Shown here: one piece after another, positions 1 to 64,000 of the stretch
Layout: every line of letters starts with the position of its first letter
How positions within the stretch are numbered: the stretch's first letter is position 1
From: Rickettsiales bacterium
Lineage (GTDB): Bacteria > Pseudomonadota > Alphaproteobacteria > UBA8366
Length of the DNA stretch: 64,000 nt
Direction: 5' to 3'
Assembly (NCBI GenBank): GCA_038131165.1
Contig: JAYPOZ010000011.1
Coordinates: 4,121-68,120 of the forward strand
The notes under the pieces: generated by a model
Databases searched by the model: none
The model's input: the letters and a program-made list of their open reading frames with translations, nothing else
What the model was told of the DNA's origin: nothing
Translations under genes and position numbers: made by a program

Positions 1-1329
1 GGCGATGGCGGGTCCGCCTTCGAGGCCCCCGGTGACGTCGCCCGCCGCGTACAGTCCAGGGATGGCGCTGTTGTCGGCGCGCAGCGCCCGGCCGTCCGTG
101 TCGATCTTCACGCCGCCCATCGTATGGGTGAGACCGACGCAGGCGGGCGCGGCGTAGAAGGGCGGTTTCGTGATCGGGCGGGCATCTTCCTTGGCATTGC
201 TTCGGGCCGGAGAAAGCGACCCGAGCGTCCCGCCCGCCAGGGCCGCGTTATACTGCGAGACCGTCGCCGAAAGGGTTTCCGGCGGAAGACCCGCCAATCC
301 TGCCAGCGTCGCGATATCGCCCGCCTGATGCAAGGTGCCGCCGCTCTCCGGCAGGTTCGGATTGGGTGGCCAGAAGAAATGCCGCCCGGCCTCTTGCCAG
401 ATGGCGTCGTCGAAGACGGCGAAGGGCGGGTTCGCCGCTTCGTGATGGGCCACGCCGTTGGAGAGGTATACGAAATTCTGTCCCTCGTCGACGAAACGCC
501 TGCCTTCCGTGTCGACCATCATGCCGGCGGCGGAGACGAAATCGAGGAAGGGGAACGGCCAGAGCGCGTCGTTGTGCAACGCATCGGCGCTCAAGGTATG
601 GGCGTAAATATACTTCATGCCGATCAACTCGGCGCCCGCTTCCTCGGCAAGGCGCACGCCGTCGCCCGCACTGGTGCCGGGGCCCCGTTGCAGCATGCGC
701 TCCGGATGAGGCGTCACGAACCGCCGCAGCATCTCCGGATTTCCCTGGAAGCCGCCGTCGGCAAGTATTACCGCCGGCGCCGAAATCTTTACGTTGCCTG
801 CCGTCGTCTCTGCGATCAGGCCGGTGCAGCCCTCCGGCCCCGACAGCAGTTCGCGCGCCTTCAGGCCCTGGCGCAGCGTGCCCCCCTTGGACGTGTACTG
901 CTCGACCAGAATGCGCATCATCCGGTCGGAGCCCGAATCCTCCCAATGCAGACCCGGCTTGTCGTGATAGCCGAGCGGACTCAGCACGTAGTCCCGCCAG
1001 CCCTCGTCCGGTTCCATGGCGACGAATTCCACGCCATGGCCCTGCAGCCAGCGGATCGCGCGCTCGCAGTCCCGGGCCATGATGTCCGCCAATTCCCGGG
1101 TGACGAAACCGTCGGACATGCGGACCGTGCGCTCGGCCAGTTCGGTCGGGTCGGCCACGACGCTGCGGAAGGCGAGATGGAAGACGCCGCCGCTCCAGCG
1201 CGTATTGTTGGCGAAGGCCTTGTCGGTGAGGGCTTCGAGGACGATGGGCGCGAGGCCCAGTTCCAGCAGCCGTATGCCGGCGGTCAGGCCCGCCAGACCG
1301 CCCCCGACCACGACGGCGTCGCAGGTCAT
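1..1329 (-). CDS. FAD-dependent oxidoreductase (fumarate reductase/succinate dehydrogenase flavoprotein-like); 3' end runs off the left edge
   Basis: Not in the ORF track because no stop lies inside the window. My minus-strand translation from ATG at 1329 reads MTCDAVVVGGGLAGLTAGIRLLELG (GxGxxG) ... VILADGGFQGN ... It stays open to base 1, ending IPGLYAAGDVTGGLEGGPAIA. The + strand ORFs 124..1503 and 366..1082 are Arg-rich shadows. Confidence 0.8.
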   Translation of the reverse strand, partial: MTCDAVVVGGGLAGLTAGIRLLELGLAPIVLEALTDKAFANNTRWSGGVFHLAFRSVVADPTELAERTVRMSDGFVTRELADIMARDCERAIRWLQGHGVEFVAMEPDEGWRDYVLSPLGYHDKPGLHWEDSGSDRMMRILVEQYTSKGGTLRQGLKARELLSGPEGCTGLIAETTAGNVKISAPAVILADGGFQGNPEMLRRFVTPHPERMLQRGPGTSAGDGVRLAEEAGAELIGMKYIYAHTLSADALHNDALWPFPFLDFVSAAGMMVDTEGRRFVDEGQNFVYLSNGVAHHEAANPPFAVFDDAIWQEAGRHFFWPPNPNLPESGGTLHQAGDIATLAGLAGLPPETLSATVSQYNAALAGGTLGSLSPARSNAKEDARPITKPPFYAAPACVGLTHTMGGVKIDTDGRALRADNSAIPGLYAAGDVTGGLEGGPAIA

Positions 1330-1366
1330 TTCTTCATGTGCCATGGGTGTGCCGTCCGTTTTACCG

Positions 1367-2533
1367 TCAGAGGTCGATACGCAGGCGCGCCAGGGCGTCT
1401 TCGTCCAGGGTCACGCCGAGGCCCGGGCCGGTCGGGATCGGCACTTCGCCATTTTCCGGCACGATCGGATTCACCACGATGTCTTCCGCCAGCGCGCCGC
1501 TGACGCCGACCGCGAAGACCCCCGCCATGACCGGGGTCGGCCAGGAGCCGCACATGTGCGCGACGGAGGCGGTGGCGACGCTGGTCGCCGGATGATTCCC
1601 GGGATTGATGCCCATGCCGGCGGCCGCCAGCAGATGCCAAAGCCGGCGGATATGGTAGATGCCGCCGTTCTTCGCGACCTTGGTCTGGGCCGAAGTCGCG
1701 GCCTGTTTGCGGATAATGTCGAGCAAGGCGTGGTCCGTGGCGACGCATTCGTCCGCCATGAGCGGCATCCGGACGGCCTTGGCGAGCGCCGCCATCCCCT
1801 CCACGTCCCAGATCGCCAGCGGCTGTTCCGCCGTCTCTATGTCGAAAGGTTCGAGCTTGGTGAGCAGGCGGAGCGCCCCGTCGTAGTCAAGCGCCGCGTT
1901 GGCGTCGACGCGCAATTCGATCTCGCTGCCGAAGCGTTTGCGCAGGGCTTCCGCGTTCTTGAAATCCTGCGCTGCGTCGACCCCGATCTTGAGTACGAGA
2001 TGGCGGAAACCGCGCTCGAAGAACTCGTCCGCCGAATCCAGCAACGACTCTACCGTCCCTTTCATGGACAGCACCGCCGCGACCCGGACGCGGTCCCGAC
2101 ATTGCCCGCCCAGCAACTGGTAAATCGGCACCCCCAGCAGTTTCCCGACCAGGTCGTAAAGCGCGTCGCCGACCGCGGCCTGCGAGTAATGGGTGTTGTA
2201 CATGCTCTCATGCAGCTCGTGCATGATCGCCGAGACGTCGAAGGGTGAGCGGCCGAGGAGCTGCGGCTCGAAATGGTTCTTGATGATGTTGATCTGTCCC
2301 GCGAGGGTCTCGGCACTGCCTTGGCGGCGCCAGGCTTGCGTCTCCCCGATCCCGGTCAGGCCTTGATCGGTGTGGATTTTGACGATCAGCGTTTCGACGA
2401 CGGGACGTGCGGCGCCCGTCGATATCTTGAAGGGAATCTTGAACGGCACGTTGAGCGGAATGCATTCGATGCCGGTAATCTTGACCGGAACCCGGTTGGC
2501 CGCGCTGACGGCGACTTCATTCATGTCGTTCAT
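1367..2533 (-). CDS. enolase-superfamily enzyme, mandelate racemase/muconate lactonizing enzyme family
   Basis: 388-aa ORF. Capping-domain motifs ITGIECIPLNVPFKIPFKISTG and GLTGIGE. Barrel ligand region LRVDANAALD, ETAEQPL, LMADECV. GCGAGG RBS lies before ATG 2533. Confidence 0.85.
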   Translation of the reverse strand: MNDMNEVAVSAANRVPVKITGIECIPLNVPFKIPFKISTGAARPVVETLIVKIHTDQGLTGIGETQAWRRQGSAETLAGQINIIKNHFEPQLLGRSPFDVSAIMHELHESMYNTHYSQAAVGDALYDLVGKLLGVPIYQLLGGQCRDRVRVAAVLSMKGTVESLLDSADEFFERGFRHLVLKIGVDAAQDFKNAEALRKRFGSEIELRVDANAALDYDGALRLLTKLEPFDIETAEQPLAIWDVEGMAALAKAVRMPLMADECVATDHALLDIIRKQAATSAQTKVAKNGGIYHIRRLWHLLAAAGMGINPGNHPATSVATASVAHMCGSWPTPVMAGVFAVGVSGALAEDIVVNPIVPENGEVPIPTGPGLGVTLDEDALARLRIDL

Positions 2534-2621
2534 GAGACCTCGCTTTCCCCAATAAGGATAGGTGTTCCTTGCGAGGAGACTATAGTCTCTACCGGAGTGC
2601 GTAATTTTGGGAGGGAGCGAG

Positions 2622-3581
2622 ATGCAATTCGGGCTATCGATGCCGAACAGAGGGCCGCTGGCGACGCCCGAGACGATGCGGGAGATCGCGGTGGCGGCGG
2701 AGAAACTGGGATACGGCTATATCACCGTCTCCGACCATATCGTGGTGCCGCGCAAAATCGATCCGAACTATCCCTATAGCGAGAACGGGGAGTTTCGCTG
2801 GAGTTCCGACGGCGAGACCGACTGTATGGAGCAGTTCACGCTGCTCGCCTGGATTGCCGCCGTGACGACCAAGATCCGCGTTATGACGTCCGTGATCGTC
2901 GTGCCGCACCGCAATCCGCTGTTCATGGCGAAATCGCTGGCGACGACGGATGTGCTCTCGGGCGGGCGCGTGACCGTGGGCTGCGGTGCCGGCTGGATGC
3001 CGGAGGAGTTCGCGGCCCTCAACCTGCCGGATTTCAAGTCACGGGGTCAGGTGACGAACGAGTATATCGACGTGATGAAATCCGCCTGGACCGATCCGAA
3101 CCCTTCCTATGAGGGAGAGTTTTTCAAATTCGCCAATGTGGACACCGACCCGCGCCCCGTGCAGGACCCGCATCCGCCGATCTGGATCGGCGGCGAAAGC
3201 ATGCCCGCCATCCGCCGCGCCGTCTCCCATGGCGACGCCTGGTATCCGTTCGGCAGCAATCCGAAATTCCGCATGGATACGGTGGAGAGTTACACGGCGC
3301 GGCTTGCGAAGCTGCATCGGACGGCGGAGGCGGCGGGGCGGGATCCCGCCGGCATCGCGCTTTCCTACAATTGCGCCTTCCACAGCGCCCGCGAGCAGCA
3401 ACATGTGGACGGCGGGCGACAGATGGTGACCGGCACGCCCGAACAACGTGCGGGGGACATCCGCGCCTTTGCAGAAGCCGGCATCTCGACGATGATCGTG
3501 AACGTCGCCGCCGGAGAGAAATCCGCGATGCTCGACCGCATGGCCGAGTTCGCCGAGAACGTCATGCCGCTGGTCGGCTGA
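2622..3581 (+). CDS. luciferase-like (LLM class) flavin/F420-dependent oxidoreductase
   Basis: ORF 2607..3581, with the start moved to ATG 2622 behind the GGGAGGGAG RBS. Motifs MQFGLSMPN, YITVSDH, GGRVTVGCGAGW and PHPPIWIGG are typical of the LLM family. Confidence 0.8.
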   Translation: MQFGLSMPNRGPLATPETMREIAVAAEKLGYGYITVSDHIVVPRKIDPNYPYSENGEFRWSSDGETDCMEQFTLLAWIAAVTTKIRVMTSVIVVPHRNPLFMAKSLATTDVLSGGRVTVGCGAGWMPEEFAALNLPDFKSRGQVTNEYIDVMKSAWTDPNPSYEGEFFKFANVDTDPRPVQDPHPPIWIGGESMPAIRRAVSHGDAWYPFGSNPKFRMDTVESYTARLAKLHRTAEAAGRDPAGIALSYNCAFHSAREQQHVDGGRQMVTGTPEQRAGDIRAFAEAGISTMIVNVAAGEKSAMLDRMAEFAENVMPLVG

Positions 3582-3617
3582 TTCATCGAAAACAAACCGT
3601 CTTACGGGAGAAAGAAT

Positions 3618-3989
3618 ATGAGTGGAAACGGCGACAAGATCATCGCGCTCGACAAGGAGCGCATGCAGGCCATGGCGGACAAGGATATCGCCAAGTTGAA
3701 GAACATGATCTGCAAGAATCTGGTCTATACCCATTCCTCGGCGCGTCTCGACACGAAGGATAGTTTGCTCGGCGCGATGGAGTCCGGGGCCACCGTCTAT
3801 ACCTCGGTCGTGCCCTCGGACGTCGTGGCGCAGGACCTGGGCGATGTCGTGGTGCTGACCGGCTCGGCGCAAATCAGCGTCGTCGCGAACGGCGCGCCCA
3901 ATTCGTTCGGTGTGCGGTTCACGGATGTCTATCAAAATCAGGACGGCACTTGGCGGATGGTGGCTTGGCAGTCGACCAAGACGCCCTAG
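3618..3989 (+). CDS. NTF2/SnoaL-like small protein (DUF4440-type)
   Basis: 123-aa ORF with a GGGAGAAAG RBS. Its size and the C-terminal pattern FTDVYQNQDGTWRMVAWQST are typical of NTF2-fold proteins. Confidence 0.55.
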   Translation: MSGNGDKIIALDKERMQAMADKDIAKLKNMICKNLVYTHSSARLDTKDSLLGAMESGATVYTSVVPSDVVAQDLGDVVVLTGSAQISVVANGAPNSFGVRFTDVYQNQDGTWRMVAWQSTKTP

Positions 3990-4017
3990 CGGGAAATTTT
4001 TCGGGCGTCACGGATTG

Positions 4018-5196
4018 TCAGGCGGAAGACGGCCGTAACGCGCCCAGCGCGTCGGCCAGTCGCGCGAAATCGTCCTCCTCGCAGTAGACCTGAGCGGCCA
4101 GTCTGGCCCAAAGTCTTTCCCCAAAGGGGATGATCGGTACTTCGATGCGGTGCTCGAACAGCAATGCGTCGCGCACCGCGTCGGCGGTCTCCCGTGTGGG
4201 GGAGAATCCGTCCGGCAACGGCGCCAGCGCCATGGCAGCCGTTTGGCGGTGCGCCGGGGAATAATCCGAACCGAACCGGTCGGCGAGGACGGCCGCGCCC
4301 TGCAAGACGGTGGCGTGGTTGTAGTCGCGCACGCTCTCGACGCCGAGCTTTGCCATGAAGCGGGCGGCATCGGGGAAACATAGATAGGAAGTGAAGTCGC
4401 GGGTGCCGGTCCAGTCGAACTCGGCGGTAAACCCTTCGTCGAGGCGCCAGGAAATCGAGGCCGGGTGAAGGGATGCTTGAGCCTCCGCGCTGGCCCAAAG
4501 GAGGCCGCAACCGCGCGGCGCGAAGAACCATTTGTGCAGATTGGCGGCATACCAGTCGCAGCCGAGTGAGGGAATATCGAGAGGGAGCGTTCCGGGGGCG
4601 TGCGCGCCGTCGACCAGAACCTGCGTCCCGTTGGCGCGGCAAAGCGCTACGATTTCGGCCAAGGGCAAGACCAATGCCGTCTCCGAGGTGATGTGATCGA
4701 CGATGGCGAGCCGCGTGCGGGCCGACAAGCCTTCGGCGACGGCATCGACCACGTCCGACGCCGCCTTGAGCGGGAAGGGAACCTTCACCGTGACCAGCGT
4801 CGCGCCTGCCTGGCGGCAGGCATAGGCGGCGGCGTTGCGCACCGCGCCATAAGTGTGGTCGCTGACCAGAATTTCGTCTCCCATCTTGAGGTCGAGCGAG
4901 CGCAGCACCGCATTGATGCCGGCCGTGGCGTTCTCCGTGAAGACATAGTCGGGGCCGCGGCCGCCGAATAAATCCGCGGCGGTCTCCGCGGCCTGCCGGA
5001 GAGCCGGTATCAACTGATGGCGCATGTATCCGGCGGGTTGTGATTCGATCTGCCGCCGTAACGCCTCCTGGGCCTCCAGCACTTCGATGGGCGTCACGCC
5101 GACGGTGCCGTGGTTGAGGTAGACGATATCGGGTGCGAGCGGCCAAAGCGCCCGCACCCCATGTCCAAATTCCAACATGCCGGAGGACGGCTTCAC
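4018..5196 (-). CDS. class V PLP aminotransferase (isopenicillin-N epimerase-like)
   Basis: 392-aa ORF. Motifs YLNHGTVG, TENATAGIN and VDGAHAPG, with the PLP-lysine context ANLHKWFFAPRG. The start is uncertain: GTG at 5196 or ATG at 5178. Confidence 0.8.
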   Translation of the reverse strand: MKPSSGMLEFGHGVRALWPLAPDIVYLNHGTVGVTPIEVLEAQEALRRQIESQPAGYMRHQLIPALRQAAETAADLFGGRGPDYVFTENATAGINAVLRSLDLKMGDEILVSDHTYGAVRNAAAYACRQAGATLVTVKVPFPLKAASDVVDAVAEGLSARTRLAIVDHITSETALVLPLAEIVALCRANGTQVLVDGAHAPGTLPLDIPSLGCDWYAANLHKWFFAPRGCGLLWASAEAQASLHPASISWRLDEGFTAEFDWTGTRDFTSYLCFPDAARFMAKLGVESVRDYNHATVLQGAAVLADRFGSDYSPAHRQTAAMALAPLPDGFSPTRETADAVRDALLFEHRIEVPIIPFGERLWARLAAQVYCEEDDFARLADALGALRPSSA

Positions 5197-5207
5197 GCGA
5201 AGCGGGG

Positions 5208-6089
5208 TTAGTTGCCGATCTTCACATCCGCCATTTCCTCGATGACCGCGATGGCGTCATCCGTATTGGCGTCTTCGCCGCATTTGTAGAGCCCGGTCTG
5301 CAACAGGCCGCGCGCGACATTGTGCATCAGCATCGGCGCCCCGCAGTTCATGCCGAGCTGAGTCGCCAGGCTGACGTCCTTGAGCATCAGGGCCAAGGCG
5401 AAGTTGGAGCTGGGCACGCCTTTGATCAAGGCGGGGAGGCCGCGTTCCGTCGCGCCGCTTCGGCCGGAAGATTTATTGATGACGGCGTCCATCGTCTCCA
5501 GCGACAAGCCGTATTTCTTGCCCATGGCGACGGCTTCCAGCATGGCCAGCCGGTTGCAGGCGGCGATGGTGTTGTTGACCAGCTTGACGACGTGACCGTT
5601 GCCGATGTCGCCGCAGTGGACGATGTTGGGGCTGATCGATTCGAAATACGGTTTCACCTTCTCGAAGGCTTCCATCGGCCCGCCCGCCATGATGGCGATG
5701 GTGCCGGCATCGGCCCCCGCCGGACCGCCCGAGACCGGAGCGTCGATCAGCGTGATACCTTTCTCGGCCAGTTCCGCCGCCATCGCGCGCGTCTGGTCCG
5801 GATCGCCCGACGTTTGGTCGACGACGATCTTGCCGGGGGTCAGTCCTTCGGCGAGACCGCCCGGCCCGAAGATGGCGTCGCGCACGTTGGAGGAGCGCGG
5901 CAGGCACAGCAGGACGATGTCGCATTCGCGCGCCAGGGAGGCGCCGTCCTGTGCCGGAATGGCGCCGTTCTCGGCGAACGAAGCGACCGCCTCCGGATTA
6001 AGGTCGAGTACCCGAAGCTTGTGCGACAGCATCAGCCGCCGCGCCAAGGCGCCGCCCATCGCGCCCAATCCGACATATCCTAATTCCAT
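5208..6089 (-). CDS. NAD(P)-dependent beta-hydroxyacid dehydrogenase (3-hydroxyisobutyrate dehydrogenase family)
   Basis: ORF 5208..6248 trimmed to ATG 6089 behind the GGGGAGAAG RBS. Motifs MELGYVGLGAMGGALARRL (Rossmann), DAPVSGG and GHVVKLVNN. Confidence 0.85.
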   Translation of the reverse strand: MELGYVGLGAMGGALARRLMLSHKLRVLDLNPEAVASFAENGAIPAQDGASLARECDIVLLCLPRSSNVRDAIFGPGGLAEGLTPGKIVVDQTSGDPDQTRAMAAELAEKGITLIDAPVSGGPAGADAGTIAIMAGGPMEAFEKVKPYFESISPNIVHCGDIGNGHVVKLVNNTIAACNRLAMLEAVAMGKKYGLSLETMDAVINKSSGRSGATERGLPALIKGVPSSNFALALMLKDVSLATQLGMNCGAPMLMHNVARGLLQTGLYKCGEDANTDDAIAVIEEMADVKIGN

Positions 6090-6300
6090 GATCTTCTCCC
6101 CGGTAATGATTTCGAGAGCGGGCAGATTGCCGCCCGCCGATTGTTCCCAGCAGTGATCTAGTCGGGTTTCGCCCGGTTTCACCAACCGTCGCCCGTTTTG
6201 GAAACTGCCGCCCGATGGAATAGAGGGCGCCCGCGACCTAACTATCATGATACCCGGCGGAATTGCGCCCGGGCGGCTGGACAGGGAAGGCTTGAGACGG

Positions 6301-7083
6301 ATGGATCGAATTGACGTGGCGGGGATCGGACTCGACCTTGAAATTACCGGAGGGGGTGCGCCGTTGCTCTATCTCCACCCGGAGCATTACGCGCATTTGC
6401 ACGACCCATTTGTCGCGAAATTGGCGGAACGGTGGAAGGTCTACGCGCCGCGCCATCCGGGCTTCGACGGACGTCAGCCGCCGCGCGATTTCAGGCGGGT
6501 CGACGATCTGGCGTATCTCTATCTCGACCTGCTCGATCAGCTGGACCTGGACGATGTCACCGTTCTCGGGGCGTCGTTCGGCGGCTGGATCGGATTGGAG
6601 ATGGCGGTGCGGAACGACCGGCGGCTGCGCGCGCTGGGGCTGATCGCGCCGCTCGGCGCGAAATTGGGGGCGCGCGACGCGCGTGACTTCGCCGACCTCT
6701 TCGCAATGCCGGATGCCGAGGCTGCCCGCTGCCTGTTCGCGGGGGCGCCGCCCGACCTTGGCGCTTTCAGCGCCGATCAACTGACGAGCGTGGCCGTCGA
6801 CCGGCAAACCGTCTCGTATTACGCCTGGAAGCCTTACATGCACAATCCGGCGCTCGCGCGGTGGCTGCACCGCGTCAAGGTGCCGACACACCTGATCTGG
6901 GGGGAGGGCGACGGATTTGTCCCTCCCGACTACGGCAAGAGATTGGCGGAGCGGATACCGCTGGCGCGGATGGATATTCTCCCCGGCGCCGGTCACTACC
7001 CGCAGATCGAACGCCTGGATGAAACCATGGCCACGCTCGCCGCCGGCCCGTGTGCGGCCGGTGCCGCGAAAGCAGGAGGTTAG
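6301..7083 (+). CDS. alpha/beta hydrolase
   Basis: ORF 6247..7083, with a likely start at ATG 6301. Contains the nucleophile elbow LGASFGG and a C-terminal GAGHYPQ histidine motif. Divergent from the dehydrogenase at 6089. Confidence 0.7.
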   Translation: MDRIDVAGIGLDLEITGGGAPLLYLHPEHYAHLHDPFVAKLAERWKVYAPRHPGFDGRQPPRDFRRVDDLAYLYLDLLDQLDLDDVTVLGASFGGWIGLEMAVRNDRRLRALGLIAPLGAKLGARDARDFADLFAMPDAEAARCLFAGAPPDLGAFSADQLTSVAVDRQTVSYYAWKPYMHNPALARWLHRVKVPTHLIWGEGDGFVPPDYGKRLAERIPLARMDILPGAGHYPQIERLDETMATLAAGPCAAGAAKAGG

Positions 7084-7087
7084 TGCG

Positions 7088-8242
7088 ATGAAAGTTTGGC
7101 ATTTTAGCGAGATGGCCTACCACCCGGGTTGGGAAGAGCTGGGCGATTCGCTCCGCAACGTCATTCCGAGCCGGGTCTACGATCCGAAGCTCGGGGCCGA
7201 TCTCTATCACCGCTATCTCGACGAATGGGCCCTCTGTGACGAGTTGGGCATCAACATCATGGTGAACGAGCACCATGCGACGGCGACCTGCACGACTTCG
7301 GTCTGCACGATTCCCCTGGCGATCCTCGCGCGCGAGACCAAGAAGGTCCGTTTGCTGTGCCTTGGCATGCCGATCGCCAATCGAATGGACGCCGTTCGGA
7401 TCGCGGAAGAATATTCGATGCTGGATGTCATTTCCCGCGGTCGTCTGGAAATGGGTTTCGTGAAAGGCTCGCCCTTCGAGGTGACGCCGGCGAACAGCAA
7501 CCCGGCGACCCTGATGGAACGTTTCTGGGAAGCACACGACCTCATTCTCAAGGCCATGACGACCCAGGATGGGCCGTTCAATTGGGAAGGCGATCATTTT
7601 CAGTACCGCCAGGTGAATGTCTGGCCGCGGCCGTATCAGGAGCCGCATCCGCCGGTTTGGATGACCGTGGGCAGTCCCGGCTCGGCCAAAATGGTGGGCG
7701 AGAAGGGTTACGTGGTCGCCTCGTTGAATACGGGATATGCGGCCACGCCGACGATTTACGACACCTACCGGAAGGCCGCCGAGGCGGCGGGCCATTCGGT
7801 CTCGGCCGACCGCTTCGCCTATCTTGCCATCGTCGGCGTCGGCGAGACGGAGGAAGAAGGCCACCGCCGCGCCGATCAGATTCTCGACTACAGCCGCACC
7901 ACTCCGCGAGTGGCCCGCCAGTTCTGGTTCCCTCCCGGATATGCGCCGGCCGAAGTGACCGGGCAGATGCTGAACAATACCGCGCCCCGGACGATCACGC
8001 TTCGGGACGGCGGGAAGGCCGTCATGCAGACCGGCAGCGTCGACGAGTATATCGACGCCGGCATCGCTTTCGCCGGCACCCCGGATACGGTCTACGCGCA
8101 AATCAAGGAGTTCAACGACCATGTGGGCGGCTTGGGGCATCTGCTGATGATGGGCCAGGGCGGGCACCTGAGCCACGACGATACGGTCGACAATCTGACG
8201 CTGTTCAGCAAAGAGGTGCTGCCGAGGTTACAGGACCTCTGA
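7088..8242 (+). CDS. luciferase-like (LLM class) flavin-dependent oxidoreductase
   Basis: ORF 6917..8242 trimmed to ATG 7088 behind the AGGAGG RBS. Motifs MKVWHFSEMAY, MVNEHH and PHPPVWMTVGS. Starts 4 nt after the hydrolase stop. Confidence 0.8.
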   Translation: MKVWHFSEMAYHPGWEELGDSLRNVIPSRVYDPKLGADLYHRYLDEWALCDELGINIMVNEHHATATCTTSVCTIPLAILARETKKVRLLCLGMPIANRMDAVRIAEEYSMLDVISRGRLEMGFVKGSPFEVTPANSNPATLMERFWEAHDLILKAMTTQDGPFNWEGDHFQYRQVNVWPRPYQEPHPPVWMTVGSPGSAKMVGEKGYVVASLNTGYAATPTIYDTYRKAAEAAGHSVSADRFAYLAIVGVGETEEEGHRRADQILDYSRTTPRVARQFWFPPGYAPAEVTGQMLNNTAPRTITLRDGGKAVMQTGSVDEYIDAGIAFAGTPDTVYAQIKEFNDHVGGLGHLLMMGQGGHLSHDDTVDNLTLFSKEVLPRLQDL

Positions 8243-8278
8243 TCCGGGCGCTCTTACGGCGGGCGTTCCGAGCGGCCC

Positions 8279-9403
8279 TTACGCGCTGACGGGGGCCGCC
8301 TCCGTCACGGCGTCGACGACCGCGTCGATTTCGGCTGTCGTCGTGTCGTATCCGACGCTGAAGCGGATGGCGCCCATGGCGACCCGGTCGGAGAGACCCA
8401 TCGCAGCCAGTACCGGCGACATGGTGACGGAGTCTTCGTGGCAGGCCGACCCCGTGGACGCGGCAATTCCATCCAGCGCTTCGAGAAGCTTCGAGCCGTC
8501 GCGGCCGACAAAGGAAACGTTGAGCGTGTTCGGCAAGCGGTGATCCGGGTGGCCGTTCAGGACAATGCCGTCGCCGAATCTCTGCTGCAATTTTTCCCAG
8601 AAATAATCGCGAATGTGACCGAGGGCAGCGGGGTCCAGCCTTTCCCGCGCGAGGGCGCAGGCGGTGCCGAGCGCCACGGCCATGACGATGGATTCCGTGC
8701 CGGACCGCTGTACGGCCTCCTGTCCGCCACCATGGATGAGCGGTTCTATTCCCACACCGCGGCGGATAAAGAGCGCCCCCACGCCCTTCGGCGCGTAGAG
8801 CTTATGGCCGGCCAGCGTGAGAAGGTCGACGCCGAGAGCCCCGACGTCGACGGGTATCTTGCCGGCGGACTGCGCCACATCGGTGTGCATCAGAGCGCCG
8901 TGTTCGCGGGCGATTGCCGAAATCTCCGCAATCGGCTGGATCGTGCCGGTTTCGTTGTTGGCGTGCATCACGCTGACGAGGATTGTGTCGGCGGTTATCG
9001 CCGCCCGGACATCCACCGGTGTCACCATGCCGCTCCCGTCGACCGGAAGATAGGTGACGTTTGCGCCCAGGCGTTCCAGGAAACGGCAGGTCTCGATGGT
9101 CGCGGGGTGTTCTATTTGCGTCGTGATCAGATGCGCGTCGCGGCGGCCCGACGCGAAATAGGCGCCCTTCAGCGCATGGTTGGTCGCCTCGCTGCCGCCG
9201 CTGGTAAAGACGATCTCGTCCGCCGCGCTGCCGAGCAGCGCCGCGACCTGTTCCCGCGCCGCCGCCAAGGTCTCCTGAAGCCCGGCGCTCGCCCAGTGGC
9301 GGCTCGACGGATTGCCGAACCCTTGACGGAGGTAGGGTTGCATTGCGTCCGCGACTTCGGGCGCGATCGGCGTGCTGGCGTTGTAGTCGAGATAAATGCT
9401 CAC
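8279..9403 (-). CDS. NifS/IscS-type cysteine desulfurase (class V PLP enzyme)
   Basis: 374-aa ORF. Motifs IYLDYNASTP, FTSGGSEATN, HANNETG and the PLP lysine in LAGHKLYAPKG, plus the active-site loop ASTGSACH. Confidence 0.85.
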   Translation of the reverse strand: MSIYLDYNASTPIAPEVADAMQPYLRQGFGNPSSRHWASAGLQETLAAAREQVAALLGSAADEIVFTSGGSEATNHALKGAYFASGRRDAHLITTQIEHPATIETCRFLERLGANVTYLPVDGSGMVTPVDVRAAITADTILVSVMHANNETGTIQPIAEISAIAREHGALMHTDVAQSAGKIPVDVGALGVDLLTLAGHKLYAPKGVGALFIRRGVGIEPLIHGGGQEAVQRSGTESIVMAVALGTACALARERLDPAALGHIRDYFWEKLQQRFGDGIVLNGHPDHRLPNTLNVSFVGRDGSKLLEALDGIAASTGSACHEDSVTMSPVLAAMGLSDRVAMGAIRFSVGYDTTTAEIDAVVDAVTEAAPVSA

Positions 9404-10614
9404 CCGACGGCCCCCGTCTCCCGCAGCCTGTCGATTTTCTCCTCGTCGTACCCGAGATGATCGCGGAGCACCGCGTCCGTGTGCTCCGCATGCATCGGCG
9501 CCGCCGTGGCCGCGCGGATCGGCGTGCCCGACATCTGCACCGGCGAGCGCAGGTTGGGGACGGTGCCGGCGAGCGCGTGCGGCAGATCTTCGGTCAGGCC
9601 GCGCTCCCGCACGAACGGGTCAGAGAGCGCCTCTCCCATCTCGTTGATGGGTCCGACGGGGGCGCCCTTCTCGTGCATCCGCGCAATCCAGGCATCGCGG
9701 GTATCGGTGGCGAGGATTTCCGTGACGATCTCGTAGAGCGCGTCCCGGTTCTCCAGGCGCTGCGGGTTGGCGGCGAAGCGCGGGTCTTTGGCAAGTTCGG
9801 GCCGGCCCAGGCCTTCGGCGAATTGCACGAAGCTGCGCTCGCTGGCGCAGGTCACCTGGATCAGTTTGCCGTCCTTGGCGGGGAACACGCCGATCGGCTG
9901 GGCGGCGTTGCTGCCGTTGCCGACTCGGGGCAGCTCGGTGCCGTCCAGGAGGTAGCGGATGCCGTAGTGCGAGAGGGACGCGACGGCGACGTCGAACAGC
10001 GGCACCTCGATAAACTGGCCCAATCCCGTGCGTTCCCGCGCGAAAAGGGCCGCGAGCACGCCTTGCACGGCGTAATGTCCGGTCTGCGTGTCGATCACCG
10101 CGAGGCCCGTCCGCATGGGGCCGGATTCCTGGCTGCCGTTGGTCGCCATCTGGCCGCTTTCCGCCTGCACGACGGGGTCGTAGGCGGCCCGCGTGGCCTG
10201 CGAGCCTTCGCGGCCATAGCCCGAGATCGAGCAATAGATCAGGCGCGGATAGCGCTCGCGAAGGTTCTCGTAGCCGAAGCCGTGCCGGTCCATGACGCCG
10301 GTGCGGAAATTCTCGACCAGAATGTCGGCGGTGGCCAGAAGGTCATGGACCACGGCCTTGCCGCCATCGTCGCCGAGATTGACGCCGACGCTCGCCTTAT
10401 TGCGGTTGAGCGACAGAAAATACGGCGAATCGCATTTCATGTCGGGCGGTTTGTGGTACCGCAGGTCGTCGCCCGTGCGCGGATCTTCCAGTTTGATGAC
10501 CTCGGCGCCGAAATCCGCGAGGCACATGGTGCAATGCGGACCGGCGACAATACGGCTGAAATCGATGACGCGAATGCCCTTCAAGGCCCCGTCGAGCGGC
10601 GTTTGTGGCGACAT
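9400..10614 (-). CDS. family III CoA-transferase (CaiB/BaiF type)
   Basis: 404-aa ORF. Motifs LKGIRVIDFSRIVAGPHCTMCLADFGAEVIKLE, ENFRTG and ISGYG. GAGGAAGGA RBS. Its stop overlaps the start of the desulfurase gene by 4 nt. Confidence 0.85.
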   Translation of the reverse strand: MSPQTPLDGALKGIRVIDFSRIVAGPHCTMCLADFGAEVIKLEDPRTGDDLRYHKPPDMKCDSPYFLSLNRNKASVGVNLGDDGGKAVVHDLLATADILVENFRTGVMDRHGFGYENLRERYPRLIYCSISGYGREGSQATRAAYDPVVQAESGQMATNGSQESGPMRTGLAVIDTQTGHYAVQGVLAALFARERTGLGQFIEVPLFDVAVASLSHYGIRYLLDGTELPRVGNGSNAAQPIGVFPAKDGKLIQVTCASERSFVQFAEGLGRPELAKDPRFAANPQRLENRDALYEIVTEILATDTRDAWIARMHEKGAPVGPINEMGEALSDPFVRERGLTEDLPHALAGTVPNLRSPVQMSGTPIRAATAAPMHAEHTDAVLRDHLGYDEEKIDRLRETGAVG

Positions 10615-10715
10615 GCTTGTTTTCCTTCCTCGTCCCGGGTTGTATTTAGCGCAATGTCGGCCGGCTTAAACCGTGCCCGACCGGCCAACGCGATAGGGAC
10701 ACAGGGGAGAGACAC

Positions 10716-11474
10716 ATGAGCGGAGACGGAAAGATCGCGATCATTACAGGCGCGGGCAGCGGCATCGGCCGCGCCTCGGTACTGGCCTTGCTGAAGGAGG
10801 GCTGGTCGGTCACCTTGGCGGGGCGACGGGTGGAGCCGATGGAAGAGACCGTCAGCCTGGCCGGGGCCGATGGCGCGCGCACGCTGGTCGTCTCGACGGA
10901 CGTTGCGGACGAGGCCGCGATGCGGGCGTTGTTCGATGCCACCAAGGACAAGTTCGGGCGGCTCGATTTCCTTTTCAACAATGCGGGAATGGGCGTGCCG
11001 CCGGCGGACCCGGATGAGATATCTTTCGCCGATTGGAAGAAAGTCGTCGACGCGAACCTCCACGGCACGTTTCTTGGCATCCAGAACGCCTTCCGGCTGA
11101 TGCGGGCGCAGGACCCGAAGGGCGGGCGTATCGTAAATAACGGCTCGATTTCTTCCTACACTCCGCGGCCGGGCTCGATCCCCTACACCTCGACCAAGCA
11201 TGCGGTGACGGGGCTCACCAAGACGGCTTCCCTCGATGGCCGCAAGCACGACATCGCGGTCGGGCAGTTGGATGTGGGCAACGCCGCGACGCCGATGACC
11301 GCGCGCATGGCGAGAGGAGTCCCCCAAGCCAACGGCACGACGATGATCGAGCCCACCATGGACGTGCAGAACGTCGCCAACGCCATCGTCTATATGGCGA
11401 GCCTGCCGCTGGATGCGAATGTCCAATTCATGACCGTGATGGCATCGAAGATGCCGTATGTCGGGCGGGGATAG
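10716..11474 (+). CDS. short-chain dehydrogenase/reductase (SDR)
   Basis: 252-aa ORF. Motifs TGAGSGIG and NNAG, with the YTSTK catalytic Tyr/Lys. GGGGAGAG RBS. Confidence 0.85.
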
Positions 11475-11512
11475 CGAGGCGGTCTCGCGGCGCGTCAAAG
11501 TAGGACTTCGTA

Positions 11513-12241
11513 CTATTTGACGAGCGCCACGATTCCCATGACCAATACCAGGGTGACGACGACGCGCCGAAACAGCGTCTCCGAGGCGCCCTTGAAGAAA
11601 TGGCTGCCGATCCAGATTCCGGTCATGTAGACCGGGGCCAGCAGCAGGCTCAGCAACAGCGCATCGAGGCTGTAGAGATCGTGCCAACCATAGGCCGCCA
11701 GGCGCAGGACCATGGCGAGCGAGAAATAGGCGACGATGCCGGCCCGTGTCTGAGCCGCGTTGCTGCCCTTGGCGAGCAGGAACATCACCACCGGCGGTCC
11801 GCCGAGGCTCGCGATGCCGCTGCAAAATCCGCCGATTGCGCCGATGCCGGCGCTGAGCGGTCTGGTAACTTCGCCCCTATATCGCCAGCCCGTCGCGATC
11901 ATAAGGCCGAAGACAACCACGATCGCGGCGATGGCACGGCGCGTCAGCTCGGGATCGACGTCCGCCAGCGCCCAGGCGCCGAGCGGCAAGGTGAGCGCCG
12001 CAGCGACGCAGAGCGGGGCGAGGGACCGCCAATCGGCGTCGCGGTAGGCGGTACGGGCCAGCTGCAGCACGCCCGGCACTTCGATCAGCGACATCAGCAC
12101 GACGGCGGGAATCGGCCCGTAGGAGATGACCAGCGCCGGGATGATGATCAGCGCCGCGCCGAACCCCGTGAATCCGCGCGAGAGACCGCCCAGGAAAACG
12201 GCCCCGAGGGCGAATGCGAGCAACGGGTCGAATGTGATCAA
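11513..12241 (-). CDS. TauE/SafE-family (DUF81) sulfite/organosulfonate exporter-like membrane protein
   Basis: 242-aa ORF that is hydrophobic throughout, with about 7-8 predicted helices and the two-half repeat pattern typical of the family. Confidence 0.65.
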   Translation of the reverse strand: MITFDPLLAFALGAVFLGGLSRGFTGFGAALIIIPALVISYGPIPAVVLMSLIEVPGVLQLARTAYRDADWRSLAPLCVAAALTLPLGAWALADVDPELTRRAIAAIVVVFGLMIATGWRYRGEVTRPLSAGIGAIGGFCSGIASLGGPPVVMFLLAKGSNAAQTRAGIVAYFSLAMVLRLAAYGWHDLYSLDALLLSLLLAPVYMTGIWIGSHFFKGASETLFRRVVVTLVLVMGIVALVK

Positions 12242-12290
12242 GAGATCACAGCGATGCGTCTGGAACCGGCCGCCATTCTATGGATCAAGG

Positions 12291-13712
12291 TCACTCCGCC
12301 GCGATGGTGGCGCTCTGCCCGGCTGCGTCGTAATTGCCCGCGACCAGCAATTTCATCAGATCGTCGATGTCCGTAAGTTCGGGCAGGCGGCGGACCGTCT
12401 CGGCGATCGCGGCCAAATCGACGCTTGGATCGACCATGTCGATGAGCGGCCGTGCTTTCTCCATGACACCCTCGAAGGATAGCGGCCGGTCCGGCGATCC
12501 GAGCGCGTCGATGACTTCGGCGGAGGCTTCCCTGCCGCCCTCGAAGGTTACCACGACCCGGTTCGCCATTCGGTCCGGCAGGTAGCCGTCGAGTTTCGGG
12601 TCGTGATGGGCTTCGATCTTGTCGATCAGCGAGATGATCGTCGGGTCGCGGTGGTATTCGGCCTCGTAGGCGCCGTACTTCTTGGGCCCGTAGGCGAGCG
12701 TCGCGGCGGTGATATAGGGCATGCTGTATTGCGCCGCCATCACCGAATCCGGCCGGCGGATCGCGTGTTTCTTGATCGCGTTGCCGGGCGAGTAAACGTC
12801 GATTTTCGCAATTCCGTTCGGGTCATGCGTGAAACCGTCGGTCGCCACTTCCAGGCAATCGATCAGCGAGTGGAACTTCCGGCAGCAGGAATAAGGCTTG
12901 AAGCTCATATTGTGGATCTCAAGCGGTGCGCCGTCCGCGCGCGCGAGCAGGTCGAGGTTCGGGCTCTCGCTGTAGAGGTGATAGAACGCGAGCGGCCCTT
13001 CGAGCGAATTGATCGGCGCCGACATTTCCAGCCGCCCGAGTTGTGCCGCCATAACGCCATGCATGGCGGGTATGCCCGCGTGCATGCGTTTCACCATGGT
13101 GCCCTGCGGCTCATGGGCGAACTGCGACGATCCGCTGACCATCGATAGAGCCAGTCCCCAGGAGCGCGCCAGACCTTCCGCGTCGAGGTTCATGAGCTTG
13201 GCCGCCGCGGCCGCCGCGCCGAAGGGGCCGAACAGGCAGGTGGCGTGAAAGCCGCGCTCGGTCACTTTCTGCGAAATGGCGGCCCGGCCGATGCGTGACA
13301 TCGCTTCGTATCCCGCCGCAACGGCCGCCAAGATGTCGCGGCCCTGCGCGCCGGTTTCGGCCGCGACGGCGAGCGCCGCCGTAATGACCACCGCGCCCGG
13401 ATGGCTGCTGGAGGCTTCGTGGGTGTCGTCGAGCTCGTAGCCGTGCGCCGCCGTGCCGTTGGCGAGTGCGGCCGTCGCCGCATTGGCCAGCTCGCCGGAG
13501 CCGATGAGGCGCGCCGGGCCGGCCGACTTCTGTTCCTGCGCCCAGGCCCGCATCTTGCGGCCCCACGGTTGCGCCGACCCGCACAGCGTGACCGCTGCAT
13601 AATCGAGAATCAGGCGCTGCAATTGCGCGATATCGTCTTCCGTCAGCGTCGCCGCGTCGAGCGCGATCATCTCCGCGGCTAGTTCCAGGCTCGATAAGTG
13701 CGAATTTGGCAT
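12291..13712 (-). CDS. MmgE/PrpD-family dehydratase-like protein
   Basis: ORF 12291..13736, with a preferred start at ATG 13712 behind GGAGAGGG. Motifs AHGYELDDTH, PGAVVITAALA and FKPYSCCRKFHS are typical of PrpD-family proteins. Confidence 0.85.
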   Translation of the reverse strand: MPNSHLSSLELAAEMIALDAATLTEDDIAQLQRLILDYAAVTLCGSAQPWGRKMRAWAQEQKSAGPARLIGSGELANAATAALANGTAAHGYELDDTHEASSSHPGAVVITAALAVAAETGAQGRDILAAVAAGYEAMSRIGRAAISQKVTERGFHATCLFGPFGAAAAAAKLMNLDAEGLARSWGLALSMVSGSSQFAHEPQGTMVKRMHAGIPAMHGVMAAQLGRLEMSAPINSLEGPLAFYHLYSESPNLDLLARADGAPLEIHNMSFKPYSCCRKFHSLIDCLEVATDGFTHDPNGIAKIDVYSPGNAIKKHAIRRPDSVMAAQYSMPYITAATLAYGPKKYGAYEAEYHRDPTIISLIDKIEAHHDPKLDGYLPDRMANRVVVTFEGGREASAEVIDALGSPDRPLSFEGVMEKARPLIDMVDPSVDLAAIAETVRRLPELTDIDDLMKLLVAGNYDAAGQSATIAAE

Positions 13713-13832
13713 CTTTCCCTCTCCGATCTCCTGCATAGTTCATTACCTAACATCATTGTAGGCGAGAGCAATCGCGCGTACTGACGAAAAATTCGCGGCG
13801 GCGATTGCCGTTCATACGGGGAAGAATACGCA

Positions 13833-14057
13833 ATGGAGCAGTATCCGGCCGTTCAATTCATGGTAAAACATGGCGGGAAGCTCGCCATTCTGGTCGGCCT
13901 TGCCTTGCCGTTGCTGGTCGTGCTGGGCGTATTCGTGGCCGGCTGGCATTGGATTTGGCTCGTCGGCGCCGTGGTTGCCGGCGGCGCCCTGGGTTTTGCC
14001 TTCCGGACCTTCGCCGAGTTGACCCAGATTATCGCCGATATGCTGCTGCCGCAGTAG
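13833..14057 (+). CDS. small hypothetical membrane protein (two predicted TM helices)
   Basis: 74-aa ORF with two hydrophobic stretches (LAILVGLALPLLVVLGVFVAG and LVGAVVAGGALGFAF). No family recognised, so it may be spurious. Confidence 0.35.
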   Translation: MEQYPAVQFMVKHGGKLAILVGLALPLLVVLGVFVAGWHWIWLVGAVVAGGALGFAFRTFAELTQIIADMLLPQ

Positions 14058-14139
14058 CCGGTCACAGACGGACGGCCTAAAATTTCGGCAAGTCCCATCC
14101 GGCAAGTCCCATGAGGTAGGGTTTACCCCTATATGGGGA

Positions 14140-14153
14140 TAGGGAATTCCCTA
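14140..14153. promoter_or_regulatory. perfect 14-bp palindrome TAGGGAATTCCCTA upstream of the mcp gene
   Basis: Located 77 nt upstream of ATG 14230 in an AT-richer gap. Preceded by the tandem direct repeat CGGCAAGTCCCAT (14086-14098 and 14100-14112). Confidence 0.35.
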
Positions 14154-14229
14154 GTTATCTGAGCGAGCCTGCCTTTGGTATGAACTCCTTCAACAATCGA
14201 AACAATTAAAGACTGAAGGAGCTTTATAG

Positions 14230-15768
14230 ATGCTTGGTCTCGTTTCGTCCTCGGGCGGGGTTTCGGCGAAAATGATGGCTCAAATGCTGGACAGCATGCC
14301 GGTAAACGTCATGTTCTGCGAACTGAAGGAGTTCCGGATCGTTTATGCGAACGCGACGAGCAGAAAGACTCTCACGCGGTTGCAGGACCTGCTCCCTGAA
14401 GGTGTGACGGGCGACAATATCGTCGGGCAGTCGATCGACGTTTTTCACAAGGCGCCGGAACATCAGCGCAAACTCCTGTCCGATCCCGCGAACCTGCCCC
14501 ATCAGGCGATGATCCGGCTTGGGGATGAGATCCTCGAACTCAATGTGGACGCGCTTTACGACGGCCGGAAATATGTCGGTCCCATGCTGACGTGGTCCGT
14601 GGTGACCGAGCGCGAGCGGCTCCGCCGGATGGTCGACGTGATGCCGATCAACGTGATGATGTGCGACCCCCGCACATTGGAAATTAATTACGTTAACGGA
14701 ACAAGCATTGAAACCTTGCGGAGTCTGGAGCATCTCCTACCGATCAAGGCGGACGATCTGATGGGCACGTGCATCGATGTGTTCCACAAGGACCCGTCGC
14801 ATCAGCGGCGCATTCTTTCGGATCCGGGCAACCTTCCTTACCATTCGAAAATCAAGCTGGGAGACGAAGTGTTGGATTCGCGGGTGTCCGCGATTGAGGA
14901 TAAGTGGGGCAATTATGTCGGCCCGATGTTGACCTGGAATATTATTACGGCACAGCAACAATTGGCGGATACGGTGAGGAATGTCACGCAGTCCGTCGCG
15001 ACCGCGGCAACCCAGCTGCAGACCACCGCAAGTTCGATGTCGACATCGGCAAACGAAACCTCCGAACAATCGACGGCGGTCGCCGCTGCCGCGGAACAGG
15101 CGGCCGTCAACGTGCAGACCGTCGCGGCGGCCGCCGAGGAATTGGCCAGCTCGCTGCAGGAAGTGGGGCGGCAGGTCTCCGAATCCGCATCGATTTCGCA
15201 AACCGCGGTCAGCGATGCCGAGCGCACGAATGCGCAAGTTGAAGGGCTGGCCAGCGCTTCGCAACGTATTGGCGAAGTCGTGGACCTGATTCAAGATATT
15301 GCGGCACAGACCAATCTGCTGGCGCTCAATGCGACCATCGAGGCCGCGCGTGCCGGCGATGCGGGTAAGGGCTTTGCTGTTGTCGCCTCGGAGGTGAAGA
15401 GCCTGGCGGGGCAGACGGCAAAAGCGACGGAAGAGATCGGGGCGCAGGTCAGTGCGATTCAATCGGCAACTCATGACGCCGTCTCGGCAATCGAAGGGAT
15501 CGGCAGGACGATCAATCAAATAAACGAGATTTCGTCGGCGATCGCGACCTCGGTCGAGGAGCAGTCGGCAGCGACACAGGAAATCGCCCGCAATGTGCAG
15601 CAAGCCTCCGAAGGTACGAAAGAGGTCTCGGAAAACATCGTCCGGGTGCAATCGGGTGCCAATCAAACCGGGGAGTCTGCCAGCCTGCTCCTAAGTGCGG
15701 CCGAAGAGCTTTCCGAAAATTCCGCGACCCTTAACGGAGAGGTCGAACGGTTCATGTCGGGCAGCTAA
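14230..15768 (+). CDS. cytoplasmic methyl-accepting chemotaxis protein with two tandem PAS-like domains
   Basis: 512-aa ORF with a GAAGGAG RBS and no TM segment. An N-terminal module occurs twice (MPVNVMFCE...[22 protein letters not shown] and MPINVMMCD...[22 protein letters not shown]). The C-terminal MCP signalling hairpin reads [37 protein letters not shown]. Confidence 0.9.
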
Positions 15769-15790
15769 AGGTATCCGATACGAAGCCAAC

Positions 15791-15818
15791 GAACGGTCGG
15801 CGTCAGCGTCGACCGTTC
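15791..15818. terminator. 9-bp-stem hairpin between convergent mcp and PP2C genes
   Basis: GAACGGTCG (15791-15799) pairs with CGACCGTTC (15810-15818) across a 10-nt loop. No clear U-tract. Overlaps the last codons of the PP2C ORF. Confidence 0.3.
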
Positions 15819-17032
15819 CGACTCGCGCTATATCGGGACAGCCAAATCGCGGTCAGGTCGTCTTTTAGCGGATGCTCGACCGTCCCGTCAAAACGGTCGA
15901 GAACGAAGCCCAGCGGATTGCGGGCTTTCGTCTCCAGCGCCTCAACCGCGAGGCGCAGCACCCCCTCCGTTTCGATGGAGCTGCCATCCTTTCGCGGACT
16001 CTCGAAAAGCGCATCGCTGAACAGAAAGAGGAAAGACCCTTCGGGAAAATCGATAACGCGGTCTTCGTAGGTGGAGCCGTGCCGCGCCCCCAACAGAATA
16101 CCGCTAGCGTCCTCGAGACGGGCTTCATTGCTCAGAGAACTGCCGACGATCAGTTCGGGCGAGGCAGCCCCCGCAAAGACGAGACGATCCTCCGACGGCT
16201 CGACAATCGCGCAGAGCATGGTCGCGAATTGTCCCGGTTGCAGCAGCTGATGGAGCGACGTGTTCACATTATTCAGAAAGGCTGCCGGCGACGAGGGCGC
16301 GCTATCGACCTCCTTGATGATGGCATCCAATCGAAACGTGTTCAGCGCGGCGGCAACGCCGTGTCCCGCGAAATCCGCCATGAAAATCATGAACCGCGAG
16401 TTGTCGAGCGCCCGAATACCCTAGGAATCACCGCCAAGCTCCGAGGAAGACCTGTAGTGCGAGGAAATTTCGCACCCGTATCGTCCGGCGATTTCTTGAG
16501 CATCCTCCTCGGACGGCACGATCTCCCGCTGCATGTCCCGCGCGGCCGCCAGTTCGTTCTCCAGCCGATTTCTGTATCGTGTGAGCTCGCTCAGGAGCAG
16601 CCTGCGTTCCAGTAAATCCCTCGACCGCTGGATCAAGAGTTCGCCGTCGATCGGTTTGGTAATATAATTCGTGGCCCCGTGCCGGAGGATCTCGTTGCGG
16701 CCTTCATGGGTATCCAAGGCCGTGGTGACGAGAACCGGCAGGTCGGCGGTTTCCGAGTTTGCGCGCAATTCCCGAAGGACACCGAACCCGTCCAGAACCG
16801 GCATGCTCATATCCAGGATCATCAGGTCCGGATTGAAAGTCTCTACTTTCTCCAGCGCCAAAGCGCCGTTCAACGCGATCTCTATGTTATGGAATCCACC
16901 GACTTCCAGATGCATTTTGACGAAATCGCAGATCAAGTCGTCATCGTCGACGACCAGAATCGGACATCTGGAGAGTTCGAACTCGACGGCGTTTTGTTTG
17001 CCGTCCTCGGCATTATCGAAGGGCTGCATCAT
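15803..17032 (-). pseudogene. response-regulator receiver fused to PP2C/SpoIIE serine phosphatase (RsbU-like), interrupted by one in-frame TAG
   Basis: ORFs 16421..17032 (REC: ILVVDDDD, ILDMSMP, YITKP, then ...SSELGGDS-stop) and 15803..16390 (MADFAGHGVAAAL, FLFSDALFE, DDLTAIWL) are in the same frame. They are separated only by TAG at 16421-16423 and 10 sense codons (GIRALDNSRF). Confidence 0.8.
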
Positions 17033-17862
17033 CGAGCGGAATCACGTTGGCGATTGATGACGAAATTGAGCCGCCGGCCCCCTAAATCAATCGTGCAGCT
17101 GTCTGCGAGCGAGGCGATGAGCGGTATACCGCGCCGCGGCCGCTCCGCGGGCACTGCGGGCATTTCCGAGAAGGCGTAACCCGCTCCTTCGTTCGTGACG
17201 CTGACGAAGAGTTCATCCGCCGTCCAGTGGGCGCTGATCTCCAACCGACGCGCCGCCAGCGCGGGGGTCGCCAGGCGTTCTTCGACACGGCCGTATTGCT
17301 CCTCCAAACCGTCTATTCCGGTGCCGTTCGGGGCGCTTTCGACTTCGAGGTTTCCATGCAGTATCGCATTTGCCGTCGCCTCTTGCAGGATGATCGACAG
17401 GTCAACCTTCAGTGATGCTCTCAACTGCAGGCAAGTGTCGAGCAGACTGCAAAAATGATAAGCAATGTCGGAACCGTAGGCCGTGCGCGAGGAAATATTG
17501 ATAAAGGCTTGATCGCCGCGAAGACGCTTGATCGCCGAGCGCAGCAGTTCGATGTCGCCCGGACCCGTGTATTCGATAATGCCGCCGAACGGTTGATCGG
17601 CGAGGGCGATCAACACCTTGGAGGGCAAATCTTCGGCCATGAAAAGCTTGTTAAGCGCGGAGGCGTTCGACCCGGATTGAAGGGGCCGGCCCGGCTCGGA
17701 GGTGTCGCAGATGGCGACTTCCCTGACAGCAAGGTCCGAAAGAACGTCCGCTAGCGAAGGATTATTCAGGCATCCATCGTGGCAAACTTCGATTTCCGAT
17801 AGATGTGCGATCAATCGCACTCCCGGTTTGGCCTGTGCGGATATCCGCGCAAATACACCCAC
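17029..17862 (-). CDS. RsbW/SpoIIAB-like serine kinase (HATPase_c_2) with an unrecognised N-terminal domain of about 130 aa
   Basis: 277-aa ORF. The C-terminal half has the N-box ILQEATANAILHGN and the G-box VSVTNEGAGY. GTG start at 17862 is uncertain. Its stop overlaps the REC-PP2C start by 4 nt. Confidence 0.65.
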   Translation of the reverse strand: MGVFARISAQAKPGVRLIAHLSEIEVCHDGCLNNPSLADVLSDLAVREVAICDTSEPGRPLQSGSNASALNKLFMAEDLPSKVLIALADQPFGGIIEYTGPGDIELLRSAIKRLRGDQAFINISSRTAYGSDIAYHFCSLLDTCLQLRASLKVDLSIILQEATANAILHGNLEVESAPNGTGIDGLEEQYGRVEERLATPALAARRLEISAHWTADELFVSVTNEGAGYAFSEMPAVPAERPRRGIPLIASLADSCTIDLGGRRLNFVINRQRDSAR

Positions 17863-17900
17863 CTGGGCCTGTTCGGCGTAATGCCCGGATCAACAGGCGA

Positions 17901-18206
17901 TCAAACGAACGGCACGAGCTGGTCGAAACGGGCGGATTGCAGCATTTTTTGAACCTGGCCGTCGTCAGGTACCTTTAAAGAGAGCGTTTGCTCGCTCTTG
18001 CTGCACGCATCCTGACTGCGCAGCAGCAGTCCCAAGCCGGCGGAATCAATGAATTCCAACTTCGAAAGATTGATGATCTTGTTGTTCGATTCATCTGCGG
18101 TCAGTTCGCCGATCAGCTTTCTGCAGATGGTATGCTCGTCGAACGTCAGGCGACCGATGAGATCGACTTCGAACCCGTCCTCGCTCTTGCTGCAACTATA
18201 CTCCAT
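17901..18206 (-). CDS. STAS-domain anti-sigma-factor antagonist (RsbV/SpoIIAA-like)
   Basis: 101-aa ORF with the phosphorylatable-serine motif LEFIDSAGLGLLL. Confidence 0.8.
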   Translation of the reverse strand: MEYSCSKSEDGFEVDLIGRLTFDEHTICRKLIGELTADESNNKIINLSKLEFIDSAGLGLLLRSQDACSKSEQTLSLKVPDDGQVQKMLQSARFDQLVPFV

Positions 18207-18335
18207 TCATCCGCACCCCTGAAATGTGGCGAACCCAATCGATCGCCACAATGTCCATTATCAGTAGTTCTAGGTTAATCTACTCAAAGACCCGTTGACA
18301 ATTTATTAAGATTGCCCGGGTCTTCGCCCATCGGA

Positions 18336-27841: not shown

Positions 27842-29584
27842 CTAGCGTCTCCGAAGCGCGCCGGTCGCCGCCGTGTCGACTCCGGACAGATCGTCGGTGA
27901 GCTCGACATGAAACAGGTCGCGCGCTTGTTCGCCGGTGTAATAGCCTTTCTGCACGTCGCGCAGGACAGCGCCCGGATCTCGTTCGAACGGGTCGCCGTA
28001 GCCGCCGCCGCCGGGCGTGCCGACGGCGACAATATCGCCCGGGCGGATTGGAATGTCCTGATCCTTGGAGAGGTGCAGCGGCGTGTAGGCTTCGCCGCCG
28101 CGGTAGACGGTGACGGTATTGCAGGCGCCGTCTTGGCCGCCGAGCGCGCCCTGGGGGCCGACCCGGCCGTGGTCCATGACGAAAGAGGCTTGCGCTTCGC
28201 CCCGCCGCAATTCCACGGTGTAATTGACGCCGAAACCGCCGCGGTGCTTGCCGGCGCCCCCCGAGGCTTCGCGCAGCGAATATTCGTGAAACAGAACAGG
28301 GTAGTATTGTTCGAGCACCTCGATGGGCTGGGTTTTGGAGATGCCGATCGTCGAGCAGCCATTGGTCAGGCCGTCGTGATCCGCGTTGCCGCCGTAGCCG
28401 CCGCCGCTGATCTGATACATCACGAAGGAGCGGTTTTTCTCCGGATCGAATCCGCCGAGCGCGAAATTGCCGCTGGAGCCGGCGGGCGCCGCGGTCACGA
28501 TGTCCGGCAAGGGGCCGACCAGGGCGCCGAAGACCGCCTCGGCGATGCGCTGCGAGACTTCGGCGGCGCAGCCGGAGACGGGGCGCGGATATTCCGCGTA
28601 GAGGAACGTGCCTTTCGGGTCCTTGATGTGCAGCGGATCGAACGTGCCGGCGTTGATCGGCACGTCCGGGAAGATGTGCTTCATCGCGAGATAGACCGAG
28701 GAGCGCGTGGTTGCGATCACGCTGTTCATCGGGCCCCGGCAGGGCGGGCTCGACCCCTCGAAATCGAAGTAGAGATCGCCGTCCTTTTTCTCGATCGCGA
28801 CGGCGATGCGCAGCGGCTCGTCGACCACGCCGTCGGTATCGACCCAGGCCTCGCCACGGTAGAGGCCGTCGGGAATCTGCGCGATCTTGGCCCGCATCTG
28901 TTGCGCCGCCCGGCCGCGCCATTCTCGGATCGCGCCTTTCACGACATCGGCCCCGTACCGGTCGAGCAATGCCGTCAACTGGCGCGCGCCGACCTTGAGC
29001 GCGGCGATCTGCGCCTTGATGTCGCCGATGCGCTGATCCGCGATGCGGATATTGGAGCAGATGATCGCGTAGATTTCGGGATCCAACTCGCCCCGTTTCA
29101 CCAGCTTGACCGGGGGCAAGCGTAATCCTTCCTGCTCGACTTCCGTCGCATTGGCGGAGAAACCGCCGGGGACCGCGCCGCCGATGTCCGGCCAATGGCC
29201 GGTATTGGACAGCCAGGAATAAAGCTCGCCCTTGTAATAGAAGGGCATCGCGAAGCGCACGTCCATCAGGTGAGTCCCGCCGAGATACGGGTCGTTGACG
29301 ATATAGACGTCGCCTTCCTCCGGCGCGAGGGCCTTCCCCTCCTTGATGAACTGGATCAGCGTCATGGTGGAAAACTGCATGGTGCCGACGAAGACCGGCA
29401 GGCCCAGTTCTCCCTGGGCGATCAATTCGCCGGTCTCCGCGTCGTAAATGCCGTCGGAGCGGTCGTTGGCCTCCGCGATGACCGGGGAGAAAGCGGAGCG
29501 CGAGAAGGTGAGGTCCATCTCGTCGCAGACCTGCTGCAGGCCGGCCTGGATGACGCTCAGGGTGATCGGGTCGATATCGCTCAT
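27842..29584 (-). CDS. hyuB: hydantoinase B/oxoprolinase-family subunit
   Basis: The C-terminal 580 codons of ORF 27842..30196, from ATG 29584 (ATGA overlap with hyuA). Motifs DPITLSVIQAGL, VNDPYLGGTHLMD and GGGGYGDPFERD. Confidence 0.9.
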   Translation of the reverse strand: MSDIDPITLSVIQAGLQQVCDEMDLTFSRSAFSPVIAEANDRSDGIYDAETGELIAQGELGLPVFVGTMQFSTMTLIQFIKEGKALAPEEGDVYIVNDPYLGGTHLMDVRFAMPFYYKGELYSWLSNTGHWPDIGGAVPGGFSANATEVEQEGLRLPPVKLVKRGELDPEIYAIICSNIRIADQRIGDIKAQIAALKVGARQLTALLDRYGADVVKGAIREWRGRAAQQMRAKIAQIPDGLYRGEAWVDTDGVVDEPLRIAVAIEKKDGDLYFDFEGSSPPCRGPMNSVIATTRSSVYLAMKHIFPDVPINAGTFDPLHIKDPKGTFLYAEYPRPVSGCAAEVSQRIAEAVFGALVGPLPDIVTAAPAGSSGNFALGGFDPEKNRSFVMYQISGGGYGGNADHDGLTNGCSTIGISKTQPIEVLEQYYPVLFHEYSLREASGGAGKHRGGFGVNYTVELRRGEAQASFVMDHGRVGPQGALGGQDGACNTVTVYRGGEAYTPLHLSKDQDIPIRPGDIVAVGTPGGGGYGDPFERDPGAVLRDVQKGYYTGEQARDLFHVELTDDLSGVDTAATGALRRR

Positions 29585-31641
29585 GACGCTTCGCCTATTT
29601 CGATCAAAAGATTGCCGTCGCGGTCGACCTCGACGCGGCAGCCGGGCTCGATCACGGTCGTGGTGTCCATTTGCTCGACGATGGCGGGTCCTTCGAAGGC
29701 CCCGCCGATGGGCAGGCGGTCGCGGGTATAGATCGCGGTCTCGCGCCAGCTGCCATCGAACCAGACCCGGCGCGTCCCGTCCCGTGCCGCTTCGACGGTC
29801 GCTTCGCGTGCCGATCCGTCCATGATCCGTCCGAGATCGAAGTCCGGACGGCGCCCGATGACCGAGGTCTTCAAATTGACCAGATTCGCGCGGATTTCGG
29901 GCAATGCCACTTGGAACCTTTCGAAATAGGCCGCCTCGAAAATACGCTGGATTTCCTCTCTCGGCGTGTCGAGCGCCGGTATGGGGATCGAAATCAGATG
30001 CGTCTGGCCGATAAACTGCATGTCCGCGCCGTGCAGGACGCGGATATCCTCGATCGCAATCGTTTCGGAATCGATCAGATGTTTGCCGTCTGCAATCTGT
30101 GCCGCGAGCAGGGTCTGGACTTCTTCGAAATCCACTTGGTCGAGCGGCCGATTGACGGTGCGCACGAAATCGTGTCGGACATCGGCCACGACGCAACCGA
30201 GGGCGTTGGTGATGCCGGGGCGGGTCGGAATCAGAATGCGCGGGATTCCAAGTTCCCGGGCCAGGGCGACCGCATGCAGGGGACCGGCGCCACCGAAGGC
30301 GAACAGCGTGAAGTCGCGCGGATCATGTCCTTTCGATATCGAGACAATCCGTATCGCGCCGGCCATTCGGTCGTTTGCAACCCGAATGATGGCGCCGGCC
30401 GCGGTGTCGATATCCAGCCCGAGCGGTTGCGCGATTTTGGTGTCGAAAACCGCCTGGATGGCGTCGATCGCGGGGGCGGTTTCGGTGGAGAGAAGCTTTT
30501 CGGGATTGAGGCGCCCGAGGACGAGGTTGGCGTCGGTGATCGTCGGCGCGTCTCCGCCCCGGCCATAGCAGATCGGCCCGGGCGTGGCGCCGGCGCTCTC
30601 CGGTCCCACCCGCAGGAGGCCGGCATCGGTCACCCCGGCGATTGAACCGCCGCCCGATCCGATGGTTCGCACGTCGACCATCGGCACATGGATCGGCATG
30701 GCATATTCGACATCCAGCTCGTTGCTGACCGCCGGCACCGCGTCCAGGATCAAGGCGACGTCGGTCGAGGTGCCGCCCATGTCGTAGGTGATCAGATTGT
30801 CGATGCCGGCGCGTTTCGCCGCGTGCGCCGCGGCCATGACGCCCGAAGCCGGGCCCGACATGACGGTTTTGGCGGCTTCCCGGTCGACCAGGCGGGCCGA
30901 CACCATGCCGCCGTTGCCGTTCATCACCAACAGGTCGCGGCCGAACCCTTCGGCCGTGAGCTCGTTCTGCAGCCGGTCGATGTAGCGATGCAGGATCGGG
31001 CGCACGGCGGCATTGACGGAGGCGGTGACGCCGCGCTCGTATTCCCGGTATTCGGACAGCAATTCGTGGCCGGCGGTGATGTAGTCGTTGGGCCAGATGC
31101 CGCGCAGGATTTCCGTTGTCCGCTGCTCGTGCGCGGGGTTCGCATAGGCGTGCAGATAATGGACGACGACGGATTCGCAGCCGAGGCGCAGAAGCTCGCG
31201 GGCGGCCTGCGCGACCCCGTCCTCGTCGAGCGGGATGACGACATTGCCCGCGGCGTCCATGCGTTCGGCCACCTCGAGGCGCAGATCGCGCGGGATGACG
31301 GGTTCGAAGACGCCGGACATGCCGTAGGGTTGGGGGCGCGTGCGCCGGCCCACTTCGATGACGTCGCGAAAGCCCTTCGTGGTGATCATGCCCGTCTTGG
31401 ACAATTTGCGTTCGAGCACCGCATTGGTCGTTGTCGTCGTGCCGTGAACGATGGCGCCGATGGCGGAGAGGTCGACGTCCGTCTCGCGCAGCGCCGCGAG
31501 GACGCCGAAGGCCTGGTTTTCGACGGTCGTCGGCGTTTTCACGACGCGGACACCTTCCGGCGTGACGAGCAGCAGGTCGGTAAAGGTGCCGCCGACGTCG
31601 ATTCCGGCGATGACGGAATGGTCGGATGCGGAGTGGGACAA
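29581..31641 (-). CDS. hyuA: hydantoinase A/oxoprolinase-family ATPase subunit
   Basis: 686-aa ORF with a TTG start preceded by GAGG. Motifs IAGIDVGGTFTD, TYDMGGTSTDV and FGGAGPLHA. Confidence 0.9.
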   Translation of the reverse strand: MSHSASDHSVIAGIDVGGTFTDLLLVTPEGVRVVKTPTTVENQAFGVLAALRETDVDLSAIGAIVHGTTTTTNAVLERKLSKTGMITTKGFRDVIEVGRRTRPQPYGMSGVFEPVIPRDLRLEVAERMDAAGNVVIPLDEDGVAQAARELLRLGCESVVVHYLHAYANPAHEQRTTEILRGIWPNDYITAGHELLSEYREYERGVTASVNAAVRPILHRYIDRLQNELTAEGFGRDLLVMNGNGGMVSARLVDREAAKTVMSGPASGVMAAAHAAKRAGIDNLITYDMGGTSTDVALILDAVPAVSNELDVEYAMPIHVPMVDVRTIGSGGGSIAGVTDAGLLRVGPESAGATPGPICYGRGGDAPTITDANLVLGRLNPEKLLSTETAPAIDAIQAVFDTKIAQPLGLDIDTAAGAIIRVANDRMAGAIRIVSISKGHDPRDFTLFAFGGAGPLHAVALARELGIPRILIPTRPGITNALGCVVADVRHDFVRTVNRPLDQVDFEEVQTLLAAQIADGKHLIDSETIAIEDIRVLHGADMQFIGQTHLISIPIPALDTPREEIQRIFEAAYFERFQVALPEIRANLVNLKTSVIGRRPDFDLGRIMDGSAREATVEAARDGTRRVWFDGSWRETAIYTRDRLPIGGAFEGPAIVEQMDTTTVIEPGCRVEVDRDGNLLIEIGEAS

Positions 31642-31660
31642 TACAGCCTCGTCAGGACAT

Positions 31661-31682
31661 TAATTTGTATGTAGACAAACAA
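31661..31682. promoter_or_regulatory. 22-bp AT-rich box (copy 2, inverted), candidate MarR operator/promoter region of the hyuA operon
   Basis: TAATTTGTATGTAGACAAACAA lies 20 nt upstream of the hyuA start. It is the exact reverse complement of 27361-27382. Confidence 0.55.
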
Positions 31683-31735
31683 AATATTTCGATCGGTCGG
31701 CCCTGGCAAGAGGCTTCCGGTCGCGGGGGCGGGCG

Positions 31736-33334
31736 CTAAATGCCGAGGCGCCGTTCGTAGATGTCCGGCAGATCGTTTTCCAGCAGGATGACGTCGCCGG
31801 GCTCGGCGTTGTCGGCAATCCAGGCGTTGGCCTCGGCAAAGGTCTCGAACCGGCGCGTCTCCGCGCGGTCCCCGGCCGTCTCGCTGAAGGCTTTGACGAA
31901 CGGCTCGATCCGGCTGGGCGCGATGGCGAGCAGGACATCCGCGTGGTCGGCGGCTTTGGCGCCGAGCCGGGCGTGTTCCTCATCGTGCGCGGCGCCGAGT
32001 TCGACCATGCCCGGTGTGACGACGATGCGCCGGCCGCCGTCGCCGACCAGAATGTCGAGCGCTTCCAGAGCCGAGGCGAAGCCGGCGGGGTTGGAGTTAT
32101 AGGCATCGTCGACCAGAATCGAGTCGTTCGGGCCCGCCTTCACTTCGAGACGGTGCACGATCTGCGGGGTTGATTTCAATGCCAGCGCGACGGTTTCGGG
32201 GTCGGCGCCGTAGATGCATGCGGCGGCGAAGACGACCGCGATATTGCTGATCTGATGGGTGCCGAAGATCGGCACCGCGAGGTCGTGTCTGGCGCCCTGC
32301 CAGTCGACGCTCAACGTCAGCCCTTCCGATGTCTGGGCGGACGAATGGATGCGGAGCGCGCAGCCTTCCCCCGTGCCGCAGACGACCATGGCGTCGGGAT
32401 GACGGTCCGCGAACGCGCGCGCCGGCCCGAAGGCCAGGACGTCCTCGGTCACGATGACCTTGCCGCCGCGCGCCACCGCCGCTTCGGCGAGCTCGAACTT
32501 GGCGGCGGCCACGGTGTCGAGTGACTTGAACCGTTCGTAATGCGCCTTGCCGATGGCGGTGATGACCGCGTGGTCGGGCGGCGCCAGTTCGCAGAGCCGC
32601 GCGATCGAGCCCGGCCCGTAAGCGCCCATCTCGGCGATAAAGTACCGGTGCCCCGGGCGAAGCTGCTCGCGCACGATGCGGGCGATGCCCATTGGCGTGT
32701 TGACGCTGCCGGGCGTGGCCAGGCCCGTCGAGGCGGTCTCCAGCACATGGCTGAGGATATGCTTGGCGGAGGTCTTGCCGAACGACCCGGTGATCCCGAT
32801 GACCGTGGGCTCCAGGCGCTGTAGTTTCTCGTGGGCTTCGCGCCAATAGCGGCGTTGCACGAAGGCTTCCTGCGGCGCCAATGTCCACACGGCGAGCACC
32901 AGCATGAGCGGCATCGCGTGCACCGGGATCAGCCACCAGACAGGTTCCAGATAGAGCGACGCGAAGCCGAATCCGACGACGGCCGCGTAGAGAAACGCGA
33001 TGGCGAGAATGCGCTTCGCCCGAGCCGTCAGGACCAGCTTTTTCTTCGCGGTCTTCCGGGGATTGCGCTCGCGCCAGGCCGAGGACAGAAAGAGACCGCC
33101 GACGATCGCGACGGCGACCCAGCCGGTGATGCGCGGCAGGAAATAGGCGATCACCACCAGCATCAGGATGCCGAAACTGAGGCGCCGGTCGTAATTCTGC
33201 GTCTTGAAGACCCATTTCAGGAATCGGAGAGGGTCGTATTCCTCCTGCTGGAAAGCGTGCAGGTAGAGAACCAACCGGCGCCAGGCGAAGGCGAGAAACA
33301 TGATCCAGATAAAAAGCCAAAGTGGCGCGCTCAT
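31736..33334 (-). CDS. Mur-ligase-family protein (MurF-like) with an N-terminal membrane domain of about 165 aa
   Basis: 532-aa ORF. The N-terminus has 4-5 hydrophobic helices. Then come the P-loop GITGSFGKTSAKH, EMGAYGPG and the MurF-like DDAYNSNP. Its ATG overlaps the upstream hydrolase stop (ATGA). Confidence 0.8.
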   Translation of the reverse strand: MSAPLWLFIWIMFLAFAWRRLVLYLHAFQQEEYDPLRFLKWVFKTQNYDRRLSFGILMLVVIAYFLPRITGWVAVAIVGGLFLSSAWRERNPRKTAKKKLVLTARAKRILAIAFLYAAVVGFGFASLYLEPVWWLIPVHAMPLMLVLAVWTLAPQEAFVQRRYWREAHEKLQRLEPTVIGITGSFGKTSAKHILSHVLETASTGLATPGSVNTPMGIARIVREQLRPGHRYFIAEMGAYGPGSIARLCELAPPDHAVITAIGKAHYERFKSLDTVAAAKFELAEAAVARGGKVIVTEDVLAFGPARAFADRHPDAMVVCGTGEGCALRIHSSAQTSEGLTLSVDWQGARHDLAVPIFGTHQISNIAVVFAAACIYGADPETVALALKSTPQIVHRLEVKAGPNDSILVDDAYNSNPAGFASALEALDILVGDGGRRIVVTPGMVELGAAHDEEHARLGAKAADHADVLLAIAPSRIEPFVKAFSETAGDRAETRRFETFAEANAWIADNAEPGDVILLENDLPDIYERRLGI

Positions 33335-34116
33335 GTCGGCGTCTCCAACTCGTCGATAAACTGTTTCAGCTGATAGGCGGTTTGATGCCGTCCTTCGGCC
33401 AGGACGGAATAGTGGTCCAGCCCGTCCAACTGGATAAATCGGGCATCCGCTATCAGCTGGGCCAACCGTTGGCCGATCTCGGGCGGCGTCTCGGTATCCT
33501 TGCTGCCGAAGACGAGGCGCACCGGGCAGCGGATCTGCCGTGCCGCGTCCGCGAGATCCTCGTTCACCACTTTGGTGAGGATACCGCGCAGGGCGCCGGC
33601 GGCGCGGTAATCGGTGCTGCCGAACCTCTCGCGCAGGCGGTCCTTGTCGCCGAGGGGCAGGATTTTCAGAAATTTATAGAGCGCGATCTTGGAGTTTACG
33701 CGCAGTCTCGAAACCGGCGAGCGTTTGCGCTGCAGGCCTGCGGCGGCGATCAAGAACAGCGCGTCGACGCAATCGGGATGGCGCGCGGCGAGTTGCAGGC
33801 CGACGCGGCAGCCGAACGAGTGTCCGACCCAAACCCGCCGTCCGCGCGGCAGCGTCTTCAGGAAGGCGGCGCAGGCATCGGCATATTCCGCCGTGCCCCA
33901 GTCGGTGGCGGGCCGGGGCGACTCGCCGAAGCCGGGAAAATCGACGAGCATATTACAGGCGGCGTTGGTCCAGGACTCGGCGAGCGGCAGGAGCGCCGCA
34001 TGGCTTTGTCCCCAGCCGTGCGCCCAGACAATCTGCCGCCCTGCGGCCTCGTCGCCAAGCGTCCAATAGGCAATTGCCTGGCCGTCATGCTCGAATCGCC
34101 GGGAAAGTGTGGACAT
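33331..34116 (-). CDS. alpha/beta hydrolase
   Basis: ORF 33331..34350 trimmed to ATG 34116. Motifs WAHGWGQSH, the nucleophile elbow VGHSFGC and a C-terminal LDGLDHYS. Confidence 0.75.
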   Translation of the reverse strand: MSTLSRRFEHDGQAIAYWTLGDEAAGRQIVWAHGWGQSHAALLPLAESWTNAACNMLVDFPGFGESPRPATDWGTAEYADACAAFLKTLPRGRRVWVGHSFGCRVGLQLAARHPDCVDALFLIAAAGLQRKRSPVSRLRVNSKIALYKFLKILPLGDKDRLRERFGSTDYRAAGALRGILTKVVNEDLADAARQIRCPVRLVFGSKDTETPPEIGQRLAQLIADARFIQLDGLDHYSVLAEGRHQTAYQLKQFIDELETPT

Positions 34117-34340
34117 CCGGACCCGTTTCGCACAGTCTCGATGGTGGCGTCGCCGCCGTGAAATCGACGATAATCCAAGACCGCATTTAACCGAAATCGC
34201 GCTACCTTGAAAGAACCCGCCCGCCAATTTCACCAGAATGCCCTCCCATCGCCATGTTCGGGACGCGAATCCGCACGAGCGTCGGGTGCCGAACGGGCGG
34301 CGATGGGCCACGGAACAGCGAATCAGGACAGAGGATTTCC

Positions 34341-35549
34341 ATGACGGCAAAGCGCAGAGTGGCGGTCTTGTTCGGCGGACGGTCGCCGGAACACGACGTC
34401 AGCATCGTCAGCGGCCTGCAGGCGCTGGGCGCCATAGACTCGGCCGCCTACGACGCCTTTCCCGTCTATCTGTCGACCCAGGGGGACTGGTTCGTCGGCG
34501 AGGCGCTGCGCGAGCGGGGAAACTATCTGCCCGACGACAATACCCGGCGTGCACTGACAGAAGTGACCCTGGACGCGACGGCGGAGGGCGAAGGCCGGCT
34601 CATGCCCCGCAAGAGCGGATTCTTCGGGGGCGCCAAGCCGGTCGCCTTCGACGTGGCGTTGCTGGCCTTCCACGGCAATCAGGGGGAGGACGGCCAGATC
34701 CAGGGTTTGTTCGAGATGGCGGGCATCCCCTATACCGGGATGCGGACCATGGCGTCCGCCGCGCTGATGGACAAGGCGGTGACCAAGCGGCTGCTGGCGG
34801 GACAGGAGATTCCCCAGTTGGACTGCGTCGCCCTGCGGCGGCCGGACAACGGCGTGGTGCTGACCGGTGCGGCGCTGGCCGATGCGGTCGGCAACGCCAA
34901 GTTCCCGGCCTGCGTCAAGCCGTGCCACCTCGGGAGTTCCATCGGCGTCGCGAAGGTCGACGACATGGAGGCCCTGCGCGAGGTCCTGCCCGGCATTTTC
35001 CGCCTCGATCCGGTGGCGATCCTCGAGCCTTTCGTCCCCAATCTGGTGGAATACAACGTCTCCGTATCGGCCTTCGACGGCGAAATCCGCACCTCTGCGA
35101 TCGAACGGCCGAAACGGGTCTCCGAACTGCTCGACTTCAAGGAGAAGTACATGTCGGGCGGCGGCAAGAAGGGCGGCGCGAAGAGCCCCGGGACCGCGAG
35201 CGAAGGCATGCTCTCGCTGACCCGGGACATCAATCCCGAGATCGACCCCGCCCTCGAGGCGAACATCCGGAACTGGGCGGCGGCGGCGTTCCGTTCGATC
35301 GGCGGCACCGGCGCGCCCCGCATTGATTTCCTCGGCGATGCGGCGACCGGCGAGCTTTGGTTGAACGAGGTCAATCCCTGCCCCGGGTCGTTCGGTTATT
35401 TCCTGTGGGAGGCCGCCGACCCGCCGTTCCTGTTCACCGAATTGCTCACCCATTTGATCGAGGAAGCGGTGCGGGAATTCCGCAATTCGCGGCTTCCCGC
35501 CGATCCCACGCCGCGAGAGGCGCGGCTGTTCAAGCGGCCGTACGAGTAG
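34341..35549 (+). CDS. D-alanine--D-alanine ligase family ATP-grasp protein (long variant)
   Basis: ORF 34254..35549 trimmed to ATG 34341 (RBS GGACAGAGGA). Motifs RVAVLFGGRSPEHDVS, AFHGNQGEDGQIQG, KPCHLGSSIG and NEVNPCPG. There is a Gly/Lys-rich insert, YMSGGGKKGGAKSPG. Confidence 0.8.
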   Translation: MTAKRRVAVLFGGRSPEHDVSIVSGLQALGAIDSAAYDAFPVYLSTQGDWFVGEALRERGNYLPDDNTRRALTEVTLDATAEGEGRLMPRKSGFFGGAKPVAFDVALLAFHGNQGEDGQIQGLFEMAGIPYTGMRTMASAALMDKAVTKRLLAGQEIPQLDCVALRRPDNGVVLTGAALADAVGNAKFPACVKPCHLGSSIGVAKVDDMEALREVLPGIFRLDPVAILEPFVPNLVEYNVSVSAFDGEIRTSAIERPKRVSELLDFKEKYMSGGGKKGGAKSPGTASEGMLSLTRDINPEIDPALEANIRNWAAAAFRSIGGTGAPRIDFLGDAATGELWLNEVNPCPGSFGYFLWEAADPPFLFTELLTHLIEEAVREFRNSRLPADPTPREARLFKRPYE

Positions 35550-35628
35550 CGCTGCTTGACGGATCGGAAGCGCAAGCAAGCTCAATAGCTGTGAGGTAGG
35601 ACGAGCCGCCAGTGATCTCGGAGGGAAC

Positions 35629-37707
35629 GTGAGCGAAAATAAACAGTATCGCCTCGGCGTCGATGTCGGCGGCACCTTTACCGATTTCGTCCTGTTGGAC
35701 GAAGGCTCCAGCGAAATCCATATCGCGAAATCCCTGACCACGCCGACCGACCCGTCGGTCGGCATCCTGACCGGGGTGAAAGCCTTCGACGCGGCCTGCG
35801 CCGGGCATGTGGACGCGACGCGCCGGATCGCCCATGCGACGACCCTGGTCGCGAATTCGGTGATCGAGCGCAAGGGCGCGGTGACGGCGCTGCTCGCGAC
35901 CAAGGGGTTCCGGGATATCCTGGAATTGCGCCGCCACGTCCGCGTGACGACCTACGAATTGTTCGCCGATCCGCCCGAGCCGCTGGTGCCGCGTTGGCTG
36001 CGGCTGCCGGTCGACGAGCGGGTCTTCTCGGACGGGGCCGTATTGAAGCCGGTCAACCGCGCGGATATCGAGCGCGCGGTCGAGGTGATGCGGGCCGAGG
36101 GCGTGACCTCCGTCGCGGTCGCCTACCTGCATTCCTACGTCAATCCGGCGAACGAGCGGGCGACGGCCGAAATCCTGCGTGAACTGGCCCCCGAGATCGC
36201 GGTCACGCTGTCCTCGGACGTGTTGCCGCAGATCAAGGAGTTCGAGCGCACCAGCACCACCGTGGTCAACGGCTACGTCAAACCGCTGGCGCAGCATTAT
36301 CTCGCCAATCTGGACGCCGGCCTGCAGAGCAACGGCTACAAGGCGCCCCTGCATATCATGCTCTCCAACGGCGGCCTCGGCTCGACCAAGACGGCGGGCG
36401 ATTTCCCGATCCGGCTGATCGAGTCCGGCCCGGTGGCGGGCGCCATCGTCGGCCGCCAGCTGGCGGAGTTGATGAACATCCAGGACGTGCTCTCCTTCGA
36501 CATGGGGGGCACCACGGCGAAGGCCTGCCTGATCCGCGACCAGGCGCTGCCGATCACCGACGAGCTGGAGGTCGCGCGCTCCAAGCGGTTCACCAAGTCG
36601 AGCGGCTTTCCCGTCGGCGTGCCGGCGGTCAACATGATCGAGATCGGCGCCGGCGGTGGCAGCATCGCGGCCGTCAACCAGATGGGCATCGTGCAGGTGG
36701 GTCCCGAGAGCGCCAGCGCCGATCCGGGGCCGATCTGCTACCGCCAGGGCGGCGAGCGGCCGACGGTAACGGATGCGGACCTGACGTTGGGTTATCTGAA
36801 CCCCGGCAATTTCGCCGGCGGCACGATGTCGCTCGACGATGCGGGAGCCGCCGCCGGCCTCGACCGCGATATCGGCGGGCCGCAGGGCCGCACCACCCTG
36901 CAGGCGGCCTGGACGGTGCACGACGTGATCAACGAGACCATGGCCGCCGCCGTCCGCATGCATGTGACGGAGCGCGGCGGCAATCCCGAATCCGCGACCA
37001 TGGTGGCGTTCGGCGGCGCGGGGCCGGTGCATGCCTATAACCTCGCGCGCAAGCTCCATATCCAAAAGCTGATCGTGCCGCTGCGCGCGGGCGTTTTGTC
37101 CGCACTGGGCTTGCTGGTGGCGCCGCCCGCCTACGACATGGTGCGCACCTACAAGGCGCCGATCCGCACCCTCGACGCTGCAGACATCACCGCGCAGATG
37201 GACACCATGGCGTCGGAGATCGACACGTTGCTCGACGGCATCGAGGCGTCCGGCGAGCGGCGCTTCCGGCGCGCCATGGATGTCGGCTATATCGGCCAGA
37301 GCTATCAGGTGACGGTGCCGGTCGACGGCGCCCCCGACGGCGACAGCGTGTTCGAGACCTTCGCCCGGCTCTACCGCGACAAGTACGGCTATTTCTACGA
37401 GGACGTGCCGGCGGAGATCGTCAATCTGCGGGTGCTGGGCGAGATCGCCGGCGCCGGATTGCAGCTGACCACCGTGCCCAAGGGCGACGGCGCCGCCACG
37501 CCGACGGGCGAGCGCCCGGCCTATTCGCCGTCGCGGGGCGAGATGATCCCCTTCGCCGTCTACGACCGGGAGACGCTGCGCCCCGGCATGAAGTTCGACG
37601 GGCCGGCAATTGTCGAGGAAGTGACCTCGACCACCATCGTCGACGGCGACGGCTCGGTCGAGATCGACGATTACGGCTCGCTGGTCGTGACTTTGGAAGG
37701 CGTGTGA
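35629..37707 (+). CDS. hyuA: hydantoinase A/oxoprolinase-family ATPase subunit (second copy)
   Basis: 692-aa ORF with a GTG start behind GGAGGGAA. Motifs LGVDVGGTFTD, SFDMGGTTAK and FGGAGPVHA. Confidence 0.9.
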   Translation: MSENKQYRLGVDVGGTFTDFVLLDEGSSEIHIAKSLTTPTDPSVGILTGVKAFDAACAGHVDATRRIAHATTLVANSVIERKGAVTALLATKGFRDILELRRHVRVTTYELFADPPEPLVPRWLRLPVDERVFSDGAVLKPVNRADIERAVEVMRAEGVTSVAVAYLHSYVNPANERATAEILRELAPEIAVTLSSDVLPQIKEFERTSTTVVNGYVKPLAQHYLANLDAGLQSNGYKAPLHIMLSNGGLGSTKTAGDFPIRLIESGPVAGAIVGRQLAELMNIQDVLSFDMGGTTAKACLIRDQALPITDELEVARSKRFTKSSGFPVGVPAVNMIEIGAGGGSIAAVNQMGIVQVGPESASADPGPICYRQGGERPTVTDADLTLGYLNPGNFAGGTMSLDDAGAAAGLDRDIGGPQGRTTLQAAWTVHDVINETMAAAVRMHVTERGGNPESATMVAFGGAGPVHAYNLARKLHIQKLIVPLRAGVLSALGLLVAPPAYDMVRTYKAPIRTLDAADITAQMDTMASEIDTLLDGIEASGERRFRRAMDVGYIGQSYQVTVPVDGAPDGDSVFETFARLYRDKYGYFYEDVPAEIVNLRVLGEIAGAGLQLTTVPKGDGAATPTGERPAYSPSRGEMIPFAVYDRETLRPGMKFDGPAIVEEVTSTTIVDGDGSVEIDDYGSLVVTLEGV

Positions 37708-37730
37708 GCGTGCCGACGTGCGGCGCAAAG

Positions 37731-37846
37731 CCCTCACCCTCCCACGATGCGGGCCCCTCCCTCTCCCGCGGGCGGGAGAGGGTAGAGACCGGCGACACCC
37801 AACGCGCCCCCTCTCCCGCCGGCGGGAGAGGGACCGGGGTGAGGGT
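37731..37846. repeat. REP-like composite palindrome (two GC hairpins inside an outer inverted repeat)
   Basis: CCCTCTCCCGCGGGCGGGAGAGGG (37759-37782) and CCCCCTCTCCCGCCGGCGGGAGAGGG (37807-37832). They are flanked by CCCTCACCC (37731) and GGGGTGAGGG (37837). Confidence 0.75.
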
Positions 37847-37881
37847 TGGGGCCGAGTTTGAGCTTGGAGGAGACTGACAAC

Positions 37882-39547
37882 ATGCCTTTACGCAATACCG
37901 AACTGCCGCTCGACGTGGTCTGGCCGCGCCTGATCGCGATCGCCGACGAGATGGCGACGACGATGTTCCGCACCGCCTTCAGCCACGACGTGGTCGAGGT
38001 GCACGACATGTCGACGGGCCTGCTCGACGACCGCGGCCATCTGATGGCGCAGACCTGGCTCGGCGCCACCGGCCATACCGGCTGCATGCCCGCCTTCGGC
38101 GCCAATCTCGTCGAGGCCTTCCCGCCGGAGACGGTGGTGCCGGGCGACGTTTTCATCTGCAACGATCCCTGGCTCTGCAACGGCCAGACGGCGGACGTCT
38201 TCATCACCACGCCGGCGTTTCACAAGGGCCGCCTGATCGGTTTTGCCGTCAATACGATCCACCATGTGGACATCGGCGGGCGCAAGGGCTCGGGCCTTTC
38301 CGAGGAGGTTTTCGAGGAGGGCCTGATCATCCCGATGCTGCGCCTCTACAAGGGCGGCGAGCCGAACGAGGAGCTGTTCGGCCTGATCCGCCGCAACGTG
38401 CGCTATTCGGAGAAGATGATCGGCGACCTCCGCGCCCAGGTGGCGACCGGCTGGGCCGGCTGCCGCGAGCTGGAGCGGCTCTGCGCCGAGTTCGGATTCG
38501 GCGATCTGCGGGAAGTCTCCGACGAGATCACGGGCCGCACGGAAGCGCATCCGCGCCGGTCTCAGCGAATTGCCGGACGGCGAATGGCGCGAAGAGATGA
38601 TGATGGACATCGACGGCATCGACGAGCCGCAACCCCTCGTCGTCAGCGTCAAGATCGAGGGCGATCAGATCTACGTCGATTTTACCGGCACCGCGCCGCA
38701 GGTGCGCCGCCCGGTCAATTGCCCGATCAATTTCTCGCGCGCCTATGTGGCGGTGCCGGTCAAGATGATCTGCGATCCCACATTGCCGAACAATCAGGGC
38801 ACCTACCGGCCGATCACGCTCACGGCGCCCGAAGGCAGCCTGCTCAATCCCACATATCCGGCGGCGTGTTTCTGGCGCCTCAGCGCCGGGATGCTGGTGG
38901 CGGAGCTGATGTTCAAGATTTTCGCGCGGATCGTGCCCGACCGGGTGCCGGCGGAATCGGGCTCGCTGCCGACCTGGCAGTTCTACGTCACCGGCAACAA
39001 GCCGGACGGCGAGGCCTATGCCCTGCACCAGCATTCCTTCGGCGGCATGGGCGGGCGGCCCGGCCGCGACGGGCTTTCCGCCGTCAGCTTCCCCTACAAC
39101 GTGCGCGACGTCTCCATCGAATGGTCGGAGCACGAGACGCCGATACTCTACCATGCCCGCGAGCTGATTGCGGATTCGGGCGGGCCGGGGACCTCGCGCG
39201 GCGGCCTGGGCCAGGAATTGATTTTCGAGGCCTACGCGCCCGGCACCGCGCCGAAGCAGCCGCTGGTCTTCTCCGGCGCCGCCGGGCGCATGCGCTTCCC
39301 GCCCCAGGGGCTTGGCGGCGGCAAGCCGGGCGCGCTCGCGCGGATCGCCGTCGACGACAAACCGATCGCCCCCTCCAGCTCGCCCGAATTCCCCTTCAAG
39401 ATCGGCGAGGTCGTGCACCTGCAATTGCCCGGCGGCGGCGGCCACGGCGACCCGGCCGGACGCGCCGCAGACGACATCGCCCGCGACGTGAAGGCGGGCT
39501 ATATCTCGGCCGAAGGCGCGAAGCGGGATTACGGGTACGAGGGGTAG
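37882..39547 (+). pseudogene. hyuB: hydantoinase B/oxoprolinase-family subunit (second copy), frameshifted near 38530-38550
   Basis: The frame of ORF 37846..39651 is HyuB-like from ATG 37882 (GGAGGAGA RBS) to ...EVSDEITGRTEA, then turns Arg-rich. HyuB similarity resumes in the next frame as RKRIRAGLSELPDGEWREEMMMDIDG (ORF 38570..39547) and runs to GGGGHGDPAGR. Confidence 0.8.
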
Positions 39548-39556
39548 GGGCACGGC

Positions 39557-39636
39557 GTCCTTCGACAGGCTCAGGACGACGCGGTTTATCCGCCAACCAC
39601 CCCACACACGGCGTCGCCCTGAGCCTGTCGAAGGGC
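39557..39636. repeat. palindromic intergenic element, family A, copy 1
   Basis: Arms GTCCTTCGACAGGCTCAGGACGAC and GTCGCCCTGAGCCTGTCGAAGGGC are inverted around a loop of about 31 nt. The element starts 10 nt after the hyuB stop. Confidence 0.8.
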
Positions 39637-39706
39637 GCAGGACGGCTCTGACTCGCAGGGATCGCAACTCGGTATACCGTCCCCCGTGTGACTGGCGCGT
39701 TTCGTT

Positions 39707-39879
39707 CCCCGGCCGAAGAGCCGGGGCCCAGTTCAGCCGCGAGGGTAAGTGATCGAACTGGGTCCCGGATATCGCTGAAGCGATTCCGGGAAACGGTACC
39801 TAAATCGGTGACAGGAAACTAAATTCACAAGACTGGTTAATTGCGTATCCTGTCACCGGAATTCTATATCGAATTCCGG
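39707..39879. repeat. array of five consecutive perfect-stem hairpins in a non-coding gap
   Basis: Stems are CCCCGGC/GCCGGGG (39707/39720), CCCAGTTC/GAACTGGG (39727/39755) and TCCCGGA/TCCGGGA (39763/39785). Two more are GGTGACAGGA/TCCTGTCACC (39807/39848) and CCGGAATTC/GAATTCCGG (39856/39871). Confidence 0.6.
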
Positions 39880-39891
39880 CCCGCGTCCGGC

Positions 39892-39990
39892 GTCATCCTT
39901 CGACAGGCTCAGGATGACTAGAGGGGAGCGTAATATATTCTACTCCCGCCGTCACCCTGAGCCTGTCGAAGGGTGAGCCTGTCGAAGGGG
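39892..39990. repeat. palindromic intergenic element, family A, copy 2 (right arm partly duplicated)
   Basis: GTCATCCTTCGACAGGCTCAGGATGAC ... GTCACCCTGAGCCTGTCGAAGGGTGAG, followed by an extra CCTGTCGAAGGGG. Confidence 0.8.
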
Positions 39991-40034
39991 GACGATCGAG
40001 CATTAAACCGTTCTCCCGCTCCCGCCAGCAAATA

Positions 40035-40063
40035 TCGACATTTTGGTAAATTTGTGCTATGCT
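40035..40063 (+). promoter_or_regulatory. possible sigma70-type promoter (TCGACA-17 nt-TATGCT)
   Basis: An AT-rich patch about 210 nt upstream of the gene starting at 40275. Pattern match only. Confidence 0.25.
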
Positions 40064-40274
40064 GATCGGATGACTCGGCTTTGGAACAGACCGCCCGCTT
40101 CGCAAAGACGGTACGCTATCACCGCAAAGTTCGGGGCGCGTGGGGTGATTCTTCGGTTTTTGCTAATGTCTCCGACAGCGTGGCGCTGTCGCCGCGCGAG
40201 GGGCGAGGCGGGGCTACGCTCGCGGTGGTTGGGCCATATATCACTCGCTACCGCTGCCCCGGAAGGATAGGAAG

Positions 40275-41030
40275 ATGGTCGACTACCTCGGATACCGCGC
40301 GAAAATGGGGGTGACGACGCCGTCCACCAACACGGTCGTGCAACCCGAATACGACGACATGCGTCCGCCCGGCGTCACCAACCATCTCGGCCGTATGCAT
40401 ATCGAGAACATTCCGACCACGGACGACAACAGTTTCGACCGCAGCATCTCGCTGATCGACGCCGGGCTCGACGGCGCGGTCGAGCGGGTGATGACCTGCG
40501 ATCCGGACTATCTGGTGCTCGGCATCTCGGCGCTGTCCGTCTGGGGCGGGACCTTGGCGTCGGTCGAGGATTTGCGCCGTCGCATGAAGGATCGCGCCGG
40601 GCGCGACATCGGCGTCACCACGGCGGTCGACGGCGTGCGCGAAGCGCTGAAGCTGCACGGCATCAAGAAGAAAATTTCCATCGTCGAGCCGTACTACAAG
40701 ACCATCGAGCCCAAGATGGAGGGCATCTTCGGCGAGCTCGGCTACGAGATCGTCAAATACAACCACCTGCAGGGCAAAAGCCCCAACACCTATTGCCACC
40801 TAACCGACGCGGAGATCGTCAACGCGTTCCGCGAGATCGACGACCCCTCGGTCGAATGCCTGGTGCAGTTCGGCGCCAACCTGCCGGGGGCGCGCATCGC
40901 CGACGAGGCGGAACGCTGGCTCGGCAAGCCGGTCATCAGCATCAACGTCGTGACCTATTGGCACGCGCTCCGGTCCTTCGGCATCAAGGACCAGTTCCGC
41001 GGCTTCACCTCATTGTTCTCGAAATTCTAA
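40275..41030 (+). CDS. Asp/Glu/hydantoin racemase superfamily protein (maleate isomerase / arylmalonate decarboxylase-like)
   Basis: 251-aa ORF with a GGAAGGATAGGAAG RBS. The N-terminal MGVTTPSTNTVVQPEY matches the family substrate-binding motif (PSSNTT). Size is typical. Confidence 0.6.
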   Translation: MVDYLGYRAKMGVTTPSTNTVVQPEYDDMRPPGVTNHLGRMHIENIPTTDDNSFDRSISLIDAGLDGAVERVMTCDPDYLVLGISALSVWGGTLASVEDLRRRMKDRAGRDIGVTTAVDGVREALKLHGIKKKISIVEPYYKTIEPKMEGIFGELGYEIVKYNHLQGKSPNTYCHLTDAEIVNAFREIDDPSVECLVQFGANLPGARIADEAERWLGKPVISINVVTYWHALRSFGIKDQFRGFTSLFSKF

Positions 41031-41044
41031 GGAGCGATAATAAA

Positions 41045-41605
41045 ATGTCTGCGTACTCGATGGATCAATTCATCGCCGATGTGAAAGCTGTACAGGCCCA
41101 GCACTCCGAGCCCAAGGAAATCCTGCAAAAGGTCGCGCCGCTCGCGAAAAAAATCGCCGACGCGAAGGATTGGGTCAACGACAGCCATTACCGGGTCGAG
41201 GAATCCCAGGGCATCGGCATTACGATCATCCACGAGGAGCCGGAGGACCTGCTGGTCGAGACGGTGTGCTGGTCGCCCGGCGGCGGCGTGCTGCCGCACG
41301 ACCACAAGACCTGGGGCTGCGTCGTCGGCATCGACGGAGCGGAGAAGAACGTCACCTGGCTGCGCCGGGACGACGGCTCGAAGGAAGGCTATGCCGATCT
41401 CGAGAATTACCACGAGATGGTGATGAAGCACGGCGATGTCTGCACCCTGCTGCCGGACGACATCCACAGCGTCCACAACGAGGGCACGGTGCCGTCGGTC
41501 TCGCTGCACATCTACGGCAAGAGCCTCGCGATCACCAACCGCAACGAGTACGACCCGGAGGCCAAGGTCGTGCGGCCGTGCCCCAAGCGGAAGCGGAACG
41601 ATTGA
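41045..41605 (+). CDS. cupin-fold protein, cysteine-dioxygenase-type-I-like (COG5553-like)
   Basis: The last 186 codons of ORF 40793..41605, from ATG 41045 behind AAGGAG. Metal-site-like motifs LPHDHKTWG and HSVHNEG. Confidence 0.55.
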   Translation: MSAYSMDQFIADVKAVQAQHSEPKEILQKVAPLAKKIADAKDWVNDSHYRVEESQGIGITIIHEEPEDLLVETVCWSPGGGVLPHDHKTWGCVVGIDGAEKNVTWLRRDDGSKEGYADLENYHEMVMKHGDVCTLLPDDIHSVHNEGTVPSVSLHIYGKSLAITNRNEYDPEAKVVRPCPKRKRND

Positions 41606-41619
41606 AGGCCGCGCCGCGC

Positions 41620-41702
41620 GTCACCCTTCGACAGGCTCAGGATTACGCACTTGGTATATTGGAAAACCCGATTTCGTCATCCTGAGCCTGTCGAAGGGTG
41701 AC
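41620..41702. repeat. palindromic intergenic element, family A, copy 3
   Basis: GTCACCCTTCGACAGGCTCAGGAT ... GTCATCCTGAGCCTGTCGAAGGGTGAC. Lies between the cupin gene and mmsB. Confidence 0.8.
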
Positions 41703-41734
41703 GTCGCGCAGAACAGCGAAGAGAGAGCAGTAAA

Positions 41735-42625
41735 ATGGCAAAAGTCGGATTTATCGGTGTCGGCAACATGGGCGGGCCGATGGCGCGGAACCTGATCACG
41801 GCGGGACACAGCCTGAAAGTGTTCGACCTGTCGGAGGAGGCGGTGAATTTCCTCGTGCAGTCGGGGGCGGAGCGCGCGGCCTCGGTACAGGACGCGGCGA
41901 AGGGCGTCGACTACGTGGTCACCATGCTGCCGGTCGGCGCCAACGTGCGCGAGGTGTTCCTCGGTGACGGCGTCATTGGGGCGGCGGACCCGGGCACGGT
42001 CTTTATCGACAGCTCGACCATCGACGTCGAAAGCGCGGTCGCCGTGCACGAGGCGGCGTCGGAAGCAGGCTTCCAGATGATCGACGCGCCGGTCTCCGGC
42101 GGCACCACCGGGGCGGATGCGGCGACACTCACCTTCATGTGCGGCGGCGAGAAGGCGGTCTTCGACAAGGCGCGCCCGATCCTCGAGGGCATGGGCAAGA
42201 ACATCGTCTATTGCGGCGGGCCGGGTCAGGGACAGGTCGTGAAGATCTGCAACAACATGATCGCGGGCTCCATCATGTTGGTGACCGCGGAGGCCTTCAC
42301 GCTCGGCGAGAAGCTCGGCGTCGACCGGTCGGTCCTGCAGGACGTGATCTCGACCTCGAGCGGCAGTTCCTGGGTCGTGCAGCACGGCTGTCCGATGCCG
42401 GGCGCGGTGCCGGGCTCGGCAGCCAGCAACGGCTTCAAGCCGGGGTTCATGGCCAAGCTGATGCTGAAGGATTTGCGGCTCTCGCAGGCGGCCTCGCAGA
42501 TGGCGGCCTCGCCGACACCGATCGGCGCCGCGGCGACGGCGGCCTTCCAGCAGCACGTCAACAACGGGCACGGCGATCTCGATATGAGCAGCATCTGCAA
42601 GCTGATAGACCCGAAGGTCAAATAG
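41735..42625 (+). CDS. mmsB: 3-hydroxyisobutyrate dehydrogenase
   Basis: 296-aa ORF. Motifs KVGFIGVGNMGGPMARNL, DAPVSGG, GQGQVVKICNNM and SSGSSW. Confidence 0.85.
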   Translation: MAKVGFIGVGNMGGPMARNLITAGHSLKVFDLSEEAVNFLVQSGAERAASVQDAAKGVDYVVTMLPVGANVREVFLGDGVIGAADPGTVFIDSSTIDVESAVAVHEAASEAGFQMIDAPVSGGTTGADAATLTFMCGGEKAVFDKARPILEGMGKNIVYCGGPGQGQVVKICNNMIAGSIMLVTAEAFTLGEKLGVDRSVLQDVISTSSGSSWVVQHGCPMPGAVPGSAASNGFKPGFMAKLMLKDLRLSQAASQMAASPTPIGAAATAAFQQHVNNGHGDLDMSSICKLIDPKVK

Positions 42626-42697
42626 GCCATATCATTGGGTAACGCTATTGGAGGTCCCGGGGGCTCGGGACCGGCGGTTTTGGGAAGGAAACGGGAA

Positions 42698-44404
42698 ATG
42701 GGCTACGATCTGGTTATCAAGAACGGCATGGTGGTGGACGGTTCCGGCGGTGCCCGCTATCGGGGCGATGTCGGCGTGAAGGACGGCAAGATCGCGCGGA
42801 TCGGCAAGCTCGACGGCGAAATCGCCGAAGAGACGCTCGACGCCGAAGGCCACGTGGTGACTCCGGGCTTCGTCGACGGCCACACCCATATGGACGCGCA
42901 GGTGTTCTGGGACAAGCTCGGCAGCTGCTCCTGCTATCATGGCGTCACGACCACGGTGATGGGCAATTGCGGCTTTACCCTGGCGCCCTGCAAGGAAAGC
43001 GAGGCCGACTTCGTCTTCCGCAATCTGGAGCGCGCCGAGGACATCTCCCGCAGCGCCATGCTCGAAGGCATCAACTGGGATTGGGAGACCTATCCCGAGT
43101 ACATGGCCGCCGTCGATAAAATGCCGAAGGGCATCAATTACGCCGGCTATATCGGCCATTCGGCGTTGCGCACCTATGTCATGGGCGAACGCGCGTTCGA
43201 GGAAGAGGCCAACGACGACGACATGGAGAAGATGAAGGCGGCGGTGAAGGAAGCCGTGCAGGCGGGTGCCCTCGGTTTCTCGACCTCGCGCAGCCCGAGC
43301 CATCTGACCTCCGACGACCGTTTCGTCGCCAGCCGCATCGGCTCCGACGAAGAGGTCCGCGACATCGTCATGGCGATGGGCGAGACCGGCGCCGGCATCT
43401 TCCAGCTCGCGATGGAGCGCGGCGAGATGCAGAAGATGATGGGCGTCTACCGCAGCCTCGCCGACCTCTCGAAGAAAAGCGGCCGGCCGATCACCTTCGG
43501 CAGCCTGAGCCGGAAGAAGTATCCGGGGCAGTGGAAGGCGCTGTACGACATCATCGAGGAGGAGAACCAGCAGGGCGCGCGCATCTGGACCCAGGTCCAC
43601 AGCCGCGAGATCAACTCGATCCTCTCCTTCGAGACCCACACGCCGTTCGACAACTGGGCGGTCTGGAAGGACTTCCGCAAACTGCCGCTCGACGAGCAAC
43701 TGGCGAAACTCAAGAACGACGCGGCGCTGAAGCAGAAACTGATCGACGTCGCCGACCGTCCCTATGACGGGCCGGAGATCGTTGGCGCCGAGGCGCGTCC
43801 GCCCGAGTGGGACATGTTCTATCACATGGACAAGATTCGCCTGCCGCATCCGAGCATCGCGGATATCGCGAAGGAGCGCGGCATCACGCCGGCGGCGGCG
43901 ATGATCGAAGTGGCGATCGAGGAGGACCTCAAGGCCTTCTTCCGCCAGCCGCTGGCGAACGAGAATCAGGACGATGCGCTGGCGCTGATGAAGCATCCGC
44001 GGGCCAACGTCACCTTCTCGGATTCGGGCGCCCATGTCTCGCAGATCATGGACAGTTCGCTGCAGACGCATTTGCTGAGCCATTGGGTGCGCGAGCGCCA
44101 AGCCTTCACGCTGGAAGAGGCGGTGCGCAAGATCACTTACGACACCGCGACCAACTGGGGCTTCCACGATCGCGGCCTGTTGCGCGAAGGCATGACGGCC
44201 GACATCACGGTCTTCAATCCCGACACGGTGGTGCCGCGCATGCCGGAAGTCGTCTACGACCTGCCGTCGGGCGCGCAGCGCCTCAAGCAGTATGCGGACG
44301 GCATGCTGGCGACGATCGTGGCCGGCCAGATGGTGCTGAAGGAGAACGAGCATACCGGCGCGCTGCCGGGCCAATTGCTGCGCGGCCCGCTGGCACGGCA
44401 ATAG
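42698..44404 (+). CDS. N-acyl-D-amino-acid deacylase (D-aminoacylase) family amidohydrolase
   Basis: ORF 42635..44404 trimmed to ATG 42698. Motifs YDLVIKNGMVVDGSG, VTPGFVDGHTHMD, MGNCG and FSDSGAH. Confidence 0.8.
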   Translation: MGYDLVIKNGMVVDGSGGARYRGDVGVKDGKIARIGKLDGEIAEETLDAEGHVVTPGFVDGHTHMDAQVFWDKLGSCSCYHGVTTTVMGNCGFTLAPCKESEADFVFRNLERAEDISRSAMLEGINWDWETYPEYMAAVDKMPKGINYAGYIGHSALRTYVMGERAFEEEANDDDMEKMKAAVKEAVQAGALGFSTSRSPSHLTSDDRFVASRIGSDEEVRDIVMAMGETGAGIFQLAMERGEMQKMMGVYRSLADLSKKSGRPITFGSLSRKKYPGQWKALYDIIEEENQQGARIWTQVHSREINSILSFETHTPFDNWAVWKDFRKLPLDEQLAKLKNDAALKQKLIDVADRPYDGPEIVGAEARPPEWDMFYHMDKIRLPHPSIADIAKERGITPAAAMIEVAIEEDLKAFFRQPLANENQDDALALMKHPRANVTFSDSGAHVSQIMDSSLQTHLLSHWVRERQAFTLEEAVRKITYDTATNWGFHDRGLLREGMTADITVFNPDTVVPRMPEVVYDLPSGAQRLKQYADGMLATIVAGQMVLKENEHTGALPGQLLRGPLARQ

Positions 44405-44418
44405 ACACAGCCGTCCTT

Positions 44419-44480
44419 CTCGCGCAGGCGGGAATCCAGTCGGCTCGATTTAATTTCCTGGATCCCCGCCTGCGCGGGGA
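44419..44480. repeat. palindromic intergenic element, family C
   Basis: CGCGCAGGCGGGAATCCAG and CTGGATCCCCGCCTGCGCG form a 19-bp stem with 1 mismatch and an 18-nt loop. Starts directly after the deacylase stop. Confidence 0.7.
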
Positions 44481-44510
44481 TGGCAGGTTTGCTAGAGGTA
44501 GGAGAAACCC

Positions 44511-45026
44511 ATGAACGACATCGCATTTCCGAAACCGTCGATGACGGCGGGAGACATCGCCAAGGATCAGATCGCGGCGACCAAGAACGACGAGGTGACC
44601 CTTTTCAGCCTGAAGGCCCAGATGCTGGACCAGGGACGCACCGACACGGTGCTGGCGGCGACGGACGATCTTTCCGTGCGCCTCAAGGTCTACGCGTCGG
44701 GCGGCGAGAACGGCCTGCACGCCCATATCGACGAGGACCACGTCTTCGTCATCCTGCAGGGCAGCGCCCGTTTCTTCGGGCCGGACGACGAAGAGGTCGA
44801 TCTCGGCGCCAATCAGGGCATCATGATGCCGAAGGGCATGCTCTACCGCTTTTACGCGACCAGCGAGGACGAGTGCCTGGTCATGCTGCGGATCGGCACG
44901 CCGAACTTCCAGAAGCAGGCGAAGGAAGACCGCGTCGACCGGGACGGCAATCCAATGGGCGGTGATTCCGAAGCCAACAAGACGGTGCCGGTGGTGTTCA
45001 AGGACGGCGTCTTCTTCGGGCAGTAA
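44511..45026 (+). CDS. cupin-domain protein
   Basis: 171-aa ORF with an AGGTAGGAGAA RBS. Motifs GENGLHAHIDEDHVFVILQG and MMPKGMLYRF fit the cupin 1/2 motif pattern. Confidence 0.6.
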   Translation: MNDIAFPKPSMTAGDIAKDQIAATKNDEVTLFSLKAQMLDQGRTDTVLAATDDLSVRLKVYASGGENGLHAHIDEDHVFVILQGSARFFGPDDEEVDLGANQGIMMPKGMLYRFYATSEDECLVMLRIGTPNFQKQAKEDRVDRDGNPMGGDSEANKTVPVVFKDGVFFGQ

Positions 45027-45148
45027 GCGCCGTTTTCCGGCGGGCGCAGAGAGATGTGGGAGCCGCTTCGGGCGCGCATTCGCCGGATTGAGCCGGCTCC
45101 CCGATAACGCGGCCGCGCGTCCGGGAAGCAGAACAGGAGTAGCGAGCC

Positions 45149-45916
45149 ATGGCAAGACGGCTTGACGGCAAAGTGGCGTTGGTCACGGGCGGGGCTTCCG
45201 GCATCGGCGCGGAGACGGCGCGGGTCTACGCGCGCGAAGGCGCGAAGGTCGCCATCGCCGACGTCAACGACAATGCGGGCCATGCCGTCGTGCAGGAGAT
45301 CGGCGACGCCGCGCTCTACGCCCATCTCGATACCCGCTCCGAGGAGGAGTGGCAGGCGGTCGTCAAACGGGTGGTCGACGCCTACGGGCGTCTCGACATT
45401 CTCGTCAACGCCGCCGGCGTCTCCGGCCGCCGTCCCGACGGCACCACCGCGCCGAATATCGAGGAGCAGGACCTGGAGGACTGGAACCGGGTGATGGACG
45501 TCAATTCGACCGGCATCTTCCTCGGCATGAAAACGGCCATTCCGGAGATGCGGAAGGCGGGCGGCGGGTCGATCGTCAACATCTCGTCGATCTACGGGCT
45601 CGTCGGCTCGGCTCACAACGCCGCCTATCACGCCTCCAAGGGCGCGGTTCGCCTCGCCACCAAATCGGCGGCGCTGCAATACGCAACCGAGAATATCCGC
45701 GTGAACTCGGTCCATCCGGGCTTCGTCACCTCGCCGATGACCCAGAGCGTCCACGACGACCCGGAACTGTCGGCCCCCCGTCTCGCCAAGACCCCGATGG
45801 GCCGCTACGGCCAGCCCGTCGACATCGCCAACGGCTGTCTGTTCCTCGCCAGCGACGAATCCGGCTGGATGACGGGTGCCGAGCTGGTGATCGACGGCGG
45901 CATGACGGCGGGGTAG
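45149..45916 (+). CDS. short-chain dehydrogenase/reductase (SDR), tandem copy 1
   Basis: 255-aa ORF. Motifs TGGASGIG and NAAG, with the YHASK catalytic pair. Confidence 0.85.
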   Translation: MARRLDGKVALVTGGASGIGAETARVYAREGAKVAIADVNDNAGHAVVQEIGDAALYAHLDTRSEEEWQAVVKRVVDAYGRLDILVNAAGVSGRRPDGTTAPNIEEQDLEDWNRVMDVNSTGIFLGMKTAIPEMRKAGGGSIVNISSIYGLVGSAHNAAYHASKGAVRLATKSAALQYATENIRVNSVHPGFVTSPMTQSVHDDPELSAPRLAKTPMGRYGQPVDIANGCLFLASDESGWMTGAELVIDGGMTAG

Positions 45917-46052
45917 GCGGCGATTTCGCCACTTGCTTGGGGGTACGCCCGATCACCGCGACCCGAAAGAGCGCAGAACCGTCTCGGGCGATTTAATCAG
46001 ACCGCGGACATCGTCTTCGCGTGTCCGGGGAACCAAACAGGAGAACGAAACC

Positions 46053-46817
46053 ATGGCGGGACGGCTTGACGGCAAGGTGGCGTTGGTGACCGGCGGCGCC
46101 TCGGGCATTGGGGCGGAGACGGCGCGAGTCTTCGCGCGCGAAGGCGCCAAGGTTGCCGTGACGGACGTCGACGACACCAAGGGTGGCACCGTCGCGCGGG
46201 AGATCGGTGCCGCCGCCTTCTACGCTCATCTCGATACCCGCAGCGAGGAAGAGTGGCAGGCCGTGGTCAAACGGGCCGTCGACACCTACGGCCGCCTCGA
46301 CATCTTGGTGAACGCCGCCGGCGTGCCGGGCCGCCGTTCAGACGGCGGCTCCACCATGATCGACGAACAGGATCTCGCGAATTGGAACCGGGTGATGGAT
46401 GTAAATTCCACCGGCATCTTCCTCGGCATGAAGACCGCGATCCCCGAGATGCGGAAGGCGGGCGGCGGGTCGATCGTCAACATCTCGTCGATTTACGGTC
46501 TCGTCGGCTCGCCCCACAGCGCGGCCTATCACGCTTCCAAGGGCTCGGTGCGTCTGGCGACGAAAGCGGCGGCATTGCAATATGCGGCGGAGAACATCCG
46601 GGTGAATTCGGTCCATCCCGGCATGGTGACCACGGGGATGAACCGGGACGTCAACGAAGATCCCGTCCTCTCGATCCCCCGCCTCGCCAAGACCCCCATG
46701 GGGCGCTTCGGCCAGCCCATCGACATCGCCAATGGATGCCTGTTCCTCGCCAGCGACGAATCCGGCTGGATGACGGGCGCCGAGTTGGTGATCGACGGCG
46801 GGTACACGGTGGGGTAG
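46053..46817 (+). CDS. short-chain dehydrogenase/reductase (SDR), tandem copy 2
   Basis: ORF 45933..46817 trimmed to ATG 46053. Nearly collinear with copy 1 (the same MAxRLDGKVALVTGGASGIGAETARV start and the same C-terminal CLFLASDESGWMTGAELVIDGG). Confidence 0.85.
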   Translation: MAGRLDGKVALVTGGASGIGAETARVFAREGAKVAVTDVDDTKGGTVAREIGAAAFYAHLDTRSEEEWQAVVKRAVDTYGRLDILVNAAGVPGRRSDGGSTMIDEQDLANWNRVMDVNSTGIFLGMKTAIPEMRKAGGGSIVNISSIYGLVGSPHSAAYHASKGSVRLATKAAALQYAAENIRVNSVHPGMVTTGMNRDVNEDPVLSIPRLAKTPMGRFGQPIDIANGCLFLASDESGWMTGAELVIDGGYTVG

Positions 46818-46856
46818 GCGCGGTTCGCGGTCACTGTTGCGGGACGGGGAAAAGGC

Positions 46857-47345
46857 ATGTCGAAAACGGGACCCTATGTGGATTGGTGGCATGCAGATCC
46901 GACGAATGCTTTGGTCTCCGAGCCCCTCGGACGCCTTCTCGCACTCTGGGAAAGCAAGCGCCGTGGTGGCGCCCTGCCGTCCCGCGCCGACTTCACGGTC
47001 GAAGAGTTCCTCGGCTTCGGCGGCAGGGTCGCGCTGATCGTTGTCGAGCGGAAACCGTTGCGGTTTCGCTATCGTCTGGTGGGTACCAGAAACGTGGAGG
47101 CGCTTGGGCGCGACTCCACCGGACGGTATTTCGATGAACTCTACGCGCCGGATTATTACCGTCACATCGAGGCGCACTTCTCGAGCATCATCGTGGACCG
47201 TGCGCCGCTGAGGACGACGGGGAACATGGCGCACATTTACAAGCCCTACGTCGCTGTGGAGGGAATCAACATTCCACTGGCGAGCGACGGGGTCACCGTC
47301 GACATGTTCATCCGGGCGCTGGATTTCGATTACCGCGGGGAGTGA
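46857..47345 (+). CDS. stand-alone PAS-like domain protein (resembles alphaproteobacterial PAS_5 proteins)
   Basis: 162-aa ORF. The pattern LLALWESKRRGGALPSRADF ... RYRLVGT is what I recall for that family. Low certainty. Confidence 0.45.
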   Translation: MSKTGPYVDWWHADPTNALVSEPLGRLLALWESKRRGGALPSRADFTVEEFLGFGGRVALIVVERKPLRFRYRLVGTRNVEALGRDSTGRYFDELYAPDYYRHIEAHFSSIIVDRAPLRTTGNMAHIYKPYVAVEGINIPLASDGVTVDMFIRALDFDYRGE

Positions 47346-47444
47346 TGCGCCCGCCGGGAAGACGCCCCGCGCGACCAGGACGAGAGTGCCTTCGCCTTGA
47401 CGGCGAGACGGCCGATCAATCCGGAGGTGCAGTGCGGCCGGCTG

Positions 47445-48299
47445 TTACGCCGCCAGCGCTTCGCCCTCGATGGTGATGCGGTGCATCAAGCGGCGCGCGC
47501 CGTGATAGTCGTTGACCGCATAATGCCAGGTCGCGCGGTTGTCCCAAAAGGCGACGGAGCCGGGCGCCCACTGGAAGCGGTAGGTGTGCTCCGGCTTGGC
47601 GATGTGATCGTAGATAATTTTCAGGAACGGTTCCGCTTCCTTGTCGTCCCATCCCTCGATGCCGACGGTGAAACCGGGGTTTACGTAAATCGACGCGCGG
47701 CCGCTGATCGGATGGCGGATGACCAGGGGGTGGACTGAATCCTGGGTCGCCGCTTCGTTATTGCCAAGCCGACCCGCCGTATCCTCGCCCTTCTGCACGT
47801 AGCGCGCCTGCGGTCCGAAGACTTGGCGGCTCGAATGCACGCCGTTGAGGCCTTTCAAAATCGACCTGAAGCCGTCGGAAAGCGTCTCGTAGGCCCGGGT
47901 GGTACTGGCGTACATGGTGTCGCCGCCAAACTCCGGCGTCTCCCGTGCCACCAGGATCGAGCCCATCGCCGGCTCTGTATCGTAGGTGTGGTCGGTGTGC
48001 CAGCCACCGCCGATATTCTTTTTCTGATTCGGCTCTTTCAGCACCTGGGCAATCTTTTCGTAGCCGTCGACATGAGCGAAGAATCGATTCACGTTGATCG
48101 GGCCGAACTTCTCGGCGAAATCGATGTGACCCTCCGGCGAGAGTTCTTGATCCCGGAAGAACAGCACGCCGTGCTCGCCGATGGCGCTCCGCAAGGTTCC
48201 GACGACATTGTCGGAAAGGTCCCGGGCCAGGTCTATGCCTTCGACGAAGGCGCCGACGCCTCCGCCCGATGGCCGAATGGTGATGTCCTTGGCGCTCAT
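47445..48299 (-). CDS. TauD/TfdA-family Fe(II)/2-oxoglutarate dioxygenase
   Basis: ORF 47445..48338 trimmed to ATG 48299 (GGAGAC RBS). Motifs GGGWHTDHTY (HxD), FGGDTMYAS and WDNRATWHYA. Confidence 0.8.
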   Translation of the reverse strand: MSAKDITIRPSGGGVGAFVEGIDLARDLSDNVVGTLRSAIGEHGVLFFRDQELSPEGHIDFAEKFGPINVNRFFAHVDGYEKIAQVLKEPNQKKNIGGGWHTDHTYDTEPAMGSILVARETPEFGGDTMYASTTRAYETLSDGFRSILKGLNGVHSSRQVFGPQARYVQKGEDTAGRLGNNEAATQDSVHPLVIRHPISGRASIYVNPGFTVGIEGWDDKEAEPFLKIIYDHIAKPEHTYRFQWAPGSVAFWDNRATWHYAVNDYHGARRLMHRITIEGEALAA

Positions 48300-48399
48300 T
48301 GAATAGTCTCCGCTTGTCCCGGGCTCGGAAGCCCACACTTGAATTCACATCGTAAATCTATGCGCCAAAAGCCAACGGAGCAATGCGGAGAGGAAGACG

Positions 48400-49683
48400 A
48401 TGCCGGAACTATGGGAAATATCGGCGAGCGAGATCGCCCGAAAAATCGAGGCGGGCGAGACCACTTGCGAGGCGGTGACCGCGGCTTGCCTCGAGCGTAT
48501 CGCCGCCCGCGAGCCGCAGGTCGAGGCCTGGATATATCTCGACCGCGGCAAGGCGATGGCGGATGCGCGGGTCATCGATGCAGGGCCGACCGGTGGTCTG
48601 GTGCGCGGCGTGCCGATCGGCGTGAAGGACATCATCGATACGAAGGATATGCCGACCGGGCACGGCACGGTCATCCATGCTCAGAACCATCCCGGCTACG
48701 ACGCGCCCTGCATCGCGCAGTGCCGTGCCGAGGGCGGTCTCATTCTCGGCAAAACAGTGACGTCCGAATTCGCTCACATGACGCCCGGCAAGACCCGGAA
48801 TCCCCACAACCCGGCGCATTCCCCTGCAGGCTCCTCTAGTGGTTCCGGGGCGGCGGTCGCCGATTTCATGGTCCCTGTCGCATATGGGACGCAAACCGGA
48901 GGCTCCATCGTCCGTCCCGCCGCCTTCAACGGCTGCATCGGCTACAAGCCGAGCTATGGCGATTACAACCCGCTCGGCGTGCATGACAACACGCGCAGCG
49001 TCGACACGCTCGGCATGCTCAGCCGGACGATGGAGGACCAGGCGCTGATGCGCGCAGTGACCATGGGACTGCCCTATCGAAAGATAGTCCCGCCGCCGCT
49101 CCGTGATCTCAAGATCGGCTTCTGCAGAACACCTCATTGGGAGCAGGCCGATGCCGCGACGCAAGCACATGTCGAAGCGGCGGCTCAGCGGCTCGCGGAA
49201 TTAGGAGCGGACGTTTCGGACTTTGAACTGCCGGCGGGATTTGCCGCGCACGAGAAGGCGTTCGACACCGTGAGCGCGTTCGAATTCTCGCGCGCGCTGG
49301 CCTACGAATGGCACAATCATCGAGAGCTGTTGAGCGAGCGGGTGAAGGAAGGGCGGCTCAAGCTCGGCTGGAGCCTGACCTACGACGCCTATCGCGCGGG
49401 TCTGGCGGCATTGAAAGACTACCGGATTCGGTTCAATTCCGACTTCGAGGAATTCGACCTGCTGATCACGCCGAGCGCCAACGGCGAGGCTCCGGCGGAC
49501 CTCACCACCATTGGCCAAGCCCATTTTAACCGGGTATGGACAGCGCTGCACGTGCCCTGCATCAGCTTGCCGCTCTTCACAGGGCCACAGGGACTGCCGA
49601 TCGGCCTGCAGCTCATCGGGCAATTGGGCGGCGACGAGCGGTTTCTGGATGCGGCGGATGCGGTATTTCGCGCGCTTGGCTAG
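48400..49683 (+). CDS. amidase-signature (GatA-like) amidase
   Basis: 427-aa ORF with a GGAGAGGAAG RBS. Motifs GVKDIIDT and GSSSGSGAAVA. Confidence 0.85.
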   Translation: MPELWEISASEIARKIEAGETTCEAVTAACLERIAAREPQVEAWIYLDRGKAMADARVIDAGPTGGLVRGVPIGVKDIIDTKDMPTGHGTVIHAQNHPGYDAPCIAQCRAEGGLILGKTVTSEFAHMTPGKTRNPHNPAHSPAGSSSGSGAAVADFMVPVAYGTQTGGSIVRPAAFNGCIGYKPSYGDYNPLGVHDNTRSVDTLGMLSRTMEDQALMRAVTMGLPYRKIVPPPLRDLKIGFCRTPHWEQADAATQAHVEAAAQRLAELGADVSDFELPAGFAAHEKAFDTVSAFEFSRALAYEWHNHRELLSERVKEGRLKLGWSLTYDAYRAGLAALKDYRIRFNSDFEEFDLLITPSANGEAPADLTTIGQAHFNRVWTALHVPCISLPLFTGPQGLPIGLQLIGQLGGDERFLDAADAVFRALG

Positions 49684-49731
49684 AAGCCGACTCGTGGCTT
49701 AATAAGGAAAATCCATTTCGGGAGACTAAGC

Positions 49732-50412
49732 ATGGCAACCCTGGCACAGGTGAAGAAAAGGGATTGGACGCTCCATCCGGCGGCTTCGACCACGCAGCCG
49801 CTGGTCCCGCTGACTCAGACCCTTTCGGAGCTGACTGGTCCGGTCTTCGGCCACAACGCCGTGAAGAAGATCGAAGCGGATCTGACGAAGAACGCCGCCA
49901 AGAAGGGCAAGGAAGCGATCGGCGAGCGCTTGATCATCACCGGGCGCGTCACCGACGAAGCCGACCGGCCCATTGCCAACTCTCTGGTCGAGATTTGGCA
50001 GACCAACGCGGCCGGGCTCTATGGTCACAAGGGCGATCAGCATGACGCGCCCGTCGACCCCAATTTCTTCGGTACCGGACGCTGCGTGACCGATAAGGAT
50101 GGCCGTTACAGATTCGTGACGATCCGTCCCGGCGCTTATCCGATTACCCGTCTCGGCAATCGTTGGCGGCCGGCGCATATTCATTATTCGATCACCGGCG
50201 GCAGTTTCGCCCAACGGCTCGTCACGCAATGCTATTTCCCGGGCGACCCTCTTCAGGCCGACGATTTCGTTTTCCAGGCCGTCACCAACAAGGCGGCACG
50301 GGAACGCCTGATCGTCAAATATTCGCCGGAATTCACGAAGAAGGGCTTCGCGGTGGGGTATGAGTTCGACATTGTCCTGCGCGGACGTAACGCCACTCCG
50401 ATGGAGCGTTGA
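49732..50412 (+). CDS. pcaH: protocatechuate 3,4-dioxygenase beta subunit
   Basis: 226-aa ORF. Motifs VEIWQTNAAGLYGH, GRCVTDKDGRYRF, WRPAHIHYS and FDIVLRG align with the PcaH iron ligands (Y, Y, H, H). Confidence 0.9.
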   Translation: MATLAQVKKRDWTLHPAASTTQPLVPLTQTLSELTGPVFGHNAVKKIEADLTKNAAKKGKEAIGERLIITGRVTDEADRPIANSLVEIWQTNAAGLYGHKGDQHDAPVDPNFFGTGRCVTDKDGRYRFVTIRPGAYPITRLGNRWRPAHIHYSITGGSFAQRLVTQCYFPGDPLQADDFVFQAVTNKAARERLIVKYSPEFTKKGFAVGYEFDIVLRGRNATPMER

Positions 50413-50413
50413 G

Positions 50414-51010
50414 ATGAAGAAACAGACCGCCTCCAACACCATCGGTCCGTTCTTCCATCATGTCATCACGCCGGAAGATCATGGCCGCAAGGGGATCGCC
50501 GACAATAAGCTGGCGGCGAAGAAGACCAAGGGCGAGCGTATTCGCGTCGAAGGCCGGATTCTCGATGGCGATGGCAAGCCCTTGCGTGCCGCGATGCTGG
50601 AAATATGGCAGGCCAATGCCGCGGGCCGCTACAACGCGCCGGGAGACGGCCGCAGCGAAATCAAACTCGATAAGAGTTTTACCGGGTTTGGCCGGGTATC
50701 CGCCGGCAATAAAGGCAAATTCGAATTCGAAACAATTAAGCCTGGCGCCGTTCCAAGCGGCGGGAACGCACCGCAGGCGCCGCATATCAATTTGACGCTG
50801 TTCGCGGCGGCGATCCATTCGCACCTCTTCACCCGGCTTTATTTCGCTGACGAGACAGAGGCCAACGAGATCGATCCCGTTCTGTCGTCGGTGGACGATG
50901 CGCGCCGCGGCACCCTGATTGCCCGGCGGAAAGATACCAAGAAGGGGCCCGTATATACTTTCGATGTCCGGCTAGGCGGCGACGGAGAGACGGTTTTCTT
51001 CGACGTCTAG
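50414..51010 (+). CDS. pcaG: protocatechuate 3,4-dioxygenase alpha subunit
   Basis: ORF 50360..51010 from ATG 50414, 1 nt after the pcaH stop. Motifs IGPFFH, LEIWQANAAGRY, APHINLTLFA, TRLYFADE and GDGETVFFDV. Confidence 0.9.
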   Translation: MKKQTASNTIGPFFHHVITPEDHGRKGIADNKLAAKKTKGERIRVEGRILDGDGKPLRAAMLEIWQANAAGRYNAPGDGRSEIKLDKSFTGFGRVSAGNKGKFEFETIKPGAVPSGGNAPQAPHINLTLFAAAIHSHLFTRLYFADETEANEIDPVLSSVDDARRGTLIARRKDTKKGPVYTFDVRLGGDGETVFFDV

Positions 51011-51032
51011 AGCGCCGGCTTCGGGGCGGTGC

Positions 51033-51716
51033 CTACGCCGCCCGTCCTCGTTTCTTATGTGGGCCTGTCGACCCATGTGTCAGCGCGCCCTCGAGAAAGT
51101 CCCATCTCTGCCGTAGGGCGTCGGGCGAGACCATTGCGTGATCGTCGTCGAGCCACTCGACCGGGAAGCTTTTTCCCAGGATTTCCACGGCTTCCGTCGC
51201 CGTCTCGTCGATAAAGGGGTCGTTTCGGCCGAATTGAAGAAGACACGGACATTTAATAAATTTCGATATCGTAATTATATCGAGAGGCCGCATTTCCGAT
51301 ATGCGCGCCCATTCCGCTTCGCCCGCCAGTGATTGGCGGAACTTTTGGGCGGACGGCGCGTTGCTTTCTCGGCGGTAGCGACTGATTTCCGGAATGGCGC
51401 CGACCAACGCCATGGCATCGATCGCCAATCCGCGTGCTGCCGCCCACGCCAACTGTCCGCCGCCGTTGTTGCGCCCGATCGCCGCGATGCGCGCCGCGGG
51501 GGCGTCCGCCCTGATTTTGTCGATTGTCCGGCTGACGATATCGCCTACGGCATCGAAATGCGCCCAACGGGCATCGATGGGGTGGCCGCTAAAGGGCGGC
51601 AAGGTCGGTTCCTGGACCGAAAACCCTCGTCTCAAGGCTTCAGCGGTGTCTTCGGCGAAACCGAGCGAGTCGGCACCCTGTATCAGGATCGCGTGGCGGG
51701 GATTGTTACCTGTCAT
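51033..51716 (-). CDS. alpha/beta-hydrolase-fold-like protein with a non-canonical nucleophile position
   Basis: ORF 51033..51752, with the start ambiguous (51716 or 51752). Shows a dienelactone-hydrolase-like layout. The expected GxSxG elbow reads IGRNNGG. Confidence 0.4.
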   Translation of the reverse strand: MTGNNPRHAILIQGADSLGFAEDTAEALRRGFSVQEPTLPPFSGHPIDARWAHFDAVGDIVSRTIDKIRADAPAARIAAIGRNNGGGQLAWAAARGLAIDAMALVGAIPEISRYRRESNAPSAQKFRQSLAGEAEWARISEMRPLDIITISKFIKCPCLLQFGRNDPFIDETATEAVEILGKSFPVEWLDDDHAMVSPDALRQRWDFLEGALTHGSTGPHKKRGRAA

Positions 51717-51803
51717 GAAGCTTCTATGCTCTCTTGCAAGCAATGCCGTCAATGCAGTGTCCGTCAGTCTAGAGTAAACGGGCGCTTTCAGGGAGAGGAT
51801 CAG

Positions 51804-52682
51804 ATGAAAAATCGCATGGTCGGGGATTTACAGATTTCGCGCGTGCACGAGTTGTTTCTGCGCGTGCCGACGGGGGACTTCTTTCCGGATACGACCCCGG
51901 AAGATTGGGCGCCTCACAAGGACTGGCTGATCGCCGAGAAGGCGCTGGATCCGGCGGGCGACAATATCGTGCTCCCGGTTCAGAGTTATGTCGTGCGCAC
52001 CTCGCACCATAATATCCTGATCGACACCTGCGTTGGAAACGACAAGAACCGGCCGCACCGGGAAGGCTGGCATTTGAAGAGCGACGATACCTATATGACC
52101 AGCCTCGCCGCCGCCGGGCTGAAGCCCGAAGACATCGACTATGTGATGTGTACGCACTTGCATCACGATCACGTCGGCTGGAACACCAAATTGGTGGACG
52201 GCCGTTGGGTCCCGACCTTTCCGAACGCCAAATATCTGATGTCTAAGAAAGAATTAGAAATCTTTAAAGCCCAGGAAGATCCGGCGGCATCGCTTTCCCT
52301 GATCGACAGCGTGCTGCCGGTGGTCGAGTCCGGACAAGCGGAACTGATTGCCAGCGATTATGCCCTCGACGACGAAGTCTGGTTGGAGCCGACGCCCGGC
52401 CACACGCCGGACCATTTCGCGGTGCGCCTGGCGTCCAAGGGAACCGGCGCGGTGGTCGGCGGCGATTTGATGCATTGCCCCGTGCAATGCGCTCATCCGG
52501 AATGGCGTGCCCGGCCCGATTTCGATCCGAAACAGGCTCAGGACACGCGGCGCAAATTCATGGAAAGCTATGCGGAGACCGATACGCTGGTGTGCATGAT
52601 GCACTTCCCGCTGCCGTCCTGCGGCGGTTTCAAACCTCAGGAAAAAGGCTTCCGTTTCACTTACGATACGCAGGATTGGTGA
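51804..52682 (+). CDS. MBL-fold metallo-hydrolase (lactonase-like)
   Basis: The last 292 codons of ORF 51333..52682, from ATG 51804 (GGGAGAGGA RBS). Motifs CTHLHHDHVGWN and PTPGHTPDH. Confidence 0.8.
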   Translation: MKNRMVGDLQISRVHELFLRVPTGDFFPDTTPEDWAPHKDWLIAEKALDPAGDNIVLPVQSYVVRTSHHNILIDTCVGNDKNRPHREGWHLKSDDTYMTSLAAAGLKPEDIDYVMCTHLHHDHVGWNTKLVDGRWVPTFPNAKYLMSKKELEIFKAQEDPAASLSLIDSVLPVVESGQAELIASDYALDDEVWLEPTPGHTPDHFAVRLASKGTGAVVGGDLMHCPVQCAHPEWRARPDFDPKQAQDTRRKFMESYAETDTLVCMMHFPLPSCGGFKPQEKGFRFTYDTQDW

Positions 52683-52686
52683 GGGG

Positions 52687-53961
52687 CTAGAGCCGCTCGT
52701 CGATGAGGTGAAAGGCCCGCGCACCGGCTTCGATGGCGAGGCCCCGCAGGGCGGCGAACGGCTCCTTTGGATTCGGCGTGAAGGGGAAGGGGAGTTCGGC
52801 GGCATCCCCGCTCAGGAAATAACGCGCGATAGCGCGGCCGAAGACCGTGCCGGGGCCGATGCCGCGGCCGTTATAACCATAGAGGGATAGCCCGTTGGGG
52901 CCGATTTCCACCAACCGCGGCAGGTGATCCAGGGTCATTGCGATCCGGCCATACCAAGCCTGTTCCCAGGCGTCTTCCGCGATCTGCGGGAAGACCGTCT
53001 TCAAACTGCGCGCGGCCCAGCGTTGGTGGAGCCCTCCGCCGCCGTCGAGCTTCCCGATGCTGCCGTAAATCAGCCGCCCTTCCGCATCCAGCCGAAAAGA
53101 CTTCAAGACCGGATGCGTGTCCCAAGCGCCGTGTTTCTCCGGCAGGATTTCCGCCAAGATATTATGGCTCAAGGGCTTTGTTGCGCATTGAAAATAAAAA
53201 TAGGGCACGGTTCGCCGCCGCGTTTCCTCCGAATCCTGCCCATAGCCGCCGGTCGCAACGAGCAGACGCTCCGCGACCAGCGCGCCTTCGGGCGTCTCGA
53301 CCCGCCAGGCATCGCCAAGACGCCGGATCGAGCGCGCCGGAGATTGCGTGAACAAGCGGGCGCCCGCCTGCACGGCGGCCTGGGCGAGGCCCCGGACATA
53401 GGCAAGCGGCTGAATGGTGCCGGCGCGGTGGTCGAGCAGCGCCCCATGATAGGCCTTGGTGCCGGTTTTCGCCGCCGCCGCCGCGGCATCCAGCAGTTCG
53501 ACCGGGGCACCGCGCTTGGCCCATTCTTCGGTTCGGGCAGCCAGATCGGCAAATCCTCGCTTAGAGTGGGCCATGTGCAGATTGCCGTTCCGAATGGCCT
53601 CGCACGCGATCCTGTGTTTTGCGATGAGGTCGAAGACGACCGAGGGGGCCTCGCCCAAATCCGAGATCATGCGTTCGGCCGCCTCGGATCCCAATCTTCG
53701 GATCATCTCCGGAAGCGGCAGCCAGAAACCCGGATTGACGAGCCCCGCATTGCGACCGGAGCCGCCGAAGCCGATTTCGTTGGCTTCCACCAGGGCGACT
53801 GTCGTGCCCGCCTCGGCCAGATGCAGGGCCGCTGAGATTCCGGTGAAGCCGCCGCCGACAACGGCGACGTCGGTCCGTACTTCCTCGGCCAATTTTCCCG
53901 CACCCGGCGGTGCCGGTGCAGTGGCGGCCCAGAGGCCGTGGCTCTGCGGTTGCAGGTCCAT
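52687..53961 (-). CDS. FAD-dependent oxidoreductase (DAO family, amine/amino-acid oxidase-like)
   Basis: 424-aa ORF. Motifs DVAVVGGGFTGISAALHLAEAG and GGSGRNAG. Its ATG directly abuts the stop of the upstream TauD gene. Confidence 0.8.
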   Translation of the reverse strand: MDLQPQSHGLWAATAPAPPGAGKLAEEVRTDVAVVGGGFTGISAALHLAEAGTTVALVEANEIGFGGSGRNAGLVNPGFWLPLPEMIRRLGSEAAERMISDLGEAPSVVFDLIAKHRIACEAIRNGNLHMAHSKRGFADLAARTEEWAKRGAPVELLDAAAAAAKTGTKAYHGALLDHRAGTIQPLAYVRGLAQAAVQAGARLFTQSPARSIRRLGDAWRVETPEGALVAERLLVATGGYGQDSEETRRRTVPYFYFQCATKPLSHNILAEILPEKHGAWDTHPVLKSFRLDAEGRLIYGSIGKLDGGGGLHQRWAARSLKTVFPQIAEDAWEQAWYGRIAMTLDHLPRLVEIGPNGLSLYGYNGRGIGPGTVFGRAIARYFLSGDAAELPFPFTPNPKEPFAALRGLAIEAGARAFHLIDERL

Positions 53962-54849
53962 CTAGAAAGGCTTGTCGCCCTTGACCGTGATCTTGTGCAC
54001 ACAGCGGCGCACGCCCTGGTAATCGTTGAGCGCGTAGTGTTGGCAGCAGCGATTGTCCCACATGGTCAAGGTGCCGACCCGCCAGCGCACGCGGCAGGTG
54101 AATTCGGGCCGGCTCGAATGCGCCATCAGGTATGTCAGCAGGGGCGCGCTTTCCTCCTCCGTCATGCCGTCGATCTGCACCGTATGGGCGCCGACATAGA
54201 GCGATTTGCGGCCGGTCTCCGGGTGGGTGCGCACGAGCGGATGGACGGAGACGGTCTGCACGTCGGGGTCCGGTTCCTTCTGCGGCGTGGTGGCCTGGCC
54301 GGCAGCCTGCAATTCGGCGCGGGTCTTGCCGCGGAAATTCTTTCGGCTATTGCCGTCGTTCACGCCCTTGAGGCGGTTCAGCATCGCCTTCATGCCGTCC
54401 GACAGGCTTTCATAGGCGAGGTACTGGTTGGTGAACATCGTATCGCCGCCGAAAGGCGGCATTTCGCGGGCGATCAGGATCGTCGCCTTGGCCGGCTCCG
54501 CCGTGTACATCTGATCGGAATGCCAGAGATTGCCGTTGTTGCGTTCGGCCGTCTCCGTCTTTAGCAGCTGCAGAATTTCGGGATAGCCGTCCATCGGCTT
54601 GTTGAAAGGATGGATGTGGATTTCGCCCCATCGCCGCGCAAAGGCGAGGTGGTCGTCCGGCGTCATGTCCTGATCGCGGAAATAAATGACGTGGTGATCC
54701 AGCCAGGCGCGGTGCACCTCTTCGAAGGTTGCGTCGTCGAGATTCGTCAGGTCCACGCCGCCGATCTCGGCGCCGAGCGCCCCGGCCAGCGGTGTCACGG
54801 AAATTCGGGAATAGCTATCGTCGCTGCGTGCTGCCAATCCTTCGGGCAT
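53962..54849 (-). CDS. TauD/TfdA-family Fe(II)/2-oxoglutarate dioxygenase (second copy)
   Basis: ORF 53962..54867 trimmed to ATG 54849 (GGAGAG RBS). Motifs NLWHSDQMY (HxD), FGGDTMFTN and WDNRCCQHYA. Confidence 0.8.
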   Translation of the reverse strand: MPEGLAARSDDSYSRISVTPLAGALGAEIGGVDLTNLDDATFEEVHRAWLDHHVIYFRDQDMTPDDHLAFARRWGEIHIHPFNKPMDGYPEILQLLKTETAERNNGNLWHSDQMYTAEPAKATILIAREMPPFGGDTMFTNQYLAYESLSDGMKAMLNRLKGVNDGNSRKNFRGKTRAELQAAGQATTPQKEPDPDVQTVSVHPLVRTHPETGRKSLYVGAHTVQIDGMTEEESAPLLTYLMAHSSRPEFTCRVRWRVGTLTMWDNRCCQHYALNDYQGVRRCVHKITVKGDKPF

Positions 54850-54880
54850 GTTCCACTCTCCAAGCAATACCTCGTCATAA

Positions 54881-55972
<1,092 letters not shown>

Positions 55973-56042
55973 CGGCTTGCGGCGCGCTCTCGGGGCGCTA
56001 GATTTGAAGACTGTGAGACAACCAACCAGAAAAGAGGAAACG

Positions 56043-56489
56043 ATGGCCTTACCGGAAATCGGCAGTGTGCCGCCGGCCTTCACGTTGCCTAATCAAGACG
56101 GGCAGAACGTGAGTCTGTCGGACCATGCCGGCAAACACGTCGTGCTGTGGTTCTATCCACGCGCTTTCGGCAACAATTGAACCAAGCAAGCCCACGGGTT
56201 CCGTGCTAGAGCCCAGGAATTTGCCGAGAAGAACGCCGTTGTTCTGGGGATTACCTTCAGCCCGACGGAGGATTTGAAGAAATGGCGCGACGAGGTCGGA
56301 TTGCCGAGCGAATTGCTTTGCGACACCGATAAGTCCGTTGCCATGGCCTACGGTGCTGCCGAAAACGCTGATCAGGAACGCCCGAAACGCATGGGAATCC
56401 ACATCGGCCCCGACGGCAAGGTCACGAAGGCCTACGAGGTCGAGGATGCGGAGGGGCACGCGGTTGCCGCGCTGAACGACCTGGCCTGA
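56043..56489 (+). CDS. Bcp-type peroxiredoxin with in-frame TGA at the peroxidatic Cys position (candidate selenoprotein; otherwise a nonsense pseudogene)
   Basis: ORFs 55977..56180 and 56274..56489 share one frame and are separated only by TGA at 56178-56180. The joined product reads MALPEIGSVPPAFTLPNQDGQNVSLSDHAGKHVVLWFYPRAFGNN-U-TKQAHGFRARAQEFAEKNAVVLGITFSPTEDLKKW... AGAGGAAA RBS lies before ATG 56043. Confidence 0.6.
56187..56209 (+). promoter_or_regulatory. SECIS-like hairpin downstream of the in-frame TGA
   Basis: CACGG (56193-56197), GTT, CCGTG (56201-56205), starting 12 nt after the TGA. The apical loop starts with G. A lower stem is possible (G56190-C56206, A56189-U56207) with a CC bulge. 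Confidence 0.5.
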
Positions 56490-56612
56490 CCTTAGGCGGC
56501 GGTCTCCGATCCCGGAGGGAGTCGAGGAAAGTCGGGTTCGAAACATTCCGTATGAGGCGTTGGCCGGCGGGCAAGAGATTGCCCGAGCGGGACGGCACCG
56601 GGAATCGGGGAC

Positions 56613-58130
56613 ATGGACATTCAGACATGTGACGGTGGCGATATCGCGTTTGGCGGTATCGCCGCCGCAATTCGAAACCACGCGCGTTCTCGGTCGCTCG
56701 AGACGGCGCTTGTCTTCGATCGTGAGGAGATGTCCTGGGAGGCGCTGGCCATTGCGGTCGAAAGGCTCGGGGATCGTTTTGCGTCGATCGACGCGGGCGG
56801 TAAAATCGCGCTGTCCCTGCCGAATTCACAGGCCCTCGTATTGTTGATCCTGGGTGCCATCCGAGCGTCGAGGCAGGTTCAGGTCCTGGATCCGGATTGG
56901 CCGCCGGACATTCGGGAACCGGTTCTCCAAACGTTGAAGCCGAAGTCGATCGTCGCCAATGTCGGTATCCAGGGGGGCGAATGCATCGACCCCTATGGCG
57001 CAATCGACGAAATTCTGACGGGTTTGGGGTGCGACGGACGGGCAGCATTCGAAGCGTTGCCGCCCGGCGATCCGAGCCGGATTTTCTATACCGGGTTTAC
57101 ATCGGGTTCTACCGGGACGCCGAAAGGTTTCCAGCGGAGCGAACAATCTTGGATCGACAGCTTTCGTGGCGACAATGTCGAATTTTCCTTCACGCCCGAT
57201 GATGTCTTCGTCGCTTTGGGGAGCTTGGCGCACTCGTTGTTTCTGTATGCGGTCTTGCGGGGACTTTATGCCGGTGGAACGACAGTGTTTTTCCGTCAAT
57301 TCCGTCCTGACAGAATTCTCCGACGTCTTGCCGAACGACGGGGCAGCGTCGTCTACGGTGTTCCCACCCAATACGATGCCATGGCGTCGGTCGCGGAGGC
57401 CTCCGGCGCGCGCTGTCCCACGGTACGCATCGTGCTTTCTTCGGGCGCAAAACTACCGGGCGCATTGAAGCAAAGATTGCGAAAGGTGTTTCCGCAGGCG
57501 GAGATTTGCGAGTTTTACGGCACATCCGAACAGAGTTACGTGACGGTTGCGCGCGACGGCGAAACGCCTCTCGGCTCCGTAGGACGGGCCTTTCCGGGTG
57601 TGGATATCTCAATCCGAGACACCTCCGGTCACGCCCAGCCGACGGGCGGGACGGGACACGTCTTCGCCTCGAGCGCGCTCTTGTTTCGAGACTACGAACT
57701 CGCGGTCAACCCAGCCCTGGTACGGGTCGGCGAGGCGATCAGCGTCGGTGATGTCGGGTACCTCGACAGCAAGGGGTATCTCTATCTCGTCGGCCGGTCC
57801 GACCGGATGATTATCTCTTCGGGAAAGAACATCTATCCGGAGGAGGTCGAGAATGTGCTGATCGGCCATCCTTCGATAGCGGCCGCAGCGGTCATCGGTA
57901 TCTCCGATCCGAGAAGGGGAAGCCGGTTGCTGGCGGTCCTGCGGGTAACAGAGGCTCCGCCCGACCTGCGGCGCGACCTGATTTCTTGGTGCCGCGAGAG
58001 ACTTCCGCTCTACAAGGTGCCGATGGTGTACGTGGAGTGTTCGGATTGGCCCCTGACAGCGTCGCATAAGACGAACCTGCCAGTGCTCCGTTCGTTGGTG
58101 AAGGCCGGCAAGTTGCCGGAAATATCGTGA
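56613..58130 (+). CDS. AMP-dependent synthetase/ligase (acyl-CoA ligase family)
   Basis: 505-aa ORF. Motifs YTGFTSGSTGTPKG, EFYGTSE, GDVGYLDSKGYLYLVGRSDRMIISSGKNIYPEEVE. Confidence 0.85.
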   Translation: MDIQTCDGGDIAFGGIAAAIRNHARSRSLETALVFDREEMSWEALAIAVERLGDRFASIDAGGKIALSLPNSQALVLLILGAIRASRQVQVLDPDWPPDIREPVLQTLKPKSIVANVGIQGGECIDPYGAIDEILTGLGCDGRAAFEALPPGDPSRIFYTGFTSGSTGTPKGFQRSEQSWIDSFRGDNVEFSFTPDDVFVALGSLAHSLFLYAVLRGLYAGGTTVFFRQFRPDRILRRLAERRGSVVYGVPTQYDAMASVAEASGARCPTVRIVLSSGAKLPGALKQRLRKVFPQAEICEFYGTSEQSYVTVARDGETPLGSVGRAFPGVDISIRDTSGHAQPTGGTGHVFASSALLFRDYELAVNPALVRVGEAISVGDVGYLDSKGYLYLVGRSDRMIISSGKNIYPEEVENVLIGHPSIAAAAVIGISDPRRGSRLLAVLRVTEAPPDLRRDLISWCRERLPLYKVPMVYVECSDWPLTASHKTNLPVLRSLVKAGKLPEIS

Positions 58131-59269
58131 TGAAGGCCTCCATTGCCGCAGGGCGCCGGACGCCGGTGGCGGTACGCGGCGGAAAATTCGCCGAAGCGGA
58201 AATCGCCGATTTGGCGGGGCCGGTGATGGCGCAATCCCTGAGAGATGCGGGCATTCAACCTGACAGGGTCGATGCGGTCATTCTGGGCAATGCCCTCTAT
58301 GGCGGCGGCAATCCCGCACGGGTCGCTGCCCTGGCGGCGGGTCTGCCGGAATCCGTAGCGGCGATGACGGTCGACACCCAGTGTTGCAGCGGCCTCGATG
58401 CGATCGCGCTCGCGCGCTCGCAAATACTGTCGGGGCAGGCGGAGGTCGTGATCGCCGGCGGTGTCGAAAGTTACAGCCGTGCGCCGATACGCCAACGCCG
58501 CCCGAGATCGCCGCTGGAGCCGCCGCAGTCCTATGAGAGACCGCCCTTTACGCCGTGGCCGGAACGCGATCCCGACATGCTTGAAGCGGCAGCCGCATTG
58601 GCGTTGCGGCTCAAGGTCAGCCGCGAGCGGCAGGCGGAATATGCCGTGTTCAGTCATCGCCGGGCCCGCGACGATCTCTTCGGTCCGGACGAGATCGTCG
58701 CGATTGGCGACGTGGCGCGGGATGAATTTACGCGACATCTCACGCCGGCCCTGTGCGCGCGATTGAATGTCTTGGCGGGAGAGGAGACATGCGGCGTAAC
58801 GGCCGCGACGACGGCCGTCGAAGCGGATGCGGCCGCGGTCGTGGTGGTCGTCGCCGATGGCGTTCTGAGAACGCTGGCGGTGACGGGAAGAGAGGTCGGC
58901 ATTCTCGCGGCGGACGCGCGCGGAGGTGATCCGGAATGCCCGGCGCTGGCGCCGATTGCCGCCGCGAACGCTGCGCTCTCGCGCGCCGGATTGCGGGCGC
59001 GGGATATCGATGTCGCGGAGATCATGGAGGCCTTCGCCGTGCAGGCCATGGCGTGTATCGAGGGGATCGGATTGGACTTTGAACGCGTCAACCGCCGCGG
59101 CGGCGCCTTGGCGAGAGGGCACCCGATCGGCGCGTCGGGAGCGATTCTGGCGGTTCGCTTGTTCCACGATCTGCGCCGCGGGAATTCCGACCGGTATGGT
59201 CTCGCGGCGATTGCGGCCGCGGGCGGTCTCGGGAGCGCGTTGGTTTTGGCGGCGGGAGACAGGACTTGA
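58130..59269 (+). CDS. thiolase-family protein (non-canonical active site)
   Basis: ORF 58127..59269, with ATG 58130 overlapping the ligase TGA. Nucleophile context VDTQCCSGLDAI. Motif GHPIGASGA is present. The C-terminus reads AAIAAAGGLGSA. Confidence 0.8.
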   Translation: MKASIAAGRRTPVAVRGGKFAEAEIADLAGPVMAQSLRDAGIQPDRVDAVILGNALYGGGNPARVAALAAGLPESVAAMTVDTQCCSGLDAIALARSQILSGQAEVVIAGGVESYSRAPIRQRRPRSPLEPPQSYERPPFTPWPERDPDMLEAAAALALRLKVSRERQAEYAVFSHRRARDDLFGPDEIVAIGDVARDEFTRHLTPALCARLNVLAGEETCGVTAATTAVEADAAAVVVVVADGVLRTLAVTGREVGILAADARGGDPECPALAPIAAANAALSRAGLRARDIDVAEIMEAFAVQAMACIEGIGLDFERVNRRGGALARGHPIGASGAILAVRLFHDLRRGNSDRYGLAAIAAAGGLGSALVLAAGDRT

Positions 59270-59718
59270 TCCGCGTCCCCACACCGGCCGATTGCGCCGC
59301 TCATCTCGGTGAGACCATCGTTGGCGCCGAGGCGGTAACAATCTCGGGTCGTGAAATCGATGCGTTCACGAAAATTTCCGGCGACCGCCAATGGATACAT
59401 GGCCCGGGCGCCGAGCGGCGGATCGTGCCCGGAAATTTTCTGATCGCCTTGCTTCCGCGCATGATACAGAGCTGTCTCGTCGCGGAGACTTTCACGCGGT
59501 GCCTGACGGTAAAATACGCGGCCATACGCTTTCGCCATCCGGTGAGCGAAGGCGCTGCGATCGGTGTTTCGATACGGATTATAGAGGTTCGCAATCGGGC
59601 GGCGGGCACGTTCGTGACCCTGGATGTCCGCTTGACGGACCAGGCGAGCGGAAACGAATGCCTGAGTGCCACGGTCACCGACTATTATGAAACAGAGGCC
59701 GCGCCGGATGCGGGTTAG
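59266..59718 (+). CDS. MaoC-like (hotdog-fold) dehydratase domain protein
   Basis: 150-aa ORF with a TTG start overlapping the thiolase TGA. Motifs FTKISGDRQWIH and VPGNFLIALLP are typical of MaoC. Confidence 0.65.
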   Translation: MIRVPTPADCAAHLGETIVGAEAVTISGREIDAFTKISGDRQWIHGPGAERRIVPGNFLIALLPRMIQSCLVAETFTRCLTVKYAAIRFRHPVSEGAAIGVSIRIIEVRNRAAGTFVTLDVRLTDQASGNECLSATVTDYYETEAAPDAG

Positions 59719-60740
59719 GGCGTCGGCGCGTCTTCCCTGAGAAGGCCTTCCGCTTTCAGCTCCGCCCATACATCGTCCGGAATATCGTGGCGCATTGCCG
59801 CGACGTTGGCGGTTACCTGGTCCGGATGATTGGCTCCCGGGATGACCGAGGCGACCGCCGGATGGTGCAACGGAAACTGCAGCGCGGCGGCCGACAATGG
59901 CACGCCGTGGCGCGCGCAGACCGCCGCGATGCCGCGTGCCTTGGCCATGATCTCGCTTTCGGCCGGTTGGTAGGCGTAGAGAGCGCCGTCCCTGGGTCCC
60001 GTCGCGAGGATGCCGGACGCGAAGACCGCGCCGATGACGATCCCGACTCCGCGATCCGCGCACAGCGGCAAATCCTCGTCGAGAGCGGGTTGATCCAACA
60101 GCGTATAAGGCATCGCCATCAGGAAATAATTGAGGTCGCAATACTCGAGGAAGCGCGGGATCAGGCCGGTGAAGTTCATCCCGGCCCCGATGGCGCCGAT
60201 CTCGCCCGATGCCCGCAACTCGGCCAGCGCCGCATAGCCGCCGCCGTCGATCAACTGCCGGAATCCGGCTTGCACGCCGTCCTCGGTCTTCTGATGCCGC
60301 CAGTCCAGGTCGTGGATCACCAACGCATCGACCGTGTTGATGCCAAGCCGCTGCAGGCTCTGCTCATAGGACCGCAGTATCCCGTCCCGCGTGTAGTCGA
60401 ACCGCAATTCGAAATGCAGGCCGCCTTTCCAGCGCGGGAAGTCGAAGGTGGCGGGATCGGCGGGGCGTGAATAGACGCGGCCGACCTTCGTGCTCAGCCG
60501 GAAATCGCCGCGCGGGCGCTGCCGCAGATGATGGCCGATGCGGTGTTCGCTCTTGGTGTTGCCGTACCAGGGGGCGGTGTCGAAGAACCGGATGCCGCCG
60601 TCATACGCAGCGGCAAGGGTGGCCTGGGCTTGGTCTTCCGGAATGGCGCCATCCGGGTCGCCCAACGGCACACCTCCGAAACCGAGCTGCGTGACCTCGA
60701 GGCGGCTTCGGCCGACCCTGCGCTTTGCCGACGGGTCCAT
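59715..60740 (-). CDS. aldo/keto reductase
   Basis: 341-aa ORF. Motifs LGFGGVPLG, FFDTAPWYG, STKVGR and VIHDLD. Its stop overlaps the convergent MaoC stop. Confidence 0.85.
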   Translation of the reverse strand: MDPSAKRRVGRSRLEVTQLGFGGVPLGDPDGAIPEDQAQATLAAAYDGGIRFFDTAPWYGNTKSEHRIGHHLRQRPRGDFRLSTKVGRVYSRPADPATFDFPRWKGGLHFELRFDYTRDGILRSYEQSLQRLGINTVDALVIHDLDWRHQKTEDGVQAGFRQLIDGGGYAALAELRASGEIGAIGAGMNFTGLIPRFLEYCDLNYFLMAMPYTLLDQPALDEDLPLCADRGVGIVIGAVFASGILATGPRDGALYAYQPAESEIMAKARGIAAVCARHGVPLSAAALQFPLHHPAVASVIPGANHPDQVTANVAAMRHDIPDDVWAELKAEGLLREDAPTP

Positions 60741-60741
60741 G

Positions 60742-61596
60742 TCAGACGTCGAGCCGCCAGGCGTCTCCGTCCTTCTTCAGATGGCCCGCGGTCGGCGTTG
60801 CGAAATGGGTTCCGATGACCAATGTCGGTGAGCCGGCCAACCGTTCGTACATCGAGCGCCGGGTTGCGATCGCCTGTGCCGGGTCGCTGTCCGGGGCGGA
60901 GCTCCACTCCGGATGCGCGAACTGACATGGGTGGTGCAGAAAATCGCCGGTGATCAGCGCGCTCTCGCCCTTCGATTCGATCAACACGCTGGCGTGTCCC
61001 GGGGTGTGTCCCGGGGTCGGCACCAGGCGCACCTCCGGGCATATTTCGTGATCCTGCTGCACGAGGTCCACGAGGCCCGCGTCGAAGACCGGCAGGATCG
61101 AATCGGTCATCAACTGATCCAACCCTTCTCGGTCATGGGTGCGCCAGTGATTGAACTCGACCTCGCCGTAGAGATATCGGGCATTCTCGAAGGTCGGGAC
61201 CCACTTACCGTCGACCAGCATGGTGTTCCAGCCGACGTGATCCACGTGCAGATGCGTGCACATGACGTTGTCGATGCTGTTGCGCGGATAGCCCGCATCT
61301 TCCAAATCCTTCAGGAAACCGGTCTGCAGCTTGTTCCAGGGCGGCACGTCCCGCTCCTTATCGTTGCCGATACAGGTGTCGACGACGATCCGCCGGTCCG
61401 GAGTCTCGACCACCAGGGCATGGATCGCGCCGCGCAGCCGTCCGTCTTCGTCGGCGAAATGGGGCTGCAGCCATTTGATCTCGCGCACCAGTTCCCGTTT
61501 GGCGCCGGGTATGATCCGGCTCATGCCGCCGGTCGCTTCGATTTCGACGATCCGGGTGATTTTTACATCGCCGATCTGCCAGACTTCGCCCACCAT
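60742..61596 (-). CDS. MBL-fold metallo-hydrolase (paralog of 51804..52682)
   Basis: 284-aa ORF. Motifs CTHLHVDHVGWN, DGKWVPTFENARYL and PTPGHTPGH. Confidence 0.8.
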   Translation of the reverse strand: MVGEVWQIGDVKITRIVEIEATGGMSRIIPGAKRELVREIKWLQPHFADEDGRLRGAIHALVVETPDRRIVVDTCIGNDKERDVPPWNKLQTGFLKDLEDAGYPRNSIDNVMCTHLHVDHVGWNTMLVDGKWVPTFENARYLYGEVEFNHWRTHDREGLDQLMTDSILPVFDAGLVDLVQQDHEICPEVRLVPTPGHTPGHASVLIESKGESALITGDFLHHPCQFAHPEWSSAPDSDPAQAIATRRSMYERLAGSPTLVIGTHFATPTAGHLKKDGDAWRLDV

Positions 61597-61740
61597 GTTC
61601 TATTCCCCCGATTGAACCCTGTATCGTAACTAACATCGGCGGAACGGGCGCGTTGGCCAGCCCCAGCGGGCCTTGCCCGGACAGTGCTTCCCCCAACATC
61701 ACTAAATAACGGTTGATTAAAACCTGATTGGGAGAGTGTG

Positions 61741-63207
61741 ATGAGCGCCGCCACAGAAATCTCGCCGTCCGAGGAGATCCGCGCCAAATTGAATCACCCG
61801 GTGGTCGATTGCGACGGCCATTACATCGAGTTCATGCCGTATTACCTCGATTTCGTCGAAGAGGTCGCGGGCGCCGAGATGGTCGAGACCTTCCGCCGGA
61901 ATCACATCGGCGAGGGCCGGTTGACGCCGACCCGCTGGCACAACATGTCGCGCGAACAGCGCCAGCATCAGCTGCGCTGGCGCCGTCCGTTCTACGCGTT
62001 GCCGACGAAACTGGTGCAGGACCGCGCCACATCGATGATCCCGAGACTCCTCTACCGCCGGATGGACGAGCTTGGCGTCGATTTCAGCGTGCTTTACCCG
62101 ACCCTCGGACTCGACATGCTGTTCATCAAGAACGACGAGATCAGGCAGGCGGCGTGCCGCGCCCTCAACAAGATGAATGCGGCGGTCTGGGCCGAATTCT
62201 CGGACCGCATGGCGCCGGTCGCCGCCATTCCGACGACGACGCCCGAGGAAGGAATTTCCGAACTCGACTACGCCATTGGCGAGCTGGGCCTCAAGGGAAT
62301 CATGATTTCCGGCAACGTCCACCGGCATGTGCCGCAGGTCGAGGAAGAGGCGCCCGAATGGGCGCGCCATGCGATGTGGTACGACCACATGGCGATGGAC
62401 AGCAAGTACGACTACGACCCGTTCTGGGCGAAATGCGTGGAGCATAAGGTGGCGCCGACGTCGCATGCGGGCCATCAGGGCATCGGCAGCATGAAATCGA
62501 TCTCAAGCTACGTCTACAATCACATCGGCAGTTTCAATCACGCCAATCACGCCTTCTGCAAGGCGGTGTTCCTGGGTGGGGTGGCGAAGCGCTTCCCGAC
62601 CCTGAAGTTCGGTTACCTCGAAGGCGGGGTCGGTTGGGCCGTCAACCTGCTCGCCGACATCACGGAGCATTGGGAGAAGCGTAATAAAGACGCGATTTCG
62701 AACTTCGATCCGAAGAACCTGGATGTCGATGCGCTGGCGGACTATTTCCGCGAACTCGGCACGGAGATGATCGCGGGACGCGAGGACACGTTCACGGCGT
62801 ATCTGGCGACTCTGAAGGCTGATTTCGAGAACCCCGAAGAATTGGACGAGTTCGCGGCCTGCGGCTGCGAGACCCGCGACGACATCCGCGACCAGTTCCG
62901 CAACTTCTTCTTCGGCTGCGAGGCCGACGACAAGATCAATGCGAGCGCCTTCCAGGGCGACAAGTCGCTCCACTTCAACGCCATGTTTAGCTCCGACATT
63001 TCGCATTGGGATGTGCCAGACATGCGGGAGTGCGTCTCGGAAGCCTACGAGTTGGTCGAGCATGGCCACCTGACCGATGCGGATTTCGAGGATTTCATGT
63101 TCACCAATCCGGCCCGCCTGCATGCGGGCATGAACCCCGATTTCTTCAAGGGAACCCGCGTCGAGGGCGCGGTCGAGAAGCTGAAGGCGGACGGGAAGCT
63201 GAACTGA
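61741..63207 (+). CDS. amidohydrolase-2 (ACMSD-like) family metal-dependent hydrolase/decarboxylase
   Basis: ORF 61738..63207, with ATG 61741 preferred behind GGGAGAG. Motifs VVDCDGHYIEF and FSSDISHWD. Longer than typical family members. Confidence 0.65.
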   Translation: MSAATEISPSEEIRAKLNHPVVDCDGHYIEFMPYYLDFVEEVAGAEMVETFRRNHIGEGRLTPTRWHNMSREQRQHQLRWRRPFYALPTKLVQDRATSMIPRLLYRRMDELGVDFSVLYPTLGLDMLFIKNDEIRQAACRALNKMNAAVWAEFSDRMAPVAAIPTTTPEEGISELDYAIGELGLKGIMISGNVHRHVPQVEEEAPEWARHAMWYDHMAMDSKYDYDPFWAKCVEHKVAPTSHAGHQGIGSMKSISSYVYNHIGSFNHANHAFCKAVFLGGVAKRFPTLKFGYLEGGVGWAVNLLADITEHWEKRNKDAISNFDPKNLDVDALADYFRELGTEMIAGREDTFTAYLATLKADFENPEELDEFAACGCETRDDIRDQFRNFFFGCEADDKINASAFQGDKSLHFNAMFSSDISHWDVPDMRECVSEAYELVEHGHLTDADFEDFMFTNPARLHAGMNPDFFKGTRVEGAVEKLKADGKLN

Positions 63208-63229
63208 TAAGGGGGAAAACGGGGAATTC

Positions 63230-64000
63230 ATGAAAGACTTCAACGGGAAGACGGCGGTCGTCACGGGTGCCGCCAGCGGTATTGGGAAGGCGCTGGCGTT
63301 GGCCTTCGCCGAACGGGGCGCGAATGTCGTTTTGGCGGATGTCGAGGCGGTGGCGCTCGAGGCGGCACGGCGGGAGGTCGCGGCAATGGGGGGAGAGGCC
63401 ATTGCGGTCGCGACCGATGTCACCGAGGAAGCACAGGTAGAGGCGCTGGCCGACGCGGCCTGGGAGCGATTCGGCGGCGTGCAATTGGTGTGCAACAACG
63501 CGGGCGTGTTGATCCGGGGCAGTATGCTGGAGGCGGCGCGCGCGGATTGGGAATGGATACTCGGCGTCAATCTTTGGGGTGTCATCCATGGGGTCAATGC
63601 CTTCGTGCCGCGGATGGTGGCGTCGGGCGCCGAAGGGCACATCGTCAACACGGCGTCCGAAGCCGGACATTTCGCGGGTGACGGTTATAGCGTCTACAAC
63701 ACGTCGAAATTTGCCGTGGTTGGTCTGACGGAAAGCCTGGCGCGTGACCTGCGCAACACCAGAATTGGCGTCTCGATGCTGTGTCCCGGCCAGGTCGAGA
63801 CCGGCATCTTCACCAATACCAACCGGCCGGCGGCCTTTCGCAAGGAGGGGCAGGATATCGTGCCGGAACGGCGCGTCGCCGCGAACGTCATGGAGCCTTC
63901 GGATGTCGCGGCCAAGGTTCTTGCGGGGATCGAGGCGGGTGCGCTCTATGTTTTCAGCCACGAAGAGGAGGCCCGAATGCTGATCCAGAAGCGTCACGAG
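63230..64000 (+). CDS. short-chain dehydrogenase/reductase (SDR); 3' end runs off the right edge
   Basis: Not in the ORF track because there is no stop. My translation from ATG 63230 reads MKDFNGKTAVVTGAASGIGKALALAFAERGANVVLADV ... NNAG ... YNTSKFAVVGLTESLA. It stays open to base 64000. Confidence 0.85.
   Translation, partial: MKDFNGKTAVVTGAASGIGKALALAFAERGANVVLADVEAVALEAARREVAAMGGEAIAVATDVTEEAQVEALADAAWERFGGVQLVCNNAGVLIRGSMLEAARADWEWILGVNLWGVIHGVNAFVPRMVASGAEGHIVNTASEAGHFAGDGYSVYNTSKFAVVGLTESLARDLRNTRIGVSMLCPGQVETGIFTNTNRPAAFRKEGQDIVPERRVAANVMEPSDVAAKVLAGIEAGALYVFSHEEEARMLIQKRHE

Follow-up and report, generated by a model that had tools for sequence, protein, structure and literature searches.

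This work concerns a locus in a marine bacterium at which a MurF-type ligase, an alpha/beta hydrolase and a Ddl-type ATP-grasp ligase occur together. It raises the question of whether the three genes form an accessory membrane system for a small peptide or amino-acid conjugate, as the first-pass annotation had supposed, or whether these are the genes with which the organism makes D-Ala-D-Ala and adds it to the stem tripeptide. The window analysed here is the whole 64,000-nucleotide stretch of one contig, and the host genome is a metagenome-assembled genome (MAG) of 253 contigs that is 95.7% complete.

Layout of the locus

The trio is flanked by hydantoinase-type catabolic genes and not by cell-wall genes. 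Its features, with window coordinates, are as follows.

31736-33334, minus strand: TM-MurF, a 532-aa ligase of MurF type with a membrane anchor (from the open reading frame list; coordinates include the stop codon)
32840..33334, minus strand: predicted N-terminal membrane domain of TM-MurF, aa 1 to about 165 (hydropathy, positive-inside loops, AlphaFold2 helices)
31781..32794, minus strand: catalytic core of TM-MurF, with central ATP-binding and C-terminal domains (Pfam, solved relatives, alignment)
33331-34116, minus strand: alpha/beta-fold serine hydrolase of 261 aa (start placed by alignment to homologues; Pfam)
34117..34340, no strand: divergent intergenic region of 224 bp that separates the Ddl-like gene from the hydrolase/TM-MurF operon (gene coordinates)
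34341-35549, plus strand: Ddl-variant ATP-grasp ligase of 402 aa (Pfam, NCBIfam, solved DdlA-type enzymes, alignment A3)
35151..35225, plus strand: family-specific omega-loop insertion of the Ddl variant (alignments with solved Ddl enzymes and A3)

Direct reading of the sequence shows the TGA of the hydrolase and the ATG of the ligase overlapping as ATGA, which indicates translational coupling, as the first-pass annotation had stated. That annotation had also placed a Ddl-family gene with a Gly/Lys-rich insertion about 225 bp away on the other strand; the distance between the starts of the Ddl-like gene and the hydrolase is 224 bp, on opposite strands, and the insertion follows the Lys-Tyr pair of the omega loop. 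The region between the two starts is presumably the site of both promoters; a sigma-70 consensus scan of 34117..34340 found no promoter-like site.

A MurF-type ligase with a membrane domain

Both its sequence and its fold place TM-MurF far nearer to MurF than to any other member of the Mur family. Pfam assigns Mur_ligase_M to aa 181-372 and Mur_ligase_C to aa 394-518, the top NCBIfam model is murF (TIGR01143, 207.9 bits, below the cut-off of 288.6), and the models for MurC, MurD, MurE and Mpl score 67 bits or less compared with 208 for murF. Among solved structures, its best relatives are those of MurF, with alignments of about 370 columns and 22-24% identity. The central domain carries the P-loop GITGSFGKTS, the segment HRYFIAEMGA and K279, and the C-terminal domain carries DDAYNSNP and TPG. 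The P-loop, K279 and DDxYNxNP are invariant across the TM-MurF family (alignment A1, 27 sequences), and the fold agrees with that of MurF structures.

The TIGR01143 match spans model positions 65-403 only, so MurF domain 1 is absent from TM-MurF. Five predicted membrane helices stand where this UDP-binding domain would be. Hydropathy gives five hydrophobic segments within aa 1 to about 165 (5-23, 52-70, 69-87, 109-127 and 132-150) with K/R-rich loops between them, and the AlphaFold2 model (mean pLDDT 90.8) has helices at 3-30, 50-65, 72-88, 104-126 and 131-174. The open reading frame, hydropathy and structural model thus uphold the earlier description of a Mur-ligase core with GITGSFGKTS and DDAYNSNP preceded by about 165 residues of membrane helices. 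This domain matches no Pfam family. It contains FQQEEY (aa 28-33) and KKKLVLTARAKR (aa 97-108), which correspond to the family-wide invariant motifs FQQxxY and KKxLVxTxRAxR at the predicted cytoplasmic face; F28, Q29, Y33, K97, K98, T103, R105, R108, P142 and P154 are invariant in A1. Canonical MurF has in common with TM-MurF the central ATP-binding and C-terminal domains with the P-loop, conserved Lys and DDxYNxNP, whereas TM-MurF differs in having domain 1 replaced by a 165-aa five-helix domain with its own invariant motifs, in ending with ENDLPD where KGSR is usual, and in being encoded outside the dcw cluster by a hydrolase-coupled gene that scores below the murF cut-off.

The Ddl variant and the hydrolase

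The Ddl variant carries Pfam Dala_Dala_lig_N and Dala_Dala_lig_C and can be aligned over its whole length with solved enzymes of the DdlA type. Its scores of 215.4 bits for TIGR01205 (cut-off 245.65) and 216 for PRK01966.1-4 (cut-off 262) are both below threshold, and Van-type models reach 84-134 bits, far under the Ddl models. With the long DdlA type (TIGR01205/PRK01966; PDB 7u56, 2i87 and 3i12) it shares the ATP-grasp domains and the residues for ATP, Mg and the first D-Ala. Residues E17, S199/S200, K269, Y270, R327, D329, E343 and N345 are invariant in family alignment A3 and correspond to E15, S150, K215, Y216, R255, D257, E270 and N272 of E. coli DdlB. The variant differs from the long DdlA type in three places. 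Directly after omega-loop K269-Y270 is an insertion of about 13-18 aa, with a variable Gly/Lys-rich part followed by the invariant G289-M290-x-S292-x-x-R295 (a GMxSxxR end). The loop after PG, which binds the second D-Ala in solved Ddl enzymes, is four residues shorter (PGSFGYFLWE; PGSxGFFLWE in the family, compared with PGFTxxSMYPKLW in solved Ddl enzymes), a shortening shared by no solved Ddl. The conserved Ser of the solved loop (PGxTxxS-L/M; Ser281/Leu282 in DdlB) is not alignable in the variant, so the product could differ from D-Ala-D-Ala. Proteobacterial members also have a conserved C-terminal tail, DPxPxxAxLxxR.

The hydrolase matches Pfam Abhydrolase_6, Abhydrolase_1 and Hydrolase_4. 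Among NCBIfam models, the EstV family lipase (NF058580) ranks first; the match covers profile positions 10-227 of 230, in effect the full length, and scores 111.9 bits, below the cut-off of 300. Invariant residues include HGW, the GHSxG elbow (GHSFG, with S101), D208 and H236, which constitute a Ser-Asp-His triad. The AlphaFold2 model (pLDDT 94.5) has its closest folds in PlaF, a membrane phospholipase A, and ABHD6; reading of the sequence finds no evident signal peptide or membrane segment. An obligate and catalytically active partner of TM-MurF is the best explanation for this protein, and our best guess is an esterase or peptidase that would edit or trim the precursor at the face of the membrane.

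Canonical murF and ddl in the host and in other genomes

The host dcw cluster is contiguous and lies on another contig (C4), and profile searches find no further Mur-ligase or Ddl-family match on the window's contig, which bears out the first-pass statement that the trio is outside the cell-wall cluster. On C4, only 3 bases lie between murE (50771-52594) and mraY (from 52598), with no murF there, and murB is directly followed by ftsQ with no ddl between them; PBP3 (ftsI) is present. Across the whole host genome, the murF model matches only the window gene and MurC, MurD and MurE, and no canonical murF is found. Nor is there a canonical ddl: the sole further Ddl-like gene in the genome (contig C183) scores 75 bits and represents a distant paralogue. 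Paralogues of this kind also occur in relatives with canonical ddl.

An either/or pattern is evident among 20 relatives from the same family and order. The 12 that belong to neither genus g1 nor genus g6 all have canonical MurF (full-length at 359-394 bits in 11, and split over two contig ends in G011) and canonical Ddl (256-287 bits), and none of the 12 has the trio. Genera g1 and g6 have no canonical murF or ddl and instead carry TM-MurF, the Ddl variant and a hydrolase orthologue (>325 bits). In three same-genus MAGs (87, 64 and 73% complete) neither the trio nor the canonical genes were found, which is slightly more than expected from incompleteness alone and counts against the trio as sole D-Ala-D-Ala machinery, although the trio locus lies at contig ends in two other same-genus MAGs.

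The pattern recurs in distant lineages. Among 12 distant carrier genomes, including a complete Henriciella chromosome, Croceicoccus, Marivibrio and Christensenellales, none has a gene above the murF cut-off, and Maritimibacter alone has a weak full-length copy. Croceicoccus and Marivibrio retain dead remnants where murF used to lie, in which the P-loop has degenerated to AILGFSGDT. The murF model was also applied to 26 alphaproteobacterial carriers (25 of the 26 in a 401-genome sample of the class, plus Maritimibacter), of which three or four have full-length canonical MurF (G176, G182, G028 and possibly G063), one retains murF as a pseudogene and two retain truncated N-halves. A few genomes thus have both MurF types, which means that TM-MurF and canonical MurF need not be strictly equivalent. 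A survey of the neighbourhood, proposed with the first-pass annotation, found the hydrolase, TM-MurF (in that order) and Ddl genes adjoining in about 34 of 39 loci, from Proteobacteria to Clostridia, with no further gene conserved beside them across these loci.

Comparison with known systems

MurT/GatD, the lipid II isoglutamine amidotransferase, pairs a Mur-family ligase that lacks the UDP-binding domain (MurT) with a second enzyme, and the two act together on a precursor bound to the membrane. It is an analogy for the working mode only, because the trio has neither a MurT-specific domain nor GatD and its ligase is MurF-like. Closer parallels come from Helicobacter pylori and Campylobacter jejuni. 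In H. pylori, we take MurF (HP0740), EstV (HP0739) and DdlA (HP0738) to be encoded by neighbouring genes. H. pylori MurF is reported to reside in the inner membrane, with four transmembrane domains at its N-terminus (PMC9448923, citing Blair 2018). In C. jejuni, murF (Cj0795c), a possibly essential alpha/beta hydrolase gene (Cj0796c) and ddl (Cj0798c) are neighbours (PMC5530802). A membrane form of MurF and a murF-hydrolase-ddl neighbourhood were thus known before, from H. pylori and C. jejuni, respectively.

H. pylori MurF and TM-MurF both have N-terminal membrane helices, four reported in the former and five predicted in the latter. Both modules have an alpha/beta hydrolase between or beside murF and ddl, and in H. 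pylori and C. jejuni this MurF is the housekeeping one. EstV provides the best family model for the window hydrolase, at full length, but at 112 bits relative to a cut-off of 300, and H. pylori Ddl (PDB 2pvp) at 97 bits is no closer to the Ddl variant than other Ddl enzymes are.

Proposed function and alternative explanations

No other murF or ddl occurs in the host, and relatives and distant carriers follow an either/or pattern, so the trio is best read as the housekeeping copies. Most probably, the organism has no other means of producing D-Ala-D-Ala and attaching it to the stem tripeptide, and the trio has displaced the ordinary dcw murF and ddl. That TM-MurF would add D-Ala-D-Ala to UDP-MurNAc-tripeptide is inferred from the lack of another murF in the host and in most other carrier genomes. 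The dipeptide would be made in the cytoplasm by the Ddl variant. TM-MurF would be anchored in the inner membrane through the five-helix domain that replaces UDP-binding domain 1, and its intact central and C-terminal domains, at the cytoplasmic face, would use ATP to join the dipeptide to diphospho-MurNAc-L-Ala-D-Glu-mDAP. The basic and aromatic loops FQQxxY and KKxLVxTxRAxR may grip the diphosphate end of the substrate beside MraY. The substrate would be UDP-MurNAc-tripeptide, as for ordinary MurF.

The main alternative is a lipid-linked substrate, which we consider unlikely. MraY and MurG would first make tripeptide lipid I/II, to which TM-MurF would then add D-Ala-D-Ala on the undecaprenyl-diphosphate-linked precursor; the lipid carrier would be bound by the five-helix domain, and the lipase-like hydrolase would act on lipid-linked intermediates, for example through trimming or editing. 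Such a route would suit the complete replacement of the UDP-binding domain by a conserved polytopic domain with invariant residues at the predicted cytoplasmic face, the direct adjacency of murE and mraY, and the resemblance of the hydrolase to the membrane lipid esterases PlaF and ABHD6. MurT, a Mur-family ligase that lacks the UDP domain, acts on lipid II. The MraY loop GQPIRxDGPxxH, otherwise about 98% conserved, deviates in the window genome, Marivibrio and Henriciella, but 10 lineages with TM-MurF only have no consistent MraY signature and the loop is intact in seven of them; this comparison is biased because its controls were taken from the best-scoring MraYs. A membrane anchor alone would also fit with product channelling to MraY or with scaffold binding, as for Csd5-MurF in H. 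pylori, and the co-occurrence of both MurF types in some genomes also argues against a lipid-linked route.

It is decidedly improbable that the Ddl variant makes a D-Ala-D-X product (e.g., D-Ser or D-Lac) for which TM-MurF is the matched adder, with the stem end altered as in van ligase and murF2 pairs and the hydrolase removing competing normal termini. The shortened second-substrate loop, the omega-loop insertion with its invariant end and the sub-threshold scores of both ligases are consistent with this possibility, but the Lys-Tyr pair of the omega loop is invariant, and its Tyr is a feature of D-Ala-D-Ala ligases that is missing in D-Lac ligases. The low Van-type scores point the same way, and many unrelated lineages with ordinary PBPs depend on this module alone for the terminus. 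The first-pass proposal of an accessory conjugate system unrelated to the stem pentapeptide, with the real murF and ddl missed by assembly, is barely credible. A fragmented assembly that is slightly incomplete, catabolic genes on both sides, and a membrane domain and hydrolase left unexplained could be cited in its favour, but the dcw cluster is contiguous and lacks murF and ddl precisely at their usual sites, the absence of murF is repeated in complete or near-complete unrelated carriers, some with decayed remnants, and the ligase scores far higher for murF than for MurC, MurD, MurE or Mpl. What stands of the proposal is a conserved, membrane-associated module of ligase, hydrolase and ATP-grasp enzyme; a separate conjugate builder does not. 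The likeness it drew to cyanophycin synthetase also fails: the top NCBIfam and PDB matches are all MurF or Ddl, and no CphA, CapB or FolC model is among the matches.

Two further points count against the trio as ordinary D-Ala-D-Ala machinery. TM-MurF and the Ddl variant both score under the curated murF and ddl cut-offs, and a plain MurF reaction offers no reason for a hydrolase partner. The genes are most likely the housekeeping D-Ala-D-Ala genes of this organism in a non-canonical, membrane-anchored form, and not mere relocated copies of the ordinary ones.

Architecture of the three-gene locus

The locus comprises a membrane-anchored MurF-type ligase (TM-MurF), an alpha/beta hydrolase and a Ddl variant, which together are referred to here as the trio:

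31736-33334, (-) strand: TM-MurF, a 532-aa open reading frame (ORF) with GITGSFGKTS and DDAYNSNP
33331-34116, (-) strand: alpha/beta hydrolase, 261 aa, extent set by homologue alignment
34341-35549, (+) strand: Ddl-like gene, 402 aa

The ORFs and motifs proved to be as the first-pass annotation had described them, as did the ATGA overlap, in which the hydrolase TGA is read with the ligase ATG, and the Ddl-like gene, which starts 224 bp from the hydrolase on the opposite strand. Hydantoinase/oxoprolinase-type hyuA-hyuB sets flank the trio at 29581-31641 (-) and 35629-39547 (+); their products resemble each other by eye, the ORFs of the second hyuB shift frame near 38550, and the context of the trio is catabolic, not cell-wall.

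Pfam matches in TM-MurF are limited to the Mur-ligase middle domain (aa 181-372) and the C-terminal domain (aa 394-518). Its best NCBIfam model by far is murF TIGR01143 (208 bits, under the 288.6-bit cut-off), while the dedicated MurC, MurD, MurE and Mpl models give 67 bits or less each. Because the TIGR01143 match is restricted to model positions 65-403, domain 1, the UDP-binding N-domain of canonical MurF, is missing from TM-MurF. Sequence analysis places five hydrophobic segments with K/R-rich loops between them in residues 1 to about 165, and in the AlphaFold2 model, which is of high confidence (mean pLDDT 90.8, pTM 0.85 for the protein), these segments are helical. The remainder of the model can be superposed, over about 370 columns, on solved structures of MurF, which its sequence also matches. 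An alignment of 27 sequences from three phyla has invariant catalytic residues: P-loop T182-T188, HRYFIAEMGA, K279, N413/N415 of DDxYNxNP, and TPG. The membrane domain is also constrained in this alignment, with invariant F28, Q29 and Y33 at the end of helix 1 (FQQxxY), K97, K98, T103, R105 and R108 ahead of helix 4 (KKxLVxTxRAxR), and P142 and P154. By the positive-inside rule, both motifs would lie on the cytoplasmic side, adjoining the catalytic domain. Invariant residues in such a position suggest that the membrane domain is more than an anchor, and its basic cluster is a good candidate for holding the substrate diphosphate in place of domain 1. Searching the membrane domain against Pfam at E up to 10 returned only noise (SieB, UbiA at E 0.06-0.3).

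The Ddl variant carries both Ddl domains in Pfam and can be aligned over its whole length with DdlA-type enzymes of known structure, except for an insertion after the Lys-Tyr of the omega loop. All ATP, Mg and first-D-Ala residues are kept, including the omega-loop Lys-Tyr, and Ddl models outscore Van-type models by a wide margin. The insertion is family-specific and terminates in an invariant GMxSxxR; at the second-D-Ala site, the loop (PGSxGFFLWE) has four residues fewer than that of any solved Ddl. A special closeness to H. pylori Ddl (2pvp) was considered and rejected by comparison. The C-terminus (35490-35549, RLPADPTPREARLFKRPYE) belongs to a conserved proteobacterial tail beyond the Ddl fold, D-P-x-P-x-x-A-x-L-x-x-R, in place of which clostridial variants have a GAKGAKG-like end. 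The proteobacterial tail may serve to dock a partner protein.

In the hydrolase, HGW, GHSxG (S101), D208 and H236 are kept in all aligned members, and no signal peptide was seen by reading the sequence. Among NCBIfam families it fits the Helicobacter EstV lipase best, over the full length but at 112 bits where the cut-off is 300. The predicted structure (pLDDT 94.5) matched about 50 esterases, lipases and dehalogenases at near-equal scores, headed by PlaF, a membrane phospholipase A, and ABHD6, so the fold search does not discriminate a specific function.

Absence of canonical murF and ddl

The window genome assembly has 253 contigs and is 95.7% complete. Three profile models and a reading by hand of the dcw cluster, the usual cell-wall gene cluster and canonical home of murF and ddl, yielded no second canonical murF or ddl in this genome; the murF model matches only the window gene, MurC, MurD and MurE. 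On contig C4 the dcw cluster is in one piece (ftsI, murE, mraY, murD, ftsW, murG, murC, murB, ftsQ, ftsA, ftsZ), murE (DNPR motif) ends at 52594, the mraY frame runs from 52598, and ftsQ directly follows murB. The contiguity of the cluster and the adjoining of these two gene pairs show that murF and ddl are precisely absent from their normal sites, not lost in an assembly gap. One further Ddl-like gene lies outside the window:

Contig C183, 3110-4228, (-) strand: distant Ddl-family ATP-grasp paralogue, 373 aa, 75 bits to TIGR01205

It was rejected as the true ddl because it is a distant paralogue, with similar genes in relatives that own a true ddl. C183 is a 4.3-kb contig with two large ORFs besides this gene.

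Among 20 relatives, 12 lie outside the window's genus and the second trio-bearing genus and represent four other genera of the same family and other families of the order. All 12 have canonical MurF and none has TM-MurF; 11 of the MurF proteins are full-length (359-394 bits), and the copy in G011 is split over two contig ends. Canonical Ddl (256-287 bits) lies in dcw clusters in the same genomes. The two trio-bearing genera have no canonical murF or ddl, and have TM-MurF, the Ddl variant and the hydrolase orthologue in their place. This orthologue exceeds 325 bits against its family profile in TM-MurF genomes only, compared to 113 bits for the best alpha/beta hydrolase of the canonical-MurF relatives. 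Three less complete metagenome-assembled genomes (MAGs) of the window's genus have neither the trio nor the canonical set, which we read, with caution, as assembly loss; in two other MAGs of this genus, contig ends interrupt the locus.

The first-pass annotation had proposed a separate membrane-associated system for building or remodelling a peptide or amino-acid conjugate. That proposal falls since the genome contains no other murF or ddl. A membrane-associated, conserved module stands, and its place is very probably the D-Ala-D-Ala branch of cell-wall synthesis.

Family, spread and displacement

TM-MurF belongs to a large family, with at least 2613 proteins at E <= 1e-10 among 8000 scored candidates and named matches that include Labrys, Azospirillum halopraeferens, Marivibrio, Stellaceae and Acidobacteriaceae. 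The best 150 clusters of a 50%-identity representative library, Alicyclobacillaceae and Dehalococcoidia among them, all match at E < 1e-135, and most align over the full length, membrane domain included. Source annotations of these relatives are MurF or "Mur ligase family protein".

A pattern scan of species genomes found 39 TM-MurF loci across Alphaproteobacteria (Marivibrio, Croceicoccus, Devosiaceae, Maritimibacter, Pseudooceanicola, Henriciella), a gammaproteobacterium, Opitutales, Bacillales and Christensenellales. The hydrolase is directly upstream of TM-MurF in about 34 of the 39, and the Ddl variant is divergent in Proteobacteria and directly downstream on the same strand in Clostridia. 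All-against-all ORF clustering of 20 loci gave no fourth conserved neighbour, only the three genes and spurious overlapping frames. No score above the murF cut-off was obtained in 12 carrier genomes, one of them a complete Henriciella chromosome, and only Maritimibacter has a weak full-length copy. The murE gene abuts mraY in Christensenellales and Devosiaceae, as in the window genome, and two other carriers have an ORF between these genes:

L058, 7159-8145, (-) strand: Croceicoccus hydrothermalis dcw cluster, 329 aa
L059, 3419-4162, (+) strand: Marivibrio halodurans, 248 aa

The Croceicoccus ORF has a MurF-like N-domain, a dead P-loop (AILGFSGDT) and no C-domain. Both ORFs may be what is left of a decaying murF, or a UDP-substrate-binding subunit that has been retained.

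In an even sample of Alphaproteobacteria, TM-MurF occurs in 26 of 401 genomes and 21 of 308 genera. The murF model was run on 25 of these 26, the window genome having been checked separately, and on Maritimibacter G028. Full-length canonical MurF is kept only in G176, G182, G028 and perhaps G063. Three other TM-MurF carriers seem, from their sequences, to be partway through displacement: the canonical murF of G087 is a pseudogene with an in-frame TAG stop (C246:16153-16989), and the murF-model match in G070 (C9:15545-16240) and G373 (C178:11780-12466) covers only the N-terminal half (positions 1-227), within open frames of 806-1037 aa. If the trio had been acquired repeatedly and the canonical genes, made redundant, had then been lost, the pattern observed among carriers would result. 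Alphaproteobacterial TM-MurF forms at least two subgroups: the window protein is 55% identical to that of Marivibrio, whereas it is only 35-40% identical to a group from Croceicoccus, Rhodobacterales, Devosiaceae and Henriciella that has 44-60% mutual identity and includes a gammaproteobacterium. MraY identity among the same genomes is 52-76%, and the comparison fits horizontal spread.

Proposed mechanism

In the proposed mechanism, the one with the best support, the Ddl variant would make D-Ala-D-Ala, and TM-MurF, next to MraY on the cytoplasmic side of the membrane, would use ATP to join it to diphospho-MurNAc-tripeptide. The hydrolase would be an obligate, active partner, and the trio would have displaced canonical murF and ddl. 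A bolder reading, which we consider unlikely, is that in the window lineage and most carriers examined the last "cytoplasmic" step occurs at the membrane on undecaprenyl-diphosphate MurNAc-tripeptide, with the five-helix domain binding the carrier lipid and the serine hydrolase acting as an essential catalytic partner, for example by editing or trimming lipid-linked stems. Addition of D-Ala-D-Ala to a lipid-linked precursor would reverse the textbook order of MurF then MraY, and MraY was checked for adaptation to a tripeptide substrate by comparing 10 TM-MurF-only lineages with 53 controls. The comparison, in which controls are biased to high-scoring MraYs, found no column changed in most carriers; the most-changed columns against these controls are W47 and L278 (4/10) and the GQPIRxDGPxxH loop (3/10). 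This near-invariant loop deviates in the window genome (NTPVREDVPEGH), Marivibrio (ASNVREDTPEGH) and Henriciella (GQPIRDLSLEAQ), and the other seven lineages keep the consensus. The window-genome copy lies outside the window:

Contig C4, 52598-53713: MraY of the window genome, loop NTPVREDVPEGH

Gene presence and absence together with conserved chemistry argue strongly for the trio as the housekeeping route, and we infer that it represents a form of the MurF/Ddl step that is anchored in the membrane and coupled to a hydrolase. Its role is ordinary and its form has been glimpsed in H. pylori.

Known systems and significance

Textbooks describe MurF and Ddl as soluble enzymes, and both are antibiotic targets, with D-cycloserine acting on Ddl. 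Phrase searches of the literature for membrane-anchored, alternative or paralogous MurF returned nothing relevant. In the literature on Csd5, MurF of H. pylori is reported to sit in the inner membrane by four transmembrane domains at its N-terminus (PMC9448923, citing Blair 2018). In C. jejuni, the alpha/beta hydrolase Cj0796c adjoins MurF (Cj0795c), with Ddl (Cj0798c) just upstream; deletion of Cj0796c could not be made, and its overexpression gave filamentous cells in about one in ten transformants (PMC5530802). A housekeeping MurF that is anchored in the membrane and adjoins a hydrolase and ddl has thus already been recorded in Campylobacterota, in the C. jejuni and H. pylori literature. 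The window's TM-MurF would belong to this H. pylori type by its architecture and gene order. No description was found in the literature of a family-wide conserved membrane domain, strict co-inheritance of the hydrolase, a matched Ddl variant or displacement of the canonical genes, and the literature searched offers no explanation for the roles of the membrane domain and hydrolase or for the altered Ddl loop.

Precise deletion scars in dcw clusters and the either/or pattern within a single family indicate that a three-gene module can fully replace murF and ddl. The replacing module consists of a membrane-embedded MurF without the nucleotide-binding domain, its own Ddl variant and an obligate serine hydrolase, and is found across many phyla and, by literature, also in Helicobacter and Campylobacter. 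Its clean displacement of the canonical genes, together with its membrane domain and hydrolase, makes this textbook step worth re-examination. Solving the roles of the membrane domain and hydrolase, and the significance of the changed Ddl loop, would show if the D-Ala-D-Ala step can happen on a lipid-linked precursor and could expose the hydrolase as a new essential enzyme of cell-wall synthesis.

Follow-up and report, generated by a model that had tools for sequence, protein, structure and literature searches.

The question raised by this locus is whether the TGA triplet that interrupts a peroxiredoxin gene in the 64-kb window (the whole stretch of DNA analysed) marks a broken gene or is instead decoded as selenocysteine (Sec). 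The second answer had been put forward in an earlier note made from the letters alone, which described a Bcp-type peroxiredoxin with Sec in place of cysteine. That reading is upheld here, at a probability of about 0.88: the product is most probably a Bcp/PrxQ-type peroxidase that depends on thiols, with a peroxidatic Sec that would be inserted at the internal UGA. The evidence is comparative, and consists of the recurrence of the TGA in related genes, the coding-type divergence on both sides of it, and a covarying hairpin present in the TGA forms only. The features concerned are collected in the Table.

Table. Positions of the peroxiredoxin gene and of its associated elements in the window
Feature	Position	Strand	Basis and remarks
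Shine-Dalgarno-like GAGGA	56034..56038	+	read from sequence; 4 nt upstream of ATG
Peroxiredoxin CDS, Bcp/PrxQ-type	56043..56489	+	translation, Pfam, PDB alignments; 148 residues, predicted Sec at residue 46
Active-site motif P39-R-A-F-G43-N-N-U46	56157..56180	+	translation, PDB alignment; canonical motif is PxxxTxxC
In-frame UGA, putative Sec codon (residue 46, peroxidatic)	56178..56180	+	TGA in 64/80 typed copies
Alternative hairpin CACGG-GUU-CCGUG	56193..56205	+	overlaps the predicted SECIS, mutually exclusive with it; judged not functional
Bacterial SECIS hairpin (predicted)	56196..56214	+	RNAalifold consensus, covariation, frozen synonymous sites
Arg116 codon, conserved peroxiredoxin active-site Arg	56388..56390	+	Arg in 79/80 aligned homologues

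Translation gives a single frame of 148 codons plus stop, in which the only internal stop is the TGA in question; the terminal stop of the gene is also TGA (56487-56489). This agrees with the earlier note, which had placed the open reading frames beginning at 55977 and 56274 in one frame with the TGA as their sole interruption. The orthologues start with the same M(A/T/P)LP as the window protein. With U replaced by C, the protein matches the Pfam domain AhpC-TSA (PF00578) over residues 7-129 (6.8e-29; 100.8 bits against a cut-off of 26), and Redoxin is a further Pfam match when the TGA is read as Cys. The best PDB matches are Bcp/PrxQ chains, and the alignment to archaeal and bacterial structures (2ywn, 2cx3) runs from end to end. 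The column of the TGA is that of the peroxidatic Cys of 2ywn and 2cx3, where it had been placed by eye, and the later conserved Arg that had also been pointed out is R116. None of the NCBIfam peroxiredoxin equivalog cut-offs is reached by the window protein; its scores, set against those cut-offs, are 81.9/140 bits for Bcp (NF006960), 73.6/260 for PrxQ (NF053650) and 38.4/270 for PrxU (NF040737).

Scanning one genome per species gave 80 loci, mostly from metagenome-assembled genomes of marine Alphaproteobacteria/Rhodospirillaceae, together with some from Gammaproteobacteria, Gemmatimonadota and Latescibacterota. Whether such orthologues carry Cys or TGA at codon 46 had been proposed as one of the checks. 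Among 80 typed homologous copies from different genomes the codon is TGA in 64 and Cys (TGC/TGT) in 16, and the hairpin described below is conserved in the TGA forms; beyond these typed copies, TGA is also found in loci L034 and L052. Sorted by the residues at positions 43 and 46 the copies comprise 47 GxxU, 17 TxxU, 10 TxxC, 5 GxxC and 1 SxxC. The TGA form also recurs within single genomes, which lends some indirect support to Sec decoding. Paralogues with the same hairpin are paired in the same assembly in three cases (L008/L060, L043/L065 and L063/L071), and tandem pairs, each gene with a SECIS hairpin of its own, are seen in L029 at 440-1500 (TxxU then GxxU) and in L062 at 6094-7150 (two of TxxU type).

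The region downstream of the TGA diverges as coding sequence does. In the 47 GxxU genes, pairs differ on average by 0.25/0.16/0.55 at codon positions 1/2/3 before the TGA and by 0.30/0.21/0.58 after it; therefore the downstream region is translated in frame and under purifying selection. The length of the protein is likewise held, at 148 aa in 37 of the 47. In a search of 5.8 billion proteins, the close relatives (65-89% identity) all proved to be C-terminal pieces of 81-94 aa, the pattern left when gene callers stop at a conserved TGA; the closest database entries are thus split gene calls, which the earlier note had described as routine for such selenoproteins. The full-length relatives (59-68% identity) have Cys at this position, in FFPRAYGxxCT. 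One spurious full-length variant with Trp (P0001; L081 150-599, on a 751-nt Tara Oceans contig) is also present in the protein database, from a public gene call; its DNA has TGA, and it was apparently translated with genetic code 4.

Evidence for a SECIS element came from an alignment of the 57 nt from the TGA onward in 56 TGA-bearing genes, which contain 53 distinct sequences. RNAalifold finds one helix, between columns 19-24 and 32-37. In the window this is composed of a 5' arm GGGUUC (56196-56201), a 7-nt loop CGUGCUA (56202-56208) and a 3' arm GAGCCC (56209-56214); it begins 15 nt after the UGA and its loop begins 21 nt after the UGA. Across the 53 distinct sequences the helix is 99.4% paired. 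Double-sided changes number 6, compared with 2.2 +/- 1.1 in shuffled alignments (none of 500 shuffles reaches 6), and they are confined to one of the six pairs; the pair of columns 21-35 is G-C in 33 sequences, G-U in 13 and A-U in 6. Registers slid along the alignment all score worse. In L066 (GGAUUCC-GGGAC-GGAAUCC) and L074 (GGCUUG-CGUGAU-CAAGCC) the hairpin is kept in place while its sequence or register differs. The consensus structure from RNAalifold contains no detectable conserved bulge or lower stem.

The codons that make up the hairpin are constrained at their synonymous sites. In the TGA forms codons +6 (GGG), +7 (TTC) and +8 (CGT) are each identical in 47/47 genes, +11 (ACC) is identical in 24/24, and codon +10 is only ever CGA or AGA; the codons flanking the hairpin show 1-1.9 bits of synonymous entropy, and third-position divergence falls to 0.13 across it. 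Conservation of the amino acids does not account for so strict a choice of codons in the TGA forms. Furthermore, the five Cys-form genes that carry Gly43 use CGC, and the helix cannot form there. G52 and R56 vary outside the Sec forms but never within them, a pattern that is the usual imprint of an in-frame SECIS upon the protein.

Published criteria for the bacterial SECIS (bSECIS) specify a loop of 3-9 nt, a stem of 4-16 bp, a G in the first two loop positions, a distance of 16-37 nt from the UGA and a minimum free energy (MFE) of at most -7.5 kcal/mol (PMC13188914). The hairpin lies within every one of these limits: its stem has 6 bp and its loop 7 nt, of which the second is G and the third U, the spacing is 21 nt, and the MFE, taken over the 45 nt from the UGA onward, is -9.6 kcal/mol. 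The hairpin itself has -8.6 kcal/mol in context, with pair probabilities above 0.95. Folding of the single sequence of 60 nt after the UGA is no better than that of shuffles (z = -0.53), so that it is comparison which supports the hairpin. Searches against Rfam yielded no match, either at gathering thresholds across the window or at E <= 10 within 56140-56280. The idea that the hairpin is a general motif was rejected, because all perfect matches in the window and the loci belong to peroxiredoxin paralogues, 21 nt after the TGA in each case. A family-specific consensus can be written as UGA-N15-GGRUUC-CGUGNYN-GARYCC.

The earlier note had also predicted a SECIS directly 3' of the UGA. A conserved hairpin is indeed found there, but the one that had been drawn, CACGG-GUU-CCGUG, is the wrong one: it is present in the sequence, yet it is not conserved and its pairing probability in the ensemble is about 0. 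The proposal that this is nevertheless the functional SECIS of a true selenoprotein, or that the RNA switches dynamically between the two hairpins, deserves consideration, as the drawn hairpin formally fits the rules for loop, G and spacing (a 3-nt loop starting GU, 17 nt from the UGA) and no orthologue departs from its 3' arm CCGUG. Its energy is however -5.3 kcal/mol, compared with -8.6 for GGGUUC/GAGCCC, and the mean energies are -2.3 and -7.5 kcal/mol respectively. Across the orthologues only 75.8% of its cells are paired, the outer pair being broken in 45/53 and the third pair in 15/53, and there is no covariation. Moreover, it leaves the constraint on columns 32-37 (CGA/AGA, NNC) unexplained, and it is destroyed in L066 and L074, where the other hairpin persists. 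The invariance of CGUG can equally be explained by contact of SelB with loop bases, and these nucleotides are better read as such than as part of a CACGG/CCGUG stem. A functional role for the drawn hairpin, alone or in a switch, is thus very unlikely.

The remaining alternatives to Sec insertion concern the decoding of the UGA, and both draw in part on the searches for Sec machinery. Neither the genes selA, selB and selD nor tRNA-Sec turned up in the 64-kb window or in the roughly 800 kb that flank the orthologues. ARAGORN detected no tRNA-Sec in the window or the 80 loci, and no tRNA of any kind was found in the window; Pfam scans of 55 window ORFs revealed no SelA, SelB or SelD domains, and motif scans across the loci no signatures of SelD, SelA or SelB. 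On this ground, and given that the window holds at least one apparently broken gene (the hyuB frameshift described below), it might be argued that a Cys codon mutated to TGA in the source lineage and that the gene is dead. The presence of the same TGA in the majority of gene copies, from different species and several phyla, and the equal purifying selection on its two sides effectively refute a nonsense pseudogene, against which the conserved length of 148 aa and the dedicated hairpin of the TGA forms also argue. Alternatively, the UGA could be read through independently of Sec decoding, a near-cognate tRNA inserting Trp or Cys, or under an alternative code, with the hairpin slowing the ribosome or blocking release factor 2. 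The negative result of the searches for Sec machinery in the window and orthologue flanks would permit this, and the public gene call of the orthologue P0001 does have Trp; as noted above, that Trp is an artefact of code 4 on a short contig. TGA is an ordinary stop in the source genome, ending the peroxiredoxin gene and many Pfam-confirmed neighbours, and since it terminates most of the neighbouring genes in the window a reassigned genetic code is excluded. The site is, furthermore, that of a redox-active Cys, at which exchange of Sec and Cys is a known pattern (PMC1088965, PMC2398784), and the hairpin fits the SelB-type SECIS model. Readthrough without Sec is accordingly improbable. A scan of the window for a second selenoprotein, by way of genes with in-frame TGA, gave only two cases, both of ordinary adjacent genes.

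If Sec is inserted as in the established bacterial pathway, SelB carrying Sec-tRNA(Sec) would bind the mRNA hairpin at 56196-56214 and deliver Sec when the UGA occupies the ribosomal A site, outcompeting release factor 2; the second UGA, which has no such hairpin, would terminate translation. In the enzyme the selenolate would then attack the peroxide to give a selenenic acid, which a thiol partner would reduce. This last part, the peroxidase chemistry, is the less certain because of the active site. The motif Pxxx(T/S)xxC is kept at Pro39 and at U46, the equivalent of its Cys, but its Thr/Ser position is occupied by Gly43, so that the canonical motif is not reproduced. The substitution had been flagged at the outset as a caveat, and it proves to be a property of the clade, Gly43 occurring in 47/47 GxxU and 5/5 GxxC copies. 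Peroxidase activity is thus less secure than Sec insertion, both for this reason and because no NCBIfam equivalog cut-off is reached.

The +5 resolving-Cys position is occupied by His in the window protein and by Cys in 1/47 GxxU copies; overall the +5 Cys is kept in 1/64 Sec forms compared with 7/10 TxxC forms. Cys93 was considered as a required resolving cysteine and rejected, since position 93 varies among the GxxU copies (C 31, S 6, Q 5, F 3, Y 2). As the +5 Cys is nearly absent from the Sec forms and Cys93 is not invariant, the enzyme is probably of a 1-Sec type with a need for an external thiol.

In a neighbour-joining tree the Sec forms all fall together, GxxU being one clade with TxxU next to it. 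Within GxxU the five GxxC genes (L027, L035, L038, L039 and L050) are nested as one clade, and this monophyly and nesting suggest a single reversion from Sec to Cys within GxxU. The change coincides with loss of the hairpin, with replacement of Phe42 by Tyr and with codon changes (CGT to CGC, among others). Residue 42 is Tyr (PRAYGxxC) in 5/5 Cys loci and in 9/9 database proteins, and Phe in 45/47 Sec forms; the database entries of this Cys-form PRAYGxxC clade are P0002-P0018. The coupling of Phe/Tyr with Sec/Cys was rejected as statistical evidence, because on the tree it amounts to one evolutionary event; it serves as a lead. The active-site Thr/Ser is, to our knowledge, otherwise universal in peroxiredoxins. 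It is conceivable, if rather unlikely, that the PRAFGxxU clade dispensed with it because the selenolate is reactive enough, and that the Tyr hydroxyl of the Cys forms substitutes for that of Thr; were this true, the clade would serve as a natural experiment on the benefit that Sec brings to a peroxidase. Another possibility is that the PRAFGxxU clade has shifted to a redox function other than that of a peroxidase.

Selenoproteins of this general kind are already known. A marine "Prx" family (COG1225/pfam00578, motif TxxU) is described in the Sargasso Sea and GOS selenoproteome papers (Zhang & Gladyshev; PMC1088965, PMC2398784), with 253 members in GOS (PMC2398784). It is like the window protein in fold, Sec position and marine setting; the papers describe a highly conserved PxxxTxxU, whereas the window clade is GxxU, a difference on which the text consulted does not comment. 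The GOS supplement, under "#Peroxiredoxin", contains JCVI_READ_1320741 (...WFYPRAFGNNUTKQINGFRDRAQDF...), which shares 84% identity with the window protein across 94 aa, and a PRAFGGGU read is also among its peroxiredoxins. The window clade was therefore already catalogued as a selenoprotein in the 2008 GOS selenoproteome, and all that is new, to a mild degree, is that the clade as a whole has Gly where the canonical active site has Thr, which poses a small biochemical question.

PrxU of Eubacterium acidaminophilum is a Sec-peroxiredoxin shown as such biochemically (Sohling et al. 2001, as cited in PMC13188914). PrxU (NF040737) has Sec at the peroxidatic position, as in the window protein, but belongs to a different subfamily, with about 233 profile positions and TxxU; the window protein has 148 aa and scores 38.4 bits against 270. 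E. coli Bcp/PrxQ (NF006960; PDB 2ywn, 2cx3, 3drn, 5iph) is of the same domain and length class and shares with the window protein the PxxxxxxC spacing, the conserved Arg and an FRD motif that follows the active site. The window protein differs from it in having Sec for Cys, Gly for Thr and His in place of the +5 resolving Cys.

The bSECIS consensus model is that of Zhang & Gladyshev 2005, as summarised in PMC13188914. The window hairpin resembles fdhF-type and bSECIS elements in being a stem-loop within the coding sequence just 3' of the UGA, with a G then a U near the 5' side of a small apical loop, in its spacing within 16-37 nt, and in the amino acid and codon constraints that it places upon the protein, where G52, F53, R54 and R56 are without variation in the Sec forms alone. 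It differs from the fdhF-type SECIS in that there is no sequence similarity and no Rfam match, and in its 7-nt loop CGUGAUC/CGUGCUA. In fdhF, G23/U24 lie closer to the UGA, by about 3 nt, than the G-U of this loop.

For annotation, the gene should be recorded as one selenoprotein rather than as two fragments; public calls for this clade are nearly all split or mistranslated, and the family SECIS consensus would let annotators rescue such genes in marine metagenome-assembled genomes. Carriage of the gene also makes its source organism, a Rhodospirillaceae-like alphaproteobacterium of marine origin, a probable user of Sec.

The region around the peroxiredoxin gene is catabolic in character, with TauD-type dioxygenases, nitronate monooxygenase, AMP-ligase, thiolase, aldo-keto reductase (AKR) and a metallo-beta-lactamase-fold (MBL) protein, and no functional link of this neighbourhood to selenium is evident. 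The order TauD ... Prx - AMP-ligase - thiolase - AKR - MBL is common to the closest relatives, L001, L002, L003, L032 and L051. The nitronate-monooxygenase gene directly upstream of the peroxiredoxin (54887-55972, +) has no counterpart of at least 60% coverage in the syntenic loci L001, L002, L003, L019 and L032, and may be a lineage-specific insertion.

Some further observations concern other parts of the window. ORFs 58010-59365 (-) and 58070-59269 (+) overlap almost fully; Pfam support (thiolase) exists for the plus strand only, and the 443-aa minus-strand ORF was rejected as a gene, being a shadow ORF of high-GC DNA. The hydantoinase-B/oxoprolinase gene (hyuB; 37846-39547, +) is split by a frameshift near 38520-38570, with the N-terminal ~225 aa in one frame and PF02538 positions 228-519 in another, as the result of a sequencing error or else because the gene is a pseudogene. 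Between hyuA and hyuB, at 37735-37845, lie two GC-rich palindromic units, ccctctcccgc(g/c)ggcgggagaggg, which look like REP-type repeats.
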